IMG/VR virus record: IMGVR_UViG_3300033463_000086
Coordinates: 1 to 64,000 of that record
Length of the DNA stretch: 64,000 bases
Origin: a virus
Taxonomy: Duplodnaviria; Caudoviricetes
Direction: 5' to 3' (one strand)
Positions 1 to 64,000 of this stretch are shown here, piece by piece. Under the pieces are notes generated by a model that was given only the letters and a program-made list of their open reading frames with translations, did no database searches and had not been told where the DNA came from. How positions within the stretch are numbered: the first letter of the stretch is position 1; each line of letters begins with the position of its first letter. A program made the position numbers and the translations under genes.

Positions 1-2
1 AT

Positions 3-2081
3 AACTGCACAATCCGTTTCCATAACGGTCTGTGCCTCATCAGCATCGAAGACCATGTTGCAGGTTATGTTGTTCGCACTGCCACAGGTACAGCTAACGG
101 CTCCATTTACTACGGCATGACCACTGACGCCAAAGAATATATCTCCGTTGATGCTTCTCTGAACGGACACCTGCTTGAAACGGATGAAGCTGTTATCACC
201 ATCAATAAGATGTTTGTCGGTAACGGTCAGGATGTTACTACCGTTGAAGGGGATATGACAATCAATGCCACATTCTCGATGGTTGAATGTACTGTGAAGC
301 CAATGAATATCTCCGGCACTGGTTCGCTTGCTCTTGCCAACGCCGTTCTTGATTTCACTGATGCCACAAGTGCTGAACCTATCGGACTTATGGATGGTGT
401 TAAGGTTGGTGCTAACGTTACGATTATTGACGGTGACGGTGCTGAAAAACATCTTGACCCACGCACATACGGCACAATCAAGAAAGACGGCACTACCGAA
501 GCCGCCAATTACGTTTACGGTTATGCTCAGGGTCTTACTCAGGCTACCGCGAACTATATTCCGATTGTGCTTTCCAATAACGTTATTAGTAAGGTTGATG
601 CGCTTGACGCCTCCAAGATGGCTTGCCATGAGCGTCGTGTTTGCGTTATGGACAACCTTTCTACTCGCCATATCAACTATTACCTGAATCCTGAGAACCT
701 GAACAAGAAACTTGACGGCGGTGATGCTGTTCTTGACGGTACTGACGGTGATGTTATGACGGAGTTCATGCCCAGCTACTTCCTGAGCATCCAGCTTACT
801 CCTCAGAACGATACCACACCGCGTAACTGCATCCTCATGTCTCGTTACCCCTTCACATTCACGGACAGCAATAACGTTGAACATGTTGCGGTTGTTCACG
901 ATTCGTTCAAGGTTTCCCCGGATGGTGCTACCGTTCGTCCTCAGTACATGGGCTACTATCAGGCTTCTACCATTACTGACAATGGAACAAAGAAGCTACG
1001 TTCTATCAGCTCCAAGAGTACAGCCTACATCTATCCTACCGTCAGCCTTAAACTTGGTCCTGTCGGTAGTGATGCTGATACTGCTGACAGTTTCCTGAAT
1101 CGTGCTATTGCCAATGGTGGTTCTGTTTGTAACGAACTGCATTATGAGTGGCTTTTCCATCTGTTTGTGTGCCAGAAGCTCACTGTTCATACACAGGACA
1201 CCACTAAGGGTTCTCTCGGTTTCGGCTGGGCAAGCACTACATCTTGGGGTAGCTTCTACCCTCGTGCTTGTGGTTATACCAATGAAACCGAAAACTTCTA
1301 CGGTGGTTCCACTTACGCAGACAGCCGTGATGCTGACATGGAAGCTATGTGGAACGGTAGCTGGATTAAGACTACTGAGGGTGGTGTTACTACTCAGTGG
1401 AACTCTGATGCGGCTGGTTGCACCGTTGTTACTGACCAGACAACTGGAAAGCGTAGCATTACTTGCAATCGTTGGAGAAGCGGTGCAAACCCGAATTGGG
1501 CTTATGTTTACACCAAAGCCTCTGACGGTATGCCAACCACTTCCACCAAACTTTATACGGATTCTGCTTGCACAACTGAATCCACCCTTACGATTTCCAG
1601 TGTCAATGCAGGTGCGGCTTACGCCAACCGTGTTACAGCTTGCAAATACTTCGTTGAGAATCCGTGGGGTAGCATTTGGCAGAACCTCGCTGGTCTCCTC
1701 CCGATTTGCACTGGTGATAACATTGGTTACTTCCGCACAACAAGTACGAACCGCTACAAAGAACTTCTCAAGGTTCCCATTAGTGAGGCTGGTACTTCTC
1801 GTGCCGCTTCTGAAGGTAATGCCGCTATTGATTGGGTTAGCTTCGCATGGCCCGCGACTTCAAACTGGGTCACTACGTGGAACATGGAGACCTTCTTGCC
1901 CACCAGTACAGGTACAAATGTAATGCAGGATTATTTCTATAATTCTACAACTGCAAGTCCTCGTGCTGGCTTCCGTGGCGGTTACGCGCTTAGCTACTCC
2001 CGCGACGGTCTCGGTTACGTGGACGTGAATACCGCTGTCGGTTATGCGGGCGTCACCATTGGGGCGCGGCTCTCTGCATAA
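3..2081 (+). CDS. Tail fibre / receptor-binding protein, DGR target with C-terminal CLec/FGE-like domain (5'-truncated by the window edge)
   Basis: The frame of ORF 117..2081 stays open back to position 3, so the true start lies outside the window. It has the C-terminal motif FVENPWGSIWQNLAG typical of DGR target domains, and the VR occupies its last ~40 codons. Confidence 0.85.
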   Translation, partial: NCTIRFHNGLCLISIEDHVAGYVVRTATGTANGSIYYGMTTDAKEYISVDASLNGHLLETDEAVITINKMFVGNGQDVTTVEGDMTINATFSMVECTVKPMNISGTGSLALANAVLDFTDATSAEPIGLMDGVKVGANVTIIDGDGAEKHLDPRTYGTIKKDGTTEAANYVYGYAQGLTQATANYIPIVLSNNVISKVDALDASKMACHERRVCVMDNLSTRHINYYLNPENLNKKLDGGDAVLDGTDGDVMTEFMPSYFLSIQLTPQNDTTPRNCILMSRYPFTFTDSNNVEHVAVVHDSFKVSPDGATVRPQYMGYYQASTITDNGTKKLRSISSKSTAYIYPTVSLKLGPVGSDADTADSFLNRAIANGGSVCNELHYEWLFHLFVCQKLTVHTQDTTKGSLGFGWASTTSWGSFYPRACGYTNETENFYGGSTYADSRDADMEAMWNGSWIKTTEGGVTTQWNSDAAGCTVVTDQTTGKRSITCNRWRSGANPNWAYVYTKASDGMPTTSTKLYTDSACTTESTLTISSVNAGAAYANRVTACKYFVENPWGSIWQNLAGLLPICTGDNIGYFRTTSTNRYKELLKVPISEAGTSRAASEGNAAIDWVSFAWPATSNWVTTWNMETFLPTSTGTNVMQDYFYNSTTASPRAGFRGGYALSYSRDGLGYVDVNTAVGYAGVTIGARLSA
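1958..2079 (+). repeat. DGR variable repeat (VR)
   Basis: 122-bp ungapped copy of 2292..2413 with 15 mismatches, every one opposite an A in the TR (6 A>T, 5 A>G, 4 A>C). Ends at the stop codon of the target gene. Confidence 0.97.
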
Positions 2082-2291
2082 CACCAATGCGGAGAAGGGA
2101 ACGGTAAACGGTAACTAAAACGAAAACGAGTGAACGATGAACGTAGAGACGGACACGAGGACGAGGGGCGGTAAGTGGCAGGGAGGCTTTATGCCGACCG
2201 TAACGATAGCCCCCATCCTCGCCCGGCTCATTTGCATAGTTTTTAATCTTAGTATAAAATGTACTAAGGTGGGGTATATTGTGGTAGGCTT

Positions 2292-2413
2292 TCCTCGTGC
2301 TGGCATCCGTGGCGGTAACGCGAATAACAACTCCAACGACGGTCTCGGTTACGTGAACGTGAATAACGCTGTCGGTAATGCGAACGACAACATTGGGGCG
2401 CGGCTCTCTGCAT
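2292..2413 (+). repeat. DGR template repeat (TR)
   Basis: AAC/AAT-rich copy of the VR (offset 334 bp) with the AAY codons in frame with the target. Lies immediately upstream of the RT gene. Confidence 0.97.
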
Positions 2414-2561
2414 TTCTCTACAACTCTAAGAGAAGTAGAAATGACACAGTATATTCCCATCACCGGACAGTAGGTGGCATAATGGACCGAATAGGAGTTA
2501 GTAAATTATCGTATGATAAAGCTGAAAGCTCTCGGTTAAAAATGCAGACTGAGGTGTTCAT

Positions 2562-3590
2562 ATGAAACGTATTCACGACATTTTCCCATTACTTACTTCT
2601 TACCGTGTTATGTACCTTGCGTATAAGAAGCTGAAAGCAAACAGCGATAAGAGACACATGAGAAGAGTAATCAGGTTTGAAAAGAACTTGGTGCTTAATC
2701 TCCTGTCCTTATGTTTCCGGCTTAAAGCTCAGACGTGGACTATGGGTCACTATAAGCACATGTTCCGACCTGAGTGTGGCAAAATGCGCGAGATTTGGTA
2801 TTCTTCAAACTTTGGTAGCCTTGTTGTTCAGTGTGCAATCGGAATGACGCTTGGCTATCTGCTGAATAAAAGCCTGATTGACGATACTTATGCAGGTATT
2901 CCCGGAAAATCAATGCACAAGGGAATCCGTAGAATGTTCAGGAAGATAAAGAGCTACGGAGACAGACCAATTTTCGTGTATAAACTTGACATGAAGCAGT
3001 TCTACGCCTCTATCGACCATGAGTTGCTGAAGAAGGCTTTGGCTCGTAAAATCAAAGACAAACGCGCATTGGCTCTACTTTACAACATTATTGATAACTG
3101 CCCACTCAAAGTAGGGTTGCCCATCGGTAATCTGCTTTCTCCTATCTTTGCCAATTTCTACCTCAGTACATTGGACAGGATGGTGAAAGACAACCACTTT
3201 GATTATTACAGATACAATGATGATATTGTGGCGTTCTGCGATTCCAAAGACAGGCTTCACGGATTGAAAGATATGATTCACGCCAAAGCCGCTGAATTGC
3301 ATCTGACAATCAAGAAGTCGGAGCAGATATTTCCAATCGAGCGTTTTGGTATTGATTTGATGGGCTACGTTGTGCAAAGAAAACGAGTGATTGTCAGGCG
3401 TAGAATCGAAAAACACGTCAGACGTAATGCTCGTAAATTCCACCTCCACCCAACTCATCATCGTGCAAGAAGTCTGTCCTCTCAATGGGGTTACTTCAAG
3501 CGTGTAAAATCCGGTGAGAATTTCTGGGTTAGACATATCGGTTGTAAGATTGAACAATTTAACGATTTACAGGTTGCGCTATGCGGTTAG
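2562..3590 (+). CDS. DGR reverse transcriptase
   Basis: RT motifs KLDMKQFYASIDH, GLPIGNLLSPIFANFYL, YRYNDDIV and IDLMGY; 342 aa; adjacent to the TR/VR pair. Confidence 0.95.
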   Translation: MKRIHDIFPLLTSYRVMYLAYKKLKANSDKRHMRRVIRFEKNLVLNLLSLCFRLKAQTWTMGHYKHMFRPECGKMREIWYSSNFGSLVVQCAIGMTLGYLLNKSLIDDTYAGIPGKSMHKGIRRMFRKIKSYGDRPIFVYKLDMKQFYASIDHELLKKALARKIKDKRALALLYNIIDNCPLKVGLPIGNLLSPIFANFYLSTLDRMVKDNHFDYYRYNDDIVAFCDSKDRLHGLKDMIHAKAAELHLTIKKSEQIFPIERFGIDLMGYVVQRKRVIVRRRIEKHVRRNARKFHLHPTHHRARSLSSQWGYFKRVKSGENFWVRHIGCKIEQFNDLQVALCG

Positions 3591-4012
3591 AAGATATTCC
3601 TTGTATTGCTGATTTTGCTCCAAATAGAACGGTTCTTGAAGGGCGTAAAACAAAGATAAGTGAAATTGTGAACTTGCCTCTTGTTTTCACTGGCTGGACA
3701 TTTACGGAATCCAAATTTCAGGACAATAAACGTAAGAAAGCGAAGAAAGAAGATGAAGAGGAGCAGGTAGAAGTCATTGATTTCGAGGATGTTAAGGAGG
3801 ACAGGAAGAGCGAAGAACCTGACGTACCGAAACCGAAACGCGAATGTCTGACACTCCAATTTGAAAAAGACGGTGAGCTTCGTGTCCTCTTTACTTCTTC
3901 ATCCGTTTTAATTCAGCAACTAAAGGATTTCATCGAAGCAAAACCTGACGCAACAAAGTTCAGAGCTTGCATCCAACACATTGACAATCGTTTCTATAAA
4001 TTTTCCACATAA
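3581..4012 (+). CDS. Candidate DGR accessory protein (not recognisably Avd)
   Basis: Overlaps the RT stop by 10 bp; 143 aa with a central Lys/Glu-rich low-complexity insert. Role inferred from position. Confidence 0.5.
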   Translation: MRLEDIPCIADFAPNRTVLEGRKTKISEIVNLPLVFTGWTFTESKFQDNKRKKAKKEDEEEQVEVIDFEDVKEDRKSEEPDVPKPKRECLTLQFEKDGELRVLFTSSSVLIQQLKDFIEAKPDATKFRACIQHIDNRFYKFST

Positions 4013-4024
4013 GGAGGATATGAC

Positions 4025-4426
4025 ATGAAAACTTATACATTTGAAGGCGTTACCTACACCGAACTTCCAAAGAAGCTGAAACTCTCCAATGGTGATACTG
4101 TTTCTCCGGTGACTGAGTTTATCTTTCAGTCTCTTGGCGGTGTAATCAATGATGACGGACAGCCTACACCAGTTGAGGCATTTAAGGATGGTATCGAAAC
4201 ATACCTTGAAACACTTGAAGCTCAGATGACGGAACTTGGTCTGCATATCACAGTTGCCGAGTTCAAAGAAGCGGCTCGTACCAAACTTTCCACTGACCTG
4301 ATTGCTTGGGCAAAAGGTAAGAGTGTGCCTGACGAAGTGATTGACGTTGCCAGACAAAAGATAATCGAGCTGACTGCTGATGGTAGTCGTCTCGGTCTTA
4401 CTTGGAACGACCTGTTTGCGGATTGA
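4025..4426 (+). CDS. Hypothetical protein (tail-associated region)
   Basis: 133-aa ORF with an AAGGAG ribosome-binding site upstream. Confidence 0.7.
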   Translation: MKTYTFEGVTYTELPKKLKLSNGDTVSPVTEFIFQSLGGVINDDGQPTPVEAFKDGIETYLETLEAQMTELGLHITVAEFKEAARTKLSTDLIAWAKGKSVPDEVIDVARQKIIELTADGSRLGLTWNDLFAD

Positions 4427-4441
4427 TGAGGAGGTAAAGAG

Positions 4442-4882
4442 ATGACATATAGCGAAGTCAAACAACTGAGACGGATGGCTGTTGAGGCTGGTCTTGATGG
4501 TGCGAATAAGCTGAAACGTTATTCCATTGAGGACTTGAAGAAGATTTACAACGGAATCGGTTCTGACAGTTTCCCTGAATGGTTACGTGCTGTTATCTCT
4601 TATCTGCACCCAACACTCGGTCCTGTTGCCATGATTCACGATGTTGAGTGGCATAAATCAGACGGAAAGATGGCTACGTTTACAGCTTCAAATGACCGCT
4701 TCAAGGCAAACGGATATAAGATTGCAAAGTATCGGTACTGCTTATTGGACCCACGGCGTTATATCGTTATGCATCAGGCGCGTAAATTTGCAAACGTGTG
4801 TCAGCTTTTCGGTTGGTCTGCATGGACATCTCCTTGTGAATGTGCTATTTGCAGAGCTAAAAGGAAGGGGAAGGCAAAATGA
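4442..4882 (+). CDS. Hypothetical phage protein with NGIG...IHD motif (possible His-Asp hydrolase)
   Basis: 146 aa with a GAGGAGG RBS; motif YNGIGSD...VAMIHDVEWH. Confidence 0.45.
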   Translation: MTYSEVKQLRRMAVEAGLDGANKLKRYSIEDLKKIYNGIGSDSFPEWLRAVISYLHPTLGPVAMIHDVEWHKSDGKMATFTASNDRFKANGYKIAKYRYCLLDPRRYIVMHQARKFANVCQLFGWSAWTSPCECAICRAKRKGKAK

Positions 4883-5154
4883 CACAAACAGAGCAAAAAA
4901 TCATGGACATTTTGCTTGACATTCAGAGTAAGGTATCAAACATGAGTGCCAAGGTCCAAAACGATTACTTAGCTCTTCATGGTAACGGCAAACCCGGTCT
5001 TCTGAAAGAGGTTGAGGAGCTTACCAAGAGGGTCGTAGCAATCGAAGTCAAAGATTCCACAAACCATACAGCCGCAGGTAAAGTGGCTGTTATACTCGGT
5101 TGGCTGATTACTACTATCATAGCGTTAGCCGCCTTATTCAAACCCATCGTGTGA
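4879..5154 (+). CDS. Holin-like small membrane protein
   Basis: 91 aa with a coiled-coil N-terminus and one C-terminal hydrophobic helix (VAVILGWLITTIIALAALF); ATGA overlap with the previous gene. Confidence 0.5.
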   Translation: MTQTEQKIMDILLDIQSKVSNMSAKVQNDYLALHGNGKPGLLKEVEELTKRVVAIEVKDSTNHTAAGKVAVILGWLITTIIALAALFKPIV

Positions 5155-5155
5155 G

Positions 5156-5785
5156 GTGAAAATGCCCGGTTTAATGATTTGGTGTACGTGTGCCGAAAAT
5201 AACAAAGAAGTCTACCTGAAACGTGTAGCCCATTGGTACGAACAGGTAAGGTCTATTTTCGGTAAATTCAACCCGGATTATTATGTCTTCGTTGACGGAA
5301 CTATAACGGAAGACGATATAGTTAGGGCTGACCTGTCTTTGGTGAATGTGAAATTTGTAAACCAGACACCTAAGCTGGGTCGTGCGAATGTAGCCGTGTT
5401 TCAGGGGTGGAAGCGTTCATTGAAAACTGCCCTTGAGTACGGAAGAGCATACAAATACATCATTCATATCGAGAATGACGTCAAAATCCTTCACACGGAT
5501 AAGATATTCAAATATATGAAAGAACCCGGAGTTTACATGGGGGTATGCAGAAAGTATGGATTCCCTGAAACTGCATTTATGATTCTGAACGACCAAGAAG
5601 TTAATGCGGAAATAGTCAGACATTATGCAAATGAATCGAATCTGTACGAACTTGCTATCGCTGAACATGTTATTGGCAGAATCGCAAACGGTAAATGCCA
5701 TTATGTGTTCAAGACCGACCGTTTAGAAGACCCCGGACGTTTTAATCCAGACTACGATTACGTTTGTCAATACCAATACACCTAA
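5156..5785 (+). CDS. Putative GT-A fold glycosyltransferase
   Basis: YYVFVDG strand and YIIHIENDVKI (ExD metal motif); size fits a single GT-A domain. Confidence 0.5.
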   Translation: MKMPGLMIWCTCAENNKEVYLKRVAHWYEQVRSIFGKFNPDYYVFVDGTITEDDIVRADLSLVNVKFVNQTPKLGRANVAVFQGWKRSLKTALEYGRAYKYIIHIENDVKILHTDKIFKYMKEPGVYMGVCRKYGFPETAFMILNDQEVNAEIVRHYANESNLYELAIAEHVIGRIANGKCHYVFKTDRLEDPGRFNPDYDYVCQYQYT

Positions 5786-5802
5786 CATAAGGAGATAGAA
5801 GT

Positions 5803-6156
5803 ATGAAGAAACTTATTACAATCCTCGCTTTCGCCCTCACTTTCATGGTCACTTCCTGTGGTCATAACGCCATCCAGTTTTCAAAAGGAATCGGCTTTGA
5901 TGCTGGATTTGACCCAGAACACATGACTGCACGTGTCAATCTTCGTTACGGTGAGATTCTTTCTGTTGCTTGCCGTGATAACATTGAGGTTGAGGTTGCT
6001 ACTGGTGTGAAAGGCGGTCAGGAACAGGCTCAGGCATCCACAGAAACAGATTCCTCGCTTAAAATCAAAATCGGTCAGCAGATTAATGGTTACTTTGTTG
6101 AAGCCATTGAAGCTGGCGCAGATGCCAAAGACCTCATTCAGAAGCCGACCGAATAA
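5803..6156 (+). CDS. Lipoprotein (possible spanin-type lysis component)
   Basis: Signal peptide MKKLITILAFALTFMVTS followed by a lipobox-like Cys; AAGGAG RBS. Confidence 0.6.
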   Translation: MKKLITILAFALTFMVTSCGHNAIQFSKGIGFDAGFDPEHMTARVNLRYGEILSVACRDNIEVEVATGVKGGQEQAQASTETDSSLKIKIGQQINGYFVEAIEAGADAKDLIQKPTE

Positions 6157-6190
6157 CAGACCCCAACTCCTCCTTGGGTTTACATAAAGT

Positions 6191-6222
6191 GAGGCTCTCA
6201 GGTGTGGTTCCCTGAGAGCCTC
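6191..6222. terminator. Bidirectional intrinsic terminator
   Basis: Perfect 12-bp stem GAGGCTCTCAGG/CCTGAGAGCCTC flanked by A- and T-rich tracts, between convergent gene blocks. Confidence 0.85.
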
Positions 6223-6233
6223 TTTATTTATGC

Positions 6234-6938
6234 TTAAAGAATTGCACCCGGTACAAATTCTTCGGAATCAAAGCATTTAGCTTCTGTAAATCCGTAGTTT
6301 GCACCGTGAGCCGCAATCATAATTATTTGAATACCAAGCGTTTTTGACAGATATTCAAGTAATTTGCCAACCATAGGCTGATAGTTGGTACTCACAGCTC
6401 CGGCAGGTTCATCGAGGATTAGGGTACGCCTCAATTTCCTTTTATCCATACAGAGAACAGCAACACGCAGGGCTATGGCAACCATATCTGCAATACCGTC
6501 TCCGTTCTGGCTCCGAATGTCAAATATTTCCTCGCCCTTGTAAAGATACATGGAACAGGACATATTACCGTACTTGACATTGAAATCGAGAACAAACTTA
6601 TAATCCGAATCGAAAACGAACTTCAAGGTATCTGTTACGATTTTGCTCACATTCACACTAATCGTTTCAAGCGTGTAAGTGGCTGTTTCCTTGACGTAAG
6701 CCTGTAATGCCAGTGCAAGGTCGTATTCCAGATTAAGTGCCTTCAAATCGCCTTCGTAGCGGCTTAATGCTGATTTTGCCTTATCACGGTTGTACGAGGC
6801 AATATCAATATAGTGTTGCATGTCTTTTATCGTCATATCAGACACCTTCGAGGAACTTGGAATACTTCTCTTGGAACTTGGCGAGACCTTCATCGAGTTC
6901 CTGTTGTTTCCTGTTGAGTTCCGCTGTGACTTCCTCAA
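6234..6938 (-). CDS. sbcC: SbcC/Rad50-like ATPase, C-terminal half
   Basis: Coiled coil, then ABC signature-like SQNGDG, Walker B LILDEP and H-loop IAAHG. No Walker A. Confidence 0.8.
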   Translation of the reverse strand: MRKSQRNSTGNNRNSMKVSPSSKRSIPSSSKVSDMTIKDMQHYIDIASYNRDKAKSALSRYEGDLKALNLEYDLALALQAYVKETATYTLETISVNVSKIVTDTLKFVFDSDYKFVLDFNVKYGNMSCSMYLYKGEEIFDIRSQNGDGIADMVAIALRVAVLCMDKRKLRRTLILDEPAGAVSTNYQPMVGKLLEYLSKTLGIQIIMIAAHGANYGFTEAKCFDSEEFVPGAIL

Positions 6939-7107
6939 TGGACAGCTTGATTGCCTGAGCCAAATCGTTACCTGCTTTGACCTTTTCGGCTATACGTGGA
7001 TTCTGCATAGCCTGTTCCTTCAAAGCTGACATTTTACCTAAAGCCTTGTTGTACTGTGACTTGGCTTCTTCTATTTTGGATTTGTATTCGGAGATTGAGT
7101 TATTCAT
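6838..7107 (-). CDS. Small coiled-coil protein
   Basis: 89-aa helical ORF overlapping both neighbours. Confidence 0.55.
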   Translation of the reverse strand: MNNSISEYKSKIEEAKSQYNKALGKMSALKEQAMQNPRIAEKVKAGNDLAQAIKLSIEEVTAELNRKQQELDEGLAKFQEKYSKFLEGV

Positions 7108-8053
7108 ACATCGCCTCGAACATGGTTAAAAGTTTGTCGTGGTTTGGGTCGTTTGCAATAATGTGCTTGAAGTTGTCTTTGAAGCTAAGGGAAAGCTCAA
7201 AGCTATCGTCAATCGTGTTCATCATGCCGCTTATCTTGGCGTAGAGTGCTTTCTTCTCGTCAATATGTTCGCGGTGAATGTCGTAGGTCAAAGGCAACGG
7301 ATAATCTTCAACGTTCAGGATTAGGTTGCTGTCCATGTCGTATTCAATAATCGTAGCCTTTGGCTTGTAGTCGATTTGGTCGGCGCGTAATCTGAAAACC
7401 GAACCACAGTTGATACAGGCTATGCCGTTAATCTCCTGTGAGAACGGTTTATGATAGTCGCCGGAAATAATCAACCGTGTATTCTCTGACGTACAGTTCT
7501 TGACAAACCATTCGATGTTGTTTTCTTCCTTGGCTTCATCAAACGGTTTATCCTTATAGTACATCCCTTTGTGCATGACAATAATGGGTCTGCCGTTCTT
7601 TTTAACAGTACCGTCATGCAAATCATCGGAATAGTACACAGGATAATACAAACCCTGATTCTTGTCAAGGTGTCTGAATACCCCCATGTTTGCCATAAGC
7701 GTGTAGGGAGAACGTTTCAGTTCGTCAGGATTACCACCCATGCTGTCGTGGTTTCCGGGTATGCAAATAAGGTTGCCAACACGATTAATGCCATTAGCTC
7801 CTCTACAAGCATTATTGAGCTGGCTTAACCAACCTGCACATTGAATAAGAAACTGCATTGTGTTTGTACGCCAAGAATCAAAAATGTCTCCGGCGATTAC
7901 AATATGATTCACGTGCTGTTTCTTTGCCAATGTAGCGATAAACTGGATTTTATTGTCAATTGTTGCAATCCAATCTTCCTGTTCATCGCGGCACTCAGGC
8001 TTGTTTTCCTTTAAGTGCAGGTCAGCCAAAGCAAGGATTTTATGGATTCTCAT
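7100..8053 (-). CDS. sbcD: SbcD/Mre11-like metallophosphoesterase nuclease
   Basis: Calcineurin-like motifs ADLH, AGDIFD, PGNHD, MH, GDYH and NCGS. Confidence 0.88.
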   Translation of the reverse strand: MRIHKILALADLHLKENKPECRDEQEDWIATIDNKIQFIATLAKKQHVNHIVIAGDIFDSWRTNTMQFLIQCAGWLSQLNNACRGANGINRVGNLICIPGNHDSMGGNPDELKRSPYTLMANMGVFRHLDKNQGLYYPVYYSDDLHDGTVKKNGRPIIVMHKGMYYKDKPFDEAKEENNIEWFVKNCTSENTRLIISGDYHKPFSQEINGIACINCGSVFRLRADQIDYKPKATIIEYDMDSNLILNVEDYPLPLTYDIHREHIDEKKALYAKISGMMNTIDDSFELSLSFKDNFKHIIANDPNHDKLLTMFEAMYE

Positions 8054-9120
8054 ACTTCACCTATAACCTGTCCGCAAGTTGGGCAAACAGTACCGACCAG
8101 AGCATGAAGTTTGTCCTCGTACTCTTTATACATGTTCTTTGCCTGTTTTCCTTGCTGAACCAATGTTTTGAATGTGGATTGTTCGGCTTGCAGTTCGTTG
8201 AGGTTTTGACGGTACTCAACAATGTCGTGCTGAATACGGCTGAGTGAGATAATGTCAGATTCAGCCTCAGTGATGTTATTGTTCTGCAACTTGACAACAA
8301 CATCCTTGAGCTGGCTTCTCAACAGTCTGATTTCGTACAGCTCGTTATACTGCTCATCCGCAACCTGTTTGAGTTGTTCCAGTACACACAGGTCTTTATC
8401 TGCATCGGCGTAGCGTTCATAACCAGCCATAGCACGTTGAATCCAAAACAGCTTGTCTTTGTACTCGGTGATTGCTCTTAGTTCTTCTTGCAATTTAACG
8501 CAAACATCACGGTCGGCAGTATATGCTTTCAGCAGTCCAGCCGCCATGTCAACATCAGCGTAAAAGGCAAGCTCTTCTTTAGCCTTTGAGATACAGACTT
8601 TGAGTTTCTCCACATTATCGGCAGTCTGTTTGACATAGCGATTTGTGTTTGACGTAACAGTCTGAATCTCATTAAGGTCAAGCATCGTACTGAACTGTTC
8701 CGCTGTTTCAGAGCCTTTGTAGTAGACCATAAACGGCAAATCTCGTCTGTCCTGAATTGAGATAGCGTCCATGTTCACCAGTAATGCAATATCACCGGGT
8801 ACACTGGTTCTGAATGACTTATACAGATTATCATTCAACTTGTAGGTATTGCTTGAGGCACTGTACGACCTCTCAATTACATTACCATCAATCGTTGCTG
8901 ATACGGTGCATTTCTGAGTGCCGTGTTTGACGAGTTTGCTTGAATCCCCGTCATTCATCAACACCCACTTCAACCCACGGAATATGGCTGTCTTACCTGA
9001 ATCCGTAGGTCCTGTGATAACGTTGACACCTTCAATGAAGTTCAACGTAATGTTCTCGTGTTTCTGTAGATTGGTAGCTTTTAATTGCTCAATCATCGAA
9101 ACCTCCTGTATTGTTCTCAA
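8050..9120 (-). CDS. sbcC: SbcC/Rad50-like ATPase, N-terminal half
   Basis: Walker A GPTDSGKT, Q-loop SIQD, coiled coil, ending at the zinc-hook motif CPTCG. Confidence 0.85.
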   Translation of the reverse strand: MRTIQEVSMIEQLKATNLQKHENITLNFIEGVNVITGPTDSGKTAIFRGLKWVLMNDGDSSKLVKHGTQKCTVSATIDGNVIERSYSASSNTYKLNDNLYKSFRTSVPGDIALLVNMDAISIQDRRDLPFMVYYKGSETAEQFSTMLDLNEIQTVTSNTNRYVKQTADNVEKLKVCISKAKEELAFYADVDMAAGLLKAYTADRDVCVKLQEELRAITEYKDKLFWIQRAMAGYERYADADKDLCVLEQLKQVADEQYNELYEIRLLRSQLKDVVVKLQNNNITEAESDIISLSRIQHDIVEYRQNLNELQAEQSTFKTLVQQGKQAKNMYKEYEDKLHALVGTVCPTCGQVIGEV

Positions 9121-9295
9121 GAATTAAGCGATAATCGGACAGCATAAACTTTTTAGCCAGTCTTTTAGCCACGCGAATATCTTGTACTCCGTAGTTGATA
9201 AGACGAATAGCCTGACGCTTATGCAGTCCGGTTATCTTACATACCTGCTCTGTGGTAAGTCCCATCTGAGCAACAATGTTAAACAGCTTTGTCAA
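9089..9295 (-). CDS. Small HTH protein
   Basis: 68 aa with an HTH-like pattern GLTTEQVCKITGLHKRQAIRLI. Confidence 0.5.
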   Translation of the reverse strand: MTKLFNIVAQMGLTTEQVCKITGLHKRQAIRLINYGVQDIRVAKRLAKKFMLSDYRLILENNTGGFDD

Positions 9296-9698
9296 GAGTA
9301 GCCACCGAAATTCTTATTTTTGGTGTGTCACTGTATAGCTTGAATGAATGCCTGACAGCTATTAAACTATCGTCTGCCCATAGAATCCCTGTTAAGGCGT
9401 CTTGCAGGGCTTTTCCACAGTTGTCAATGTCTGGTCTGGTAATCTTATAGACCGGACTGCCTTTGAGCGATTTTGGGGGCTTAAAATAAAAACCAAAGTG
9501 TACCTCTAATGGAATACCACTAAAAAGAGGTATGGTTTCATGTTTCAAATCCTCTGTAACGTATTCGGCAACCTGTTTCTTGAAGTTTACGACTTTTGCA
9601 GGTTGGTAGGTGGTGATATGCTTTCCGATACGGCGAACCCTTACGGATTGAACAGGGATTACCTCAAAAGGAATCTCTATTTCGTATCGAGCCATCAT
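9279..9698 (-). CDS. rusA: RusA-family Holliday junction resolvase
   Basis: Signature RPDIDNCGKALQDAL...WADDSLI. Confidence 0.9.
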   Translation of the reverse strand: MMARYEIEIPFEVIPVQSVRVRRIGKHITTYQPAKVVNFKKQVAEYVTEDLKHETIPLFSGIPLEVHFGFYFKPPKSLKGSPVYKITRPDIDNCGKALQDALTGILWADDSLIAVRHSFKLYSDTPKIRISVATLDKAV

Positions 9699-10708
9699 TC
9701 ACCCCCCATTAATTCAGACCAAAACTCGGAACCCTGCTTTTGAATCAGACCATAGTAATCACAGAGTTTGATGAAATACTTATAGTCAAATTCATCAGGA
9801 ACCAGCTCGAAGTAAGGAACACCACCAAGAGGAAGACGAACCAGTTTATCCCATAGAGCAAGTTCACCGTTCTTTTTGGCATCCTCAATCTTTTTGACAA
9901 GTAGTGATGGTTTTCCTGATGGTGTTCTGATTGTTCCGGTAAGCAGATATTCAAGCGCACGATTCTCACCGATACCTCTAACACCCGGAACCGCATCAGA
10001 GTGACACCCAGCCAATGCTTTCACGTCAGCAAATCGACTTGGATGCAGACCACGGAGCTTTGGACTGTTCATGGCTCTCGCTTCGTTGTAGACAGTAACG
10101 TTATTGCCGCCACCGTATTCCCTGACCGAAGCCATAGCCACGTTTTTTCTGATGAGCTGGATGTAATCGTTATCGTCAGAGTAGATAACAAAGTATCTGT
10201 CAGGGTAGGAATCAACAATACTGGCAATAATATCGTCACCCTCATATCCGTCAGCCTTGTAGCAGTTCTTGAAGCCGAGTTTTGGAACTACCTCAGTCTC
10301 AATGATTTTCCAGAAATACTCACACTCTTTACGGATTTGCAGGTTTTTATCCATAGCCTCCGTAGTCCTTTGGCTTGTGTGTGGCATTTCTTTTTCAGGA
10401 TTCCAGCCAGCCCGATTGTTTTTATAATCAGGATAGAGCTTACGCCTGATACTGGTTTCCCTTGAGCAGTCCCATGCAAACACTAACTTTGTGGTATTCA
10501 GTGCTTTGCAGATGAACTCGATTTTATCAAAGAAACAGTTCAGGATAGTAGCCTCACGCTCTTCCTGACTTCTTACATTAGGATAGTTTTTGTATGCCTT
10601 GAATGTAGCGTTCCAGCATACACAACGGCTGTCAACTAAAATGGTAATGCGGTCTTTCGGCATATTCAGGAAGTTGACAGCTCGTTCACGGTTCGTTAAG
10701 TTTGGCAT
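9695..10708 (-). CDS. 5'-3' exonuclease / flap endonuclease
   Basis: Motifs LVDS, AWD, YKNNR, EGDDIIAS, SDDNDYIQL and the H3TH motif SDAVPGVRGIGENRA. Confidence 0.9.
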   Translation of the reverse strand: MPNLTNRERAVNFLNMPKDRITILVDSRCVCWNATFKAYKNYPNVRSQEEREATILNCFFDKIEFICKALNTTKLVFAWDCSRETSIRRKLYPDYKNNRAGWNPEKEMPHTSQRTTEAMDKNLQIRKECEYFWKIIETEVVPKLGFKNCYKADGYEGDDIIASIVDSYPDRYFVIYSDDNDYIQLIRKNVAMASVREYGGGNNVTVYNEARAMNSPKLRGLHPSRFADVKALAGCHSDAVPGVRGIGENRALEYLLTGTIRTPSGKPSLLVKKIEDAKKNGELALWDKLVRLPLGGVPYFELVPDEFDYKYFIKLCDYYGLIQKQGSEFWSELMGGE

Positions 10709-11018
10709 CTATAATAGCTCTCCTACAGTAATCTATGGAGCGTTGCATTTTTCTTGATACACGTTCGGCGTTATTTAGAGTTACGTTAGGGACTTGTACG
10801 GTACATTCAACGTAGGCTCTATCTCGTCCTTCGCTGATATTCATGGCGTAACACCAAGCCTCATCCGTAAGCCCTGAACGTTTCCTGAAATCCAAGTAAG
10901 CCCTATTCCTCACGACCATTTCCTTGTAGTCGGCTACGGTCATGTTTGATTCAGGAATGTCGGACAGGTTGATTGTAAAGGAATCGTCTTCGGGGTTCTC
11001 TAAATAACGCTTCTTCAT
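10686..11018 (-). CDS. Hypothetical protein
   Basis: 110-aa ORF in operon context. Confidence 0.55.
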   Translation of the reverse strand: MKKRYLENPEDDSFTINLSDIPESNMTVADYKEMVVRNRAYLDFRKRSGLTDEAWCYAMNISEGRDRAYVECTVQVPNVTLNNAERVSRKMQRSIDYCRRAIIDAKLNEP

Positions 11019-11020
11019 GT

Positions 11021-11218
11021 TCAGAAATCCGGTAGACGTGCTTCACCTGCGTGTTGCAAGTCATATACGTGTTGTTCACAGATTGAATCCACCTTTTCGA
11101 TAAGTTCCTTGATGGATTCTTCGTATTCAGGCTTAACCTCATCCTCGTTGAGTTTGACTTCAAGAGCTATGGATTCGTAAGCCTTGGTCTGCATGGTTCG
11201 TCTGTAAGAAATTTCCAT
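11021..11218 (-). CDS. Hypothetical protein
   Basis: 65-aa ORF abutting neighbours. Confidence 0.5.
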   Translation of the reverse strand: MEISYRRTMQTKAYESIALEVKLNEDEVKPEYEESIKELIEKVDSICEQHVYDLQHAGEARLPDF

Positions 11219-11271
11219 TGTGGTTTACCTTATTGGGGTGGTGGTTGTTATGCCACCACCCCTTGTTTTTG

Positions 11272-12309
11272 TTAAGCGTCAATATCGAAGTCACCAAGCT
11301 CGAAGTCATCGCTCTGCTGAACTTCCTCTTCCGTGGCAAATCCAGTCTGCGGCGGTTCATCAGCGGCTTTGGTATCAAGGGTTTCGACCTCTTCCCTCGT
11401 GCTGACAGGACGCTCAATACCAGTAGATGCCGCCTCTTCAACAGCGATTTCCACATCAGGCTGTGTCGTAACCTCTTCCTGTTTGGGAGCCGCAACATTA
11501 ACCGGACGCTCATCAATCAGGGCGTACAGTTCCTCGTAAGACGGAGCATCAGGAATCAGCAGGTCGAGGTCAGCCACATAATCAAAGAGCTGTTCAGGAA
11601 GCATCTTGGACGTAGAAAGGTCGAGCTTCACATCAAGCAACTGCATCATCTGCTTGGACTTCGGGTTGGTAGCAACAGCCGGAGCCATGCCGAACCGAGC
11701 AGTGAACCAGTAACCAAGTTCAATGTCGGAGTAGCTGTAAATTTTATCAGCTTCTTTCGGCTTGAACTGCTCTTCTGCTTTCAGAGCTTTGTCGAAAATG
11801 GGAATGAAGTAGAACTCGGTGCATTTGACAACACGAGGAACAACCTTCACACTGCCACTTTCCGTAGGAGTTTTGAAGACGGCATTGAACAGAAGCATCT
11901 TTTTGGGTCTGAGCTTGCTGTACGGAGACTGATTTGTCTTGTCGTTCTTGATTTCATCCCAATGCGCCGCAACAGTTTCGCACAGGGGGCATTTCTTGCC
12001 GTAAGTGGTCGGACACACAACTGTACGACCATCCGGCAGGTTATGGGTCTTGTAGCGTCTGAAAGCACTGAACTCACCGGGTTTCGTGCCACCTGCATTG
12101 ACAGCCTTTGTGGTCTGGAAGTCAACGATACGCATGATAGCCTCTTCCGGTTTGTCATTCTGAGGCCACCAGAGCTTCACACCTTTCGGGAGTGTACTGG
12201 TGTTAAGAATCTCCCTGAAATTGCCAGTGAGGACAGCTTTTGCCGCCGCCACTCGTGCATCGTGAGATTCGCGCATACGTTTGATGTCAGCCATTGTGAA
12301 ATTGCTCAT
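11272..12309 (-). CDS. ssb: Single-stranded DNA-binding protein (T4 gp32-like)
   Basis: Zn motif H...CPTTYGKKCPLCE, acidic/aromatic C-terminal tail DDFELGDFDIDA, 345 aa, strong RBS. Confidence 0.75.
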   Translation of the reverse strand: MSNFTMADIKRMRESHDARVAAAKAVLTGNFREILNTSTLPKGVKLWWPQNDKPEEAIMRIVDFQTTKAVNAGGTKPGEFSAFRRYKTHNLPDGRTVVCPTTYGKKCPLCETVAAHWDEIKNDKTNQSPYSKLRPKKMLLFNAVFKTPTESGSVKVVPRVVKCTEFYFIPIFDKALKAEEQFKPKEADKIYSYSDIELGYWFTARFGMAPAVATNPKSKQMMQLLDVKLDLSTSKMLPEQLFDYVADLDLLIPDAPSYEELYALIDERPVNVAAPKQEEVTTQPDVEIAVEEAASTGIERPVSTREEVETLDTKAADEPPQTGFATEEEVQQSDDFELGDFDIDA

Positions 12310-12326
12310 AGTCTTCTCCTTTGGGA

Positions 12327-12659
12327 TTAGTTATTGTTGTGGTCAAGGAACATATCACGTGCGAAACCAAGCTCAACTTTGTAACAATCGAGCCTTGCCT
12401 GTGCTTCAAGAACCTTAGCGTTGAGTTCAGCAAACTCACTGATGGTCATGCTTCTGATGCACTCTTCGGAGTATTTAGCACCGAGTAGCTTTTCCTTGTA
12501 AAGTTCGGTACGCTTTCCGTGGCGCGCACTGTCATAGGCGGCAGTAAGGTTTGCCAACTCGATTCTTGCGTTTTCGTAGTTGCTCATAGCTTTTGCGTAG
12601 TTGCATTTGAGCAGGTTCTTGTCGTTCAGTTCGATTGCAGATTCCATAGCATCTGTCAT
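12327..12659 (-). CDS. Helical protein, possibly UvsY-like recombination mediator
   Basis: 110-aa all-helical ORF next to the SSB; resemblance is weak. Confidence 0.35.
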   Translation of the reverse strand: MTDAMESAIELNDKNLLKCNYAKAMSNYENARIELANLTAAYDSARHGKRTELYKEKLLGAKYSEECIRSMTISEFAELNAKVLEAQARLDCYKVELGFARDMFLDHNNN

Positions 12660-12697
12660 TGTGGTTCTCCTCTATTGGGGTTGTGGGCTGCTTTAAG

Positions 12698-12730
12698 TAT
12701 AATATAGCACACTTAAAGCAAAAATCAAGC
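12698..12730 (-). promoter_or_regulatory. Sigma70-type promoter (TTGATT-N16-TATATT, extended -10)
   Basis: Member of a repeated motif, + strand TATAATATAGCAC...TCAAGC; -10 flanked by a 10-bp inverted repeat. Confidence 0.75.
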
Positions 12731-12754
12731 GAAAATCAATAAAAAGTTGAAAAT

Positions 12755-14080
12755 TTATTCAGGTAAATCTCGAAAACCCTTGAAAATTGGGAATCTGAGG
12801 GAAGGTTTGCCTGTTGCATCGGTTGTTTCCTCGAAGTATTTCACGGTTATCTTGCGTCCGAGGTACTTATCAGGGTTGTTATAAAGGTCAATCCTAAGCT
12901 CGTCAGAAAGCCCACTGCCAACAGCTACAGGATTACCCTTATAACGAATAACCATAGCCCCAGCCAGTTTCGTTTCTTCCATCTGACCCGTTTTGACATT
13001 GAGGATATTCTTGGTGGTTCCTGTAATGTCCTCAATAATAAACTCGTCATCTGTGAACTTCTTGACCTTCAGCAAATCAGCAGTACGACCAGACTGATAT
13101 GGAGCATCAGCACGAAGAATCAGACCCTCCCATCCCTTACGTTCGACAAGCTGAGTTGCCTTATCGAAGTTCTCAGGTGTATACTTACAATGTCCAATCA
13201 CGCTGAACTTAGAGCTTGTGAAATTCTGAAACATGAACTCCAAAGCATTTAATCTCAGGCGGTAGGGTCTGTCTGATTTGATACCCAAGAACTCCTCCGG
13301 GGTAAGCATATCGAACATCTTGTAGTGCGGTTTGAGCATTGTCTCGTGCCGTCTGATTTCCGATACTGCCTGTTTGAAGTTCTCCTTGTTATTCTCGTCA
13401 ATGACACAAAGCTCACCATCGAGATAACAGGAAGTGCCGAATCTCTTGAACACAGGCAACAGAGCCTCACGAAGTAACTCCAAAGAAGTATAAGGATGCC
13501 CGATACGAGAGAAGAAGTTGACTGCATTTGTGCTTGCCTTATACTCACAAATCAACCTTACTCCGTCCAGTTTACGTGTGATGATATAGGGGGTTGTTTC
13601 GACACGCTTGCTGAAGGTAGGGCTTTTATGAATATCGTGAGCTAAAGCAACCTCAAACACAGGTATCTTCAAGTCCATACAGGCATTGATAGTCTTGGTG
13701 TCTGCTCCGATTTTCAGGTCTTTATCGAAAATCTTATACAGCACATCTTCGTATTCATTACCTGCCTGACGAATGAAACTGGCACAGTAATCAAGAGCCT
13801 CGTTACCACTAAGCGCACGAGAAGCCAAGCGTTGTAGAATGTAGACCAAGCTCGTATCGTTGCTCATGGTGATTGACGGTGTGAACTTTCTGATTGAGTT
13901 GGAAGTAACACCGAGCGTAGTCATTGGGTTATACAAGATGGACAGAAGCTCACGTACTACTCCGTTTTTCGAGTAATACTTCAAGCATTCTTTCTTGTGG
14001 CTTTGCTTGTTGCTCGTGTTCATGGCACTCACAAACTGCTTGATAATTGGTAAAGTTTGCATGATATTTAATCCTATCAA
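12755..14080 (-). CDS. ATP-dependent DNA ligase
   Basis: Motif I KLDGVR, motif III YLDGEL, motif IV EGLILR, motif V LLKVK, C-terminal OB fold with SLRFPIF. Confidence 0.93.
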   Translation of the reverse strand: MIGLNIMQTLPIIKQFVSAMNTSNKQSHKKECLKYYSKNGVVRELLSILYNPMTTLGVTSNSIRKFTPSITMSNDTSLVYILQRLASRALSGNEALDYCASFIRQAGNEYEDVLYKIFDKDLKIGADTKTINACMDLKIPVFEVALAHDIHKSPTFSKRVETTPYIITRKLDGVRLICEYKASTNAVNFFSRIGHPYTSLELLREALLPVFKRFGTSCYLDGELCVIDENNKENFKQAVSEIRRHETMLKPHYKMFDMLTPEEFLGIKSDRPYRLRLNALEFMFQNFTSSKFSVIGHCKYTPENFDKATQLVERKGWEGLILRADAPYQSGRTADLLKVKKFTDDEFIIEDITGTTKNILNVKTGQMEETKLAGAMVIRYKGNPVAVGSGLSDELRIDLYNNPDKYLGRKITVKYFEETTDATGKPSLRFPIFKGFRDLPE

Positions 14081-14396
14081 AGTTGTCGCATACGATTACT
14101 TGGTCTTCATAACTCAGGCGTTTCACTACGTCAAATAATGAAAGCAAATACCTGACCAAGAAGTTTACATTATAATCGTTTGCAGTTAGTTGTTCGTTGA
14201 GTTGTTTTCTTGTTGTATTGACGTTTGAGTTGGTGAAATGTGACAGGAAATCAAGGTCGTGTGCCATAAGCAACCTTCTGTCCACCGAGTAGTTGATTTC
14301 GTTGCAAGTATCACATAGAAAATCAATTAGCTTGGTAGGATAGCGTTTCTTTACGGCACACAACATATCTATCGGGTCATAAAACAGAACTTCCAT
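13950..14396 (-). CDS. Hypothetical protein
   Basis: 148-aa ORF overlapping the 5' end of the ligase gene. Confidence 0.45.
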   Translation of the reverse strand: MEVLFYDPIDMLCAVKKRYPTKLIDFLCDTCNEINYSVDRRLLMAHDLDFLSHFTNSNVNTTRKQLNEQLTANDYNVNFLVRYLLSLFDVVKRLSYEDQVIVCDNFDRIKYHANFTNYQAVCECHEHEQQAKPQERMLEVLLEKRSST

Positions 14397-15060
14397 TTTT
14401 CTTCATAAGTTCTATTTTGTGGTTGAGATACCAGACCGCTTTTTCCAAGTCCTCAACCGCATCACCCTTCTTCCCTGCTCTGAGGATATATTTGAGTGCG
14501 TTACCGACTGAGAAATCGTACTTGTCGGTAATCTCAATGACCTCAAGACCGAAGGGTGTGTCGGTGTAGTGTTTGGGGTGATTCACTGCATCGGCTTTAG
14601 ACAGGGCATGTTTCGGCTTCGGGCAATCCAAATAGGACGGATAGTTTTTGGTCGGTACTTCTTTAGCCAACTCAGCAATCGTTTTAACATTTGTGGTAGC
14701 TTTCTCCATAACTGCTGGCTTGTCATTCTCAAACTTATCCGAGGTAATTTCCGCAGGGACAGTAAAGTTGTGGTCATCCAAGTAGAAATCACCATACACC
14801 TTACGTGGATTGTTCTGCCATTCTGCTTTAAGGCGGTCGAGATTATCGTTGACGGCATCAGGTTTAAGTCCGATACTTGTCAACCAATCCAAAGCCTCTT
14901 TCAGCCTGTCTCCTTCTCGCATCGTCCAAAGAATCCACTCGTTATGAGGAGAGTTTTGAACGTATTTCCGCAAGAAGTCCGTATTGCGTTTGATTTCCTT
15001 ACCAATGGCAGGGAACTTATTTTCACACAACGTACCGTCAAAATCAACAACAAAAATCAT
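14377..15060 (-). CDS. HAD-superfamily hydrolase fused to a DUF3310-like domain
   Basis: N-terminal VVDFDGTLCE, WTMR and YLDD (HAD motifs); C-terminal DAVNHPKHY...GNALKYILRAGKKG...EDLEKAVWYL. Start moved to the ATG overlapping the upstream TAA. Confidence 0.8.
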   Translation of the reverse strand: MIFVVDFDGTLCENKFPAIGKEIKRNTDFLRKYVQNSPHNEWILWTMREGDRLKEALDWLTSIGLKPDAVNDNLDRLKAEWQNNPRKVYGDFYLDDHNFTVPAEITSDKFENDKPAVMEKATTNVKTIAELAKEVPTKNYPSYLDCPKPKHALSKADAVNHPKHYTDTPFGLEVIEITDKYDFSVGNALKYILRAGKKGDAVEDLEKAVWYLNHKIELMKKNGSSVL

Positions 15061-16013
15061 TATTTCACCTCGAACGCACAGGCAAGCATATACGTCAGAC
15101 CACACTTACCTGCATTGAAGAAAGGATTAAGGAAACACTCTGCAATACGAACCATACGCGCTCTGTCTGTGGCGGATTTGGAGTTCATCATGCAAGCGTT
15201 GAGATAGCCAAGAATAGCCATACGGACTGTTTCTTCCTGTCCACTGTACGCTTTCAGGAACGATACGATTTCTTCCCATGTACCTCTTTTGCTTACGATT
15301 GACTTGCAAAGAGCGCGTGTATCGGCTTCAAGTTTTTCACCTGTACCACTCTGCATCTCAATAGCCTTATCAACGTTACCGCCATTGAGTGCATAGTTTT
15401 CAAGAATCTGCAACGATACTCTGGCAGACGATTCAGAGTTCAATGCAATCTTCTTCATAGCCTCATCGTCAATCTTAATCCCGGTCTTTTCAACAACACG
15501 ACCAAGATTCTTATAGATGGCAGACGGAGTTAAAGGCTTGATTGGCAGAACCTTACAACGGCTCTTCAATGCTTTAGGCATCTTGGAAGCATCGGTCGTA
15601 CAGAAGAAAACAAACGTGCATGGCGGAACCTCTTCACAATTCCGCAACAGAGCCTCGAAACAGATGGGAGTAAGACCCTGCATTTCGTCAATAATATAGA
15701 CCCTGCCCTTAGAGGTTCTTGTCATAGGATAAGTACCCCACATGTCAACAAAGGCTCTGATATTATCAATAGAACGGTCTTTACTGGCATCGAGAATCTG
15801 CACATCACCGAGTGAGGCATTACAACCAATCGCTTTAGCAAACACGTAAGCGGCTGTCGTTTTGCCACATCCAAACTGTCCTTCAAGCAGAAAGACCCTC
15901 GGCTGTGTTTTATCATCTGTGTGTTCTGCGACATGTTTCAGGATTGCCACAGCTTCATCCTGACCTACAATTTCGTCAAAGGTGGTAGGTCTCATTTCGT
16001 TGTATAATGACAT
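15060..16013 (-). CDS. dnaX: AAA+ clamp-loader subunit (DnaX gamma/tau-like)
   Basis: MSLYNEMRPTTFDEIVGQ, Walker A GQFGCGKTT, Walker B YIIDE and SRC motif (LKSRC). Confidence 0.88.
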   Translation of the reverse strand: MSLYNEMRPTTFDEIVGQDEAVAILKHVAEHTDDKTQPRVFLLEGQFGCGKTTAAYVFAKAIGCNASLGDVQILDASKDRSIDNIRAFVDMWGTYPMTRTSKGRVYIIDEMQGLTPICFEALLRNCEEVPPCTFVFFCTTDASKMPKALKSRCKVLPIKPLTPSAIYKNLGRVVEKTGIKIDDEAMKKIALNSESSARVSLQILENYALNGGNVDKAIEMQSGTGEKLEADTRALCKSIVSKRGTWEEIVSFLKAYSGQEETVRMAILGYLNACMMNSKSATDRARMVRIAECFLNPFFNAGKCGLTYMLACAFEVK

Positions 16014-16023
16014 TTACGTCTCC

Positions 16024-17388
16024 TTATGAATGTTTGATTTCGCCCATTTCTTCAAGGTCAGCCCAAGAAGCACCGGGTTTGCCTAAGTCAGCTTCAACGG
16101 CAATAGGATAAACAATCCATGACCATTCTTTTCTGACCTCGGCTTGACTTTCGATGTAAAGGTCGCAGATTGTCTGATACTCGTTAGGAACAATATCCAT
16201 AACGGCTGAATCGTGAATCTGCCCGATAATAAGTGATTTGAGTTTGTACTTGATGAACTTGCGCTGAAGGTGAATCAGTGTGTTAAGCAGTACATGGAAA
16301 GCCGAACCCTGAACTACGGTGTTGATAGCCTGTGTTTTAGCCATCTTCATCGTAACCCTGAATCCTGTAGGGTAGTCAAGATAACCCTGCTTCTTGTATA
16401 GCTCCCACTGCTTTTCCTTCCATTCACCGTAGAACTTGAACAGGTCAAACCAGAACCATTCGTATTCCTTTTGAGTGTGGGTCAGCATATCGTCAAACGT
16501 ATTGATTCCACGCTGTTTAAGGTGTTCGAGGATTGGCTGTCCTGTTCCTGTGTTCGGGTTGTCCTCTGTAACGAAGTCCCAAAGGTTACGCGCCATTGAT
16601 TCAAACCCTGCACCGTAAAACCCTGCAAAGACGAATCTGCCTTTAACGGATTTACGTAGAGCTTTGCACATTTCGTTGTCTTGGAGCATGTAATAGTGCT
16701 TTTCGACCTCACTGTGCATATCGGCGTTCGGGTCTGACAGGAAACGTAACATATTCGGGTCATGGTGAATCGAGCAACCACAGGAAACCTCATTGGCACG
16801 TAAGTCAAGTTCCACCAAGCATCTGTCTTTAGAGCGAGGTAAGAAACCTGTACGAACAATGTGTTTCTGGAAGTCGTTGTTCTTAGGCATCTGTTGTAGG
16901 TTCGGGTTGACACAGCTTGAGCGATAGGTACGTACTGTATGAAGCATAAACTCAGGGTGGATAAAACCGTTCTCATCCACTTCCTGAATAGACTTGCTGA
17001 TAATGCTCTGCCACAGGATTTTGAGTTGGCTTCGCTTCAAGAGCAGACTTGATTCCTCATAAGGCAGTTTTTCAATAACCGACTTGTCTACGGAATCATT
17101 ACCTTTCTCTGTCTTGCGGAACTTATCAAAACCACTGGCTTGCAGTACGTTACGGATTTGTGAAGAGCTGTCAATATCGGCTTTGTAACCGTACTTGCTC
17201 AACCATAACTGCCCCAATTTAGTCTCATTAAGAAACTTATCTTTGAGGTTATCGCACTCTTTGATAATCGTTTCCCTCTGAGATTGAAGGTAAGGAACGT
17301 CAATATACATGCCGTTATTGCTGACCTGTGTAAGAACGTCCTCACCTTGCATCAGGAGCTTAAATGCCTCTGGTGTACGTGGAATCAT
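16024..17388 (-). CDS. polA: Family A DNA polymerase, polymerase domain
   Basis: RSSCVNPNLQQMP, motif A ELDLRANEV, motif B RKSVKGRFVFAGFYG, AINTVVQGSA, motif C QIHDS. Confidence 0.92.
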   Translation of the reverse strand: MIPRTPEAFKLLMQGEDVLTQVSNNGMYIDVPYLQSQRETIIKECDNLKDKFLNETKLGQLWLSKYGYKADIDSSSQIRNVLQASGFDKFRKTEKGNDSVDKSVIEKLPYEESSLLLKRSQLKILWQSIISKSIQEVDENGFIHPEFMLHTVRTYRSSCVNPNLQQMPKNNDFQKHIVRTGFLPRSKDRCLVELDLRANEVSCGCSIHHDPNMLRFLSDPNADMHSEVEKHYYMLQDNEMCKALRKSVKGRFVFAGFYGAGFESMARNLWDFVTEDNPNTGTGQPILEHLKQRGINTFDDMLTHTQKEYEWFWFDLFKFYGEWKEKQWELYKKQGYLDYPTGFRVTMKMAKTQAINTVVQGSAFHVLLNTLIHLQRKFIKYKLKSLIIGQIHDSAVMDIVPNEYQTICDLYIESQAEVRKEWSWIVYPIAVEADLGKPGASWADLEEMGEIKHS

Positions 17389-17561
17389 TTATACCTCTCA
17401 GTTCCGTATGGTGGTCTGACAATCGGAATAGTTACCTGATGAAGAATCTCACCGTACTTGTCTATAATTGCTTCGGCATACTCAGGTTGTCGTTCGGTTT
17501 CCCTTACAGCATCACAAAGTATGCTAAAAGCCTCTCCAAAGTCTACTACCTCGATTGTCAT
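17385..17561 (-). CDS. Small 58-aa ORF between the two polymerase halves (below the ORF-track cut-off)
   Basis: Hand translation gives MTIEVVDFGEAFSILCDAVRETERQPEYAEAIIDKYGEILHQVTIPIVRPPYGTERYK; ATGA overlaps at both ends. Confidence 0.7.
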   Translation of the reverse strand: MTIEVVDFGEAFSILCDAVRETERQPEYAEAIIDKYGEILHQVTIPIVRPPYGTERYK

Positions 17562-18784
17562 TCTTCAATCTCCGGGAATGTTTCGTAGAAGTGTTTAAGT
17601 TGGTCAAGAAGTACGATTGCAGTGCGGTACTCAACCAAAGAATCTATTGCATTATAGGTCAGCAATATCCTCTTCGGTATGCGATGAATTGTGTTGATTG
17701 CATAAGTGCCGTACTGTTTAATATCTTTGTCGCTGGGTTTCAATTCAGCTTCAACGTTAGCGTTCCAAACCGTAGTACCAATGAAGATAGGTGCTAAGAA
17801 CTTAATTGACAGACCGCCCATATCTCTGTTATCCAAGGCATGAGCAAGAAGCATGGTGTCGATATTCAGCAGAGCCGGATTCGTACCAAGTTTCACAATA
17901 CTCCAAAGCCTCTCGAAGTGTGAGTTGTGTGCAATTTTTAGAATGTGTGTCGTTCTGAGCCACTCCGTAAATTTTGGAATCGTATTAGAATCCAACATAA
18001 AGGCGTAACTCAAATCACTGTTCTCGCAAATAGACACAGACCACAGCTTCGAGTTATGGTTGTAGGGGCGTAAGCAGTTTGTCTCATAGTCGAAAGCACT
18101 CATACGGCGTTTTGGATTCTTTATCATTTCGTCCATAACGCTGACAGCATCCGAATCCGTAAGAATCTTGACGCACTCGGTTTCTTCCTTCCAAATGCGC
18201 CGAGGTTCTTTCAGGCTGTCAAGGGCGATTTTAATATCTCGTTTAATGAGCAAATCGTCTATACTGTCCGGTCTGTTGCCTTTCACGTTAGAGTGTGGAG
18301 TAAAAGTTGACATGATGTTACACTCAAACTCCCTGCTGTTGTGGAGCAAACCGTGAACAGCTTGACAGGATGCGTCTTTTTCGACAACTCTGCTGAACAG
18401 TACCTTTGCAGACAAATCACCGAAAGCTATGATAAGGTTTGGTTTGAGCTTCTTGATTGTCTGTTTCAGGTAAGGAAAACAGCATTGTGCCTGTGTAGCC
18501 GTAATTGTGTTTCCGTAGCAAGCCACCGTTGATGTAACCCAGCAATCCAAGGAGATGTCAACACCGTAAGAGGCTAACACGTCCTTAATCCAACTGAACC
18601 TGTCCCCAATAGCATACGTCTTGCTTGTCTGCTGAATCGGGTCTTGTTTTTCAAGTAGGATAAGGATGCGTTTCTTTCCCTCACCGTATAACATCAGCTT
18701 GGAGTTCTTGATTAGGTGGCATGACGCACAGTTAGGCTCGTCATACTCAACCCTGCTCATAGATGCTGGCATTACAATTTTCAT
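17558..18784 (-). CDS. UDG-like domain plus 3'-5' proofreading exonuclease (N-terminal part of the split PolA)
   Basis: N-terminal CASCHL, VTSTVAC and KPNLIIAFG (family-4 UDG-like); C-terminal Exo I FDYET, Exo II HNSHFE, Exo III YNAIDS. Confidence 0.85.
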   Translation of the reverse strand: MKIVMPASMSRVEYDEPNCASCHLIKNSKLMLYGEGKKRILILLEKQDPIQQTSKTYAIGDRFSWIKDVLASYGVDISLDCWVTSTVACYGNTITATQAQCCFPYLKQTIKKLKPNLIIAFGDLSAKVLFSRVVEKDASCQAVHGLLHNSREFECNIMSTFTPHSNVKGNRPDSIDDLLIKRDIKIALDSLKEPRRIWKEETECVKILTDSDAVSVMDEMIKNPKRRMSAFDYETNCLRPYNHNSKLWSVSICENSDLSYAFMLDSNTIPKFTEWLRTTHILKIAHNSHFERLWSIVKLGTNPALLNIDTMLLAHALDNRDMGGLSIKFLAPIFIGTTVWNANVEAELKPSDKDIKQYGTYAINTIHRIPKRILLTYNAIDSLVEYRTAIVLLDQLKHFYETFPEIEE

Positions 18785-19944
18785 TAGTCTTCCTCGTACA
18801 GAACAGCGATAGCCTTGAACAGAGGATTACCAGTAGGAGTACCATTATCCGTACTGCCGATAACAGTGAGCTTGCCGTCATAGGTGCGGAAATATTCACC
18901 GTACTTAATCAGGGATTCGAGCAGTTTGAAGCTGACCGTGAATCTGATTGTCTCATTGACTTTCGGAATATCACAGCGTTCATAGATACGGCTCCCATCT
19001 TCACGAACCGCAGTCAGGATAAAATAGGAAATGTCTGGCGGAGCCTCGATTGTTTCCTGTTTCGTCTTGATTGTGTTGCAAATATGAACAGTAACGCGCT
19101 TGACCTTATTGTTGTTGCCGCTGAATGGGTTAGCCCTGTCCATAGCTTCTTCAACGCTCTTATTGATACGGAACACAGGACTATTGCCGGGTTCAAGCAC
19201 AGATTCCATGTAGTTCGCATCGAAAGCGTTATCAGAGCGTGTCCTTGAAGAGAAGATAACACCGTCAGCAGTACGCATGTGAAGCCAACCGTTCTTGATG
19301 CAGTATTTCGGTCTGCCTTTCATGGGGTCGATAGCCATGTACTTCTGAACGAAAGTCTGAGATTCGCTGTGGATAAAGACAGTTTCCTTGATGGAGAAAG
19401 CGTCAATACCCTGCTGTTTCATGTCAAAGCAAGCGAATCTGTCCTTTCCGTTATAGCCGTACATCTTGCCATCGTTCACTGCAACATGGCTGTACTGGTT
19501 ATCACTTTTATCCGAAGCCCAAGCGGTATATTGCATAGCCGTAACAAAGGAATCGGGAAGCTCATGCCAGTTATCCTCGTCCGTTTCAAGGTATTCTTCA
19601 TCAAAGTCAATATCGTCTCTGATTGCAAATTCGACACGGCTCTTATCACCTGCTTTGACACCAAGAGTACCATTCGGCGTGACACCAACCATAATCTCTT
19701 TTTCTTTGAGTTTACGGAGATAGTCATACAGAAGGGCAAACTCAACGTCAATACATCTTGCGTCAAAGTTCAGCTCGGAAGGAATCACAAGCATAAACTG
19801 ATTCGAGATACAGTGAATCCGACCATGTTGAATAATGACATATTTGGAGGGGTCGGTGTTCTCTGTGGTATCGGGTTTGATGATTTCCTTGATGATGCCC
19901 AGAGCCTTCAAAATGTCAGCCCGGTTGACGGTAGCTACGTTCAT
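18784..19944 (-). CDS. Probable sliding clamp (DnaN/beta-like)
   Basis: 386 aa (beta-clamp size), N-terminus resembling beta clamps (TVNRADILKALGII), in the same operon as the polymerase and clamp loader. Confidence 0.55.
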   Translation of the reverse strand: MNVATVNRADILKALGIIKEIIKPDTTENTDPSKYVIIQHGRIHCISNQFMLVIPSELNFDARCIDVEFALLYDYLRKLKEKEIMVGVTPNGTLGVKAGDKSRVEFAIRDDIDFDEEYLETDEDNWHELPDSFVTAMQYTAWASDKSDNQYSHVAVNDGKMYGYNGKDRFACFDMKQQGIDAFSIKETVFIHSESQTFVQKYMAIDPMKGRPKYCIKNGWLHMRTADGVIFSSRTRSDNAFDANYMESVLEPGNSPVFRINKSVEEAMDRANPFSGNNNKVKRVTVHICNTIKTKQETIEAPPDISYFILTAVREDGSRIYERCDIPKVNETIRFTVSFKLLESLIKYGEYFRTYDGKLTVIGSTDNGTPTGNPLFKAIAVLYEED

Positions 19945-19953
19945 TGTTTCTCC

Positions 19954-20433
19954 TTAAAGTTTGGTTGTTAAGTTGAGTGAGTAAGTGTTTCCATCGCTTG
20001 TCGTGATAACTGAAACCCTCTTTGAGCCGAGCAGATTCAACATATCCTTGACTTCCTGTTCGAGTGCTTCACTTTCCGCACCCATTTTAGAGGCAAGCAG
20101 AGCAAGGATTTTTTCGATAGTGAAGAGGGATGCGTTTTGAAGCAAGATAACCTCGACTACCATATCTTCAAGAGTTGTTTCTGTCTTGTTTTCCATGATA
20201 GATTCAGGTGTTTCAAGCCCAAGCTCGTTCTGCATAAAGGTTACGTCTTCCTTGTCGAATGAACGTACTTCCCTCTGCGATAACTGCTTGATTGTAGAAC
20301 ACAGGAGGCGTTTCAATCTGCCTGTGTTCGACTTATGCGCCGATTCAATTTCCTTTGTTGAAAAATTGAATAACGAGGCTATCTTGTCAAATATCTCAAT
20401 GAGTTTGCGGCGGTCTGTATCAGTCTTCGTCAT
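19954..20433 (-). CDS. Hypothetical protein
   Basis: Start moved to ATG 20433, overlapping the upstream gene. Confidence 0.55.
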   Translation of the reverse strand: MTKTDTDRRKLIEIFDKIASLFNFSTKEIESAHKSNTGRLKRLLCSTIKQLSQREVRSFDKEDVTFMQNELGLETPESIMENKTETTLEDMVVEVILLQNASLFTIEKILALLASKMGAESEALEQEVKDMLNLLGSKRVSVITTSDGNTYSLNLTTKL

Positions 20434-20737
20434 CGTCAACCTCTTCAGCATCAGTAATTTCAAGACTGTCACTGAGCATCTCAATAATAGCTTTTTTGAC
20501 GAGATATGCCTGAGTTGCGTCAGTGTCTTCCTGAAGTTTACTGACAGTTTCTTCAAGTTTATCCATACGCTCACAGAGTTCATTAAGAACACCAATCGTG
20601 AACTTCTTGAAGTTGTTGTTACGCACATCAGCATTCAGCTCGTGGATTGCTTCTTTATCAACAATGCCGACCTTCTTGCAGACGTTAGCGAGTTTCTTTG
20701 CGGAGATTTTCTTGATAGTGAGTTTCATGTTTTTCAC
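20420..20737 (-). CDS. Hypothetical coiled-coil protein
   Basis: 105 aa; overlaps the helicase stop. Confidence 0.55.
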   Translation of the reverse strand: MKNMKLTIKKISAKKLANVCKKVGIVDKEAIHELNADVRNNNFKKFTIGVLNELCERMDKLEETVSKLQEDTDATQAYLVKKAIIEMLSDSLEITDAEEVDDDED

Positions 20738-22272
20738 CTCGTGGTTGGTTTTGGTAGTTCAGCGAAGTTATGGACACTTAGAATGTGAGGCGTTCCACAA
20801 GCCAAGCATCCGTAAAGTTTAGCCTGTTGTCGTTCATCATAAGGAGATTCACGTTTAAGTAATGCCGCAATTCTCCAAATGTTCTTGATTCGCTCTTCTG
20901 GTGTCTGATTGATAGCGTAAAGAGCTGAACAGTTATCAATCTTTCGTTTATCCTCAGAGAACGATGCCAACGTCAAATCCTCTGTATTAAAGCCTGTTGC
21001 GTTGGATTGTGTAGCCGTAACAACAAGGCATTTGAATATATCGGCATAAGCACGTATTGACCGCCACCTCTGATTGACTGCCTCGCGTGGGTCTCTTCCC
21101 TCGGTTGCCATAGCGTCAATGTAGTCTATAACAACCACGTCAGGATGTTCCCAACCGAGCTTCTTGCAGATGTTCTTTGTCAGCGTAACCAGACCGCTAT
21201 ACGTAAGAGAACCTAATGGAAACTGCTCAACGTACAGACTGCCTTTGTGCTTCTGATTGACCCAAGAATCACGCATGAGTTTGGCAATTTCAGGTGTCAG
21301 AATCGGGTTATGCACCTGACGATAGGACACAGCTTCCTTATATTCCTTGCAAGCCTTATCATCACATGGGATATATTCGTCGCTTGTGATAACAGGTCTA
21401 TCGGGAATATCGTTCCATTCGTTGAGAAGACTGCCACTGCCTTTACGCTCAAAACAAGTGCCTTTTTGGTTCTTTACGCAATCCAAACAAGGTATGAATT
21501 GTTTATCCGCATATTCAGGTGAGGTGGAAGTCTTGGCATCACCGCAGAGGATTCGTTTGTTGACCTGATTTTTGGTAAGGTCTCCGCAACTGATGAAGAG
21601 GGTTTTGTTTCCCTGATTACGTGCTACTCTGGCTGTGTAAATGAGCATGTGAGATTTGCCCACTTTACCACGACCCTCAAACACGACAAAGGAATTTCGG
21701 GTAAGCGTATTGTTCATAAGCCTACCTAATTCACCCTCGAAGGAAATCAGCCGTTCATCCTCTTGACGGAACAAATCATCAATCTCGGAATCAGTGGCTT
21801 GCAGAATATCGGTTGAATTGACTACGACAGGCTTAATCTCATCAACAGAGTTAAGGAGTTGTTTAGCCTCATCGAGTTTACCTGATTCTACTAATGCACT
21901 GGCTTCTTCCGAGGACAGCTTGATGATTTGAGCCTGAAAGTAGTTGTAAGCCTCGTCAATCTCAACCTGAATGTCGGTAATCGGTTCCTGATTGGCAAAC
22001 GAAGACAAGACAATCTGTATCTCTGATGCCACTTCGGGTTTGATTTTACCTAATGCAACCTGATTCTTAAAGACGCGCTCGAACTTATCTTCCGGTGCGG
22101 TGTGGAACTTATTGAAGAAGACAATGCAGATACGAGCCATGACAGAGTAGTACCGATTCGACAGTACGCCCTGTTTGTATTTATCCGCAAACTCTTCAAG
22201 GAACTGTGTGGAGTTGACCATATCATAAACGATACGTAACTCCAAATCAGCCGTAGCCTCAATTATTTCCAT
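20734..22272 (-). CDS. dnaB: Replicative DnaB-like helicase
   Basis: Walker A GRGKVGKS, Walker B VVVIDYID, VVTATQSN, EDKRKID. Confidence 0.88.
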   Translation of the reverse strand: MEIIEATADLELRIVYDMVNSTQFLEEFADKYKQGVLSNRYYSVMARICIVFFNKFHTAPEDKFERVFKNQVALGKIKPEVASEIQIVLSSFANQEPITDIQVEIDEAYNYFQAQIIKLSSEEASALVESGKLDEAKQLLNSVDEIKPVVVNSTDILQATDSEIDDLFRQEDERLISFEGELGRLMNNTLTRNSFVVFEGRGKVGKSHMLIYTARVARNQGNKTLFISCGDLTKNQVNKRILCGDAKTSTSPEYADKQFIPCLDCVKNQKGTCFERKGSGSLLNEWNDIPDRPVITSDEYIPCDDKACKEYKEAVSYRQVHNPILTPEIAKLMRDSWVNQKHKGSLYVEQFPLGSLTYSGLVTLTKNICKKLGWEHPDVVVIDYIDAMATEGRDPREAVNQRWRSIRAYADIFKCLVVTATQSNATGFNTEDLTLASFSEDKRKIDNCSALYAINQTPEERIKNIWRIAALLKRESPYDERQQAKLYGCLACGTPHILSVHNFAELPKPTTR

Positions 22273-22874
22273 TCGTTCACAACCTCGTATTGGTTAGTCA
22301 TTTCAGCAAGACGCATGGCAATCTTAGGCTGTGCAGGTAATTCCGTTGCAGTCATAAGAAGTCGTTTCCCTGCACCGTGAAGCGTCTTGATAATGTAGTA
22401 GACGTAATCGTAGGTATAATTGTTATCAACGTAGAAATCGTCAATAGCAATAACACCGCAATTCAGCATGTCGTTCACAATATCACGGTACGCTTCCGGC
22501 TTACATCTGAGGGTACACATAACGCTGGACCAATCGCAGAACTTGACCTTAAAGCCAGTAAGGATAGCCTCTTTCAGCATACCAACCATTTGATAAGTTT
22601 TCCCTACACCTGATTCACCATACCAAATAGTACCTTTAACGAACTCAAGAGAGCTGAGGTCATACATGGCTGTTGTAAGGTGTGCGGCTCTGTAAATGTT
22701 TGGTACGCCGAGTTTTATCATAAGCTGAATCATGGCAACGTTGCTCATTTCCTGCATACGGTTGAGTTTATTTGCATTACAGCTCGGACACCACTGAGTA
22801 AGCTCTTCCACCTTGCCGTCAATGAGAAAGCGGAAATCAAGTAAAGGGGTATTACACTTCGGGCATTGGTTCAT
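22263..22874 (-). CDS. DnaC/IstB-like ATPase (helicase loader)
   Basis: N-terminal CxxC...CxxC, Walker A GESGVGKT, Walker B IAIDDF. Confidence 0.78.
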   Translation of the reverse strand: MNQCPKCNTPLLDFRFLIDGKVEELTQWCPSCNANKLNRMQEMSNVAMIQLMIKLGVPNIYRAAHLTTAMYDLSSLEFVKGTIWYGESGVGKTYQMVGMLKEAILTGFKVKFCDWSSVMCTLRCKPEAYRDIVNDMLNCGVIAIDDFYVDNNYTYDYVYYIIKTLHGAGKRLLMTATELPAQPKIAMRLAEMTNQYEVVNEWK

Positions 22875-23190
22875 TTTTATACCTCACGATGACAAGGCGT
22901 TTCGGGTGGTAGTATTTGTTTACGGCTTCAAGTTCCTTTGTTCCTCCGGCTATGACAGAACGAACAATGTCCTCTTTCACTAACCGATTGAGGGAAAAGT
23001 ATTCGTTATTAACCCATTGAGAAGTAGCGAGTTTCTTGAAGAATATATCTAACTCGTCTCCTGTGAATGGTTTGAGGTATTCTTGCAGTTCAGCATGTTT
23101 CGTACCCCTCGGAATCGCCATAGCTTTGTTCGTTATCTTGATTACTCTCTTCACGAACTCCACTATTCCGCTGTTGTCGAATTGCGGCAT
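22852..23190 (-). CDS. Hypothetical protein (possible replication initiator partner)
   Basis: 112-aa ORF directly upstream of the loader. Confidence 0.45.
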   Translation of the reverse strand: MPQFDNSGIVEFVKRVIKITNKAMAIPRGTKHAELQEYLKPFTGDELDIFFKKLATSQWVNNEYFSLNRLVKEDIVRSVIAGGTKELEAVNKYYHPKRLVIVRYKNEPMPEV

Positions 23191-23344
23191 AATGTCTCCT
23201 TTGTTCTTGTTTGATTTGTTTGACGTAACGGTATATGGTTGCAGAAGAACGCCCTGTCCTTCTCACAATTTGAGGTTGACTGAAACCAAGATGAACAAGT
23301 TTCCTGATTTCTTCAACCTCTGATGGTGTTAAGGTATCTGGCAT
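23090..23344 (-). CDS. HTH DNA-binding protein
   Basis: LTPSEVEEIRKLVHLGFSQPQIVRRTGRSSATIYRYVK; AAGGAG RBS. Confidence 0.65.
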   Translation of the reverse strand: MPDTLTPSEVEEIRKLVHLGFSQPQIVRRTGRSSATIYRYVKQIKQEQRRHYAAIRQQRNSGVREESNQDNEQSYGDSEGYETC

Positions 23345-23358
23345 TATATCTCCTTAGT

Positions 23359-23435
23359 TGGTCGGGGCAACAGGATTTGAACCTGCGACCTTATGCTCCC
23401 AAAGCACACGCTCTACCAACCTGAGCTATACCCCG
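23359..23435 (-). tRNA. tRNA-Pro(UGG)
   Basis: 77-nt cloverleaf starting CGGGGTA, anticodon loop TT-TGG-GA, T-loop GGTTCAAATCC, encoded CCA. Confidence 0.95.
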
Positions 23436-23445
23436 AATTGTTACA

Positions 23446-23480
23446 ATATAATATACACCGCCAAACTACGAAAGTCAAGC
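23446..23480 (-). promoter_or_regulatory. Sigma70-type promoter for tRNA-Pro (TTGACT-N17-TATATT)
   Basis: Same motif family; overlapped by the 9-bp inverted repeat ATACACCGC/GCGGTGTAT. Confidence 0.72.
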
Positions 23481-23507
23481 GGTGTATCAAAGATTTTTCG
23501 GAAATTT

Positions 23508-24377
23508 TTAGAATGAACCACGGAAGTCTTTATAAGCAGGGAAGATACCGTTTTTCGCCAAGCGTATAATCTCCAACGTTTCATTCTGTAGTGTAGGTCT
23601 GTAAATGGCATCCCAATAGTCAGCAGGGATTTCTTTCATTTTTATCCCTGCGTAACGACCAACCTTCATAATTGGTTCTTTGCTCATTGAGAACGTAAAC
23701 AAACCGTCAGGGTCAATGAGATACTTGTCGTTATTTGACACTGTAAGGAACCATGAGAGTTCACGAGGTTTTCTTACACCGTCATTGAAACGCTCAAGTT
23801 GCTTCTCAAACACTTCCCGATAAAGCGTAGTGTGCATGTCAGGTTCGCCTCTCAACTCAGCCTTACGTGCATTGAAGCCGTAGGGAAATACATCGTTGTA
23901 AGCCATGCTGAGATATTGCTTGCCCCTGAAATGAAGACCACGAGCAACCATTCTTATCCGGCTTATATCGAGCTTACCTGCAATACTGAAAGCACCTCGA
24001 TTATCTGTCTGATATGCCTTACGGAGTGGCAGACAAACATCGTATTCAAGATTGTTACCGCACAGAATACAACCTTCAAGGTCATAATTCAGTTCGGTAG
24101 CAACAAGACAGAAAAACTCGCCCTGATTCTTGATGGTGCTGTAGGTTAATCCAACATCAGACCAGCCGTTTTCCGCTTTTGTTATCTCGAACGGAGGATA
24201 AACAATGAACTGCTTGTTGTGAAGTACCTTGCTCTCATCGAACCTATATTCCACAACCTTATACTCAATATAGACAGGGTACACGTCCTTAGTGCCTCGT
24301 GTACCTACCTTGTGAGCATAGCAACAGTGGATATAGGCTATCTTGTTTCCGTCAAGCCAATGGTTTACTTGGAACAT
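23508..24377 (-). CDS. Putative DEDD-type 3'-5' exonuclease with ExoX-like C-terminal domain
   Basis: LCGNNLEYD resembles Exo II; C-terminal MKVGRYAGIKMKEIPADYW resembles the small ExoX/DUF3820-type domain. Confidence 0.5.
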   Translation of the reverse strand: MFQVNHWLDGNKIAYIHCCYAHKVGTRGTKDVYPVYIEYKVVEYRFDESKVLHNKQFIVYPPFEITKAENGWSDVGLTYSTIKNQGEFFCLVATELNYDLEGCILCGNNLEYDVCLPLRKAYQTDNRGAFSIAGKLDISRIRMVARGLHFRGKQYLSMAYNDVFPYGFNARKAELRGEPDMHTTLYREVFEKQLERFNDGVRKPRELSWFLTVSNNDKYLIDPDGLFTFSMSKEPIMKVGRYAGIKMKEIPADYWDAIYRPTLQNETLEIIRLAKNGIFPAYKDFRGSF

Positions 24378-25650
24378 TGATATTCTCCTGTTTGATTAGA
24401 CGGTCGATTGCTCTTATTACACGCTCTGATGTAATGTTTCTGGTGCATGAGAACTTTGTCGTTTCAAGTGCATCTCGTTCCTGTAGAAGCATGTTGCGCT
24501 CTTCCATCGTTGGTGCTTCGTAGATTTTCTTTGTAAGCTCGAAGACCTTTTTATCGACACGAGGACACCAAAGCCAAGCACTATGCCAGAAAGGAATCGT
24601 CATATCGCCCCAACAGTCTTTACACGGATTTTCTTCATTGAAAACACGGTAAGGAGTGTAGAACTCATTTTTAGGTGCTGTGAATCCTGAAATCATAACA
24701 ACAGGTTTCTCACACGCCCAAGCAAGCCAAGACAGACCTGAAGTCATACCGATAAAGAACTCAGCACCTCTTATCTGATTGACACGATGCTGTAAGGTAT
24801 AATCACCAGTCCAGTCAATAGCTTCATGTGGAGCTTTCTGATATGAACCCGGCAGACCAACGATGTTTGTTTTGTCAATGCACATCACGTCAAATCCAAG
24901 TTCGTTCAGGTGTTTTATCACGTCAGACCACCCATACGGATTCCACCACAGCTTGCATCCTTTACTGCCTGAGAAACCGATACAGACATAAGGACGGTCT
25001 GTTTCAATCTGTTTGGTAGCTTTCAGGATAGGCGGTTTAGGTTCGATATTGTTCGGCAGTCCCAATATGTTAGCCGCTAAACGATTCAAACCATGCTGTT
25101 GATAAGGAAGTTTACCCCATAGCGGCTCAACGTCCTTATCGAAGAAGATGCCGATAAAATACGTTGCGTATATGGGTATCTCGGACAGCATTGATTCGTC
25201 AGACACCATTGTTATCTCAGGATAATGTGGCGCAAACAACTCCACGAACCAAGGCTGTGCAAATACAATCGGCTTGCATTTGTGCTTTTCGATGAACGCG
25301 AGTATCTGCGAGAAGTGGGCAATACAATCACCCAGCGTTTTATGGGCGATTCTGAACCTGACGTACCTGTCCTTGCAATCGAATGTGGTGGAGAAAACAT
25401 TGTGGGACTTCGTGTTGAGAGCCACAATCTTCCACTTCACATAATATTTGGTTGGGGTGGCGAAGTAAGCACCGGGGGCAAGCTCTACATGATATAAGAG
25501 GTCCCCTGTGTCTTCATTGAAAAAGCTGACAGACCAAGTACCTTCAACATCCTTTGGTGTTTTTACCTCAGCCCCATAATTGAAACTGAACTGGATTCCG
25601 GTAACAGGGTCTTTCAACAGTTTCACATCATCTTCAAACTGTTCCATCAA
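24352..25650 (-). CDS. Autotransporter O-heptosyltransferase family (Aah/TibC/BAHT-like) glycosyltransferase
   Basis: GT-B motifs FIGMTSGLSWLAWACEKPVVMISGFT and four C-terminal Cys (CKDC, WCP, FSCT) matching the Fe-binding pattern of TibC. Confidence 0.85.
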   Translation of the reverse strand: MMEQFEDDVKLLKDPVTGIQFSFNYGAEVKTPKDVEGTWSVSFFNEDTGDLLYHVELAPGAYFATPTKYYVKWKIVALNTKSHNVFSTTFDCKDRYVRFRIAHKTLGDCIAHFSQILAFIEKHKCKPIVFAQPWFVELFAPHYPEITMVSDESMLSEIPIYATYFIGIFFDKDVEPLWGKLPYQQHGLNRLAANILGLPNNIEPKPPILKATKQIETDRPYVCIGFSGSKGCKLWWNPYGWSDVIKHLNELGFDVMCIDKTNIVGLPGSYQKAPHEAIDWTGDYTLQHRVNQIRGAEFFIGMTSGLSWLAWACEKPVVMISGFTAPKNEFYTPYRVFNEENPCKDCWGDMTIPFWHSAWLWCPRVDKKVFELTKKIYEAPTMEERNMLLQERDALETTKFSCTRNITSERVIRAIDRLIKQENINVPSKPLA

Positions 25651-26588
25651 TTTAACAGCTCCTTAATCTCGGCAAGTTCTTTTCTACCGTCCTTTGTTTT
25701 CAGGAGGTCATTCAGGTCTTTTCCATGCGACCAATGAATACGGTAGACTTCTGTACGGTGTGAGAGTTGGTTTACGAGCTGATGTGCCGCAGATTCACCA
25801 GCCGAATCCATATCGTAGGCAACGTAGACCTTACCGAATGTAGCCAACTCGTTTATTTGTTCTCTTGTGAAACAGCAACCGTGAGTATGAACAGCACCGT
25901 CACCAACAGACATGGCATCGTAGGCGGCTTCCGTAACGATAACAGTATCAGCCGGAACATTATCAATACCCCACAGGAACGACTTGCATGGTATCAACTC
26001 TTCGTATTCGCAGGCGGTTATGTACTGTTTCTTGACGTAACTGCCACACTGAAACGAAACAAGCTGACCCTGCAAGTAATTCGGTATTACAATGCAGTTG
26101 GCGTACTTGTTTGAATACCGCTGTTCCTTGACCGTCTTGTAGTATGTGAGGTACTGGTCTGCTATGCCTGTTGAACTGAGGTGGTACTTCCTGATTACAT
26201 CGTCAGCACAATCAGGGAACCGCTTCATCAGGTACTCATAAGCACGAAGAAGCATAGCACCATTCCCCGGCAGTACAACTTCTTTAGGACGCAACGAAAT
26301 CTCCTTCATATCCTGTTTGTCAATATTCTTGAACAAACCATGAAGGATGTGCCTTGTTTCAGTTCGTTTCGTACCGAGCAAGTTGGAAAAGACTGCTACG
26401 GTGGAATGGTAGCCGCACTTGTAACAGTTGCAGTAACCTTCTTCCAAATTGATACCAAGATGAAAGTTCGTATCACCAGACATGCAGAATGGGCAACAAA
26501 TCTGAACCCATCCACGCCGACAGTGATGATTGCCTTCAAGTCGGTAGTCAATATGGTTATCCTCTAAAAAATCAATCACTCGGCTCAA
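25647..26588 (-). CDS. dnaG: DNA primase (zinc finger + TOPRIM)
   Basis: CCPFC...H...CYKCG, IVTEAAYDA, AYDMDSAG, KDLND. Confidence 0.85.
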   Translation of the reverse strand: MSRVIDFLEDNHIDYRLEGNHHCRRGWVQICCPFCMSGDTNFHLGINLEEGYCNCYKCGYHSTVAVFSNLLGTKRTETRHILHGLFKNIDKQDMKEISLRPKEVVLPGNGAMLLRAYEYLMKRFPDCADDVIRKYHLSSTGIADQYLTYYKTVKEQRYSNKYANCIVIPNYLQGQLVSFQCGSYVKKQYITACEYEELIPCKSFLWGIDNVPADTVIVTEAAYDAMSVGDGAVHTHGCCFTREQINELATFGKVYVAYDMDSAGESAAHQLVNQLSHRTEVYRIHWSHGKDLNDLLKTKDGRKELAEIKELLN

Positions 26589-26704
26589 GTCTCACCTCAC
26601 CGTTGGATTTGATGTACATTTTCTTGAAAGTACCGTCTTCGTCCTTGTATTCACCCACGTAAACATCGTAGGTATCGGGTGTAGTGTCTTCGGTGTTAAT
26701 CTTT

Positions 26705-26908
26705 TTATCGGGCATAATTACCTCCTGTAGTTTTGAGTGTAGACGTCAAGTTTACGACATCCTCATTCTTTGCTGTAAAGCCGGGGTGTGTATTGAAGTT
26801 ATCTGGAATGTACGAATAACCTGCACAGTCATACCCACATTCAGCTTGTGAGTTTGTCAGTTTGCAGTTCCCTGTATTCGGGTCGTATCGTGTGCAATTT
26901 GTCTTCAT
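26705..26908 (-). CDS. Small Cys-containing hypothetical protein
   Basis: ATG start MKTNCTRYDP downstream of tRNA-Gln; the longer ORF call overlaps the tRNA. Confidence 0.45.
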   Translation of the reverse strand: MKTNCTRYDPNTGNCKLTNSQAECGYDCAGYSYIPDNFNTHPGFTAKNEDVVNLTSTLKTTGGNYAR

Positions 26909-26923
26909 AATTTCTCCAAAAAA

Positions 26924-26997
26924 TGGCAGTCCAGCATGGATTTGAACCATGACCGACAGGACCAAAACCTGTTGTGCTACCGTTACACCACTGGACT
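26924..26997 (-). tRNA. tRNA-Gln(UUG)
   Basis: 74-nt cloverleaf, acceptor AGTCCAG/CTGGACT, anticodon arm ACAGG-TTTTGGT-CCTGT, encoded CCA. Confidence 0.93.
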
Positions 26998-27002
26998 GCG
27001 TG

Positions 27003-27233
27003 TTATTGTTCGTTTGTTACAGAGCCAGCCAACATATCATGTTTAGCCGCCGCACCAAGTTCTTTTGTTATTCCCGGTTCAAATGTATTCAATAGGTTTG
27101 CAATATCACCAATGGAATCCTGAAACCGACGCCCCCATGCATACGTATCACACATGTAGCGATAGTATAACAATTTCAGCAGGTCAACACAGAAATGTAA
27201 CCTCTCCGCTGTCGTGTAGGGTGGGACAATCAT
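27003..27233 (-). CDS. Hypothetical protein
   Basis: 76 aa; ATGA overlap with the MTase. Confidence 0.5.
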   Translation of the reverse strand: MIVPPYTTAERLHFCVDLLKLLYYRYMCDTYAWGRRFQDSIGDIANLLNTFEPGITKELGAAAKHDMLAGSVTNEQ

Positions 27234-28150
27234 TTTTGAAGTACCTCTACTTGATGTTGAAGGTGGTAAGTTAAAAGGTCATATTGATGTTTAGGAACAA
27301 ACAAACATTCTTTCACAGGGTGCATACACTTCGGTACAGGTCCGAATATTGTGCGGTGGTCGAAAGAGGCAACCTTCAAGAATGTATCAGGCATTTCGTA
27401 CTCTGATATGAAAGTCAACTGCTCCTGTTTACTGCACCAATCGTAAAACGCCTCGTAATCGAACTTTTGATAGTTATACGTGCCTGTTCCCTTATACGGA
27501 ATATCGCAGTAAACCACGCTGTAAGGCTTTATAACCACGTCCCGATAGTCAAGGGCAGTAATTATAGGTCTTTTGATATTAGCCAGCCTTAAAAGCCGTG
27601 TAAAAGCGTTGTAGTGTGGCAATACCAAATGAATCGTATCGACCGTAGATGACTGCTCCCTGATAGCGTGTTGAACCTGACTGTATCGCATTTCCAGCGT
27701 ATAGTAATCAAGGTTCTTCAGGTGTTTCAAGTCAATACCGTAACGCTTCATACCTGCTCCGTCACCAAAGAAGACGGCATTGTGGTACTGGCGTTTGTAG
27801 TCCTCAATCTCCCTGCTGTAAGCGTATGTCCTCCAATTATTACCGAAGGAGAAACAACATGAGATATAGGGGTCTGTTCTGCGCTTGTACTTGAACTCCG
27901 ATATGTCAGCAAAGTGGTTCTCGTGTCTGAAACCATCACTGATTGCCCTGTCGAAGCTGTCCATAACGAACTTATCATTGTCGTTGGTGTAGACAGTGCC
28001 GAACTTCAGAGGCATAGTTGTAGCGTAGTGTGAAACGGAACCGCCACCTGCAAACAAATCATAAAAGTTATCTGCGGCTGGCATAACGTCAAGGATTTTT
28101 TCGGCTAACCTGCTTTTGCTACCCTGATAAGGCATACCGTATAGGTTCAT
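27230..28150 (-). CDS. DNA adenine methyltransferase (Dam/D12-like)
   Basis: PYQGSK, motif I DLFAGGGSV, motif IV variant VYCDIPY; start moved to ATG 28150 with a GGAGG RBS. Confidence 0.85.
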   Translation of the reverse strand: MNLYGMPYQGSKSRLAEKILDVMPAADNFYDLFAGGGSVSHYATTMPLKFGTVYTNDNDKFVMDSFDRAISDGFRHENHFADISEFKYKRRTDPYISCCFSFGNNWRTYAYSREIEDYKRQYHNAVFFGDGAGMKRYGIDLKHLKNLDYYTLEMRYSQVQHAIREQSSTVDTIHLVLPHYNAFTRLLRLANIKRPIITALDYRDVVIKPYSVVYCDIPYKGTGTYNYQKFDYEAFYDWCSKQEQLTFISEYEMPDTFLKVASFDHRTIFGPVPKCMHPVKECLFVPKHQYDLLTYHLQHQVEVLQK

Positions 28151-29610
28151 TCCATACCTCCTGCGATAGCCAAAAGAAGAGTAAAGCCCAATATCCCTGC
28201 CGCAATCAGAAACACAAGCATGATACAGCATCTTACAAGGAACGCTGCATCTTCCTGTTCTTGGTTAGGCATTATTGTATTCTCCTATTTGTAGTATGTA
28301 GCCAAGTTCTCTGAAAGCACGAACCAGTGTGTGCGGTGTTACATTCCTACGTCTGCAACATCTACATGCGACCACAAAGGCACTTCTTCCTGAGCGTCTA
28401 CGGCGTTGTGTGTCAAGAAACTCAAACAAGGCTTCGGCATCGTTCGTTACGAGTTCCACCTTGTTCGTCAGGATGTTACGAATACCGAATATCAGACCCA
28501 TGACGCGCATTTGTCTGCACAGGGTTCTAATTCTCGGATGGTATCTCCTGTTCAGAATCGAATGGACCGTCCCTGTGTTTGGAAGTTGTAATCTGTGCAT
28601 AGCATAGGAGTAGATTCTATGACTGTACATTTGATTAAAACGGTCATAGAACTTATCCATGATGTACTTGCCAGCTTCTTCTTCCATAATCAGTGCCTTG
28701 GTTTCATGTCCATAGCGAAGAGAGTGAATAAAATCATAATCAAAAGTATGTTTGTGAGATTAATCATTACCCCTCCGTTACGTTATCAGGATTCTCTTCC
28801 ATCGCTTCAAGGCAATCATCAATGCGCTGGATAAGACGGTACTCTTCTTCCATACCCTCCTTGAGTTCTCTGAATTTCATATCAAGGAACTCAACCCAAG
28901 GATATTCAGTACCGTCTTCGCTTTTGGCATAAACAGGAGGCGTCATAGCCATATAGCCCAGAATCTCGTTCCAGTACATAGCAATAAGGGCTTCTGACTG
29001 CTCTCGTTTACTGTGCAGTTCATGTTTACCTATCCGAGAAAGATAGCCGTCAAATTTGTAGTAAGTACCCCAACCCATTAAGTTGTCTCCTTATCGTTGT
29101 CGCTAACTTCCAAAATAAGTTTCAGCATCTCGTTAGCTTGGGATGCCAGTTTAACATACAAGAAAGCCTGATTGACAACCAAGTCCCTGCCAGTTTCTTT
29201 CCAACGGTAGGTCATGGCTTCGATTGTTGCAAGTGTATCACTGATTTCGTCTACATTTGCCTGAACACGTGAAACAATATTGTCGTTCGTCATATACAAC
29301 CTCCACAGCATCCTTTTGGGATTTGCTCGTTCATAGCGTCAATCACAGCCTCCGCCATGCTGACTGTTATATTTTCGGGGATATAGTTTTTGTTCAACAT
29401 CCAATCACCCTCGATAACATAGTAATTACCTTCGCTATCACAGGTTATGGACCCGCCTGATTCCCAGAAAGGCTCGAATCTGTAATGCTTGCCGTCAATG
29501 TCACAATCAAGTGTACCACGACACCAGCACCATGTCGGACCTTCATAGGTAAGGTTCTCTACCTTGTGCTTTATCATTACAATCTCCTCTGTTATGATTG
29601 TTGTTTATAG

Positions 29611-29642
29611 ATAATATAGCACCTTTTTCTGTAAAGTCAAGC
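29611..29642 (-). promoter_or_regulatory. Sigma70-type promoter (TTGACT-N16-TATATT)
   Basis: Repeated promoter motif in an intergenic gap. Confidence 0.78.
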
Positions 29643-31033
29643 GGAAAAACAAAAATTTCTCAAAAAATATAAGCGATATAGAGTATGACGAACAAGATAG
29701 CCCCGAAAACAAAGGGAATCAGGTCTTCACTTTGCATTTTTGCGCCTTTTTGTTTTATGTTTTTGCGGATAGAACATGTCACACTTACCGTTTTCGTCAG
29801 GCTTAAACCCACACATGCTGACAGGGTACGGATAATCTTTCAGCCTATCGGTATTACGACCGCATTTAGGACGCAGTGGACATTCGTTATTGCCACAGAA
29901 GGTGATGTCATAATCCCAACTATCGACAACTTCTTCCGTGATGCCGTACAAAGCACAAAGCAGTTCAAGAATATCGTTCATTTTGGGTTTAACTCCTCTT
30001 CTGCTCTCTTGGCGATACGGTTGCACATATCACGCAAGGCAATCAGAGCATCGTGTTCAGTTGCGTAAAGTAACGACATTGGCATAAATACCGTACCAAT
30101 CGCGCTGTTGATATAGACCTTTCCAATCGGGTCTATGTGCTTGGGATAAATGTCAGTGACCAAGACATGTTCAATAGTCAGGTCGGTTGTGCCAAATTTA
30201 ATATCCGGCATAATCAACCAGTACGTTTTAGCCATCATACTCTTCCTCCATAGCCGCCTCAGAGAAATCCAAATCAGCATCGGGCTTGTCTGTTGTTCTC
30301 TTCGGTAGCGGTTCAGTTATGTGTTGACGTTTTGGTTTTGTGAGCGTGAAGCAAGTTGGGAAGCATATCAACTCTTTTGCAAGTTTCATAAATCCCCTGC
30401 GTTGCTGTAAGCTGTTGAAGGCAGGTAGACGTTTATTCATCACAAGACAACCGACCATAGTACCGTGTTCGTTCTTGACACAAGCGGCACATGTACTGCA
30501 AATCTTGAAGTCTTTTTCGATGGACCTGCGTCTCGGTTTCTTCACGCCTTCATTCATTTTGGCGTAACTCTCACCTTCCCACAAAGGCAAATCAGGTGTG
30601 TACCATTGACCTTTGTGGTACTGAACGACATTACGAGGTATCAGGTTTTGAACTTTATCGAGGTAAACCCAATAAAGCACCTTGTATTTCTCGCAAAACT
30701 CATTCCACTCTTCATGGAAATGCGTATTGCAAGTAACAATTTCGACCTCATACCAGTAAGTCGATTCTCTGAAAAGCAAGATACGTTGACCACGATAGGG
30801 CATATGTCGTGGGTCGTTTAGCACTGAATAAAATTCCTTGTCCATTTGATGTTTGTTTTGTTTTTGATTTGGATTAAAAGGTGAACGTACCGACTTGCGA
30901 TACAATGAGGGCTTACAGAAGCACCGAAGCACAGCTCTTTAGAGAGTGGGCATTTTGTGCATTTATTCTCTGTAAGTCGTTGAAGCATAGAGTCAATTTT
31001 TCTCATAGCTACTCCGATATGGTTGTATGAAAA

Positions 31034-31285
31034 CTACAGATTTTCTATAGTTCTGATACACATAGCCGCAGTGTGTGACAGCTCCTTGATGAGACAATCC
31101 TTGAGAAGTTTGCGTTCATCGTAAGTGGTTGCATTATCAATATCGTTTGCAACCTGTACTGCCTCACCTGCCTCTTCGGACATAATAGCAACCATCTTCA
31201 CTACATCAGCAGGGAAAGTTTGGTGCTTACGTTTGGCAAGAGTAAGTTCGTTAAGGATGTTATCAACGATTTCTGTTTGTGTCAT
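31034..31285 (-). CDS. MazG-like nucleotide pyrophosphohydrolase
   Basis: SEEAGEAVQ...KEL acidic helix pattern of the all-alpha NTP-PPase fold. Confidence 0.65.
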   Translation of the reverse strand: MTQTEIVDNILNELTLAKRKHQTFPADVVKMVAIMSEEAGEAVQVANDIDNATTYDERKLLKDCLIKELSHTAAMCIRTIENL

Positions 31286-32921
31286 TTTGTCTCACCTTGT
31301 TGGTTTTTGGTTTATGGGTACGGCAGAAGTCCCCAGCGTCTCCGAGTTTCTGTTTGTATAACTTACATTCGGTTTTACACAGCTTGGCTTCTGCAATTTT
31401 TGGGTATTTGCATGGTCCAGTACAAAGAGAACATGCCCAAGTCATTTTGCCTTAGCTCCGTTCTCTAAGAGTTTGTTGAATGTATCTGCGGTTATCTTAT
31501 CACAGTATTCGTTCTCTGCATCGAAGTATGTGTTAATCCAACCGCCACCGGGAATACGAATGTAAGCAACAACCTGTCCGTCTTGGATGTCAACCTTTGC
31601 GTTGTGCCGTTCAAACACATCAGCAAGGTCTTTAAGAAGTGCTTTCATTTTGTCAGTCATTGGTTTTCTCCTCTTAGTGTGGTGATGAGAGTTCCAAACT
31701 GTACCTCATCAAGTTTTACAGATATTGTAGTGTCATCGTAAGGCTTGAAATCTGGTGTAAATGCCTCTTTGATGTTGCCGTGATGGATGATAATAGGAAT
31801 CCCAAATATCAGCGACAGAACGATTAGAAGAATCATACCAACCTCAGCCATGTCGGATAGGTTTTGTTTCAGTGTCATTTTGTCTCACCTCAAAGTATAA
31901 TGTCATCGTGGGGGTCGTGTTGTTTGGTTTTGATACCACGTTCAAGTTTCCATCGTTCCTGTCTGTATTCAAGAACAGCATGAATAACTGTCGTAGCGCA
32001 TATAATAAATACGCAACCGACAAAGATACCTGCTACAATGAAAGCACCAAAGGTAGAATCGTCCATTAATAATCGTCCTCCTCGTCAAAGTAAGAATATT
32101 CGCTGTCCTCTAACTCTTTGCTTATGCGTTCAAGAGCAGATTTAAGACAGAACATGTGGTAATCGTCTCCGATGTGAAACGGACAGTAACCGCAATTACC
32201 TCTACATGATGCGTTGATTTGTAGAATAAGCAAATCGACTACCGCCTTTATTGTTAGGTTTTTATTTACTCGCATCCTTCACTCCAATCGTTTCGTAGAG
32301 TTCGGTTTTAAGTTCATGGATAGCGTCATCAATGATTTCTTTAAGACGCTCATCACGAGGACCAAACCACTTCCTTTTGAAAGCACGAATGGTCTTATCG
32401 AGGGTATCTTTTCCAATATCGGAATCAATATACCACTCAACATCGTGAAGAACCTTAGCGAAATCAACACATAATGCACTGATTTCACGGTCTTGTATCT
32501 GCCGTGAAGCGTCCTCTACTTTATAATAGAGGTAGTCAAGAGAACCGCCACTCATTTTTGTTTCTCCTTATGTTTGTTACAGTCAACGGAACACTCATAC
32601 TCTAAGAGTTTGACGTTCCTCTTTTTAGCCAAGCAAAAGTGTGATTCATGGATAGCCATAATCATACCACCTCTGCAACGTATATTTGCTTTTCTGATAC
32701 ACCAAGCGCAGGTTTTACAGGTCATTTCTTATCCTTGTTCATTTGTAAGAAGTCATAGATAAGTTTATACTCATCGTAAACACGGTCGAAATTCTCATCC
32801 CACTCTTCACAATGTGCATCAAGTACAGCCTGAAACTGTTTAGCGTGTTGTAAGATATTGATGATGAGAGCTTCCGGTCTTTCAATAGAGGTAGTAATTT
32901 TTATCGTGTAGGTTTTACGTT

Positions 32922-33152
32922 TCATTTCTTATCCTTTCGTTGTTTTTCGTTCCAAGATACGATACCCCAAACAGCCAATGCAAGCTGAACCACGTCAAGC
33001 GTAGCCCTGTTGTAAAGACACATAGAGCAGTCGTAAGTGAGCCAAAGAATGTTGCCAAGACACCAGAGGTAGAAGCAAAGAATGTTCATCTTCACATTCA
33101 ACACAGTGCCAGTAAGACAAACAACAGTAGCCGCCCATGTTAGATAGTTCAT
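32922..33152 (-). CDS. Small PnuC-like membrane protein
   Basis: 76 aa with three hydrophobic segments; G.VLN...N..F.LW..GN.LW pattern. Confidence 0.55.
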   Translation of the reverse strand: MNYLTWAATVVCLTGTVLNVKMNILCFYLWCLGNILWLTYDCSMCLYNRATLDVVQLALAVWGIVSWNEKQRKDKK

Positions 33153-33751
33153 GACAGAATCAGCTCCTTTGCGTAAGGAAGTGTTTCAATCCAACCGCAG
33201 AAACGATGCCATTCCTGAAGTTTGTGGTTCTTACGCTGTTTGTAGATAGTTCGTAACTGCATGTAATTGGTAACAACATGAGCCGTCAACTGCAAACCCA
33301 TAGGACAGTGAGCAACAAAATCATCGTAAGTAATGTGACCGTTCTTATACTCACAAAGAGCATCGTTGAGGTTAGACCAATCAGCGTCACTCACATGTTC
33401 GGTTGCCACGTTACTTCCCATAAGCTGTTCAAGGCAGTGCATCTTAGATTGGCTTGAAACAATCTGGATGAAGTGATACCGTTCAAACTGCATCCACCAT
33501 GTATTAGTTGCAGTCACGTTGAACGACACCAAGATACCAGTGAGGAAATTCTTATGACCGGAATTATCATCACCTGCTTTCACAAGACGGTCTGCCCTGT
33601 CTAATGCCAGCTTACCGACATTCAGTTCAGGGTTGTCGAAGTCTTTTACTTGACTGTCGAATACCTCAGCACAAAAATTGCATCTGAACGGAAATCCAGA
33701 TGCAACCAAGGCTTCTTTTAGGTTGTAGACGTTTGTGTTGCTGACGTTCAT
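33149..33751 (-). CDS. Divergent ThyX-like (flavin-dependent thymidylate synthase fold) protein
   Basis: SGHKNFL, FERYHF..IVSSQS, TNYMQLRTIYKQRKNH...EW resemble ThyX motifs; the canonical RHRxxSxxxxSxR is not intact. Confidence 0.5.
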   Translation of the reverse strand: MNVSNTNVYNLKEALVASGFPFRCNFCAEVFDSQVKDFDNPELNVGKLALDRADRLVKAGDDNSGHKNFLTGILVSFNVTATNTWWMQFERYHFIQIVSSQSKMHCLEQLMGSNVATEHVSDADWSNLNDALCEYKNGHITYDDFVAHCPMGLQLTAHVVTNYMQLRTIYKQRKNHKLQEWHRFCGWIETLPYAKELILS

Positions 33752-34173
33752 TTCTTTCGTCTCCTTCTCGGTTTGGTTATTAGTTTAAGTTCTTTGAGGA
33801 AATGGGTTGTCATCGCCCCAAGTAGATAACAATGTGCTTCTGCGTTACTGTCCTCTGCCTCAATACCACGAGGATGCAGAATATTTACCGTTGCATGTAG
33901 AAGTTCGTGTATAAGAGTTGACACATGCTCCGGTGTTTTATCAATCTTAGGCATGAAGATAACGTTGCCGAACAAGCCGCCATCACAGTCACGTAAATCC
34001 ATAGTGATACCTTCCTTGTCCTTGCAGTCGTAAATCTTCTCTGTTTCTCTTTCATTCAGATGCAGATTCTCGACCATCCAATGAGCGCAGAAGGTAGGCG
34101 TTCCGGTGATAAGATAAACGTAAGACGTATACGTATCGTTATAATATTCGTAGACCTTGTTTGCCATAATCAC
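33748..34173 (-). CDS. Putative zinc metallopeptidase-like protein
   Basis: HELLH motif followed by a downstream E (NAEAHCY). Confidence 0.5.
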   Translation of the reverse strand: MIMANKVYEYYNDTYTSYVYLITGTPTFCAHWMVENLHLNERETEKIYDCKDKEGITMDLRDCDGGLFGNVIFMPKIDKTPEHVSTLIHELLHATVNILHPRGIEAEDSNAEAHCYLLGAMTTHFLKELKLITKPRRRRKK

Positions 34174-34176
34174 TCC

Positions 34177-34779
34177 TTATGGTTTTGGCAGTACGTTATA
34201 ATAAGCTATGGAGGTATTCACGAACTTGATGTTTCTTCCGTCCGTTTTACACTTCATAAAGAACCAACCATCTTCGCCTCTTCCTGTAAGTCCGCCATGA
34301 TAGACGTGAAGCTCTCTCATGGTTTTGACTTTTGTTAGGAAGTTAGCCCAATCAATATGACCGATAGGATTAAAGGCGTTCATTATATCAGGATTGCCCA
34401 AATGAGGCAGGTTGAATATCTTGAAGACAATCATATCCTGACCTTCACACTCATCGGCAATCGTCAGGAAACCACGATAAAGCAAGTTATCATCGTCAAG
34501 AATATACACATAGTCGTTATCAGAACCCACGTATTGTATAACCCTGTCAATCCACGATGAAAGCCACTCGTCATTTTCTTTCTTATCCGTAGCGTAAAAG
34601 ACCGTAGTGTGTTCGTCATTGAATTGCGTAAACTCCGTGTAAGGTGTTCCAAAAGTCAAGTCAACGATAAGCGCATGTGTGTAGGTGTGGTGCGAATCCT
34701 TGAAGGCATACGCAATACTGTCCTTGACCTTTTGAATGTTGGTCGGTTTATAGCACCGGGTTATAAAGACAAAATTCAT
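34177..34779 (-). CDS. GT-A fold (GT2-like) glycosyltransferase, paralog 1
   Basis: FITRC, YVYILDDDNL, GHIDWANF, EDGWFF; clearly paralogous to 34782..35378. Confidence 0.78.
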   Translation of the reverse strand: MNFVFITRCYKPTNIQKVKDSIAYAFKDSHHTYTHALIVDLTFGTPYTEFTQFNDEHTTVFYATDKKENDEWLSSWIDRVIQYVGSDNDYVYILDDDNLLYRGFLTIADECEGQDMIVFKIFNLPHLGNPDIMNAFNPIGHIDWANFLTKVKTMRELHVYHGGLTGRGEDGWFFMKCKTDGRNIKFVNTSIAYYNVLPKP

Positions 34780-34781
34780 GC

Positions 34782-35378
34782 TTACCTCTTCAATTTATTA
34801 TAGTAAGCAAGTTCACGGTCTACGAATTTAACGGAACACTTCTCAACCCAAACTGCATTATTGAAGAAGTTGCCGTCAATTTCAGATGATTTCTTACCGT
34901 TTCTGAACACTTTGACACGCTTCATAACATCAGCTCTCGTGATAAAGTTAGCCCAATCAATATGTCTGATGGCGTTGCCAATGTCAGAACGACCCCAAGC
35001 CGGACGTCCTTTAACCTTGAACACGATTATATCTTCATCACTAATTTCTTTGCAGACGTCAAGAAAATCTGGATGAAGGATATTATCATCGTCAAGGATA
35101 TAAACGTAGCTGTCATTCGGTACATTAAAAGCAATCAGAGCAGTATCAATATCGGAAGCCATGAACTTATCTCCGTCAGTTTTGGAGTAGACATAGCTTA
35201 TCTTATCCGCCTTATCTGCAAACGGCTTAAACTCTTCTTCCGTATGTCCTGATGTGCAGTCAACGATAAGGATATGCTGATACGTGTGTTCTGTCAAGCC
35301 GAATACGTTGCGTATACTGTCTTGTACCGCTTCAAGGTTATCAGGTCTTGAACACCTTGTGATGATTGTGAAGTGCAT
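34782..35378 (-). CDS. GT-A fold (GT2-like) glycosyltransferase, paralog 2
   Basis: IITRC, YVYILDDDNI, RHIDWANF, IDGNFF, LAYYN. Confidence 0.78.
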   Translation of the reverse strand: MHFTIITRCSRPDNLEAVQDSIRNVFGLTEHTYQHILIVDCTSGHTEEEFKPFADKADKISYVYSKTDGDKFMASDIDTALIAFNVPNDSYVYILDDDNILHPDFLDVCKEISDEDIIVFKVKGRPAWGRSDIGNAIRHIDWANFITRADVMKRVKVFRNGKKSSEIDGNFFNNAVWVEKCSVKFVDRELAYYNKLKR

Positions 35379-35407
35379 ATTTTATCCTATATGTAGGTTG
35401 TTATCGT

Positions 35408-35483
35408 TGGTGGACTTGCTCGGACTTGAACCGAGATACTCTTACTTATGAGGTAAGTGCTTTCACCTTTAAGCTACAAGTCC
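35408..35483 (-). tRNA. tRNA with CAU anticodon (Met or Ile2)
   Basis: 76-nt cloverleaf GGACTTG/CAAGTCC, anticodon arm CTTAC-CTCATAA-GTAAG, encoded CCA. Confidence 0.9.
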
Positions 35484-35487
35484 AATT

Positions 35488-35560
35488 AGCCGCCTGTCGG
35501 AATCGAACCAACAACCTGATGTTTACAAAACACCTGCTCTGCCTATTGAGCTAAGGCGGC
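35488..35560 (-). tRNA. tRNA-Thr(UGU), CCA not encoded
   Basis: 73-nt cloverleaf GCCGCCT/AGGCGGC, anticodon loop TT-TGT-AA, T-loop GGTTCGATTCC. Confidence 0.92.
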
Positions 35561-35699
35561 ATATCTAAGGTGCTGTCTTCGTTTATTTTGTAGCATACAG
35601 ACAGCGGGGTACACTTGGGAGTCAGGTCTTATGCCAAACCTGTCGGGGTCTGATAAACGAACAGAAGTTATCCCGATACTCATATGGAAGTGGTTATCC

Positions 35700-35957
35700 T
35701 TAATCATAAACGACTGTAGCAGGTCCACCACATCCCGGACACATCGTCTTATTCCGGGAATGTGTAGCGATTGGTGTCAAATCATCAACGTCAGAATATC
35801 CGCAGTTAGGGCAGTAAATGCGAGGTTCTTTACACCCCCTGAAGAAATCCTGAACGGTATAGTCACGTTCTGTTTCTTCCCAATCCATATCATAATCTTC
35901 GTGATGGGGCTTACCTTTACTGCCCCATTCCTTCTCGTGTCTCTTTGTTTTACCCAT
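35700..35957 (-). CDS. Small zinc-ribbon protein
   Basis: CPNCG...CPGCG; start at ATG 35957 just downstream of a promoter. Confidence 0.6.
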   Translation of the reverse strand: MGKTKRHEKEWGSKGKPHHEDYDMDWEETERDYTVQDFFRGCKEPRIYCPNCGYSDVDDLTPIATHSRNKTMCPGCGGPATVVYD

Positions 35958-35986
35958 TTTTAGCTCCTGTTTGTGTTCGGGTTTAC

Positions 35987-36019
35987 TATAATATAGCACG
36001 ACAAAGATAAAAGTCAAGC
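35987..36019 (-). promoter_or_regulatory. Sigma70-type promoter (TTGACT-N16-TATATT)
   Basis: Repeated promoter motif upstream of the zinc-ribbon gene and tRNA pair. Confidence 0.8.
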
Positions 36020-36220
36020 GATTTTACGAAGATTTTTTGAAAATTTTTTGATGGGGTGTCTGCTCTCCTATGGGAAACCGTCAAGAAAACCATAGGAGGC
36101 AGACGTAGATGTATTTGTAGATTCGCTAAGGCACATACATCAGGCACTCTCGAAAGGAATGGGTGGGAAAAGTTAAGGAAACCCACCCTACCGCATCTAC
36201 AAGGCGGCTCTTGTCGGGGT

Positions 36221-37741
36221 TTAACAACAAACGCCAGACTGAGTAATCATATGTGAAAGTTTATCTGAATCGTTCATGGAAACACCGTCAAGCACCTCGG
36301 ATAGAATGTTTGTCTTACGGTCAAGCATACGAGCAAGCCTTTCGTCAAGTGAGTTCTCGACAAAGTGAATGTAACAAACTACTGGTTCCGTTTGTCCATT
36401 CCTATCCAGACGTGCGTATAACTGATGCAAGTCACCGGGAGACCAGCATAATTCACAGACCAATAACGTACTGCATACTGTCTGTAAACCGTCTAATCCT
36501 GTGCTAATAGACTGAATATTGCCTATTAACAACCTGCAATCAGGGTCGTTGATGAACTTCTGAACAGCATCGTCTTTCTTCTTGGTCGATACAGAACCAT
36601 TAATCAAGACAGAGCAATCCTTGAAGTTATCATAAAGAATCTGACCGCACTTCTCACGATGAACACAGGCAACCACAAGTTTATCATCGGTCTGTTCGAG
36701 GTAGTCTTTTATCCAACTTATCGTCAATGGCAACTTTATCCGAATTGCCTCCTGAAGATAAGCCTCGATAGACTGATTCATACGTGCGTTAGCCATGAAT
36801 CTATCACGACTGCAAGCGTTCAGGTATTCGTGTTGCGCTCTGATTGCATCCTGTTCGAGTTGTTTAATATCGTTGGATGCCACGTCAAGTGGTACAGCCC
36901 TTATCTGAACCTTTGGTACTTCCTGATAGATGTCCTTCTTGGTGCGTCTTATCATCGTACCGGATTCTATCAGCTTCTTGTGTAGTTCAAGCGTATTTAT
37001 CGACACGGATGCACGATTATACTTATCCCTGTACGAATTGCAGTAACGCTGGTCATAAACAAAACGAGAAGGGAACAGGGATGGGTTGACCAGTTTTATC
37101 GTGTTATACATATCCGCGTTTCTATCCGTCAATGGAGTACCCGACAGGCAGATACAAGCCTTGACGTGTTTTCTTATCTCGAAGATGGCGCGTGTTCTGC
37201 CAGTGTTATCCGTTTTTATCTTCTGAGATTCGTCAAGTATCATCATATCCCATTGAAACTCGCAAAGCGGTTCCATCCAAGCGTTGACTATATCATAATT
37301 TATAATAGTTATCCGCGATTTAGAGATTTCCATGAGGTCTGCTCTATCATAAGTTGTCGAGTTGCAGACTTTCACATGTGGACACTTCTTTATCTCGTTT
37401 TGGAGGTTGCGTTTCCATTGGAGCTTGATATTGGAAGGAACAACAATGAGCGTCTTCTTGGAACCTGACGCAACATGACACGCAATAGCAGAGCTTGACT
37501 TACCTGCACCCATAACGTCAGCAATCAGCAGGTTCCAGCTATGCTTCGCGGCTTCAATAACGGATGTAAGCTGATAGTGATACAGTACACGATTCAGCTT
37601 GCCGCCTAAAGTACGCATGGATTTGGTGCTGTACCCTTTGCTTTCGAGGAGCTTCATGTTATCCTCGCTGTAAGGCATCCGATACAGCTTACCATCTCTT
37701 TTATAGTAGAGATAGCCTGATTTGTAGCAAACTTTTTTCAA
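36221..37741 (-). CDS. SNF2-family (HARP/SMARCAL1-like) helicase
   Basis: ADVMGAGKS, ILDESQ, LSGTP, QLYARLDRNGQ. Confidence 0.88.
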   Translation of the reverse strand: MKKVCYKSGYLYYKRDGKLYRMPYSEDNMKLLESKGYSTKSMRTLGGKLNRVLYHYQLTSVIEAAKHSWNLLIADVMGAGKSSSAIACHVASGSKKTLIVVPSNIKLQWKRNLQNEIKKCPHVKVCNSTTYDRADLMEISKSRITIINYDIVNAWMEPLCEFQWDMMILDESQKIKTDNTGRTRAIFEIRKHVKACICLSGTPLTDRNADMYNTIKLVNPSLFPSRFVYDQRYCNSYRDKYNRASVSINTLELHKKLIESGTMIRRTKKDIYQEVPKVQIRAVPLDVASNDIKQLEQDAIRAQHEYLNACSRDRFMANARMNQSIEAYLQEAIRIKLPLTISWIKDYLEQTDDKLVVACVHREKCGQILYDNFKDCSVLINGSVSTKKKDDAVQKFINDPDCRLLIGNIQSISTGLDGLQTVCSTLLVCELCWSPGDLHQLYARLDRNGQTEPVVCYIHFVENSLDERLARMLDRKTNILSEVLDGVSMNDSDKLSHMITQSGVCC

Positions 37742-37769
37742 GGTTATGGTCTCCGATTGTTTGTTTGCA

Positions 37770-37882
37770 ATTAATATACACCCTCATTTGGTGTTTGTCA
37801 AGCCAAAAATCAAAGAAAATCTAAAAATTTTTGTAAATAAGTGTCATATTTATTTGACTTCTGCATCAGTAAAGTTTATATT
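37770..37882. promoter_or_regulatory. Divergent promoter pair (helicase leftward, terS rightward)
   Basis: - strand TTGACA-N17-TATATT (37801..37773); + strand TTGACT-N17-TATATT (37854..37882). Confidence 0.7.
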
Positions 37883-37913
37883 TTACTTGTGCAAGAGTAA
37901 AATGGAGACAACG

Positions 37914-38537
37914 ATGAACTTCACACGCAAAGACAATAACGGAAACGAAATCAAACCACCAGACGTGACGATGAATACACACACCGACAAAGGTAACGAT
38001 GAAGACAAACGCGCATGTAACGACAAAGACATGCCGACAGATACATGCACAGGCGTATTAGATGTTAGAGAGGCATTAATGACGGTGAAAGAAAATGAAT
38101 CGCCAGATATGCCAATCGCTAATATGAAAGTTGAAACATTCCTCTGTAACATAGCAGAACAATCATTACATGGGATGCCTGCACTTGTTGATGCATACAA
38201 ACGGTGCGGCTTCAATGTAGATAAACCACCTGCGCTTGTCCGTAATGATATTAGACGTCTGCTTTTCAATAAGCGCATAAAGGAACGTCTGGCATATCTA
38301 AAAGAGTGTGAATGGGAAATCAATAAGCCAGACTTATCATCCATTTGCAAGGAGTTCGAGAATATATTGAATGAAGAAGAGTTAGCTATGAACTCTCGTA
38401 TCACTGCATTAAATTCCCTTGCAAAGTTAGCCGGATTACTTGAAAACAATCAACATAAATCAGACACAAAGGTAGCGGTCATTTTCAACACGTCAGAAAA
38501 GCCGCCTATTGATGTGAAAGTAGAACAGGTGAACTAA
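37914..38537 (+). CDS. terS: Probable terminase small subunit
   Basis: DAYKRCG...RRLLFNKRIKERLAYL (TerS HTH pattern) and RITALNSLAKLAGL (oligomerisation helix); GGAG RBS before ATG 37914. Confidence 0.68.
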   Translation: MNFTRKDNNGNEIKPPDVTMNTHTDKGNDEDKRACNDKDMPTDTCTGVLDVREALMTVKENESPDMPIANMKVETFLCNIAEQSLHGMPALVDAYKRCGFNVDKPPALVRNDIRRLLFNKRIKERLAYLKECEWEINKPDLSSICKEFENILNEEELAMNSRITALNSLAKLAGLLENNQHKSDTKVAVIFNTSEKPPIDVKVEQVN

Positions 38538-39442
38538 TGAAAATTCATATCTGCCTCGTTACGAATGACAAGTGGTATCGTTTCATGCTCAGGACCATGT
38601 ACGATATTATCATCCGCAAGAATCCTGAAACAGAAATCAAGTTCTATGTGCTTTTAGACCGTGTGGATAAGGCTGATGAACTTGACGCCTTTAACGCGAT
38701 TGACGGCATTGAAGTTGTGAAGAAGAACATGGATTCCTATGAAGAGTTCGGTCAACTTAAAAGGTATCATTCGTATTGGGTCGGTCAGGAAAAGCATCTT
38801 AAATTCCTTATCCCTGAGCTTGACATTTTTGAAGGCGTTGACAGGGTTATCTACATGGATATTGATATGCTTGCCCGAAAAGACCTGACTGATATTTACA
38901 CGGTCAATCTGAATGACAAGCCTATTGGACTGTGCCGAGATTATTACACGCTTCTCGATGGCTCATTTGCTCTGCCACCTGAAAGCCGTACAAAGCAACT
39001 GGAATCGGGTCTTATGGTTATGGACCTGCCGAAGTTGCGTGACATTCAATTTACGAAACAGTGTAAAGACATCGCTCCTTATCACTGTGGGGATATGCCA
39101 GTGGTCAATACGATATGCACACCGATTGCACAGAAACTTGACCCGAAGTATCAGATTCCGTTCCATGAAATGAGTGTTATCGGAAACTTTAACATTATTG
39201 AACACTGGAACATTTTCAACAACACTGCCTACGAAAACATTCAGGAACTTATCGACAAGAGTTATATATGGCATTTCTGTGGCGATAAGAAACATATGTA
39301 CAATACAGTCAGTGTTGTCAGGATGGCATTCTATCTGTCTGAATCCCGTCTTTCTGCATTCCTCAAAACAGGGAATGTAATGGAATGGAAACCAGAAGAT
39401 GATGCACCTCTTACGAATACATCAGATTTGAATGGTATCTGA
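38537..39442 (+). CDS. GT8-family glycosyltransferase
   Basis: RVIYMDIDML, ESGLMVMDL, GDMPVVN, IWHFCGDKK. Confidence 0.85.
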   Translation: MKIHICLVTNDKWYRFMLRTMYDIIIRKNPETEIKFYVLLDRVDKADELDAFNAIDGIEVVKKNMDSYEEFGQLKRYHSYWVGQEKHLKFLIPELDIFEGVDRVIYMDIDMLARKDLTDIYTVNLNDKPIGLCRDYYTLLDGSFALPPESRTKQLESGLMVMDLPKLRDIQFTKQCKDIAPYHCGDMPVVNTICTPIAQKLDPKYQIPFHEMSVIGNFNIIEHWNIFNNTAYENIQELIDKSYIWHFCGDKKHMYNTVSVVRMAFYLSESRLSAFLKTGNVMEWKPEDDAPLTNTSDLNGI

Positions 39443-39455
39443 TAATTTATGACCC

Positions 39456-39507
39456 GCCGTGGGATGCTGTCTGTGATGGCGCAAAAATCCCACGGCTTAT
39501 TTTTGCG
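39456..39507 (+). terminator. Intrinsic terminator after GT8
   Basis: 10-bp stem GCCGTGGGAT/ATCCCACGGC followed by TTATTTTT. Confidence 0.7.
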
Positions 39508-39608
39508 TATAATTGCTAATAAACCTACACAACTTGCTATAAATCGTGTAAGATAATGAGCGTTTTGGCATGGTTTTGTAAGTGTTTGATTACCAATACG
39601 TTATAACT

Positions 39609-39631
39609 TTGTAGTGCGTATATGGTAAATA
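39609..39631 (+). repeat. Left copy of a 23-bp long-range inverted repeat
   Basis: TTGTAGTGCGTATATGGTAAATA is the exact reverse complement of 56581..56603. Confidence 0.9.
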
Positions 39632-39718
39632 TATAGGGAAACAGGTAACAATAACTTTGATATTATCATTGTTATAGTTTGGTGTTACTCTATTCTATTT
39701 GATTTATTTTTTCTATTT

Positions 39719-42700
39719 TTAATTCTCTTGTGTACGTGTGTATGTGCGCGTATCTATATTATACTTGGGTTCGTAGTATTGGCAATCATCCTCATGGGTT
39801 TGGTCATAAAGACAATACCAATACATTTCATCGCATTCGTAACCGTCTTTATCAATGTAATGACGGCGACAGTCAACACGATTCTTACATTTGAAGCAGG
39901 TTTCCAGTTTCATAAGGGCTTGACCTCGGACGGATTTGGTTTAGACGGCTTAACTAATTTTAACGCGATTTAAGACAAGGTAAACGACCGACCCGATAAA
40001 GATATAGGGTAACACTAAAACCGCGCTTAAAACGCCCTAAAACCGCCTTAAAAACGATTTACAAGTAGCATCGTAAAGTCGATACTATTTCAATTTGATT
40101 TTCGACTGGTTAAAGGCTATGAAGGAATCAATATCACATCCTCCAATCACAGCCTTTATGACTTCCTTCTCAAAATCAGAAAGCACGTCATAATTAACAG
40201 AACCGTCATTGTAAAATTTATACCTCGCTCTTAATGCAAACAGTTTGAGTATCTGTTTTTTATGCATTTGGTTTTCAGATACATTTAGATTGGAGTTTAC
40301 ATACATCAATGCAAGGATATAGTCAAGTACCGATGCATTTCCGTACTTTATCCTCTCAAACGTTATGAGAAATTGGTCGTGTGTCATTGATAAGCATCCC
40401 TCTTACCTTCTGCAAGTTCAGCTATGAAAGTCTGCCTACTGGTCTCGAAGGTAATGTTATGTTTTCTGAGTGGTGCAAGACATGACGTATCGCAGTCTTG
40501 ATAAATAAATGTAAATGGGTGGTGCTGGATTGTATTTATGAAGCGTACAGGTAACGACATTCTCATAGGGCAGTAATCCCAATATGACCTTAGAGAACGA
40601 CAGGTTGCCTCATATAGTTGGTCTGATTTGCCCATACTTTCTCTTGTAATCAGCCCACGCAAATCATTTATGTCGTGCATCGTATTTGCCATATAAAATA
40701 GCAGGTCGTTTAGGTCCATCATCCTAAAGTTGAAAATGAAAATAGGCGGACAGTCCTCAATATCACATGTAAAAATGTCTATTGCGTTAAATTCATTAAG
40801 GTCAAAACTTGTTCTGCCATAATGCTTGAAGGTAACATAAACCTTATCCGCCTCAACAGCATTACCTTGGTTTTGACATGCCCTTGCGAAACATGGTCCG
40901 GCTTTTATGGAGATTGACCTGAATGGGCCACGAAGCAACGATGCAATCTCAGTGTTATCGTTGATTATCATTGTTATCTCCTTATTCGTTAGTGCATGTG
41001 AAGTTAATTAGTGTACTTGCGTCATCCCTGTTGTACTCTTCGTTGGCGACCATATTCTGATAGATACGGCTCCATTCAGAATACGAGTAAGGCATGTCGG
41101 TAGTTGTAGCCATAGTTTTCTCAACTTTATAGGTACATGACCTTACCACAGTAGTCCGACCATTAGTACGGTAATCTGAATCGCATAAGAACTGATATTG
41201 ATACAAATGGTCAAATACCATCTTCAAAGACCTGCGAACAGCCCTATAGTATGGGTTATCACGTTGAAGCATGCTATACGTTTTCAGCATATAACAGCGC
41301 AATTTGAACAGGTTATCCTTTTCATAGTACGTATCGGGATTGCCTTGGTCATTCAATAGTTCTCTGAATTGGACCTCTCTTGTGTATTTTACGAACTCAC
41401 GAAGAACGTCATGGACATAAGGCAGGTTCTCATAGCCCTGATAAATGAAAGGGATAGCCGGAGCCTTATTCTTATCAATCACGACGATGAAGGGATATAG
41501 ATGTTCAATACCGTACCACCGCATATTCCATCTCATGCGTGACAGTCTTTTGAATCTTATCCCGAAATCAGGCATTTTTATCGTTGCCTGAACACGACCG
41601 AACTTAAACTTATCTTCAAGTTCAGGTATTAATGTGTTATCAGTCATTGTAAACTCCTTAGTATGTTAGACGTGGACCGAGGTTTGCTGTGATTGGCGCG
41701 GCATTGATTACGAGTGACGGTGATGCATCTTCAAGGTATCTGATGTTTAAGTCCTCGAAGTTACCATCGTCAACACGTACAGACATTAAAGAACGATATG
41801 ACATTGGCTCTCCGTTCAGTGTGTAAAAAGCATTGTCACGAGAGCCAATCCACATTTTATACAGTTTGTCATAAGTGTCCTTGTTGAATACCTCCATCAT
41901 ATTTATCTCTGACCGAAGAAGCCAACAGCATATCTGAAACGACACATCTGAAGCCATTGGTTGATAGTCGTTTAGATAATCTTCAACGATACCGTCATAA
42001 TAAGCCTCTCCGCCGTATCTCAGAATGTCAACGAACATACTTTGAAGGCGAAGATTCCAGTTAGCCCATCTGTCAGCAAGTGAAATGAAAGGTACAGGCT
42101 CTTTGATGCCGGAATGCAACTTACACGCATAGACGTTGTAATTTGATAACGACATTCTACCATGATACGTAACCGCCACGTCCATATCTTCAAGACGAAT
42201 GAATCTGAGTGGCGGCGTGTCTAACATGTCTTTTATCATATCAGATTCCATGTTACCAACCCTCTAATTTGATTGTTTGGTTGAATGTGAAGAAGGTACA
42301 ACTTAACGGTGAACGAAAATATGCAGTCCTATTTTCTACAAGTGCATTTTCATACCACCTAATCTTGTCGATGAAGTGATTCCTGTCAACAAATGAAGCC
42401 ATACGGTGTCGATAACAAAGATATGCAAAGAAACTATCCCTACTCAACCTATGAGAAAGCCGACGGTCGCTTGCAACATCTCTATTCAGTCCGTTATTTT
42501 CGGCATAGAATTTTAGATATTGCAGGATATACCATACACTAAGTTCCTGTCTTGGAAACGATGACTCTAATGCACAGTCGCAAATCTCATTCGTATCGAG
42601 GTTCATAATAGAGAAGAAGTAAATGTAAGTGTTATCATAGAAATCATCACCGTAAAATTTGATTCCGATATTCATTTTTGGAATATAAATTTCGACGTGT

Positions 42701-44764
42701 GCATACTCATGAAACATCATCTTCTCTCTGAGTTTGACAGTAACCCAATCATTCTTGAAAGGTTTACTTGCCATGAGGGTCCTTTCCGTATTTGAGTTTC
42801 ATAAGGTTGATGTTGTAGAGTTTCAGCCCATCCAACACAGAGTAGAATGAGCAACCACGAAAGGTTTTATGGTAGAACGGACAGCCATTACACTTGCGGA
42901 AGCCCTTTTTATTATGACGGCGACCACAAATGCCTTCAAAGGTTGTCAGAACATTCACGAGGTCTACTTTATCTTTACCTGTCATTGGATGCTCTCCTCT
43001 TGGTTCGAGCTTTATATGCTTCGTAAGAGAGGGTATCATTCCCATCAAAAAATGAAACAGGACCCGAACCGAGCATAAATTTCTTATGTGACTGTACGCT
43101 CTTCAAGATGCCGAGCAACAGATTTTCGAGTGCTTCTTTTGCATCTTCTCGTGTATCAAACAGCCACCATTCCGGTACGCATCTGACTGAATACATACCA
43201 TTTGAAGCTACGCAACGAGTACCATAATCGTCAATAGGTACGACAATTACATTACCCAATTCCTCATCCAATACCTCAACATGAAGGATTGAGTACCCCT
43301 GAAGATTAGGATGTGCGTGTAACATGAATTTACATTTATTCATCGAAATAGTCCATTTTATGTTCTTCTTCGGCGTCATTGATTGCTTCACGCAGGTCAT
43401 TGAGTTGCTCACAGTCGCTACCATAACCTGCACCGTAAATGGCGATACCGATAATCAGTTTTGCCATTTCTATCAAAAGTGTATCACGGGTTGTTTGTTT
43501 CATTGTTATCACCACCTCCAAGCTCATTCATAAGAAACTCACTGATTGCTCTCCCAATGTCATCCATTTGAGTATCATCAGGAGGATTCACAATGACTGG
43601 TTCGACTTGCTTGTGTTTGTATGAGGCGTGTTTGTTCTGCCCATTCAAATCATCGACTGCCCTGCGAATAAGAATGCTCTTATCCACAAGGTCATCCAAT
43701 TGTGCTAAGAAACAACCGCTATGCAGATTGAACGGACACTGACTGCACATGAGAGTATGACAAGAAACACTGCCTGTCATAAAAATCATGTTAATGTTCT
43801 TAGCCACACTTTCAAGATAGGCTACCGATGGGTCTTTTGACATTTTATTACCTTTCTTTTGCGTGTTTGCATTCGCTTCTTAGGGCGATTAATGCGTTAT
43901 CAAGTTTAGGGGCGAGACTAATGGCTGCAAGCATTCTTACGAGAAAGCAACCATCTGAATGAGGAAAGTTTAACGGACACTGAGAACATATCCTGTTGGT
44001 ACACATGCTTTCTGTCATAATTTGCAGTGTATAAACAGTCTTGATAATGTTATCCCTGAGCGTTGTACATTCGTCTGTTGTTAGTGACATAAGGGGCATG
44101 GCACACCTCATAAGAAGTTATCAGGGTTAATGTACTCATCCCTTGAGTAGATGTAATCGTCAAGGTGCATACGGAAAGAGTATTCGTGTCCATGTGTGAA
44201 TATAACACGACGGATGCCACGACCACTCCCAATCAATGACGCCTTAGCCAACAAATGTCCATCAAACTCAGAGGGCGGTTCGTAGATGCTGTACTGATGC
44301 CCATAAATACAACGGACACATGTATTGCCTACAACATCCACTAACATTCTGAACTTTTCCCGAAGAAGCCTGTATGACTGACACCTTGCGAACATATTAC
44401 GACAGACACACTCGAACATCATGTCTTTATCGTCTTGAGATTCGTACTGTGTCATAGAGAAATCATCTTCAGGGTCTCCATATGTGAGAATCTTGCATAG
44501 GGGCCAGATGATATGGGCGAGGTTCAGTGGGATATTGTTGACATACATAATAGGAACCACCATATCGAATGGTACGGTTCTCTTGCCGACTTTCTCATAG
44601 ATAACCACAACCGCGTATCTTACATTGGTGGACGGGCTTTGAACTGAACCACGATAAGCCAATGTAAGGTCGATTTGCGGAAAACAGAATGCAGAGAAAG
44701 GTATATGCCTCGACATACGCGACAAAAGCGTATCTGCAAACTTATCATCAAAATCTGGAAGCAT
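39719..44764 (-). other. Array of hypothetical genes including two paralog families
   Basis: Co-directional ORFs 39719, 40085, 40384, 40982, 41658, 42253, 42764, 42975, 43336, 43484, 43848 and 44108 with RBS and overlaps. Confidence 0.75.
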
Positions 44765-44815
44765 AAGAAATCTCCATGAGGGGTGAGTTTATGTACCCAC
44801 CCCTCTTACGTTATG

Positions 44816-45871
44816 TTATTTCTTGGCTGCGGTACTTTCGACATTCAGTTTGAAGTTCTTCTTGAACTCATTCCAAATTGCCTGTTTCGTATCGGGACCA
44901 TACTCGTCCCAATGATTCGGATAACGGTCCTCGACATAGTGCTTGAAGAGAATCCCTGCATCAGATTCGTAATACGCATCGAGTTCACGTTCAGTAATGT
45001 TCTTGGCAAACATCTGACCGCTTTCCTCCATGTCGTAATACGCACCATAGTATGCGTTGTAGATTTCCTCTTTTTGGTCAGCCGAGTAAGATTCCCATTC
45101 AGGCTCGTTGGCAATCACGTAAGCCATGAAATCTTCGTCACCCTCGGTGTATTCATCGATGAACTTTTCTTCATCGACACCGTAGTGAGTGCGATTCTTA
45201 TACAATGCGTCAGACCAATCTCTCCGATAGTCTTCATAAGAATCGTAGCCGTACTCTTTCCACCATTCATTTGTGGACACGAGTCCTTTTCCCCAATAAC
45301 CGCCACTGTAAATGGAGTATGAGTAGGTCTTGTTTGAATAGTAGACGCCCTTATCCTTAATCCAGTCACCCATAAGGTAGACTTTGACGCCGTTCATCAG
45401 GGCAATCTTGTTTGTTCCGAGGAAGCCATCAAAAGCGTCCTTAAACTTTTCGGATGTAAGACCAGATTCAGCAATCCTCAATGCCATTTCAGCGGTATCG
45501 GAGATGTTATTCTTGCGCGGCTCGATAGGCAAAACCCCATTGTGAATCAGGCAACGAGGGCATACCGTGTAAGTCTTGCCTAACTGCTTCACATTCGTCG
45601 TGATAGGGAACGGATGGGTGTTCTCTTTATTGATACCACCATGCGTGTGAATCCTGAAATGAATCAACACGTCATATCCGTTCAGTTTCTTGAGTTGGGA
45701 ATCATAGACCTTTTCAAAGTCCTTCCAGTCCATGATACCTTTGTGGATGTGGCACTGACCATCCTTTCGGACAGCATAACCGGCTCCGTCAGGATTCGAT
45801 TCCCAACAATTCTCGAAAATGCTCAATTCAGGCATTTTCACGCCTTCGGGCTTGTAAATTGCGATGCACAT
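44816..45871 (-). CDS. Class II (Ntn) glutamine amidotransferase with acidic C-terminal extension
   Basis: N-terminal Met-Cys, NPDGAG, HFRIHTHG, HPF, HNG, SDT. Confidence 0.88.
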   Translation of the reverse strand: MCIAIYKPEGVKMPELSIFENCWESNPDGAGYAVRKDGQCHIHKGIMDWKDFEKVYDSQLKKLNGYDVLIHFRIHTHGGINKENTHPFPITTNVKQLGKTYTVCPRCLIHNGVLPIEPRKNNISDTAEMALRIAESGLTSEKFKDAFDGFLGTNKIALMNGVKVYLMGDWIKDKGVYYSNKTYSYSIYSGGYWGKGLVSTNEWWKEYGYDSYEDYRRDWSDALYKNRTHYGVDEEKFIDEYTEGDEDFMAYVIANEPEWESYSADQKEEIYNAYYGAYYDMEESGQMFAKNITERELDAYYESDAGILFKHYVEDRYPNHWDEYGPDTKQAIWNEFKKNFKLNVESTAAKK

Positions 45872-45874
45872 AAC

Positions 45875-46972
45875 TTATACACCTTTCCTTTCGATAAGAG
45901 CGTTAGCCTTATCATAGTTGTGTTCTTTGATGAACGTCTTGAACGAAGCAAATGCAGTTCTCGGCGTTTCAATGATGAGTTGGTCGAGGCACTCCGTATG
46001 AATGTGATGAACCCAACGAACAAGAGCGTCAATGAGTTCCAAATCTTCATACAGAGTATTGATGTTCGTTGTGCTTGCGAACATTCTGAACTCGATTGTG
46101 TACTGGCTCGAATGATAGTTGACGGCACTGTATCTGTCCATGTCGTCAATGTTGTTCGAGAAACTGCTGAATGAGCCGTAACTGTAATACTCGGCATAAT
46201 CATTTCCTTCACGCCGAGCAAGTTGTTCAAAGCGTTCACTGTTCTCATTCACAAACCAACCGACCATGTACCATTCGAGGCTGTCCATGAACTGTTTGGA
46301 GGCGTGGATATGAAGTCCGCACTTGTAATGAGCATGAAGACCCCAATCACGAAGAAGGGCGAGAATATTGTTCCATTTCTTGAAGTCAGTACGATACTCT
46401 TCAAGCGTATGCGGAGTGCTGATGAGTTCAAACCCATAGTCGGGAATCGAACCGTCATGCTCAAGATAGAACATATCCTTGCTGCTGTCGTAGTTTTCGT
46501 CATCCTCGTCAGTGGCATTACGAAGAGGCTTCAATGCTTCGACACAGGAAAGCATATCATCTTCGCCAGTGTCGCCAGTTTCCAACTCAAAGCCGAACCG
46601 AAGTTTACCATCATCGGGAACTTGGTATTCGTGGGAATGATAACCACCGATTCCACCACGATGCCGTCTGATTTCATTGATGCACGAGTGACAGCACATC
46701 TGACCACGGTAGCGAGTGAGGTTATCCATAGTGAAATCGTTGCCGCAGTGTTCGCATTGTGCGCCGACGCTCTCGTAGCACTGGTCGCATACGTGCCTAT
46801 CACCACGATTCATAGAATGGCGGTTGGTTGCCCTGTACCACTCGTGACATTCATCGCACTGGAAGTAGAGGATTGAATGGCACTGTTCGCAGAAAGCACC
46901 ATCGTCATTGACGTAAGATGCTTGCCGTCCACAAATGATGCAGACGTCGGGGTTTTCATTTTCTTCCGGCAT
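45875..46972 (-). CDS. COOH-NH2 ligase (amidoligase) with Cys-rich N-terminus, paralog 1
   Basis: Repeated CxxC; FGFELE, EHDGSI, GFELIS, CGLHIH, RYSAVN, TIEFRMF. Confidence 0.85.
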   Translation of the reverse strand: MPEENENPDVCIICGRQASYVNDDGAFCEQCHSILYFQCDECHEWYRATNRHSMNRGDRHVCDQCYESVGAQCEHCGNDFTMDNLTRYRGQMCCHSCINEIRRHRGGIGGYHSHEYQVPDDGKLRFGFELETGDTGEDDMLSCVEALKPLRNATDEDDENYDSSKDMFYLEHDGSIPDYGFELISTPHTLEEYRTDFKKWNNILALLRDWGLHAHYKCGLHIHASKQFMDSLEWYMVGWFVNENSERFEQLARREGNDYAEYYSYGSFSSFSNNIDDMDRYSAVNYHSSQYTIEFRMFASTTNINTLYEDLELIDALVRWVHHIHTECLDQLIIETPRTAFASFKTFIKEHNYDKANALIERKGV

Positions 46973-47174
46973 AAGACTTGCCCTTTCTCTGTTTGGTTTT
47001 GAAGATGGACTTCATTTTGTTGTTGAACTCGATGCGCTTGAGGGCATTACGCTCTCGCACATACTCGGCTTTTGTCATTACGGACACACTTCGCCCATAA
47101 TTGACAACGACAAGTTCGGGACGTTCCATTACACATACTCCTGTGGGTAGTGTTGTTTGTGGTATGCTCTCCAA
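46956..47174 (-). CDS. Hypothetical protein
   Basis: 72 aa, overlapping neighbours. Confidence 0.4.
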   Translation of the reverse strand: MESIPQTTLPTGVCVMERPELVVVNYGRSVSVMTKAEYVRERNALKRIEFNNKMKSIFKTKQRKGKSYAGRK

Positions 47175-47530
47175 TCCCCATTCGGAATAAGGATGAAAGA
47201 GCGTTGAATCTGTTCTCGCTTGAAGAAATAGACGAATCCATGAACATTGGCTCCGTCAAACGTCTTAGCAGTTATGAGCTTTCGCCCATACAGCTTCGGA
47301 TAGCCCTCAAGCCTGTCAATGTCGGGAAGGGATGTTGGAGGCAGAATCATAAGTTCCGCCTTAATCTGCGTATGTCCCTCAAGAACCAATGCAGGGAAGT
47401 TATACCTTGTATCGAACAATGTGCCGAAGAAGGTAACAGGAACGATACCCATGCAATTACGGCAAAGGTAATGATTCCTCTGCCCCGACATAAGGGTTCC
47501 ATACGTGATAATCTGTACTGAATCAGGCAT
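47129..47530 (-). CDS. Gamma-glutamylcyclotransferase (AIG2/GGCT-like)
   Basis: YGTLMSGQRNH, FPAL, IDRLEGYP. Confidence 0.88.
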   Translation of the reverse strand: MPDSVQIITYGTLMSGQRNHYLCRNCMGIVPVTFFGTLFDTRYNFPALVLEGHTQIKAELMILPPTSLPDIDRLEGYPKLYGRKLITAKTFDGANVHGFVYFFKREQIQRSFILIPNGDWRAYHKQHYPQEYV

Positions 47531-48683
47531 AACGACACCTCTTCATGGCTTCTTCGAGCTGTTCATTGACGCGACGATAGAGATAATTTGCATTTTTATC
47601 CCCATTCGTCTCTTCCATGCGCTTCTTATTCCAGTTGAACCAGTCATAAACTGCGCGGCGAGGCATTTCAACCATATGCAGATTACCGAGAGGCATTGTG
47701 TCCTTTGCCCACTCATACAATCCCTGAACAATGGCAAGATGTCCGAAGAAATCATCCGCACAATCCACAGGGCAGAAAATGCGAAACTCACAGGTAACAT
47801 GAGTTGACGTGCAGAAAGACAATGCCGCATAGTGCGTATCGTCCTGTCTTTCCCAGAAACCCTCACGGTAATCATCGTCAGGGTCTCCATATTCAACCCA
47901 ATCATTTTCTTCACGACCAGCCAGTTCCTCGAACAATGACTGATTCTTAGAAATGAACCACTGCAACGCTCTCCACGTCAATGCCGGAAGAGCCGCCTTA
48001 GTGATATGCACATGGAAACCACAGGAATAGTGCGGCTTCATATCGTGGTTGCTGAACGTATCATACAAGTTCTCAACCATGTTTTTGTGAGCAAGCCACC
48101 AGTCCCATGTGTAAGGATTGGAAATGGTCTCGAACCCATAGTCACGGATAGAACCATCTTCTTCCATGACAAAGAAACGACCGAAGTCATTTTCAATCTC
48201 ACCCGAACAACGGCGCATATCCTCGGAACAGGCATCGCCCATTTCGAGTTCCACACCGAGGTAAGGCATATCACCTTTTTTGAGTCTGGGGCAGTCATAA
48301 TCGTGGGAATGATAACCACCAATGTCACCTGCCCTGTGTTGCTCGGACTGATGCTCTTCGTAGCAATCATAGCAGAAGTCCTCTTCACAGTCCTCGCAGT
48401 AATAAATGTCGTCACTATGGACAACTTCACCGCAACGAGCGCAGGTGTAGTAATGGTCATCGTAGCACTCACGACACACGCAATCATAGCTGCCAATCTG
48501 CATCATTTCAGCAGAGGCAACGACATTACCGCAATCAGGACAAACGCAGAAATCGTCATCTTTGTTGTCCTCATAGCAGGTGTCACAGAGATGGTAGGTT
48601 TTCCCATCAATTTCGACAATGTGGATTTCATCATCGTCGCAGTTGTCCAAAGAGCAACCGCAGTCATAATAGTCGCAACGCAT
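47523..48683 (-). CDS. COOH-NH2 ligase (amidoligase) with Cys-rich N-terminus, paralog 2
   Basis: Multiple CxxC; LGVELE, EEDGSI, GFETIS, CGFHVH, CEFRIF. Confidence 0.85.
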   Translation of the reverse strand: MRCDYYDCGCSLDNCDDDEIHIVEIDGKTYHLCDTCYEDNKDDDFCVCPDCGNVVASAEMMQIGSYDCVCRECYDDHYYTCARCGEVVHSDDIYYCEDCEEDFCYDCYEEHQSEQHRAGDIGGYHSHDYDCPRLKKGDMPYLGVELEMGDACSEDMRRCSGEIENDFGRFFVMEEDGSIRDYGFETISNPYTWDWWLAHKNMVENLYDTFSNHDMKPHYSCGFHVHITKAALPALTWRALQWFISKNQSLFEELAGREENDWVEYGDPDDDYREGFWERQDDTHYAALSFCTSTHVTCEFRIFCPVDCADDFFGHLAIVQGLYEWAKDTMPLGNLHMVEMPRRAVYDWFNWNKKRMEETNGDKNANYLYRRVNEQLEEAMKRCRYA

Positions 48684-48901
48684 AATCGTTACTCCATTAT
48701 TTAGTTTGTTTTGGTTTGAAATGAACTTATCGACAAAGGTTTATGCCGATAACGGTTTAGTTCCATATCCTCCTAAATATGGAAACGTTGGTTGATACTC
48801 TAACTTAAATCATAAAGCACCGAATGAACCGATGCCTTATGATTTAGATTAGAATGTAGGCGGCAGTAATGAAACCACCGCCCATATCCAAGAACCGAAT
48901 G

Positions 48902-51038
48902 TCAGAACTTATCATTGTCAACATAATGAAAGTTCAAATTGATGTCGCCCTGATTATGCAACCACTCATATGCAGGGTGGAAATCATACAGACTGGTCAC
49001 ATAAACGCGATTGTGAGCCACCTGAAACACATAGTTGCACAAAGGAGCCTCAACATATGCATCAGCCCACTGGTCATTGAATAAATCACGACCAACGACC
49101 TCTTCCATTACCAACGTGCCAGCCCATTTCAGATACAGGAAATTGTCATGCATTAATGTAACTGCCGCCGTGTCCCTGATGTAGTCCACAAGTTCTTTCA
49201 GCGTCATTGTGAAACCTGCGCGAATGACGATAAACTCGCGTTCGCCATACTTATCCGTAAGATTGAACTTATGGATGCCGAACTCTTGACCCTCTCCGTA
49301 TGTGGCTGAGGTGGAATGTACGTAAGACATTTTAATATCCACAATGTCGAACGTACCATCTTCGTTGATTTCGATTTCGTGTTGCATAGTTTTCTCCTTA
49401 TGCGGTTAAATCCATGTTTCAAAGAGGTCATCGAAATTGAACATAATAGGAACCGTCAGCAAGTCATTCTTCTTGCCGTAGTCCATAATGCGCTTCAGTT
49501 CGCTGTCCTCAACATTGAATTTATTGTACGAAATGTGCTTGGCGACTGTGTATGCCCTTGACGTGAACCAGACATCCTTATGGTTAGTCGGTATCACCAT
49601 TCTCTCCAACAGTTCCTTACAGAAAATGTCGTTGGGGATAGTGCTGAATGTGCCTTTCTTTGCATGTTCGAGGAAATACCACAAATGTTCACGGTATGGA
49701 TTTGCGAACAATGTCACCACAGTTATCGGTCTTTCCCATATTTGGAACCGATGAACGTATCTTCTTTCCACATAGTCTTTTATCTTGACCGGGAATGAAG
49801 ACGTTCCGTGATAGACCCCATAACCATTTGAGGTCAGTTGGAAGTCGTGTTGCATTAGATGTCTCCTTAATGATTACGAAAGCGAACCAGCCCATACATA
49901 CTGGCATGGGTGATTTTTCATATCTTTGAGGACGATGGGCTGAACCCATTTGGAGTTGCCTTTATCCCATATTGTACGATAAGCGTTTACCATGATGAAA
50001 CAGATAAGACGCCATTCTTCAGAAGTCATCCATCCATAAGCCCTCTCATCCCAATCCAAATGAAACAGATGATAGGCAACGTACAAGCACATAAGAACCT
50101 CGACTTCATGACCTATGCAACCAGTCATATCGTAGTGTTTCTCATACGCAAGCCGGAAGAAGTAGTATAAGTCATTCGCAGTGGGTTTCTTTCCTTTCGG
50201 ATGCGGAACTACGATTGATGTTTTGTAGACACCACGATAGACCACGGCATAACTGGTGAATGTTATTGCCTTTTTGTACTTTTTCGGATAATTGCTCAAC
50301 TTTGCATTACAGTCAAGCACATCCTCCAATTCTATGAAGTTTGTGTTTCTCATTGAATACCGCCTTTCGTTTTCTTAATGCGGTCAATCGTATCGGCAAT
50401 CCTGTCAGAAATGCCGAAGTCGTGAACATCTTCTTCAATCAGCATAACGAGGAAGATGCAGGTGAAGAGAATTGGGATAGCGAAAATGACCAATTCCACA
50501 AATTGTTCAATGCTCATTTTGTTTCCTTTCTTGTTTGGTTAGATGTTGAAGAAACGCTCCATCGGGTCGAAGCCATAGTAATCTTCGACATACGAATCAG
50601 CAATTTCAGGTTCTTTCTGAATGTTCTTAACGAACTCAACAGCCTCATCTATGGTGTTAAAGTAGTGTTGCCGTAATTCAATGTCATGGTCGTTGCAGGT
50701 GATATAAATGGAGTAAGAGAGTTCAGGGTCAAGTTCATAAATCTCAAACTCTGCACCATTTTTAGTGATTGTCTTGACGAGTTTCATAATAACTCCAAAA
50801 GTAAAGCCCTGCCGCATTTCTTTGGCAGGGCTTGTGTGGTTGTTTGAATGACTTACTCGTTACGCCATTCATCGAACTTGAAGTCGGGGTTCGCATCGCG
50901 TACAAGGTGCGACTCGTCCCACGCATTCTGAAGCCGATTGCGGAGGTCATTCATGTTGATGGATTCGAGAAACTCCATCACATCGCAAACGGTCTGTTCT
51001 GCGTTTCTCATGGTTTCTTTGACGGTTTTGTTGCCCAT
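48902..51038 (-). other. Group of early hypothetical genes (48902, 49406, 49874, 50539, 50853)
   Basis: Co-directional ORFs of 61-161 aa with RBS. Confidence 0.7.
50804..50833 (-). terminator. Intrinsic terminator inside the early operon
   Basis: 10-bp stem AAGCCCTGCC/GGCAGGGCTT followed on the - strand by TTACTTTT. Confidence 0.7.
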
Positions 51039-51059
51039 TTTAGTACCTTTCCTGTTTGG

Positions 51060-51745
51060 TGTTTATGGACTGATTAGAATGCACCGGATTGTGCATTCTT
51101 GACAATCTACAAACCCCCGTAGGGAATGGCGTATAGGGCTTATCTGCCGCAGCATGCTTATCTATACGCCATTGTTGTTGCAATATTTAGGACTCAATAT
51201 TGCCATTCGTTAATCTATAGGGCGGAAGTATCATTGAATAATTATTACGTTTTGATTTTAAGTTTATTGAATAATTTATCTTTGATACATTTTAATTTTT
51301 GTCGCTATTGTCAATCATAGCGGAGAATTAGGACTTATTCATCGGGGTTTGTGCCGAAAGTAATGGGCTGCCTTTCTCAATGCCGCTGATATTGTTGTAT
51401 ATCACCCATTCTCTCCTACTTTGCATCGCTTATTAGTGTAGTTTCTATGCCCGTGTTCGCGTGTAAGTATTCTTGCATTTAACTATATTTCTCACTGACC
51501 GTATGCCAAAAGGTCTGCGATAGCATTTTGGACTTATGCCTTATCGCAGAGATAGGACAGAGTACATTCCATCACTATTCTGCTTTATGGGCTGACGGCT
51601 AACCCCCTACCGAAATGCAAGACCGTAGTCCTATTGCATACCGTAGTATACTGCATTCGGAAATCGGGTATTACATAGGAATCCCCGTCAACCGAATGTC
51701 AAAGAACACCACCTGGGCGGCGAATGAACGCCCCGTCCCACAGGA
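51060..51745 (-). ncRNA. Candidate large structured non-coding RNA or leader
   Basis: ORF-free, starts just downstream of a consensus promoter, many hairpins including three C(UACG)G tetraloops on the - strand. Confidence 0.55.
51697..51708 (-). promoter_or_regulatory. boxA-like antitermination element (TGTTCTTTGACA)
   Basis: 10/12 match to rrn boxA TGCTCTTTAACA, directly after a GC hairpin and a promoter; exact second copy at 54469..54480. Confidence 0.5.
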
Positions 51746-51748
51746 TAC

Positions 51749-51951
51749 TATAATATAGCACTTCATTAGCCAAAGTCAAGCCCTCATTTTGACAATTTTC
51801 CGAATGTTTTTGAAATTTTTTATCGAAAGTTATCATTGTTACTTAACGTAAATGCTTAACGTATCTTTAACGTTACCTGTCTTCATAAATAAGGTATAGC
51901 ACGTCATAATCAAAAGTCAAGCCCTCATTTTGACAATTTTCCGAATGTTTT
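51749..51951 (-). promoter_or_regulatory. Tandem promoters sharing a 39-bp direct repeat
   Basis: AAAGTCAAGCCCTCATTTTGACAATTTTCCGAATGTTTT at 51772..51810 and 51913..51951; each contains the TTGACT -35 of a leftward promoter. Confidence 0.8.
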
Positions 51952-52065
51952 ACCCTATACGGAATCTTATCTACATTTGCGGTAAAACTCAAGCATTATC
52001 CGTATCGGCAGTGCATTAGTTATCCGCATTTGTATGAAGATTGTGTATATGTAAAGTTATCCTGA

Positions 52066-52129
52066 TTATACCCTATCGGGACTATTTTAGCCATTTTATC
52101 CGATTTTATACCCTATCGGGACTATTTTA
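52066..52129. repeat. 24-bp direct repeat x2 (iteron-like)
   Basis: TTATACCCTATCGGGACTATTTTA at 52066 and 52106. Confidence 0.85.
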
Positions 52130-52183
52130 TCTATGGTCTAACATTAATCATATGGTTGTTAATGACGGTTTATCGAATGTAAT

Positions 52184-52526
52184 AAAAAGTTAGTCCAGCC
52201 TAAGTCATTCAAAGCGCCACTATTAGAGTTTACATTTGTTTTTTACTCGTTTTTAATGATAGGTGTGTTGGTGTAATAGTGATGCGGTGTACTATAACAG
52301 TAATACACCTATGGTATAAATTTAATTAATACTGAGTGTCATTTTGGTGGCAGTTTGTATTTATGGTGGCACTGTGTCATTATAAAAACAGGGTGTAAGT
52401 GTTCTCCGCCCGACACCAGCATTTCATAACTTAGGCTGGACTAACTTATGTAAATAACTGACACTCAAATATTTACAACTTACATAACAATAAATACACA
52501 TAAATGACTTAGGCTCAACTAACTTT
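52184..52526. repeat. Three-copy pseudo-palindromic site, one copy inverted
   Basis: AAGTTAGTCCAGCCTAAGT (52187..52205), its exact reverse complement (52429..52447), and a 2-mismatch inverted copy (52502..52526). Confidence 0.85.
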
Positions 52527-52956
52527 TGAAGTATGTTATGTTTGAATATACCGACAAAGGCATAATCATAAAATGAAATGCAACGACGAATGAAATGCCA
52601 GCCCTCATTTATAACAATATTATATAGTGTGCTAAACTGTTGCCTATGCCGATGGTTATAACGATGAACATTCTCAATTCCATTCAATGAAATGTCACCA
52701 TTATTATCTCATCCACATAACGACAACGACAACGATGAAGATGAACATTGAAAACGATAGCGAATGAAATGCCAATGCCGACGTTTACATTCCATAACGA
52801 CAAAGACAACGATGAAGATGCCGACAGATAAAGCCATACCGACGATTATGCCGATGACTATATACATTCACATTCGTTCGTATGACCTAATAGTTCGTTC
52901 ATAAAAATATCTTTAATAGAAAAATAATAATTTGCAAAAAGGCGGCAAAAAATAAA

Positions 52957-52982
52957 AAGGCCGCCGCGAGAGCGGCGGCCTT
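52957..52982 (-). terminator. Intrinsic terminator
   Basis: 11-bp stem AAGGCCGCCGC/GCGGCGGCCTT, 4-nt loop, U-tract on the - strand, right after the 52993..53256 stop. Confidence 0.85.
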
Positions 52983-52992
52983 GTCGGCCTTG

Positions 52993-53256
52993 TTAGAGCT
53001 GGCCTTTTGTCAATCTCGGCAAGATTGTATTTTCAAAGATAAAGCTCGCAATCTCGGCGGCTAAATTGTCGGCCTCGGCTTCGGCCTCAGTTTTTGCCGC
53101 TTCGGCCTCGGCTTCGGCTATCGCCTCGGCTTCGGCCTTTGACAAAAGATAGATAGTTAAATCTAACTCTTGTTTCAACTCTTCGAGCTTATCTTCGAGC
53201 TTGTCTTTGTGACGTCTAAGAGTAGAGATTCTTTGTGATAACTTGTCGTTTTTCAC
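52993..53256 (-). CDS. Small Ala/Glu-rich coiled-coil protein (GTG start)
   Basis: 87 aa, AAGGA RBS, followed by a terminator. Confidence 0.6.
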   Translation of the reverse strand: MKNDKLSQRISTLRRHKDKLEDKLEELKQELDLTIYLLSKAEAEAIAEAEAEAAKTEAEAEADNLAAEIASFIFENTILPRLTKGQL

Positions 53257-53293
53257 TTTTGTTTTTCCTTTGTTTTAAGTTGTTTGTTTTTGT

Positions 53294-54068
53294 GCTATTG
53301 TGCTTTATTGTGCCGCTTGTCGGTTAGGTTTTTTGTTTGTTGTTGTTTGTTGTTGGAGTTGTTTACTTTGCGGCGGCCTTTTCGGCCTTGTCGGCGGCTT
53401 CGGCGGCCTTTTCAATAGCCGCTTTTAAGCTGTTGTTGTATTTTTCTATTGTTGCGGCTTCGGAGAGCGGCACAATAACAACAGCAAAGCCGAGGAGGCG
53501 GAGAATAAGAATAAACCTTTTCCAGTAGCCGTACTGACCGCAACTTGTTGCACCTGAGTCGATAAGCTGTTTTTGTGTATAGTCAACAGCGAGGGCCGAA
53601 GAGAGAGCAACTGCGGCTTGCCGCAAGTCGTTTTTTGTGACTTGTTTGTCTTTTGCGGCCTTTTCGGCCTTGTCGGCTTCGGCCTTTGTGCCTTCAGAAG
53701 CTTTCTTTGCGGCTTCGGCCTTTGCCTTTGCTTCGGCGGCGGCTTTGTCGGCCTTTGCGGCTTCGGCCTTTGCGGCCTTTGCGGCTTCGGCGGCTTTGCT
53801 TGCCTTGTCAATCTTACCGCTTGAGAGCAACTCAAGAGCGGCGGCGGCCTTGTCGGCGGCTTCGGCCTTTGCGGCTTCGGCCTTGACTTCGGCGGCCTTT
53901 GCTACTAACTCAAGAGCGGCGGCGGCCTTGTCGGCTTCGGCGGCCTTTGCTTTGAGCTTTTCGAGAGCGGAGAGCGGAGAGAGAGAACGAACGAACGAAA
54001 AGATTGTTTCAAACGTAATCACTTTTTGACTGCACTTTCTAACAAGCGGCACAATAAAGCACAATAGC
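53294..54068. repeat. Perfect 27-bp inverted repeat flanking the Ala/Lys-rich gene
   Basis: GCTATTGTGCTTTATTGTGCCGCTTGT (53294..53320) and its exact reverse complement (54042..54068). Confidence 0.92.
53363..54022 (-). CDS. Ala/Lys/Glu-rich low-complexity protein (histone H1/TolA-like composition)
   Basis: Long open frame of AAEADKAAAALEL-type repeats (29-bp repeat at 53829 and 53907). Start uncertain: GTG at 54022 or 54121. Confidence 0.6.
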   Translation of the reverse strand: MITFETIFSFVRSLSPLSALEKLKAKAAEADKAAAALELVAKAAEVKAEAAKAEAADKAAAALELLSSGKIDKASKAAEAAKAAKAEAAKADKAAAEAKAKAEAAKKASEGTKAEADKAEKAAKDKQVTKNDLRQAAVALSSALAVDYTQKQLIDSGATSCGQYGYWKRFILILRLLGFAVVIVPLSEAATIEKYNNSLKAAIEKAAEAADKAEKAAAK

Positions 54069-54957
54069 GAGAGAGTTGTATATTTTTCAAAGAGCAACAG
54101 CCGAAAAACAAGCGGCTTCACAAAAGAAAAGATTTTTAGAGTTATTTTATACAGTTTTTATTGAATAAATTATAACGTTTACACAATACACTATAAATAA
54201 GCACGTTACAGAATACAGCAATAAACTAATAGTTCGGCATTCCTAATTACTTTGCCGCAAAGAAAAAGTCTTAACCTATTGATAATCAAAGAGTTGCACC
54301 AAATTAGATTTAGTAAGGCGGCTGGGACCCTATAGAGTACCTCACACATACAATCCACATTTTCAAAACCCATCAATAAAATCACTTACTGCAATTCCCT
54401 ATAAATAAGTAAATTACAGTATAGGATTATTTGCACCAGTTTATAAATCAAGGATATATGTATTAAACTGTCAAAGAACAAAACAAATTGACTTATGACA
54501 AAACGCTACTGAGAACTTTGCAATAATGAGCGTAAAGTTTGCATTATCGTCTACACTTATTGATATTTATAGACACTTTGGCGCATAACTGGTACGAAAA
54601 ATGTGCCAAATAACTGCAAAACTGGTTGGAAAAATGTGCCAAAGTGCCATTTAAGGGTAATATTTGCACTTTGGATTGCACTTTGGAATACTTGCTTCAA
54701 ATACATCAAATATGACGCAATTCTTTATAAAATACGCTCGAAAATGCTATATTTGATTGATTGTACGTTTGAAATTTAGTTGACATGTTGACCTAATTTC
54801 TAACAAAACAGCTATAATGATATAAAATTATGCACACAGAGGTAATGACAACCATATGATTAATGTCTGTTTTTGGATTAATGTCTGTATAATAAAAAGA
54901 CACGTACAGAAGCGGCAACTAATGTACGTGTCAAAGCAGAGGAGCCAAGATATGCGA

Positions 54958-55161
54958 TTAAGAATGTTTTTGTTTCAGTTCATAAAGAAGAATGGTATAT
55001 GCGATAATTTCTTCAATGTACTTATATAGCCAGCGTTTATCGTCATCATCAAGTTCAAATGGAATACGATTTATGAGTAATTTCTTTTTGAGTAGGTGGT
55101 TTTCATGTTTAAGTCGTGTGTTTTCTTGAATGTAGTATTGTTCATTCATAGCTAATCTCAA
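54958..55161 (-). CDS. Hypothetical protein
   Basis: 67 aa overlapping the polymerase-like gene stop. Confidence 0.45.
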   Translation of the reverse strand: MRLAMNEQYYIQENTRLKHENHLLKKKLLINRIPFELDDDDKRWLYKYIEEIIAYTILLYELKQKHS

Positions 55162-56371
55162 TGTTATGGCGTGTAAGATTATGGTAGCAGTTTCTCATAA
55201 GGGTAATGACAGAGCTAACATCGGATTCACGGCAAATACAGGAATCGTGGACAGGAATGATTGGGATATTAATTGATTTGGCAAGTTCAAGGATAGAAAG
55301 CATCAGTTCGGAATCGGCGTTTTGAAGTCTGAGACCAAAGTTATCGTCAGCAAAGAAATGTTCACGGATAGCAGAATGACGTTCAAGCATTTTGGATATA
55401 GCAAGTTCAACATCAAGGTAGTTGTATTTGTTTTTGACGTAAGGATTTTCAAGGATGGCGTTAATGGCTTGATTTCGTGTTGTGCAGTTAAGAGAGATAA
55501 GGATGACCTTCTTGGCAAACTTACGGTCCGGTACGAAGTCATAAGCATCGCCAACAAGTTCTTTTCCGTTAAGGTTATAGGCAAGATTGATATGGAGGCA
55601 GTGGAAATCCGGTTCGACTGTTGCTTCTCCGTTGATTTCTATGGTCTTGCGTTCAGATTTTTTGAGGGTCTGATATGTAAAACCGTTGCCATCAGTACAG
55701 GTAGCATACAATCTTCCACCATGTTCCCAATCCTCAGTATAGACAGATTGAAGGTTGATGCGGAGGCGTTTCTTTTCGTTGTTCTTAATGCAGGTAACAA
55801 GGACAGAATCAGAGTAATAAGCGTTCAGGGATTCAATAGAGTGTTTTTTCGCTAAGATGTTGGTAGGTAAAGAGTTAAAATCAAGTTTAATGTCGTGTTT
55901 GTTCTTTTTAAGGCGTATGGTATTGGTGTGTTTGGTGTTGAAAATGTGTTTATGAGCTTTGTTCTTGGTATTGAAAATGAAAGTTAAGGCTTCAGTGGCA
56001 AAATATCTGGAACGGTAATTGTTTACATTGGAAATCAAGTCTTTATGCCCCTTGATTTCTTTAAGATAGCCACGATTGACAAGGAAATCAAGGACTGCAT
56101 TGAGCTTGCGGACCGAGATTTTCTGTTCCTTTAAGGTGGTTGTCTTGTTGTATGCCGCCCAAACGTGACAATCTCTGGACACGTAGAAGCCAGTCCCGCA
56201 CATTGACGTATAAAGAGCGTTGCACAGAACCATTGTAAGGTACTTCTTGGCGTCAACAGTATTAATTTCCTTGGCAAACCCATCAATAAGTGGTTCGACT
56301 TCCGGGAAATTGAGTTCTGCGATAACGTCAATCGGTTTGGCTTGTCTGATTTGAGTTGTTTTCGTGTCCAT
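55142..56371 (-). CDS. Minimal PolA / T7-RNAP-superfamily polymerase-like protein
   Basis: GGRLY...YQTL...R, motif A VEPDFHCLH, motif B RKFAKK (R-x3-K), LQNADSEL, motif C IPVHDS; no exonuclease domain. Confidence 0.72.
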   Translation of the reverse strand: MDTKTTQIRQAKPIDVIAELNFPEVEPLIDGFAKEINTVDAKKYLTMVLCNALYTSMCGTGFYVSRDCHVWAAYNKTTTLKEQKISVRKLNAVLDFLVNRGYLKEIKGHKDLISNVNNYRSRYFATEALTFIFNTKNKAHKHIFNTKHTNTIRLKKNKHDIKLDFNSLPTNILAKKHSIESLNAYYSDSVLVTCIKNNEKKRLRINLQSVYTEDWEHGGRLYATCTDGNGFTYQTLKKSERKTIEINGEATVEPDFHCLHINLAYNLNGKELVGDAYDFVPDRKFAKKVILISLNCTTRNQAINAILENPYVKNKYNYLDVELAISKMLERHSAIREHFFADDNFGLRLQNADSELMLSILELAKSINIPIIPVHDSCICRESDVSSVITLMRNCYHNLTRHNIEISYE

Positions 56372-56397
56372 AGGTTGCCTTTTTGTGTTTTACGAGA

Positions 56398-56520
56398 TAT
56401 AATATAGCACCGTTTCCGAAAAAGTCAAGCGAAAAAGCAACATTTCTACAAACTTTTTTCGATTTTCTTTTTCTTGATTTGGTGTAGTATCTAATATAGC
56501 ACAGAATCTCCAAAAGTCAA
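56398..56520 (-). promoter_or_regulatory. Tandem sigma70-type promoters for the minimal polymerase gene
   Basis: Two copies of TTGACT-N16-TATATT at 56401..56428 and 56493..56520. Confidence 0.8.
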
Positions 56521-56580
56521 ATCTAAATCAAAGAAATAAATTAGAATATTTGATATATAATTGTCGAATCCTACATATAC

Positions 56581-56603
56581 TATTTACCATATACGCACTA
56601 CAA
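56581..56603 (-). repeat. Right copy of the 23-bp long-range inverted repeat
   Basis: TATTTACCATATACGCACTACAA is the reverse complement of 39609..39631. Confidence 0.9.
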
Positions 56604-56815
56604 GTCACAACCTCTTCATTCTCAGCTACTTACAAAAACACCCTCAATTTCTGCTTATTTTACCTATTTACATTGATTTATGAGCAGGTTTTAGACGCAT
56701 AGATATTACCGTTCGGGCATATTTTCGGTTTTCATTCGGTAAAATTTCAAAAATGTTACCGTTCGGGAATAAAAAATAAAAATCGAAAAAAGTTATAAAT
56801 ATGTTACTTTTTTGC

Positions 56816-56843
56816 TTGACTATTTGGTTATTGGTGTTATAAT
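56816..56843 (+). promoter_or_regulatory. Sigma70-type promoter for the packaging/head operon
   Basis: TTGACT-N16-TATAAT with an extended -10 TG. Confidence 0.75.
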
Positions 56844-56845
56844 AT

Positions 56846-57223
56846 GTGTTGACTTACTATAGGAGGACTATGCAAAACATACCAATCGAGTTGAACAGAC
56901 ACTATCGGCATGATGAGATTTCCATACAGTGCGGCGAATCTGCATACACTTTGGCATTAGAAAACCAAGATGATATTCGCAGACGGTTTGTTCGTAATGA
57001 AAACGTCCACTGGTATGTAACTGCAAAGCGTCGTGGGAAAACTACATTGAGTTATATCGTTGTTCATAAGAAAGACATAACAACTTCTCAGAATGCAGCG
57101 AAGCGTACTATCTTTATGAGTTATGAAGAAGCACGTGAAATTGCTAACGAACTTATGCACTCTGAAATGTTTTATGCGGTAAATATTGTCGAATGCTATG
57201 ACAGGGTGGGTGTATGCCTCTAA
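56846..57223 (+). CDS. Hypothetical protein upstream of TerL
   Basis: 125 aa; likely start ATG 56870 after AGGAGG; overlaps the terL start. Confidence 0.6.
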   Translation: MLTYYRRTMQNIPIELNRHYRHDEISIQCGESAYTLALENQDDIRRRFVRNENVHWYVTAKRRGKTTLSYIVVHKKDITTSQNAAKRTIFMSYEEAREIANELMHSEMFYAVNIVECYDRVGVCL

Positions 57224-58512
57224 AACTGACAGAAAAACAAAAATATGGCATGAAATTGCTGAATGACCCTAAATACACGAGAATTGCGTTTACTGGTGGT
57301 TCTCGTGCTGGTAAGTCTGTTGCATTTATGGAATTTCTGATGCAGAGAGCATTTCAATTCCCCGGTTCCAGACAACTCATATGCCGCAGAGCCTTGGTTG
57401 ATGCAAGACGAGCTATTTGGGAAGACACCTTGAAGAAATACTTGACGGACCAGATACCGGAATCAGAATATACGTTAATGAAATCTGAAATGAGAGTGGT
57501 ATTCAAGAATGGGTCCACGATTGAGTTGGGTGGTTTGGATGGCGAGGACCAGTTGCAGAAAATACTTGGTACTGAGTATCTTACAATATGGCTGAATGAA
57601 GCTACTGAAATGAGGTTTGAGGCTGTTACGATTCTGATTACTCGTCTGGCTCAATCCGTAAAGGACACCACAGGCACGTTTACAGGGATAAATAAGCTGA
57701 TTGCTGACGCTAACCCCTCTTCCCCTCGTAATTGGGTCAAAAAGTGGTTTATTGACAACGTAGACCCCACCACAAGACCGCCAAAGAAGCTGAAAGACGC
57801 AGATAAGTTCGTTCACCTGCACTTTACCCCCTACGATAACGCTGAAAACCTACCTCCGGGATATATCGAACAGCTTGACGCACTTCCTTACGAGATGCGT
57901 GAAAGAATGCTCAAAGGTAACTGGATTGGTGGTGAAGGTCAGATATTCAAAGAGTTCAATGCGGAGAAACACTTGATTGCTCCGTTTGAAATACCGAAAA
58001 CATGGGAAAAGGTGAGAGCCATTGACTTTGGTTATAATCACCCTTGCGCCATTTTATATACGGCTTACGATTATTCAACAGATACTATATATGTATATGA
58101 TGAATATAAGGAATCCGGTAAGACGATTGATGAGATTGCAAATTACATGAACAGCGTGGAGCAGAAGAGGCACGAGTTCTATGATTGCACGTGGTCAGAC
58201 CATGACAAATCAGACCGCGCTTTCTTGGCAAAACATGATATTGTCACAAGGGCGGCGAAAAAGTCTGTTCTGGACGGTATCAATGCAGTACGTCAGCGTC
58301 TTTCTGAGATAAGCCCCAAGACACACAAACCTAAACTGCTCATATTCAACAACTTAGATGCCCTGATTGACGAAATGTACAGTTATGAATGGCATCAGTC
58401 CGAATCGGAGGTTATGGATAAGGACGCACCAGTCAAAATCAATGACGACCTTGTTGATACATTGAGATATATTGTTTATGGTAGAGATAAAGACAACGGA
58501 ATTTCATTATAA
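57214..58512 (+). CDS. terL: Terminase large subunit (PBSX-like)
   Basis: Walker A GGSRAGKS, Walker B WLNEA, ADANP, nuclease domain IDFGYNHP...DDLVDTLRY. Confidence 0.95.
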   Translation: MPLKLTEKQKYGMKLLNDPKYTRIAFTGGSRAGKSVAFMEFLMQRAFQFPGSRQLICRRALVDARRAIWEDTLKKYLTDQIPESEYTLMKSEMRVVFKNGSTIELGGLDGEDQLQKILGTEYLTIWLNEATEMRFEAVTILITRLAQSVKDTTGTFTGINKLIADANPSSPRNWVKKWFIDNVDPTTRPPKKLKDADKFVHLHFTPYDNAENLPPGYIEQLDALPYEMRERMLKGNWIGGEGQIFKEFNAEKHLIAPFEIPKTWEKVRAIDFGYNHPCAILYTAYDYSTDTIYVYDEYKESGKTIDEIANYMNSVEQKRHEFYDCTWSDHDKSDRAFLAKHDIVTRAAKKSVLDGINAVRQRLSEISPKTHKPKLLIFNNLDALIDEMYSYEWHQSESEVMDKDAPVKINDDLVDTLRYIVYGRDKDNGISL

Positions 58513-58517
58513 GGAAT

Positions 58518-60152
58518 TTGAATATGGATAGCACAATTACTGTAAACACATCCACTGACGCACAGACCCCGAACGAGCGAATCTTCAATCGGGTCAATGC
58601 CTATTATCTTGCAACAAGAAATACTTGGCGAAAAGCTCTAAAGGCATATAATGGCGGCACGGGTTATTTGAAGGAAACGCTTAGGAAACACCCATCCGAA
58701 ACAGATGAAGAGTTTCAGGAGCGTGTGGACAACTCTTATAATATCAACTTAATCAAATACAGCGTCAAGGAGTTCGGCAATTACATTTTCTCCAAGACAC
58801 CGCGAAGAAACAACGCGGATGAGGAAATCGTAAAGGACTTTGACCGCCAACAGAAGCAGGTGAACGAAGTTATGTGGAATCTGTTTCTGTATCATAACCT
58901 TTGCGGTCTCACTTGGGCTTTGGTTGATATGCCGCAATTCAGAGGCAACGAGATTGACATAAAGACCAAACAGGAGCAGAAGATTCGTCCGTGGTGTAAG
59001 GTACTTTCTCCGCTTGCCGTTCCTGACTGGTGCTTTGATAAGTTCGGCAACCTTGAATGGATTATTATTGAGGAGTTCGTTGTTGAGAAGGACAATCCGT
59101 TTGCGGAACCTAAACTCATAAAGAAACGCACCCTCTATACGAAGACCTACTATCAGGTGTTCTCTGCTATTATTGCCAGCCCGACTGCATCTGTAAAAAA
59201 CAATGAGATTCGGGTAGGCAGAAAGATTAGGAACACTATTGGTGTGGTTCCTGTCATTCCGTATAGCGACCTTCTGTTTGATAAGGACTTCAATACTCCT
59301 GAGATTGCTGACATCCTTACAATTTATGATGCGATTCTGGCAGGTGAATCCGAGCTTCTCACCAATATCCTGAAGCAGACATACGGACAGCTTGTACTTC
59401 CCATGTCTTCGCACTCTATGGTGAGCAAAGTCAAGGCTCGTCTGTCTGAGGCTGGAATCGACCCAAATTCTCCGGCTACCACAGCAATCATAACTCAGGA
59501 AATCGGTATGGAGCTGTCTCGTACAAAGGCAATTTACGAAGACGAGGGCGAGAAACAGATTGCCCGGTACATCCAACCAGCCGGAGCTACCACGGAATCC
59601 ATTATCAACCACAATGACCGTCTGCTTGCTCTTACAATGAAGATTACAGGCTTCCTTGTCGGTGTTTCCACTACACAGCGTGAATCGGCAGACAGCAAGG
59701 CGGTGGATAATGCTTCTCTTGCCGCACAGCTCATACGTATTGCAAGCCGACTTGAGGAGCTTGAGCTGAATATCTGGAAGCTGTTCAATATGTTTGACCC
59801 ATCTATTCAGGTCCCGAAGGTTGTTTACAGCAAGGACTATGATATTCACGAGTTCAAGGCTGTTATTGCTGGTATTGTTGAGCTTGCAAACGTCAATGGC
59901 GGCGACAATTTCAAACAGCAGGTACTTAGGACTGCGGTTCATGCTATGGACAGTATTCATCGGATTCCTGACGAAACATACGAACAGATTATGGATGATA
60001 TTGAAAACGGCAAAACATCCGCACTTCCTCCTACTTTTTCCGGCAAGGCAGATTACATTTCAGATACCTCCGGGAGCAGACCTGACAGTGTAAGAGCCAA
60101 GACGGATTATGACGGCTCGAACGAAAAAATAGGAAAAACTGAAAAAATTTAA
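58518..60152 (+). CDS. Portal protein
   Basis: 544 aa directly after TerL; YNGG...RKHPSETDEEFQERV...NLIK N-terminus and ESADSK motif typical of portals. Confidence 0.85.
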   Translation: MNMDSTITVNTSTDAQTPNERIFNRVNAYYLATRNTWRKALKAYNGGTGYLKETLRKHPSETDEEFQERVDNSYNINLIKYSVKEFGNYIFSKTPRRNNADEEIVKDFDRQQKQVNEVMWNLFLYHNLCGLTWALVDMPQFRGNEIDIKTKQEQKIRPWCKVLSPLAVPDWCFDKFGNLEWIIIEEFVVEKDNPFAEPKLIKKRTLYTKTYYQVFSAIIASPTASVKNNEIRVGRKIRNTIGVVPVIPYSDLLFDKDFNTPEIADILTIYDAILAGESELLTNILKQTYGQLVLPMSSHSMVSKVKARLSEAGIDPNSPATTAIITQEIGMELSRTKAIYEDEGEKQIARYIQPAGATTESIINHNDRLLALTMKITGFLVGVSTTQRESADSKAVDNASLAAQLIRIASRLEELELNIWKLFNMFDPSIQVPKVVYSKDYDIHEFKAVIAGIVELANVNGGDNFKQQVLRTAVHAMDSIHRIPDETYEQIMDDIENGKTSALPPTFSGKADYISDTSGSRPDSVRAKTDYDGSNEKIGKTEKI

Positions 60153-60172
60153 TACTTATGTTGCAGATTTAC

Positions 60173-60200
60173 TTGCAATATACTCACTTTCCACTATATT
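60173..60200 (+). promoter_or_regulatory. Internal promoter for scaffold/capsid genes
   Basis: TTGCAA-N16-TATATT in the portal-scaffold gap. Confidence 0.5.
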
Positions 60201-60230
60201 ATGTACCAGCAGACTAAACTGCGATAACAA

Positions 60231-60890
60231 ATGATAACACAACATAGAGGATTCACAATGACTTACGAAGAACTGTCCGCAAAACTCAAAAAAGGAGAAC
60301 CTCTGACAGAAGAGGAGTTCAAAGAGTTCGGGAAAGTTACACGCCCGACTGAACGCTTCAACGAGGTCTCCGCAGAAAAACAGAAACTTAACGACCAGAT
60401 TAAGGAGTTGAACACACAGATTGAAACTCTCAATGCTGAAAAGCTCAAGCTCACTCAGCAGAATGATGATGCTTTCAATGCCAAGCTCTCCGAAATCACT
60501 GGCGCACTTGAGACGCTGAAAGGAGAAAATGAAAACCTGAAGAATGCAAATCAGAAATATGAGCGTCTTCAGAAGGTCAGTCAGATTGCTAACACAACCT
60601 GCAAGACCGTGGCAAATGCTACGTTCAAGGATGCTGACTATCTTTCTGTTCTCCTTGAAAGAAAAGGGGTGGACCTTACAAAAGAGGAGGATGTCAAAAA
60701 GGCTATCCTCGAAATCAAAGAGGAAAAGCCCGAACAGTTTGTCGTTACAGTCAATTCCGGTTCTGGTGCAGGTGGAGAACCTAATAACCAGACATCGGGT
60801 GAAAAACCTGAGTTCAAAACACAAGAAGACCGAGTTGATTTCATAGCTAAACACGGCTTTGAAGAATATAAGAAACTTAAAGGAGATTGA
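60231..60890 (+). CDS. Capsid scaffolding protein
   Basis: Coiled-coil, Glu/Lys-rich, SGSGAGG linker near the C-terminus, immediately before the MCP; likely start ATG 60258. Confidence 0.8.
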   Translation: MITQHRGFTMTYEELSAKLKKGEPLTEEEFKEFGKVTRPTERFNEVSAEKQKLNDQIKELNTQIETLNAEKLKLTQQNDDAFNAKLSEITGALETLKGENENLKNANQKYERLQKVSQIANTTCKTVANATFKDADYLSVLLERKGVDLTKEEDVKKAILEIKEEKPEQFVVTVNSGSGAGGEPNNQTSGEKPEFKTQEDRVDFIAKHGFEEYKKLKGD

Positions 60891-61969
60891 TTATGGCTAT
60901 CACACTTCTTTCCGACCTTCTTCCGTATGCGAATCAGTTCCGTGAAGGTTACATTGATTCGATGGTTGAGGCTTCTCGCCTTTTCAATGAAGGCTCCAAC
61001 GGCGCAATCCGCTTTACCGATTCTGATGCCAAGGGTACTCTGACCAAGACTGCCTACTTCAAGGATTTCGGTACTGTCAGTCGGCGCGACATTACTTCTA
61101 CTTCCGACCAGACCCCGGAAAAGATTGAACGTGCTGAACACACCATGTTCCGCACCTACTTCAAGCTGAATGCCATTGAATGGCAAGATGAGGCTTTCTG
61201 GACCTCTGACCGTATGCAACAGGACGCCATCATGTATATGATTGGCGGTCAGCTTGCCAAGAAGAAGATGCAGGAATCCATCAAACAGGCTATCAACATC
61301 GCCTCTACCGCGATTGTTTCTGGTGATGGTGCTACGCATAAGACCGTTCTTGACCTGACCTCCCCCAAGCAAAACTTCCTTCAGCCGCAGGTCAACCTTG
61401 CGCGTATGAAGTTTGGTGCTGAGTACGGTCGCCTCAAGATTATGGTCATGCATTCCAGTGTGTTCTTCGCTCTGGTTCAGAATCAGACCCTCAACTACAT
61501 GTATGACCTCGGCGGCGGCGTTACGCTCTACGGTGGCATCCCTGCTACTATGGGTATGCCGTTCATCGTGTCCGACCAGCCGTCCCTCATCTACACCTCT
61601 GGTGATGATGTCTTCTACAAGACCCTCCTCCTGACTGATTCCGCCATTACTCTGGCTGACGCAGGTCCTATCCGCGCCAACCTTCAGACTGTCGGCGGCA
61701 AGGAAAACATTTCCCATCTGTATCAGGCTGAATGGTCTATGTGGAACAACGTCAAGGGCTATCAGCTCAAGGCTGCCGCTAACCCGGATTCCAATCCGTC
61801 TGACAGCACTCTGACCACATCCTCGAATTGGGAACAGTGGGTGGCTGATACCAAGAATACCGCTGGTGTTCTTGTTAAGTCCATCGCTGACCCGGCTTCC
61901 ATCCAGCAGGTCATTAACGTGCGTTACGTTTCTGATGACGCTGGCTCCGGCTCTGGTTCCGGCTCCTAA
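60887..61969 (+). CDS. Major capsid protein (HK97 fold)
   Basis: 360 aa after the scaffold, strongly biased codon usage consistent with high expression, VMHSSVF and GMPFIVSD motifs. Confidence 0.88.
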   Translation: MIMAITLLSDLLPYANQFREGYIDSMVEASRLFNEGSNGAIRFTDSDAKGTLTKTAYFKDFGTVSRRDITSTSDQTPEKIERAEHTMFRTYFKLNAIEWQDEAFWTSDRMQQDAIMYMIGGQLAKKKMQESIKQAINIASTAIVSGDGATHKTVLDLTSPKQNFLQPQVNLARMKFGAEYGRLKIMVMHSSVFFALVQNQTLNYMYDLGGGVTLYGGIPATMGMPFIVSDQPSLIYTSGDDVFYKTLLLTDSAITLADAGPIRANLQTVGGKENISHLYQAEWSMWNNVKGYQLKAAANPDSNPSDSTLTTSSNWEQWVADTKNTAGVLVKSIADPASIQQVINVRYVSDDAGSGSGSGS

Positions 61970-61986
61970 TCGGAACTGATTGTGGG

Positions 61987-62014
61987 TGGTGTGGGACCTT
62001 GAAATCCCACACCA
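61987..62014 (+). terminator. Stem-loop after the capsid gene (attenuator or mRNA stabiliser)
   Basis: 10-bp stem TGGTGTGGGA/TCCCACACCA; weak U-tract. Confidence 0.6.
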
Positions 62015-62037
62015 TCTACATTTCATAAGGAATTGAC

Positions 62038-62493
62038 ATGAAGTTTAGTATACCAACTATTCTGTACGACCCGGAAACATTCCCCCAAGCACAAATCTAC
62101 GCAGAAGTATGGGGTATCTACGCAAAAGATTTATCCTCATTGTTAAAATGGAATAGCATTAAGCCAGAGCATTTCGATTACGGTGATATTTACTTCGCTG
62201 TACGGAATGACAAATACAAACAAATTGAAGATGAACATAAGAAGTATTTTCACTGCGAGTACCTTGAAGACTTACCGGATTATAGGGGTTGCGATAGATA
62301 CAAAAAGTATGCAGAATTAGTGAAGGCTGGACTTCATGTTTTTGAGGACATGAGGAAAATGCTTGCAAACAGGGCTTACCAGAAAGAAGTAGCTGACCGG
62401 GAAAAGAATGGTGAGTATCTTGACGAAAAGCCAGATGAAAAGCTATCTCCGAAGGTCAAGAAATCGTTGAAGAAGAGAGGGTTACATGCTTAA
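62038..62493 (+). CDS. Hypothetical protein (head region)
   Basis: 151 aa with an AAGGA RBS. Confidence 0.6.
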   Translation: MKFSIPTILYDPETFPQAQIYAEVWGIYAKDLSSLLKWNSIKPEHFDYGDIYFAVRNDKYKQIEDEHKKYFHCEYLEDLPDYRGCDRYKKYAELVKAGLHVFEDMRKMLANRAYQKEVADREKNGEYLDEKPDEKLSPKVKKSLKKRGLHA

Positions 62494-63031
62494 TACAGTT
62501 GAAATGGCGGATTCGTACTTTGCCTCTAATTTCTTCTACAAGGACACATGGGCTGGTATTGAACTGGAAGATAAGAAGTCGCTCATTGAGACAGCAGAGA
62601 GAGACGTCAACGCTTATTTGATGGCTCAGGACGTTGACATTAATGTTGTATATAATACCTTTTTAAGCAGTAAGAAGACAAGTGAACTGACATTCTGGGT
62701 CTGCGGTAATCAGGCTATTTATTACAAGGATAATGTGACTTCTTGGGGCACACCAACAGCCACATTGGGTAATTTCAAACCTACTTGCTACCAGTGTGCG
62801 GTGTTCGAGTGGGCTATCTTTATTTTCATGCACAAGGACGCTATTCTTAGGGCGTTTGATGATATTGGACGTGATGCTACAAGCGTTAAGGTGGACAACA
62901 TTGGTGCTGAGACTTATTGGACACGTAGAACTGACGGTTTGCAGTCTGATAAATATATGCAGATTTTCAAGAAATCCCCTGCTATGCGCTTTTTAGATAT
63001 GATACCAAAGAACATAAGGATTATACGCTGA
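62486..63031 (+). CDS. Head-tail adaptor-like protein
   Basis: N-terminus TVEMADSYF...W...KKSLIETAERDVN typical of gp15/DnaT-like adaptors; position after the MCP. Confidence 0.65.
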   Translation: MLNTVEMADSYFASNFFYKDTWAGIELEDKKSLIETAERDVNAYLMAQDVDINVVYNTFLSSKKTSELTFWVCGNQAIYYKDNVTSWGTPTATLGNFKPTCYQCAVFEWAIFIFMHKDAILRAFDDIGRDATSVKVDNIGAETYWTRRTDGLQSDKYMQIFKKSPAMRFLDMIPKNIRIIR

Positions 63032-63432
63032 TGTTTGAAGTTCTGAAAGAGCCTCGGAATCGAATGATAATCCGAGAGTGCGTTTATGATAGAGACGGTG
63101 ATTTTGTTTGCAGTTTTGATATTGGTGAGTGTTACGGAATCTTTACGAAACGAGAAGCCGCTGATATTGAGGCAGATACAGCAAACAGAAACGCGAATGA
63201 ATCTGTCGGCGTGTTCTATAAATACTTTGGTGTTCAGGAAAAGGTGATTGACAAAAAGACCTATACTTCTACATTTGATGAGCCTTTTGTTACGACTGGC
63301 GAAAGAACCTGCGTTGCAATATGGAGAGGCAAGGCTTATACAATCACAAAGGTTGGTTACAGTTACGATGTTCACGGAAACTTTGTAGGCTTCAAGCTGT
63401 GGAGCAGTAATGAAAACGTGAAGTTCTATTGA
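63031..63432 (+). CDS. Putative head-closure protein
   Basis: 133 aa, beta-rich; position in the neck module. Confidence 0.45.
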   Translation: MFEVLKEPRNRMIIRECVYDRDGDFVCSFDIGECYGIFTKREAADIEADTANRNANESVGVFYKYFGVQEKVIDKKTYTSTFDEPFVTTGERTCVAIWRGKAYTITKVGYSYDVHGNFVGFKLWSSNENVKFY

Positions 63433-63440
63433 GGTTATAT

Positions 63441-64000
63441 ATGGGTGCAAATAGGTTTATCACAGGTAATGTAAATACTGTACTTCTTCGGTCTACACAA
63501 CTGAAGGGTATGAGTGTTCAGCTTGTGGTTACAGAACGAGGTATGTCACCAAAAAACGTGACAAACCTAATGCTGGCTTCTCACAAACGCTATATGCGTA
63601 AGATTGCACAGCTTATGGTATATGCTTCTCGTTGTCTTGCACCAACTTCTCACGGTGATGGTACATATCACGAGGGGTCTCTTACTGATAGTATTATAGC
63701 CCAATATAATCCAATGCAGGGTGGTAAGTATTCGTTTACAATCGGTGTTGACGGTACTAATTGGAACTCTGATTATGATGAACGCTATATGAAGCATTAT
63801 CATAGAGAACCGCCTTGGGGTACATTGAAGACAAGTAAGAATAATATCCTTTACATTCTACATGACCACTGGAATTATCTTATTCAGCGTATGGAGAATT
63901 GGAGACAGAATACATACGGTTCTATCTTAAAAGACTTGCATCCGGGTGAATCCCTGAGCAGTGCTATTGCTGATATGAAAAGGCAGGGCTTGGCTGTACC
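63441..64000 (+). CDS. Neck/tail-completion region protein, 3'-truncated by the window edge (not in the ORF track)
   Basis: Hand translation from ATG 63441 (MGANRFITGN...) has no stop before position 64000. Confidence 0.6.
   Translation, partial: MGANRFITGNVNTVLLRSTQLKGMSVQLVVTERGMSPKNVTNLMLASHKRYMRKIAQLMVYASRCLAPTSHGDGTYHEGSLTDSIIAQYNPMQGGKYSFTIGVDGTNWNSDYDERYMKHYHREPPWGTLKTSKNNILYILHDHWNYLIQRMENWRQNTYGSILKDLHPGESLSSAIADMKRQGLAV

Follow-up and report, generated by a model that had tools for sequence, protein, structure and literature searches.

Bacterial and phage RNAs longer than about 400 nt and with many conserved helices are rare, and the known large classes are few: ribosomal RNAs, RNase P, group I and II introns, OLE, ROOL, GOLLD, and HEARO. 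Each of these, to our knowledge, performs sophisticated chemistry or forms unusual assemblies. The put RNA is made of two stem-loops and spans about 70 nt; EAR spans about 120 nt. A large screen of phage structured RNAs has been published (PMC10690425), and structures of ROOL and GOLLD have been solved by cryo-EM (bioRxiv 10.1101/2024.12.08.627333). The antitermination-conferring regions of the conAn2 RNA, from conjugative plasmids of Gram-positive bacteria, measure 260-600 nt, put being far smaller (PMC8191782), and conAn2, put, and EAR all act in cis on the transcribing polymerase, whatever genes follow (PMC8191782; for HK022 put, PMC9378689).

The window analysed here is a stretch of 64,000 nucleotides, bases 1-64000 of a 76,348-bp IMG/VR virus record which ends in a 127-bp terminal repeat and probably represents a circular assembly; 127 bp is a common assembler k-mer length, and the repeat was therefore not used to place the genome ends. 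The minus strand of the window from 51746 to 51039 specifies an RNA of about 700 nt that is present in one copy, codes for no protein, and is highly structured, bounded on its 3′ side by the ATG of the first early ORF at 51038 and with a predicted 5′ start at about 51746. The element is a new RNA family, without a match among the Rfam 15 models, of a known general kind, the large structured phage RNA or operon leader; the evidence that it folds and is transcribed is strong.

Relatives, promoters, and coding potential

A cmscan of the window against Rfam 15 at gathering thresholds returned four tRNAs only, and searches of Rfam 15 with the region, three relatives, and L008 at E values up to 5-10 gave no match in the element, which is therefore not ROOL, GOLLD, or EAR by covariance model; 6S, tmRNA, RNase P, introns, and riboswitches are likewise excluded as far as Rfam models reach. 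Homologs, sought by neighboring proteins, invariant core words, and alignment, comprise seven distinct sequences in five lineages, all from one clade of uncultured bovine-gut phages: the window; L002 (identical to L012); L006 (identical to L007); L014; L015; L016 (identical to L026 and L027); and L008. The relatives are 60-73% identical to the window overall, nhmmer finds one copy of the element in the phage genome, and the sequencing runs in which parts of the stretch occur are annotated as bovine gut metagenomes. L016 was the sole addition from protein-anchored searches, and several P0007-type and window-type phage contigs, listed without DNA, lie outside the seven-sequence set. Scans of IMG/VR, JGI metagenomes, and GTDB species genomes with invariant core words revealed no carriers beyond the known relatives; a blastn comparison of the region with 50,697 deposited phage records gave no match, and the terminase of the window is 34% identical to its best match in deposited phages. 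Pattern matches in L004, L005, L010, L011, L013, L020, L022, and L023 were dismissed as chance by blastn and nhmmer.

The preliminary description placed the start of the RNA a few nucleotides downstream of a leftward promoter, and so it is: the predicted start lies about 6 nt past the strong extended -10 of promoter P2 (51752..51779, minus strand), which consists of TTGACT (51779..51774), a spacer of 16 nt, and TGCTATATT with its -10 hexamer at 51757..51752. P2 is kept in all relatives and belongs to a phage-wide promoter consensus, TTGACTTT...GTGCTATATTAT, found at about 8 sites where 0.25 would be expected; it is a strong sigma-70-type early promoter. A weaker copy on the same strand, P1 (51893..51920), lies 141 nt upstream of P2 and reads TTGACT followed by a -10-like TATACC. 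Both promoters fall within the direct repeat D8 (57 nt, 51754-51810 and 51895-51951, 93% identical), and the tandem layout is retained in L008 and L016; no RNA contig starting from P1 was seen, which does not show that P1 is silent. Between P1 and P2 lie three ACGTTA(A) boxes (51830..51868, minus strand), kept in L015 and L016 though the neighboring DNA has diverged, which may serve as an operator, perhaps for a repressor. Two further promoter candidates inside the element, TTGGCA-16-TATAGT in the core and one starting from a TTGACA in a hairpin loop, were rejected since the -10 of neither is conserved in relatives.

Upstream of the element, between a strong terminator (52982..52957) and the tandem promoters, about 1.2 kb of DNA (51760-52960) contains no ORF. 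It holds a 29-nt repeat family (51948, 52066, and 52106), a 28-nt family (52716 and 52793), and a word of about 25 nt in three copies and both orientations (52185, 52419, and 52503), and a similar gene-free gap of about 2 kb is present in all relatives. We regard this region as a candidate origin or operator region.

The element itself has no credible ORF, as the preliminary description had stated; the longest are 47 and 32 aa, and translation of short ORFs is not supported. Six of the seven sequences have an open 28-aa frame in the core, and an encoded small protein was considered on this account, along with the idea that the structures act in DNA as cruciforms or single-strand hairpins, the opposite strand also folding better than its shuffles (see below). 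Both proposals are largely refuted and we consider them very improbable: the 28-aa frame is shifted in the window and has no ribosome-binding site; its substitutions by codon position (7/6/6 in L008, 2/4/1 in L016) lack the third-position bias of a coding sequence; the window and its close relative L002 differ in the core by three single-base indels, which together with the substitution pattern excludes coding there; the kinds of mismatch tolerated in the helices favor RNA of the minus strand; and contigs from RNA libraries contain the element.

Fold and compensatory change

The window RNA has a minimum free energy of -208.7 kcal/mol, compared with a mean of -171.9 kcal/mol for shuffled sequences (z -5.1, against -4.1 for the opposite strand); for the L008 element the z-scores are -3.7 and -2.3, respectively. 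On the alignment of the seven distinct sequences (A5), RNAalifold yields a consensus of 163 pairs in about 28-30 helices. Counting as a cell one pair position in one sequence, over all seven sequences, 93.5% of cells are paired, a share that falls to 38-42% once the partners are shifted by 1-3 columns; double (compensatory) changes occur in 51 pairs, compared with 7-13 after such shifting and 18 in shuffles, and none of 500 shuffles reaches the observed value of any of five measures. G-U cells number 118 and A-C cells 16, an asymmetry which identifies the folded molecule as RNA of the minus strand. The claim that the leftward strand carries a novel large structured non-coding RNA is supported by strong compensatory changes, by the G-U/A-C asymmetry, by the lack of an Rfam match, and by contigs from RNA libraries. 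Among related phages, compensating mutations maintain the folds.

From its 5′ end, the element begins with a compound hairpin (helices 1 and 2; 51709..51746, this and all following features on the minus strand) in which 6 pairs have double changes; the hairpin and the U-rich run after it also score as a weak terminator. Directly 3′ of the hairpin lies an unpaired boxA-like sequence, TGTTCTTTGACA (51697..51708), identical in the L002 group, altered by one change in L016, kept in six sequences overall, and replaced in L008 by TGCTCATTCTCA. It resembles the boxA consensus of rrn operons, from which the boxA of the host may differ; a literature search for the word retrieved primer lists only. A second exact copy of TGTTCTTTGACA occurs on the same strand at 54469-54480, with neither the phage promoter consensus nor an obvious hairpin before it. 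There follows a 5′ multi-helix domain (51590..51693) closed by GGTTGACGG/CCGTCAGCC and holding a conserved C(UACG)G hairpin; its closing stem (helix 4) has double changes in 6 of 9 pairs, and helices 6 and 8 covary too. The next feature is a variable hairpin insert (51546..51583), extended in the window and L016 and reduced or missing in the remaining sequences, whose closing helix 9 has double changes in 3 of 4 pairs.

The conserved core (51303..51541) is about 240 nt long and contains about 10 helices, of which 13, 18, 19, and 23 covary, as well as long invariant unpaired runs. It is separated by a poorly conserved A/U-rich linker (51204..51302), of which only about 35 nt are left in L008, from a 3′ domain (51059..51203). 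That domain has one hairpin, then an 11-bp stem enclosing an internal loop with a UNCG hairpin, then CCCTACGGGG, and it ends in a hairpin within TTATGG/CCATAA. Helices 25-28 and 30 of this domain contribute 14 pairs with double changes. The 11-bp stem (51172..51162 with 51136..51126) occurs in four different versions, each perfectly complementary; the hairpin next upstream of it is swapped in relatives for unrelated self-complementary sequences; and a UNCG hairpin retains its C-G closing pair while its stem is altered in three ways. The element has neither a terminator of its own nor a defined 3′ end, and its structure reaches the first start codon. A Shine-Dalgarno-like GGAAAGG and the first ORF, a lineage-specific one of 61 aa, follow (50853..51051), and then, between early ORFs 1 and 2, a strong intrinsic terminator (50797..50831) with an 8-bp GC-rich stem and a U-tail (-16.1 kcal/mol).

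Most of the stems named in the preliminary description reappear in the consensus. The 5′ GC hairpin and the AGAATGCAC hairpin are backed by covariation, AATGGG/CCCATT forms part of a helix (51413..51404 with 51368..51358) with 4 double changes, the stem given there as 12 bp is the 11- to 12-bp helix in four versions just described, and at the position of the GCAATATT hairpin relatives carry other self-complementary sequences. Two pairings fared less well: CATTCGG/CCGAATG is not conserved in relatives, and TCTGCGATA/TATCGCAGA is at most partly kept, a long-range alternative fitting better. The proposed long-range pair TTGACAAT/ATTGTCAA is intermediate, with 8 of 8 or 7 of 8 pairs in four sequences but weaker pairing in two and uncompensated loss in L008. 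All three C(UACG)G loops are where they had been reported (CTACGG at 51117, 51623, and 51641, minus strand), and two of the three are conserved in relatives; with 3 occurrences in 706 nt compared with 19 on the same strand in 64 kb, CTACGG is about 14 times denser in the element. A fourth, conserved UNCG loop (51152..51145) sits on a covarying stem and reads UGCG in the window and UACG elsewhere.

Transcription and the surrounding block

Contigs of four bovine-gut metatranscriptome studies contain the element. In X3, a 463-nt contig corresponds to 51270..51732 and thus ends inside the A/U-rich linker at 51270, separate contigs cover the early genes, and one of these (48881-51084) crosses the terminator at 50831..50797; in X6, a 347-nt contig corresponds to 51384..51730. 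The contigs of these two studies stop at 51732 and 51730 without a loose end, 14-16 nt inside the predicted start, a weak hint that the stops mark the 5′ end. Loose ends in X7 and X8 match L002-type sequence, indicating that relatives are transcribed too. RNA contigs leave 51872-52972 and 51085-51269 uncovered, as well as the early genes in X6-X8, and these gaps are evidence of neither silence nor processing. Mean word depth is 85 for the 463-nt contig of X3 and 16-18 for its neighbors; contig depths cannot rank abundance, and accumulation of a processed fragment is no more than hinted at.

At the DNA level, the genes on either side are 93-98% identical between the window and L021/L006, whereas the block from 54500 to 50540 is 71-81% identical or unalignable except for the core; the element therefore sits in a mosaic, fast-evolving block, which resembles an immunity or specificity region exchanged by recombination. 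Within the element, the core of the window is about 95% identical to that of the L002 lineage while the peripheral helices are just 70-80% alike, and even in L008, whose polymerase gene is 68% identical in DNA, the core is 77.6% identical. By sequence comparison, the periphery drifts with compensation while the core is held. Besides the RNA periphery, the block (50540-54500) contains non-coding DNA and Ala/Lys-rich ORFs, one of which (53363-54121) is bracketed by a perfect 27-nt inverted repeat (53294-53320 and 54042-54068, with a 13-nt partial copy at 53466-53478). Beyond the block, 55142-56371 encodes a 409-aa protein with no Pfam match and a strong match to phrog_4756 (unknown function); it is 35-98% conserved in nine metagenomic proteins, always adjoining the terminase.

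In all cases the element separates the promoter from the first early gene, and this gene varies by lineage. L002-type phages lack both the 61-aa ORF of the window and the next one (92 aa, 50539-50817), their leader running straight into a 55-aa ORF, and the first gene of L008 is unrelated and encodes 134 aa; 50539-51038, with its two ORFs and the terminator between them, is thus an insertion relative to L002-type phages, and this interval is a variable slot heading the early operon. Terminator-like hairpins are found between early genes in the window (50831..50797), L016 (near 2878), and L008 (near 9239); the L006-type early operon, when examined, showed no convincing intergenic terminator. 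We also note a conserved GC-rich hairpin followed by a UUUUCU run inside a 144/145-aa early gene (L016, about 1403-1443; L008, about 8749-8789), which may be an intragenic attenuator or structured site.

Function and comparison with known systems

With a first gene that varies by lineage, the element is no regulator of one particular gene, and two options are left: it acts in cis on the operon as a whole, or it is simply the RNA made first. Our leading reading, close to the antitermination alternative offered in the preliminary description and held tentatively with a probability of roughly 40%, is that the element is a cis-acting, operon-level leader with a 5′ hairpin and an rrn-type boxA-like module, leaving behind a nuclease-resistant structured fragment. 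The leader would fold during transcription and act in cis on the whole operon: its first 50 nt, the hairpin and then the unpaired boxA-like sequence, would load host Nus-type factors; these, perhaps with the core, would let RNA polymerase withstand both Rho and the intrinsic terminators of the early operon, so that the 700-nt untranslated stretch and the genes behind it could be transcribed regardless of the first gene; and processing in the A/U-rich linker might leave the compact 5′ part (at least 463 nt) to survive as the nuclease-resistant fragment. In favor of such a leader are the constant position between promoter and first gene, with neither a terminator of its own nor a conserved internal promoter; the order of hairpin and boxA-like sequence, retained among the relatives; terminator-like hairpins in three lineages and the X3 contig bridging that of the window; the occurrence in conjugative plasmids of antitermination-conferring leaders 260-600 nt in length (conAn2; PMC8191782); and the consideration that 700 nt of untranslated transcript would be exposed to Rho unless protected. 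Against it, the boxA-like sequence is weakly kept in L008 (TGCTCATTCTCA), the L006-type operon contains no convincing intergenic terminator, the hairpin and U-rich run could instead be a weak attenuator, and about 28 helices and long invariant loops look to exceed the need, known cis antitermination RNAs being much smaller or simpler.

Complexity speaks for the close rival of the leader, a trans-acting stable RNA of a new class, cut from the early transcript and acting on a host or phage partner, which we consider possible although somewhat doubtful; its roles might include host take-over, an anti-defense decoy or sponge, an RNP scaffold, a ribozyme, or a ROOL/GOLLD-like self-assembling RNA. 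Consistent with a trans-acting RNA, the element is large and complex, having some 28 helices and several UNCG loops, and its 240-nt core, in which long unpaired runs are invariant, matches the terminase gene in conservation; the RNA serves no particular gene, the first one being variable; and it is encoded in a hypervariable block heading the early operon, where anti-defense functions may often sit. The separate 463-nt contig that ends in the linker (depth 85 compared with 16-18), and the X6 contig, which covers the element but not the adjoining early genes of the query, are suggestive only. On the other hand, the element has no terminator or defined 3′ end and is structured up to the first start codon, no partner or target was identified, the family is narrow (five lineages), and contigs cannot show a discrete processed species. 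We would assign a similarly limited likelihood to the element being the first representative of a novel class of large ornate phage RNAs, the 240-nt core having a biochemical role of its own; that core might then act as a ribozyme, assemble with protein or with RNA alone, or serve as a decoy disarming a host function early, and the leader position might merely ensure that it is made first and abundantly, a proposal we regard as conceivable, not probable.

The surroundings of the element point to yet another explanation, an origin-associated transcript, either a pre-primer like RNA II or transcriptional activation as at the T7 primary origin. Transcription from the tandem promoters would then carry a folded RNA into A/T-rich DNA next to iterons, and the gene-free DNA upstream (about 51760-52960) with its direct and inverted repeat families, the similar gap in relatives, the A/T-rich linker (51302..51204) within which the X3 contig ends, and a minimum of cumulative GC skew at this place would all be accommodated. 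Yet most of the linker is lost in L008, the conserved and covarying 3′ domain extends past it to the first gene, and the skew minimum coincides with a switch in gene orientation; we think an origin transcript unlikely. A passive long 5′ UTR, with sites for RNase III or other processing, 5′ stabilizers, or hairpins that govern translation of the first gene, as known from the early mRNAs of T7 and SP82, is likewise unlikely: the 11-bp stem with its internal loop and the 3′ domain abutting the ribosome-binding site would suit it, as would helix 3, formed in the RNAalifold consensus between the U-rich 5′ run and the purine-rich site of ribosome binding, but that helix has no double changes and 86% pairing, the first gene is unconserved and gene-specific control hence unlikely, and cleavage sites do not explain the invariant unpaired runs of the core.

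Whichever reading holds, the element has what most candidates lack: strong compensatory evidence from no more than seven sequences, presence in RNA libraries from natural communities, and a defined promoter. Should it prove to be a cis antitermination leader, it would exceed all such RNAs in size and have no precedent in a phage of this type; should it act in trans, it would represent a new early-function RNA of phages. Its place within a rapidly evolving mosaic block, next to a likely origin or operator, means that it may also inform us about early-infection control in abundant uncultured rumen phages.

Compared with known systems, the element shares a promoter-driven folded RNA of about 0.5 kb directed toward an A/T-rich stretch beside repeat-rich non-coding DNA with ColE1 RNA II and the T7 primary origin, but differs in that structure is also present beyond the A/T-rich linker and that L008 can dispense with this linker. 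The rrn leaders and lambda nut sites, where a boxB hairpin and boxA load NusB-NusE, have a likeness in the hairpin and then the unpaired, boxA-like TGTTCTTTGACA, and in a placement no more than 50 nt from an early promoter and upstream of internal terminators; unlike them, the hairpin and boxA-like module makes up the first 7% of the element and is degenerate in L008, and no N-like protein was recognised. Like conAn2, put, and EAR, the element is a structured RNA within a long operon transcript, and in size it is comparable to conAn2 (260-600 nt). However, conAn2 follows and requires the conAn1 gene, whereas the element has no such conserved partner, and since it follows a promoter rather than a gene, and its downstream first ORF differs among lineages, we rejected a bipartite conAn system. 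It is far larger than put or EAR and matches neither in sequence or model (EAR is in Rfam and did not match), and the 5′ region is predicted to form one compound hairpin rather than the put architecture. ROOL and GOLLD are like the element in being several hundred nucleotides long, many-helixed, non-coding, and carried by phages and prophages, and ROOL, like the element, was first seen in rumen data; unlike these stand-alone genes near tRNAs, the element is joined to an early operon, at its 5′ end.

Follow-up and report, generated by a model that had tools for sequence, protein, structure and literature searches.

A minimal divPolA2/TV-Pol-type polymerase and an associated bipartite DNA element in a tailed phage genome: a candidate site-specific chain starter

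Introduction

The window analysed here comprises the first 64,000 nucleotides of a tailed phage genome (Caudoviricetes; IMG/VR record IMGVR_UViG_3300033463_000086) and raises the question of why a phage equipped with its own replicative machinery should carry a second, minimal polymerase. The replicative genes include a split PolA (16024-18784), the UDG-like/3′-5′ exonuclease part of which is encoded at 17558-18784 and the polymerase part, which matches PF00476, at 16024-17388, as well as a primase (25647-26588; phrog_47; E-value: 1.3e-28), a DnaB-like helicase, a clamp, a clamp loader, an SSB and a ligase. An earlier note, made from the letters of this DNA, had held that a replicative PolA and primase are present and that the role of the second polymerase is distinct from theirs, and both statements stand, as the phage encodes these enzymes separately. 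Given the split PolA, primase, helicase, clamp loader, SSB and ligase, the 409 amino acid protein is an extra polymerase, and the separate primase and PolA furthermore imply that it is neither the bulk replicase nor the lagging-strand primase.

Results and Discussion

The polymerase gene and its genomic context

The gene extends from its start at 56371 to its end at 55142 on the minus strand, as determined from the ORF list and its translation (409 amino acids plus stop). The open reading frame reported earlier at this position is thus real, with the correction that it lies on the minus strand. It is the first gene of a minus-strand early block and is situated, as had been proposed, behind two strong tandem promoters. 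These are P1 (56401-56428, minus strand) and P2 (56493-56520, minus strand), each of the form TTGACT-16-TATATT with a TG extension and 92 nt apart from start to start. Promoters of the sigma-70 type precede both early and late genes of the phage. The promoter block is kept in the related loci L087 and L089, while the first-gene position is retained in syntenic orthologs sharing 98%, 54-55% and 38% amino acid identity with the polymerase. The neighbours of the gene are a 63 amino acid ORF, small early genes and the terminase operon, and no D5-like helicase, resolvase, integrase or transposase gene is adjacent to it. Synthesis of terminal repeats had been among the roles suggested, but nothing ties the gene to the terminal repeats of the genome.

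The 63 amino acid ORF (54958-55149, minus strand) begins with an ATG that overlaps the end of the polymerase gene by 8 nt, and the two are likely translationally coupled. Its product is 71% identical in L087 and L088, while similar ORFs of 65 amino acids, in L089, with a polymerase of no more than 54-55% identity, and of 52 amino acids with a similar residue pattern, in L092, are likewise located 3′ of the polymerase gene. A heptad-like Leu/Lys pattern suggests that the product forms a helix.

All of the palm and finger motifs previously read from the polymerase sequence are present, namely GGRLY (position 218), EPDFHCLH (253), RKFAK (283), LQNADS (349) and VHDS (374), and they are nearly invariant among 164 relatives. 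Residues G219, R220, R241, D255 and K287 are invariant in this set, E253 and Y277 are each found in 163/164 members, H260, R283 and N295 in 160/164, and the fingers Asp D275 in 151/164, while motif C is conserved as H375 (162/162), D376 (161/162) and S377 (154/162). As judged from this conservation, the motifs are not chance matches. The R-x3-K-x7-N spacing, together with textbook numbering, places N295 at the position of Y766 in PolA and Y639 in T7 RNA polymerase. The N-terminal half is basic, as noted earlier, with a pI of 9.5 for residues 1-200 versus 6.1 for residues 201-409.

The family is very large, with 3,897 cluster representatives at E≤1e-3 that include phages, integrative elements and DRT4 defence fusions, and the 409 amino acid protein matches phrog_4756 (E-value: 9.6e-51). 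The active site of the family is intact, yet no Pfam or NCBIfam model exists for it. Searches against Pfam gave no match at E≤10 for the polymerase, PF00476 (DNA_pol_A) included, unlike the replicative PolA of the same phage, and none at E≤0.1 for 69 of its relatives, while neither NCBIfam nor PADLOC holds a model for the protein or its stand-alone relatives. Comparison of the protein by phmmer, and of the family profile, against PDB sequences returned only weak winged-helix matches, to S19e and PadR in the case of the profile, and never PolA. No near relative of the polymerase region was found by megablast among GenBank phages.

Predicted structure

The AlphaFold2 model of the polymerase (pLDDT: 91.3) contains a minimal core of the family-A/T7 RNA polymerase type in residues 146-409 (55145-55936, minus strand), to which the model, the fold searches and the conservation all point. 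The palm, which had been named beforehand as the test of the predicted fold, was found together with fingers in residues 145-409. The landmarks of the core are the β-hairpin Arg of GGRLY, D255 of motif A, R283, K287 and N295 of the fingers, LQNADS, and H375-D376-S377 of motif C. Strands 207-212 and 218-223 lie at the GGRxY hairpin and the fingers are formed by helices within 283-338. Foldseek matched the model to family-A DNA polymerases (E-value: 5.5e-7; probability: 1.0), while VIA returned apPol (Z: 15.1), yeast mitochondrial RNA polymerase (14.3), Klenow (13.7), T7 RNA polymerase (13.7) and N4 RNAPII (8.6). In the VIA superpositions the palm overlies those of PolA and T7 RNA polymerase, the aligned part being the palm and fingers alone. 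With Z-scores of 13.7-15.1 against all but N4 RNAPII and conserved catalytic residues, the assignment to the PolA/T7 RNA polymerase superfamily made in the earlier note holds for the modelled protein. The predicted absence of an exonuclease domain is likewise borne out, with none found in the model or by Pfam.

The thumb is reduced in the model, as the winged-helix-like domain and the β-hairpin are separated by a single helix (170-186) and some short strands only. Its place may be taken by the N-terminal domain (residues 1-146; 55934-56371, minus strand; pI 9.3), residues 20-140 of which match MarR, PadR, S19e and Z-β at Z-scores of 5.5-6.6 when the whole protein is compared by VIA. Modelled alone (pLDDT: 79), this domain matches almost only winged-helix proteins, at Z-scores of 5-7 with none above 8 and Foldseek probabilities of up to 0.95. 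These matches are many and consistent but individually weak, with Z at most 7, and on this basis the domain is tentatively described as winged-helix-like.

Relationship to divPolA2 and TV-Pol

The earlier note had raised the possibility of an undescribed module, a view which the matches of the polymerase to two described groups do not support. The first is divPolA2 (Yutin, Tolstoy, Mutz, Wolf, Krupovic and Koonin 2024, Virol J 21:200; PMC11348598), which was first seen in Rheinheimera barbaviruses and is represented by AUR84708 of Vibrio phage 1.063.O. Residues 82-398 of the polymerase match positions 25514-26500 of MG592441.1, within the coding sequence of AUR84708.1 (29% amino acid identity; E-value: 6.4e-13), and the tblastn matches include 114 Rheinheimera phage records. 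As in divPolA2, an active palm with motifs A, B and C is combined with an N-terminal globular domain, an exonuclease and a canonical thumb are missing, the nearest structural neighbours are PolA and mitochondrial or N4 RNA polymerases, and a regular DNA polymerase is encoded besides, although the latter is here a split PolA rather than PolB. No similarity was reported for the divPolA2 N-terminal domain (PMC11348598), whereas weak but consistent matches point to a winged-helix-like domain here. The neighbourhoods of divPolA2 genes are variable (PMC11348598), in contrast to the fixed place, two inverted cis elements and overlapping small ORF observed in this lineage.

The second group is the TV-Pol family (Iyer, Abhiman and Aravind 2008, Biol Direct 3:39; PMC2579912), for which a primase-polymerase role was predicted from genomic context. 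Clear matches were obtained with alphaproteobacterial proteins of 470-620 amino acids encoded beside tyrosine integrases (E-value: 8e-17), in Paracoccus, Loktanella and Shimia, which fit the published description of TV-Pols (PMC2579912). Shared features include a minimal family-A-type core devoid of a nuclease, an occurrence in viruses and integrative elements, a β-hairpin Arg before the palm (here R220, invariant in 164 members), two catalytic Asp residues in an RRM-like palm (D255, 164/164; D376, 161/162) and small helical fingers with an Asp and an RxxxK motif (D275, R283 and K287). The integrase linkage characteristic of TV-Pols is seen in the bacterial relatives but not in the phage, where a D5-like helicase, resolvase and transposase are also missing from the vicinity of the gene. 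The two antiparallel coiled-coil helices of the TV-Pol thumb are not evident in the model, which has one helix (170-186), and the N-terminal domain is winged-helix-like as opposed to the all-helical TV-PolN, while the replacement of the thumb by a winged helix has been reported for a TV-Pol variant of Gemmata (PMC2579912). The family profile found no match in Microcystis phage Ma-LMM01, which carries a TV-Pol member, and the link to the founding TV-Pol set is therefore indirect. The polymerase module is furthermore fused to DRT4-type reverse transcriptases, at the position occupied in DRT7 by a primase-polymerase. On sequence grounds the 409 amino acid protein is thus a member of an already described family, divPolA2/TV-Pol, and what the locus adds is a conserved bipartite element of about 60 bp, an inverted and co-varying second copy of it, and the conserved overlapping 63 amino acid ORF.

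A conserved bipartite element

The gene-proximal element (56572-56646, minus strand) reads toward the polymerase gene, about 210 nt 5′ of its start codon, and consists of box 1 (TTTTGTAAGT; 56637-56628) and the 23-bp box 2 (TTGTAGTGCGTATATGGTAAATA; 56603-56581). A distal inverted copy (39566-39640, plus strand; box 1 at 39574-39583, box 2 at 39609-39631) is located 17 kb away at the opposite end of the early block, and the two copies point toward each other, inward over the block. The 23-bp inverted repeat observed previously (39609-39631 and 56581-56603) is perfect, and it occurs only twice in the complete 76,348-bp genome.

Gene and motif, which had been linked conjecturally, do occur together in relatives. 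The element, with the pattern TTGTAAGT..TGAT for box 1 and ..CGTWWATGGTAWATA for box 2, is found 150-215 nt upstream of the polymerase gene in five lineages, down to 35% amino acid identity of the polymerase, and is retained 5′ of the orthologs in L087, L089, L092 and L104. In L104 the gene it precedes encodes the 35%-identical polymerase and the surrounding genes are different. One relative has a distinct variant, present at each of the two places (L087:9805-9827 and L098:15719-15741). The copies are identical inside a genome and differ at four positions between genomes, which indicates that the two change together.

That the inverted elements serve recombination or inversion, or mark boundaries for another early protein, with their closeness to the gene reflecting only the layout of the block, is the least probable of the readings considered and very unlikely: perfect, inverted repeats identical within each genome are also what gene conversion or recombination would yield, but no recombinase was recognised among the early-block ORFs scanned, which include a minority of the small ones, and the retention of the L104 element 5′ of a 35%-identical polymerase gene in other surroundings ties the element to the gene and not to the block.

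The composition of the genome bears no mark of the element as an origin, as the cumulative GC-skew minimum lies at ~53.2 kb and not at 56.6 kb, near the gene-proximal element. The skew is dominated by the odd local composition of an Ala-rich repeat gene and the G-poor polymerase gene, and it failed as an origin marker, neither supporting nor excluding an origin at 56.6 kb.

Comparison with other polymerases and initiators

Several systems in which a polymerase starts chains at a defined site offer comparisons. T7 and mitochondrial RNA polymerases prime DNA replication at origins in addition to transcribing. The phage protein shares with T7-like enzymes the palm and fingers fold, the GR-Y hairpin, the R-x3-K helix and the HDS motif C, but these enzymes exceed 800 residues as opposed to a core of about 265 here, and their specificity loop, AT-rich recognition loop, intercalating hairpin and RNA polymerase-type N-terminal domain are all absent, while their discriminating Tyr is replaced by Asn. 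Furthermore, they have many cognate promoters per genome, compared to only two candidate recognition sites in this phage. Among plasmid-type initiators with an adjacent origin are the Rep/iteron systems, and ColE2 Rep is an origin-specific primase. The putative combination of a DNA-binding domain with chain-starting activity, and the location of the gene beside its presumed site of action, are reminiscent of such proteins, but the folds are unrelated. A common plasmid Rep was rejected, with three weak partial matches in 72,556 plasmid records.

The CcPol-MP system of SCCmec (Bebel et al. 2020, PMC7581432; Rice 2023, PMC10061031) comprises a primase based on family A that prefers to start at a site next to its operon (PMC7581432). 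The likeness to the chain starter proposed here lies in a truncated polymerase of family A, carried by a mobile element, that starts chains de novo, and in a small partner encoded just downstream. The sequence of CcPol is, however, recognisably that of a Pol I-like enzyme and retains a portion of the exonuclease domain, whereas the phage polymerase has no DNA_pol_A match, and MP is an OB-fold SSB, for which the 63 amino acid ORF is too short. The use of dNTPs as substrate is a feature of CcPol-MP itself.

A homolog of the polymerase (ORF100.1 in MH310935) is encoded at 57.9-59.3 kb in the genome of the cholera phage ICP1, the theta origin of which maps "near the 60 kb position" (PMC7145576). 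The replisome of ICP1 is of the T7 type, and no RNA polymerase is predicted in this phage (PMC9040626). The link between homolog and origin is one of proximity only, at a resolution of about 1-2 kb. No comparable element was seen around the homolog, only an unrelated 99-nt tandem duplication, and the main text of PMC7567579 gives no expression timing for it.

Possible roles of the polymerase

We tentatively favour, at slightly less than an even chance, a role as a site-specific chain starter for replication initiation. The protein, from the divPolA2/TV-Pol branch in the family-A/T7 RNA polymerase superfamily, would catalyse nucleotidyl transfer, and host RNA polymerase would transcribe its gene first and strongly from the two tandem sigma-70-type promoters. 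The winged-helix head would set the catalytic core on the bipartite element of about 60 bp, where the enzyme would start or extend a short nucleic-acid chain, to be taken over by the phage replisome (split PolA, DnaB-like helicase, primase, clamp and clamp loader). Such a role would be akin to that of T7 RNA polymerase at the T7 primary origin, or of CcPol-MP/Cch2 beside its own gene, and the product of the 63 amino acid ORF is a possible cofactor. A preference for ribonucleotides is tentatively suggested by a conserved His at the steric gate (H260), by an Asn in the place of Tyr639/Tyr766 and by HDS as motif C. The element could be bound by the polymerase or by another early protein, or could be a mere operator of the gene's own promoter, and two copies that point at each other depart from the simple arrangement of a single bidirectional origin.

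Part of the same evidence would also suit a specialised single-subunit RNA polymerase, for which box 2 would be a T7-style promoter and which would produce two convergent transcripts over the early block with no priming, used for example in early-gene switch-off or as antisense or structural RNA. We consider this improbable, although it is the best placed of the alternatives. The structural scores of yeast mitochondrial (14.3) and T7 (13.7) RNA polymerases equal that of Klenow (13.7), motif C reads HDS as in T7 RNA polymerase and not HDE as in PolA, and the 23-bp element has a TATA-T-GG core and faces inward in both copies. An RNA polymerase was also one of the two roles favoured for divPolA2 by Yutin et al., the other being repair (PMC11348598). 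Against this, the 265-residue core lacks the specificity loop, the intercalating hairpin and the N-terminal domain of T7 RNA polymerase, and two element copies in 76 kb are not the pattern of a middle or late transcriptase. A general RNA polymerase is unlikely, given the two-copy element together with the sigma-70-type promoters on early and late genes elsewhere.

A counter-defence or host-takeover enzyme, the product of which would decoy or poison host systems, or a selfish TV-Pol cassette serving only its own replication, is unlikely. Such functions would be in keeping with immediate-early expression, with the fusion of the same module to DRT4 defence reverse transcriptases, with the location of bacterial relatives next to the R-M and Abi genes of integrative elements and with the first description of TV-Pols as mobile-element enzymes (PMC2579912). 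They fit poorly with the stability of position and neighbours across relatives of 98% to 38% identity, with the lack of an adjacent integrase, resolvase or transposase, and with an element pair that brackets the whole early block and not the gene alone.

Slightly less probable still is a repair, gap-filling or lesion-bypass DNA polymerase in which the N-terminal domain replaces the thumb and the element is the regulatory region of the gene. The missing proofreading domain, the small fingers module and the occurrence of the polymerase in phages that already have a replicase are consistent with such an activity, which was suggested for divPolA2 (PMC11348598). The first and strongest early gene would, however, be an unusual place for a repair enzyme, and a second copy of the element, 17 kb away and co-varying with the first, is not accounted for by regulation at the promoter of a single gene. 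The integrase-linked bacterial relatives, often the sole replication-type gene of their cassette, furthermore point to a replicon function.

The chain-starter role can be carried a step further, to a self-contained "polymerase-type initiator" made up of the winged-helix polymerase and the 60-bp element, in which the enzyme would by itself recognise a double-stranded DNA origin and lay the first chain at two inward-facing sites on either side of the early genes. We regard this extension as rather doubtful.

Implications

The locus provides a concrete candidate DNA target for an extra polymerase, in the form of a conserved and co-varying 60-bp element, while the ICP1 homolog adjoins a mapped but mechanistically unexplained theta origin in a tractable phage. 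The family may approach the minimal form of the polymerase type ancestral to Pol I and the T7/mitochondrial RNA polymerases. If the initiator model were true, phage replication, or alternatively two defined transcripts, would start in a manner unlike DnaA/Rep-helicase loading, T7 RNA polymerase priming or protein priming, and a polymerase-type initiator would probably be common to ICP1 and thousands of integrative elements.

Conservation, family membership and genomic context of the polymerase gene

The gene at 55142-56371 (minus strand) is real and well conserved, and encodes a 409 aa protein, P0001, with an intact family-A-type active site. All five motifs quoted in the earlier note are borne out (GGRLY at residue 218, EPDFHCLH at 253, RKFAK at 283, LQNADS at 349 and VHDS at 374). 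Among 1.8 billion cluster representatives, 3897 relatives were recovered at E<=1e-3 (993 at E<=1e-10), with conservation concentrated in the C-terminal half. Among 164 relatives aligned to the core profile, G219, R220, R241, D255 and K287 are invariant, while E253, H260, Y277, R283, N295, H375, D376 and S377 are retained in 94-100%, so that the motifs represent a family signature rather than chance. The gene is markedly G-poor at third codon positions (G3: 0.11 vs ~0.23 in the other genes of the phage), resulting in a local GC skew of +0.27; this low G3 is retained in relatives with 54-55% protein identity (0.09) but not in a 38% relative.

P0001 has no match in Pfam, NCBIfam or PADLOC, and its PHROG family is annotated as 'unknown function'. 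It does, however, match precisely the AUR84708 CDS (MG592441; E 6.4e-13), the representative of divPolA2, a second, divergent PolA of barbaviruses and other phages with an active palm and an N-terminal domain of no recognised type, but neither thumb nor exonuclease (Yutin et al. 2024, PMC11348598). A phage search further matched 114 records of Rheinheimera phages and 121 of Vibrio phages, ICP1 isolates being numerous among the latter. P0001 thus belongs to divPolA2. The family extends to 470-620 aa proteins of Alphaproteobacteria, Lentisphaerae and others (209 genome loci), and those of Paracoccus, Loktanella and Shimia adjoin tyrosine integrases and restriction genes, fitting the description of the integrase-linked subset of TV-Pols (Iyer et al. 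2008, PMC2579912). Three of the four structural hallmarks of TV-Pols are found in P0001, but a coiled-coil thumb is not evident and the Ma-LMM01 TV-Pol was not recovered with the family profile; divPolA2 is therefore taken here as the family of P0001, and the TV-Pols as its broader circle of kin. The polymerase is thus not 'undescribed', its family having been published in 2024 and the wider form in 2008.

Several ~930 aa proteins (P0018, P0041, P0049, P0057 and P0117; fusion locus L103:250-3060) combine a defence reverse transcriptase of the DRT4 (UG15) type (PADLOC Drt4; E 1e-167 to 1e-176) with a complete C-terminal winged-helix/divPolA2 module. The UG/Abi survey mentions no such fusion for UG15; the arrangement parallels DRT7, in which a reverse transcriptase is fused to a primase-polymerase. 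A HigA/XRE-type gene lies immediately 5′ of the homologue in ICP1 and Aeromonas phage 4L372D, and in ICP1_2011_B a perfect 99-nt tandem duplication inside ORF97.1 (57173-57370; L001:4967-5164) is located ~575 nt upstream of the homologue.

The source phage genome is complete (76,348 bp with terminal repeats), and P0001 is an extra polymerase in it, as had been claimed. The phage also encodes a PolA split over two genes (16024-18784, minus strand), one for a 408 aa UDG-like and 3′-5′ exonuclease protein and the other for a 454 aa DNA_pol_A polymerase-domain protein, as well as a primase (phrog_47; E 1.3e-28), DnaB-like helicase, IstB/DnaC-like ATPase, clamp-loader, clamp (weak match), SSB, ligase and SNF2 helicase.

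Predicted fold of P0001

An AlphaFold2 model built with a 69-sequence alignment (pLDDT 91.3) bears out the proposed PolA/T7-RNAP superfamily membership and the lack of an exonuclease domain. The thumb position is occupied only by a single helix and some short strands. The top Foldseek matches are exclusively family-A DNA polymerases (E 5.5e-7; probability 1.0). With a second, independent aligner, residues 145-409 matched apicoplast Pol (Z 15.1), yeast mitochondrial RNAP (Z 14.3), Klenow and T7 RNAP (both Z 13.7), Pol nu (Z 13.4) and, more weakly, N4 RNAPII (Z 8.6). The DNA and RNA polymerase scores are tied, and the fold is therefore silent on the substrate. The basic N-terminal half noted earlier (residues 1-200; pI 9.5) includes residues 20-140, which match the winged-helix proteins MarR, PadR, S19e, Z-beta and MotA (Z 5.5-6.6). 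Modelled alone (pLDDT 79), the N-terminal domain again gave matches that were nearly all to winged-helix domains, none above Z 7 (Foldseek E 0.02-0.1), and is thus probably winged-helix-like.

A bipartite element linked to the gene

Two tandem promoters (TTGACT-16-TATATT, 92 nt apart) lie directly upstream of the gene, as reported. In the window, and in relatives whose protein is 98%, 54-55% and 38% identical, the leftward early block opens with this gene, which is divergent from the operon of the small ORF and large terminase. A 63 aa ORF begins 8 nt ahead of the polymerase stop codon and is 71% conserved, vs 54-55% for the polymerase, in relatives; a similar small ORF is found 3′ of the 38% homologue. 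A thioredoxin gene adjoins the divPolA2 gene in two more distant lineages, downstream (L094:1318-1575) or upstream (L104:55-354), recalling thioredoxin as the processivity factor of T7 DNA polymerase.

The 23-bp repeat described earlier constitutes the second box of a ~60-bp bipartite element, TTTTGTAAGT-n3-TGAT..AA, ~26 nt, TTGTAGnGCGTWWATGGTAWATA, the sole conserved non-promoter block within an otherwise diverged intergenic region. The element is oriented toward the gene and precedes both the sigma-70-type promoter(s) and, by 150-215 nt, the start codon. Co-occurrence of gene and motif, proposed earlier as a check, was observed in the window and in L087, L089, L092 (38% identity) and L104 (35%), whereas L105 (32%) has no more than a partial element. 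In L104 the gene does not face a terminase and is preceded by thioredoxin and MazG genes. Box 2 of L092 is directly followed by five iteron-like TGCTATCT(W)T repeats (L092:1756-1800). In the window, a direct repeat (ATTACCGTTCGGG / GTTACCGTTCGGG; 56698-56771), its two copies 50 bp apart, sits between the element and a late promoter (56816-56843); this stretch is missing from L087 and L089.

Exactly two copies of box 2, in inverted orientation, are present in the genome (56581-56603 and 39609-39631), confirming the repeat; one copy lies at each end of the early block on the minus strand. The same arrangement is seen in the relative L087/L098, with copies ~16.4 kb apart; both are TTGTAGAGCGTTAATGGTATATA, mutually identical but distinct from the two window copies at four positions. 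Such concerted change implies a single reader protein specific to each genome, or else that the two copies recombine. At 39524-39785 (minus strand), beside the distal copy, a terminator-like hairpin at 39552-39524 and a good promoter at 39785-39758 (11/12 matches) would yield a ~230-nt RNA across the complement of both boxes.

Possible function

The intact active site, the DNA-binding-type head, very early and strong expression and the gene-linked, co-varying element form the starting facts for a tentative reading, slightly short of an even chance, in which P0001 acts as an initiator: the head would dock on the bipartite element and the core would start or extend a chain there for use by the phage replisome. 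Context support comes from TV-Pols, which take the place of prim-pol domains beside D5 helicases (PMC2579912), and from the fusion of the whole winged-helix and core module behind DRT4-type reverse transcriptases; the DRT4 product is random ssDNA, and DRT7 carries its primase-polymerase in the equivalent position. CcPol-MP, a truncated family-A enzyme, is capable of de novo priming and prefers a site next to its own operon (PMC7581432). The ICP1 homologue is located at 57.9-59.3 kb, and the theta origin of that phage has been mapped 'near the 60 kb position' (PMC7145576); ICP1 has a T7-type replisome and no predicted RNA polymerase (PMC9040626). Against an initiator, GC skew analysis gives no mark at 56.6 kb, the two element copies face inward, and the element could serve some other protein as an operator.

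The residues at the sugar-discriminating positions, H260 (Klenow E710), N295 (Klenow Y766, T7 RNAP Y639) and the HDS motif C, with equivalences taken from motif spacing and textbook numbering, together hint at ribonucleotide use. In comparison with an initiator, a specialised RNA polymerase is unlikely. A repair role, a counter-defence or selfish role, and a role of the element copies as recombination sites each appear improbable. What gives the locus its particular value is the conserved pair of co-varying elements together with the small ORF overlapping the gene, as these provide a direct experimental handle.
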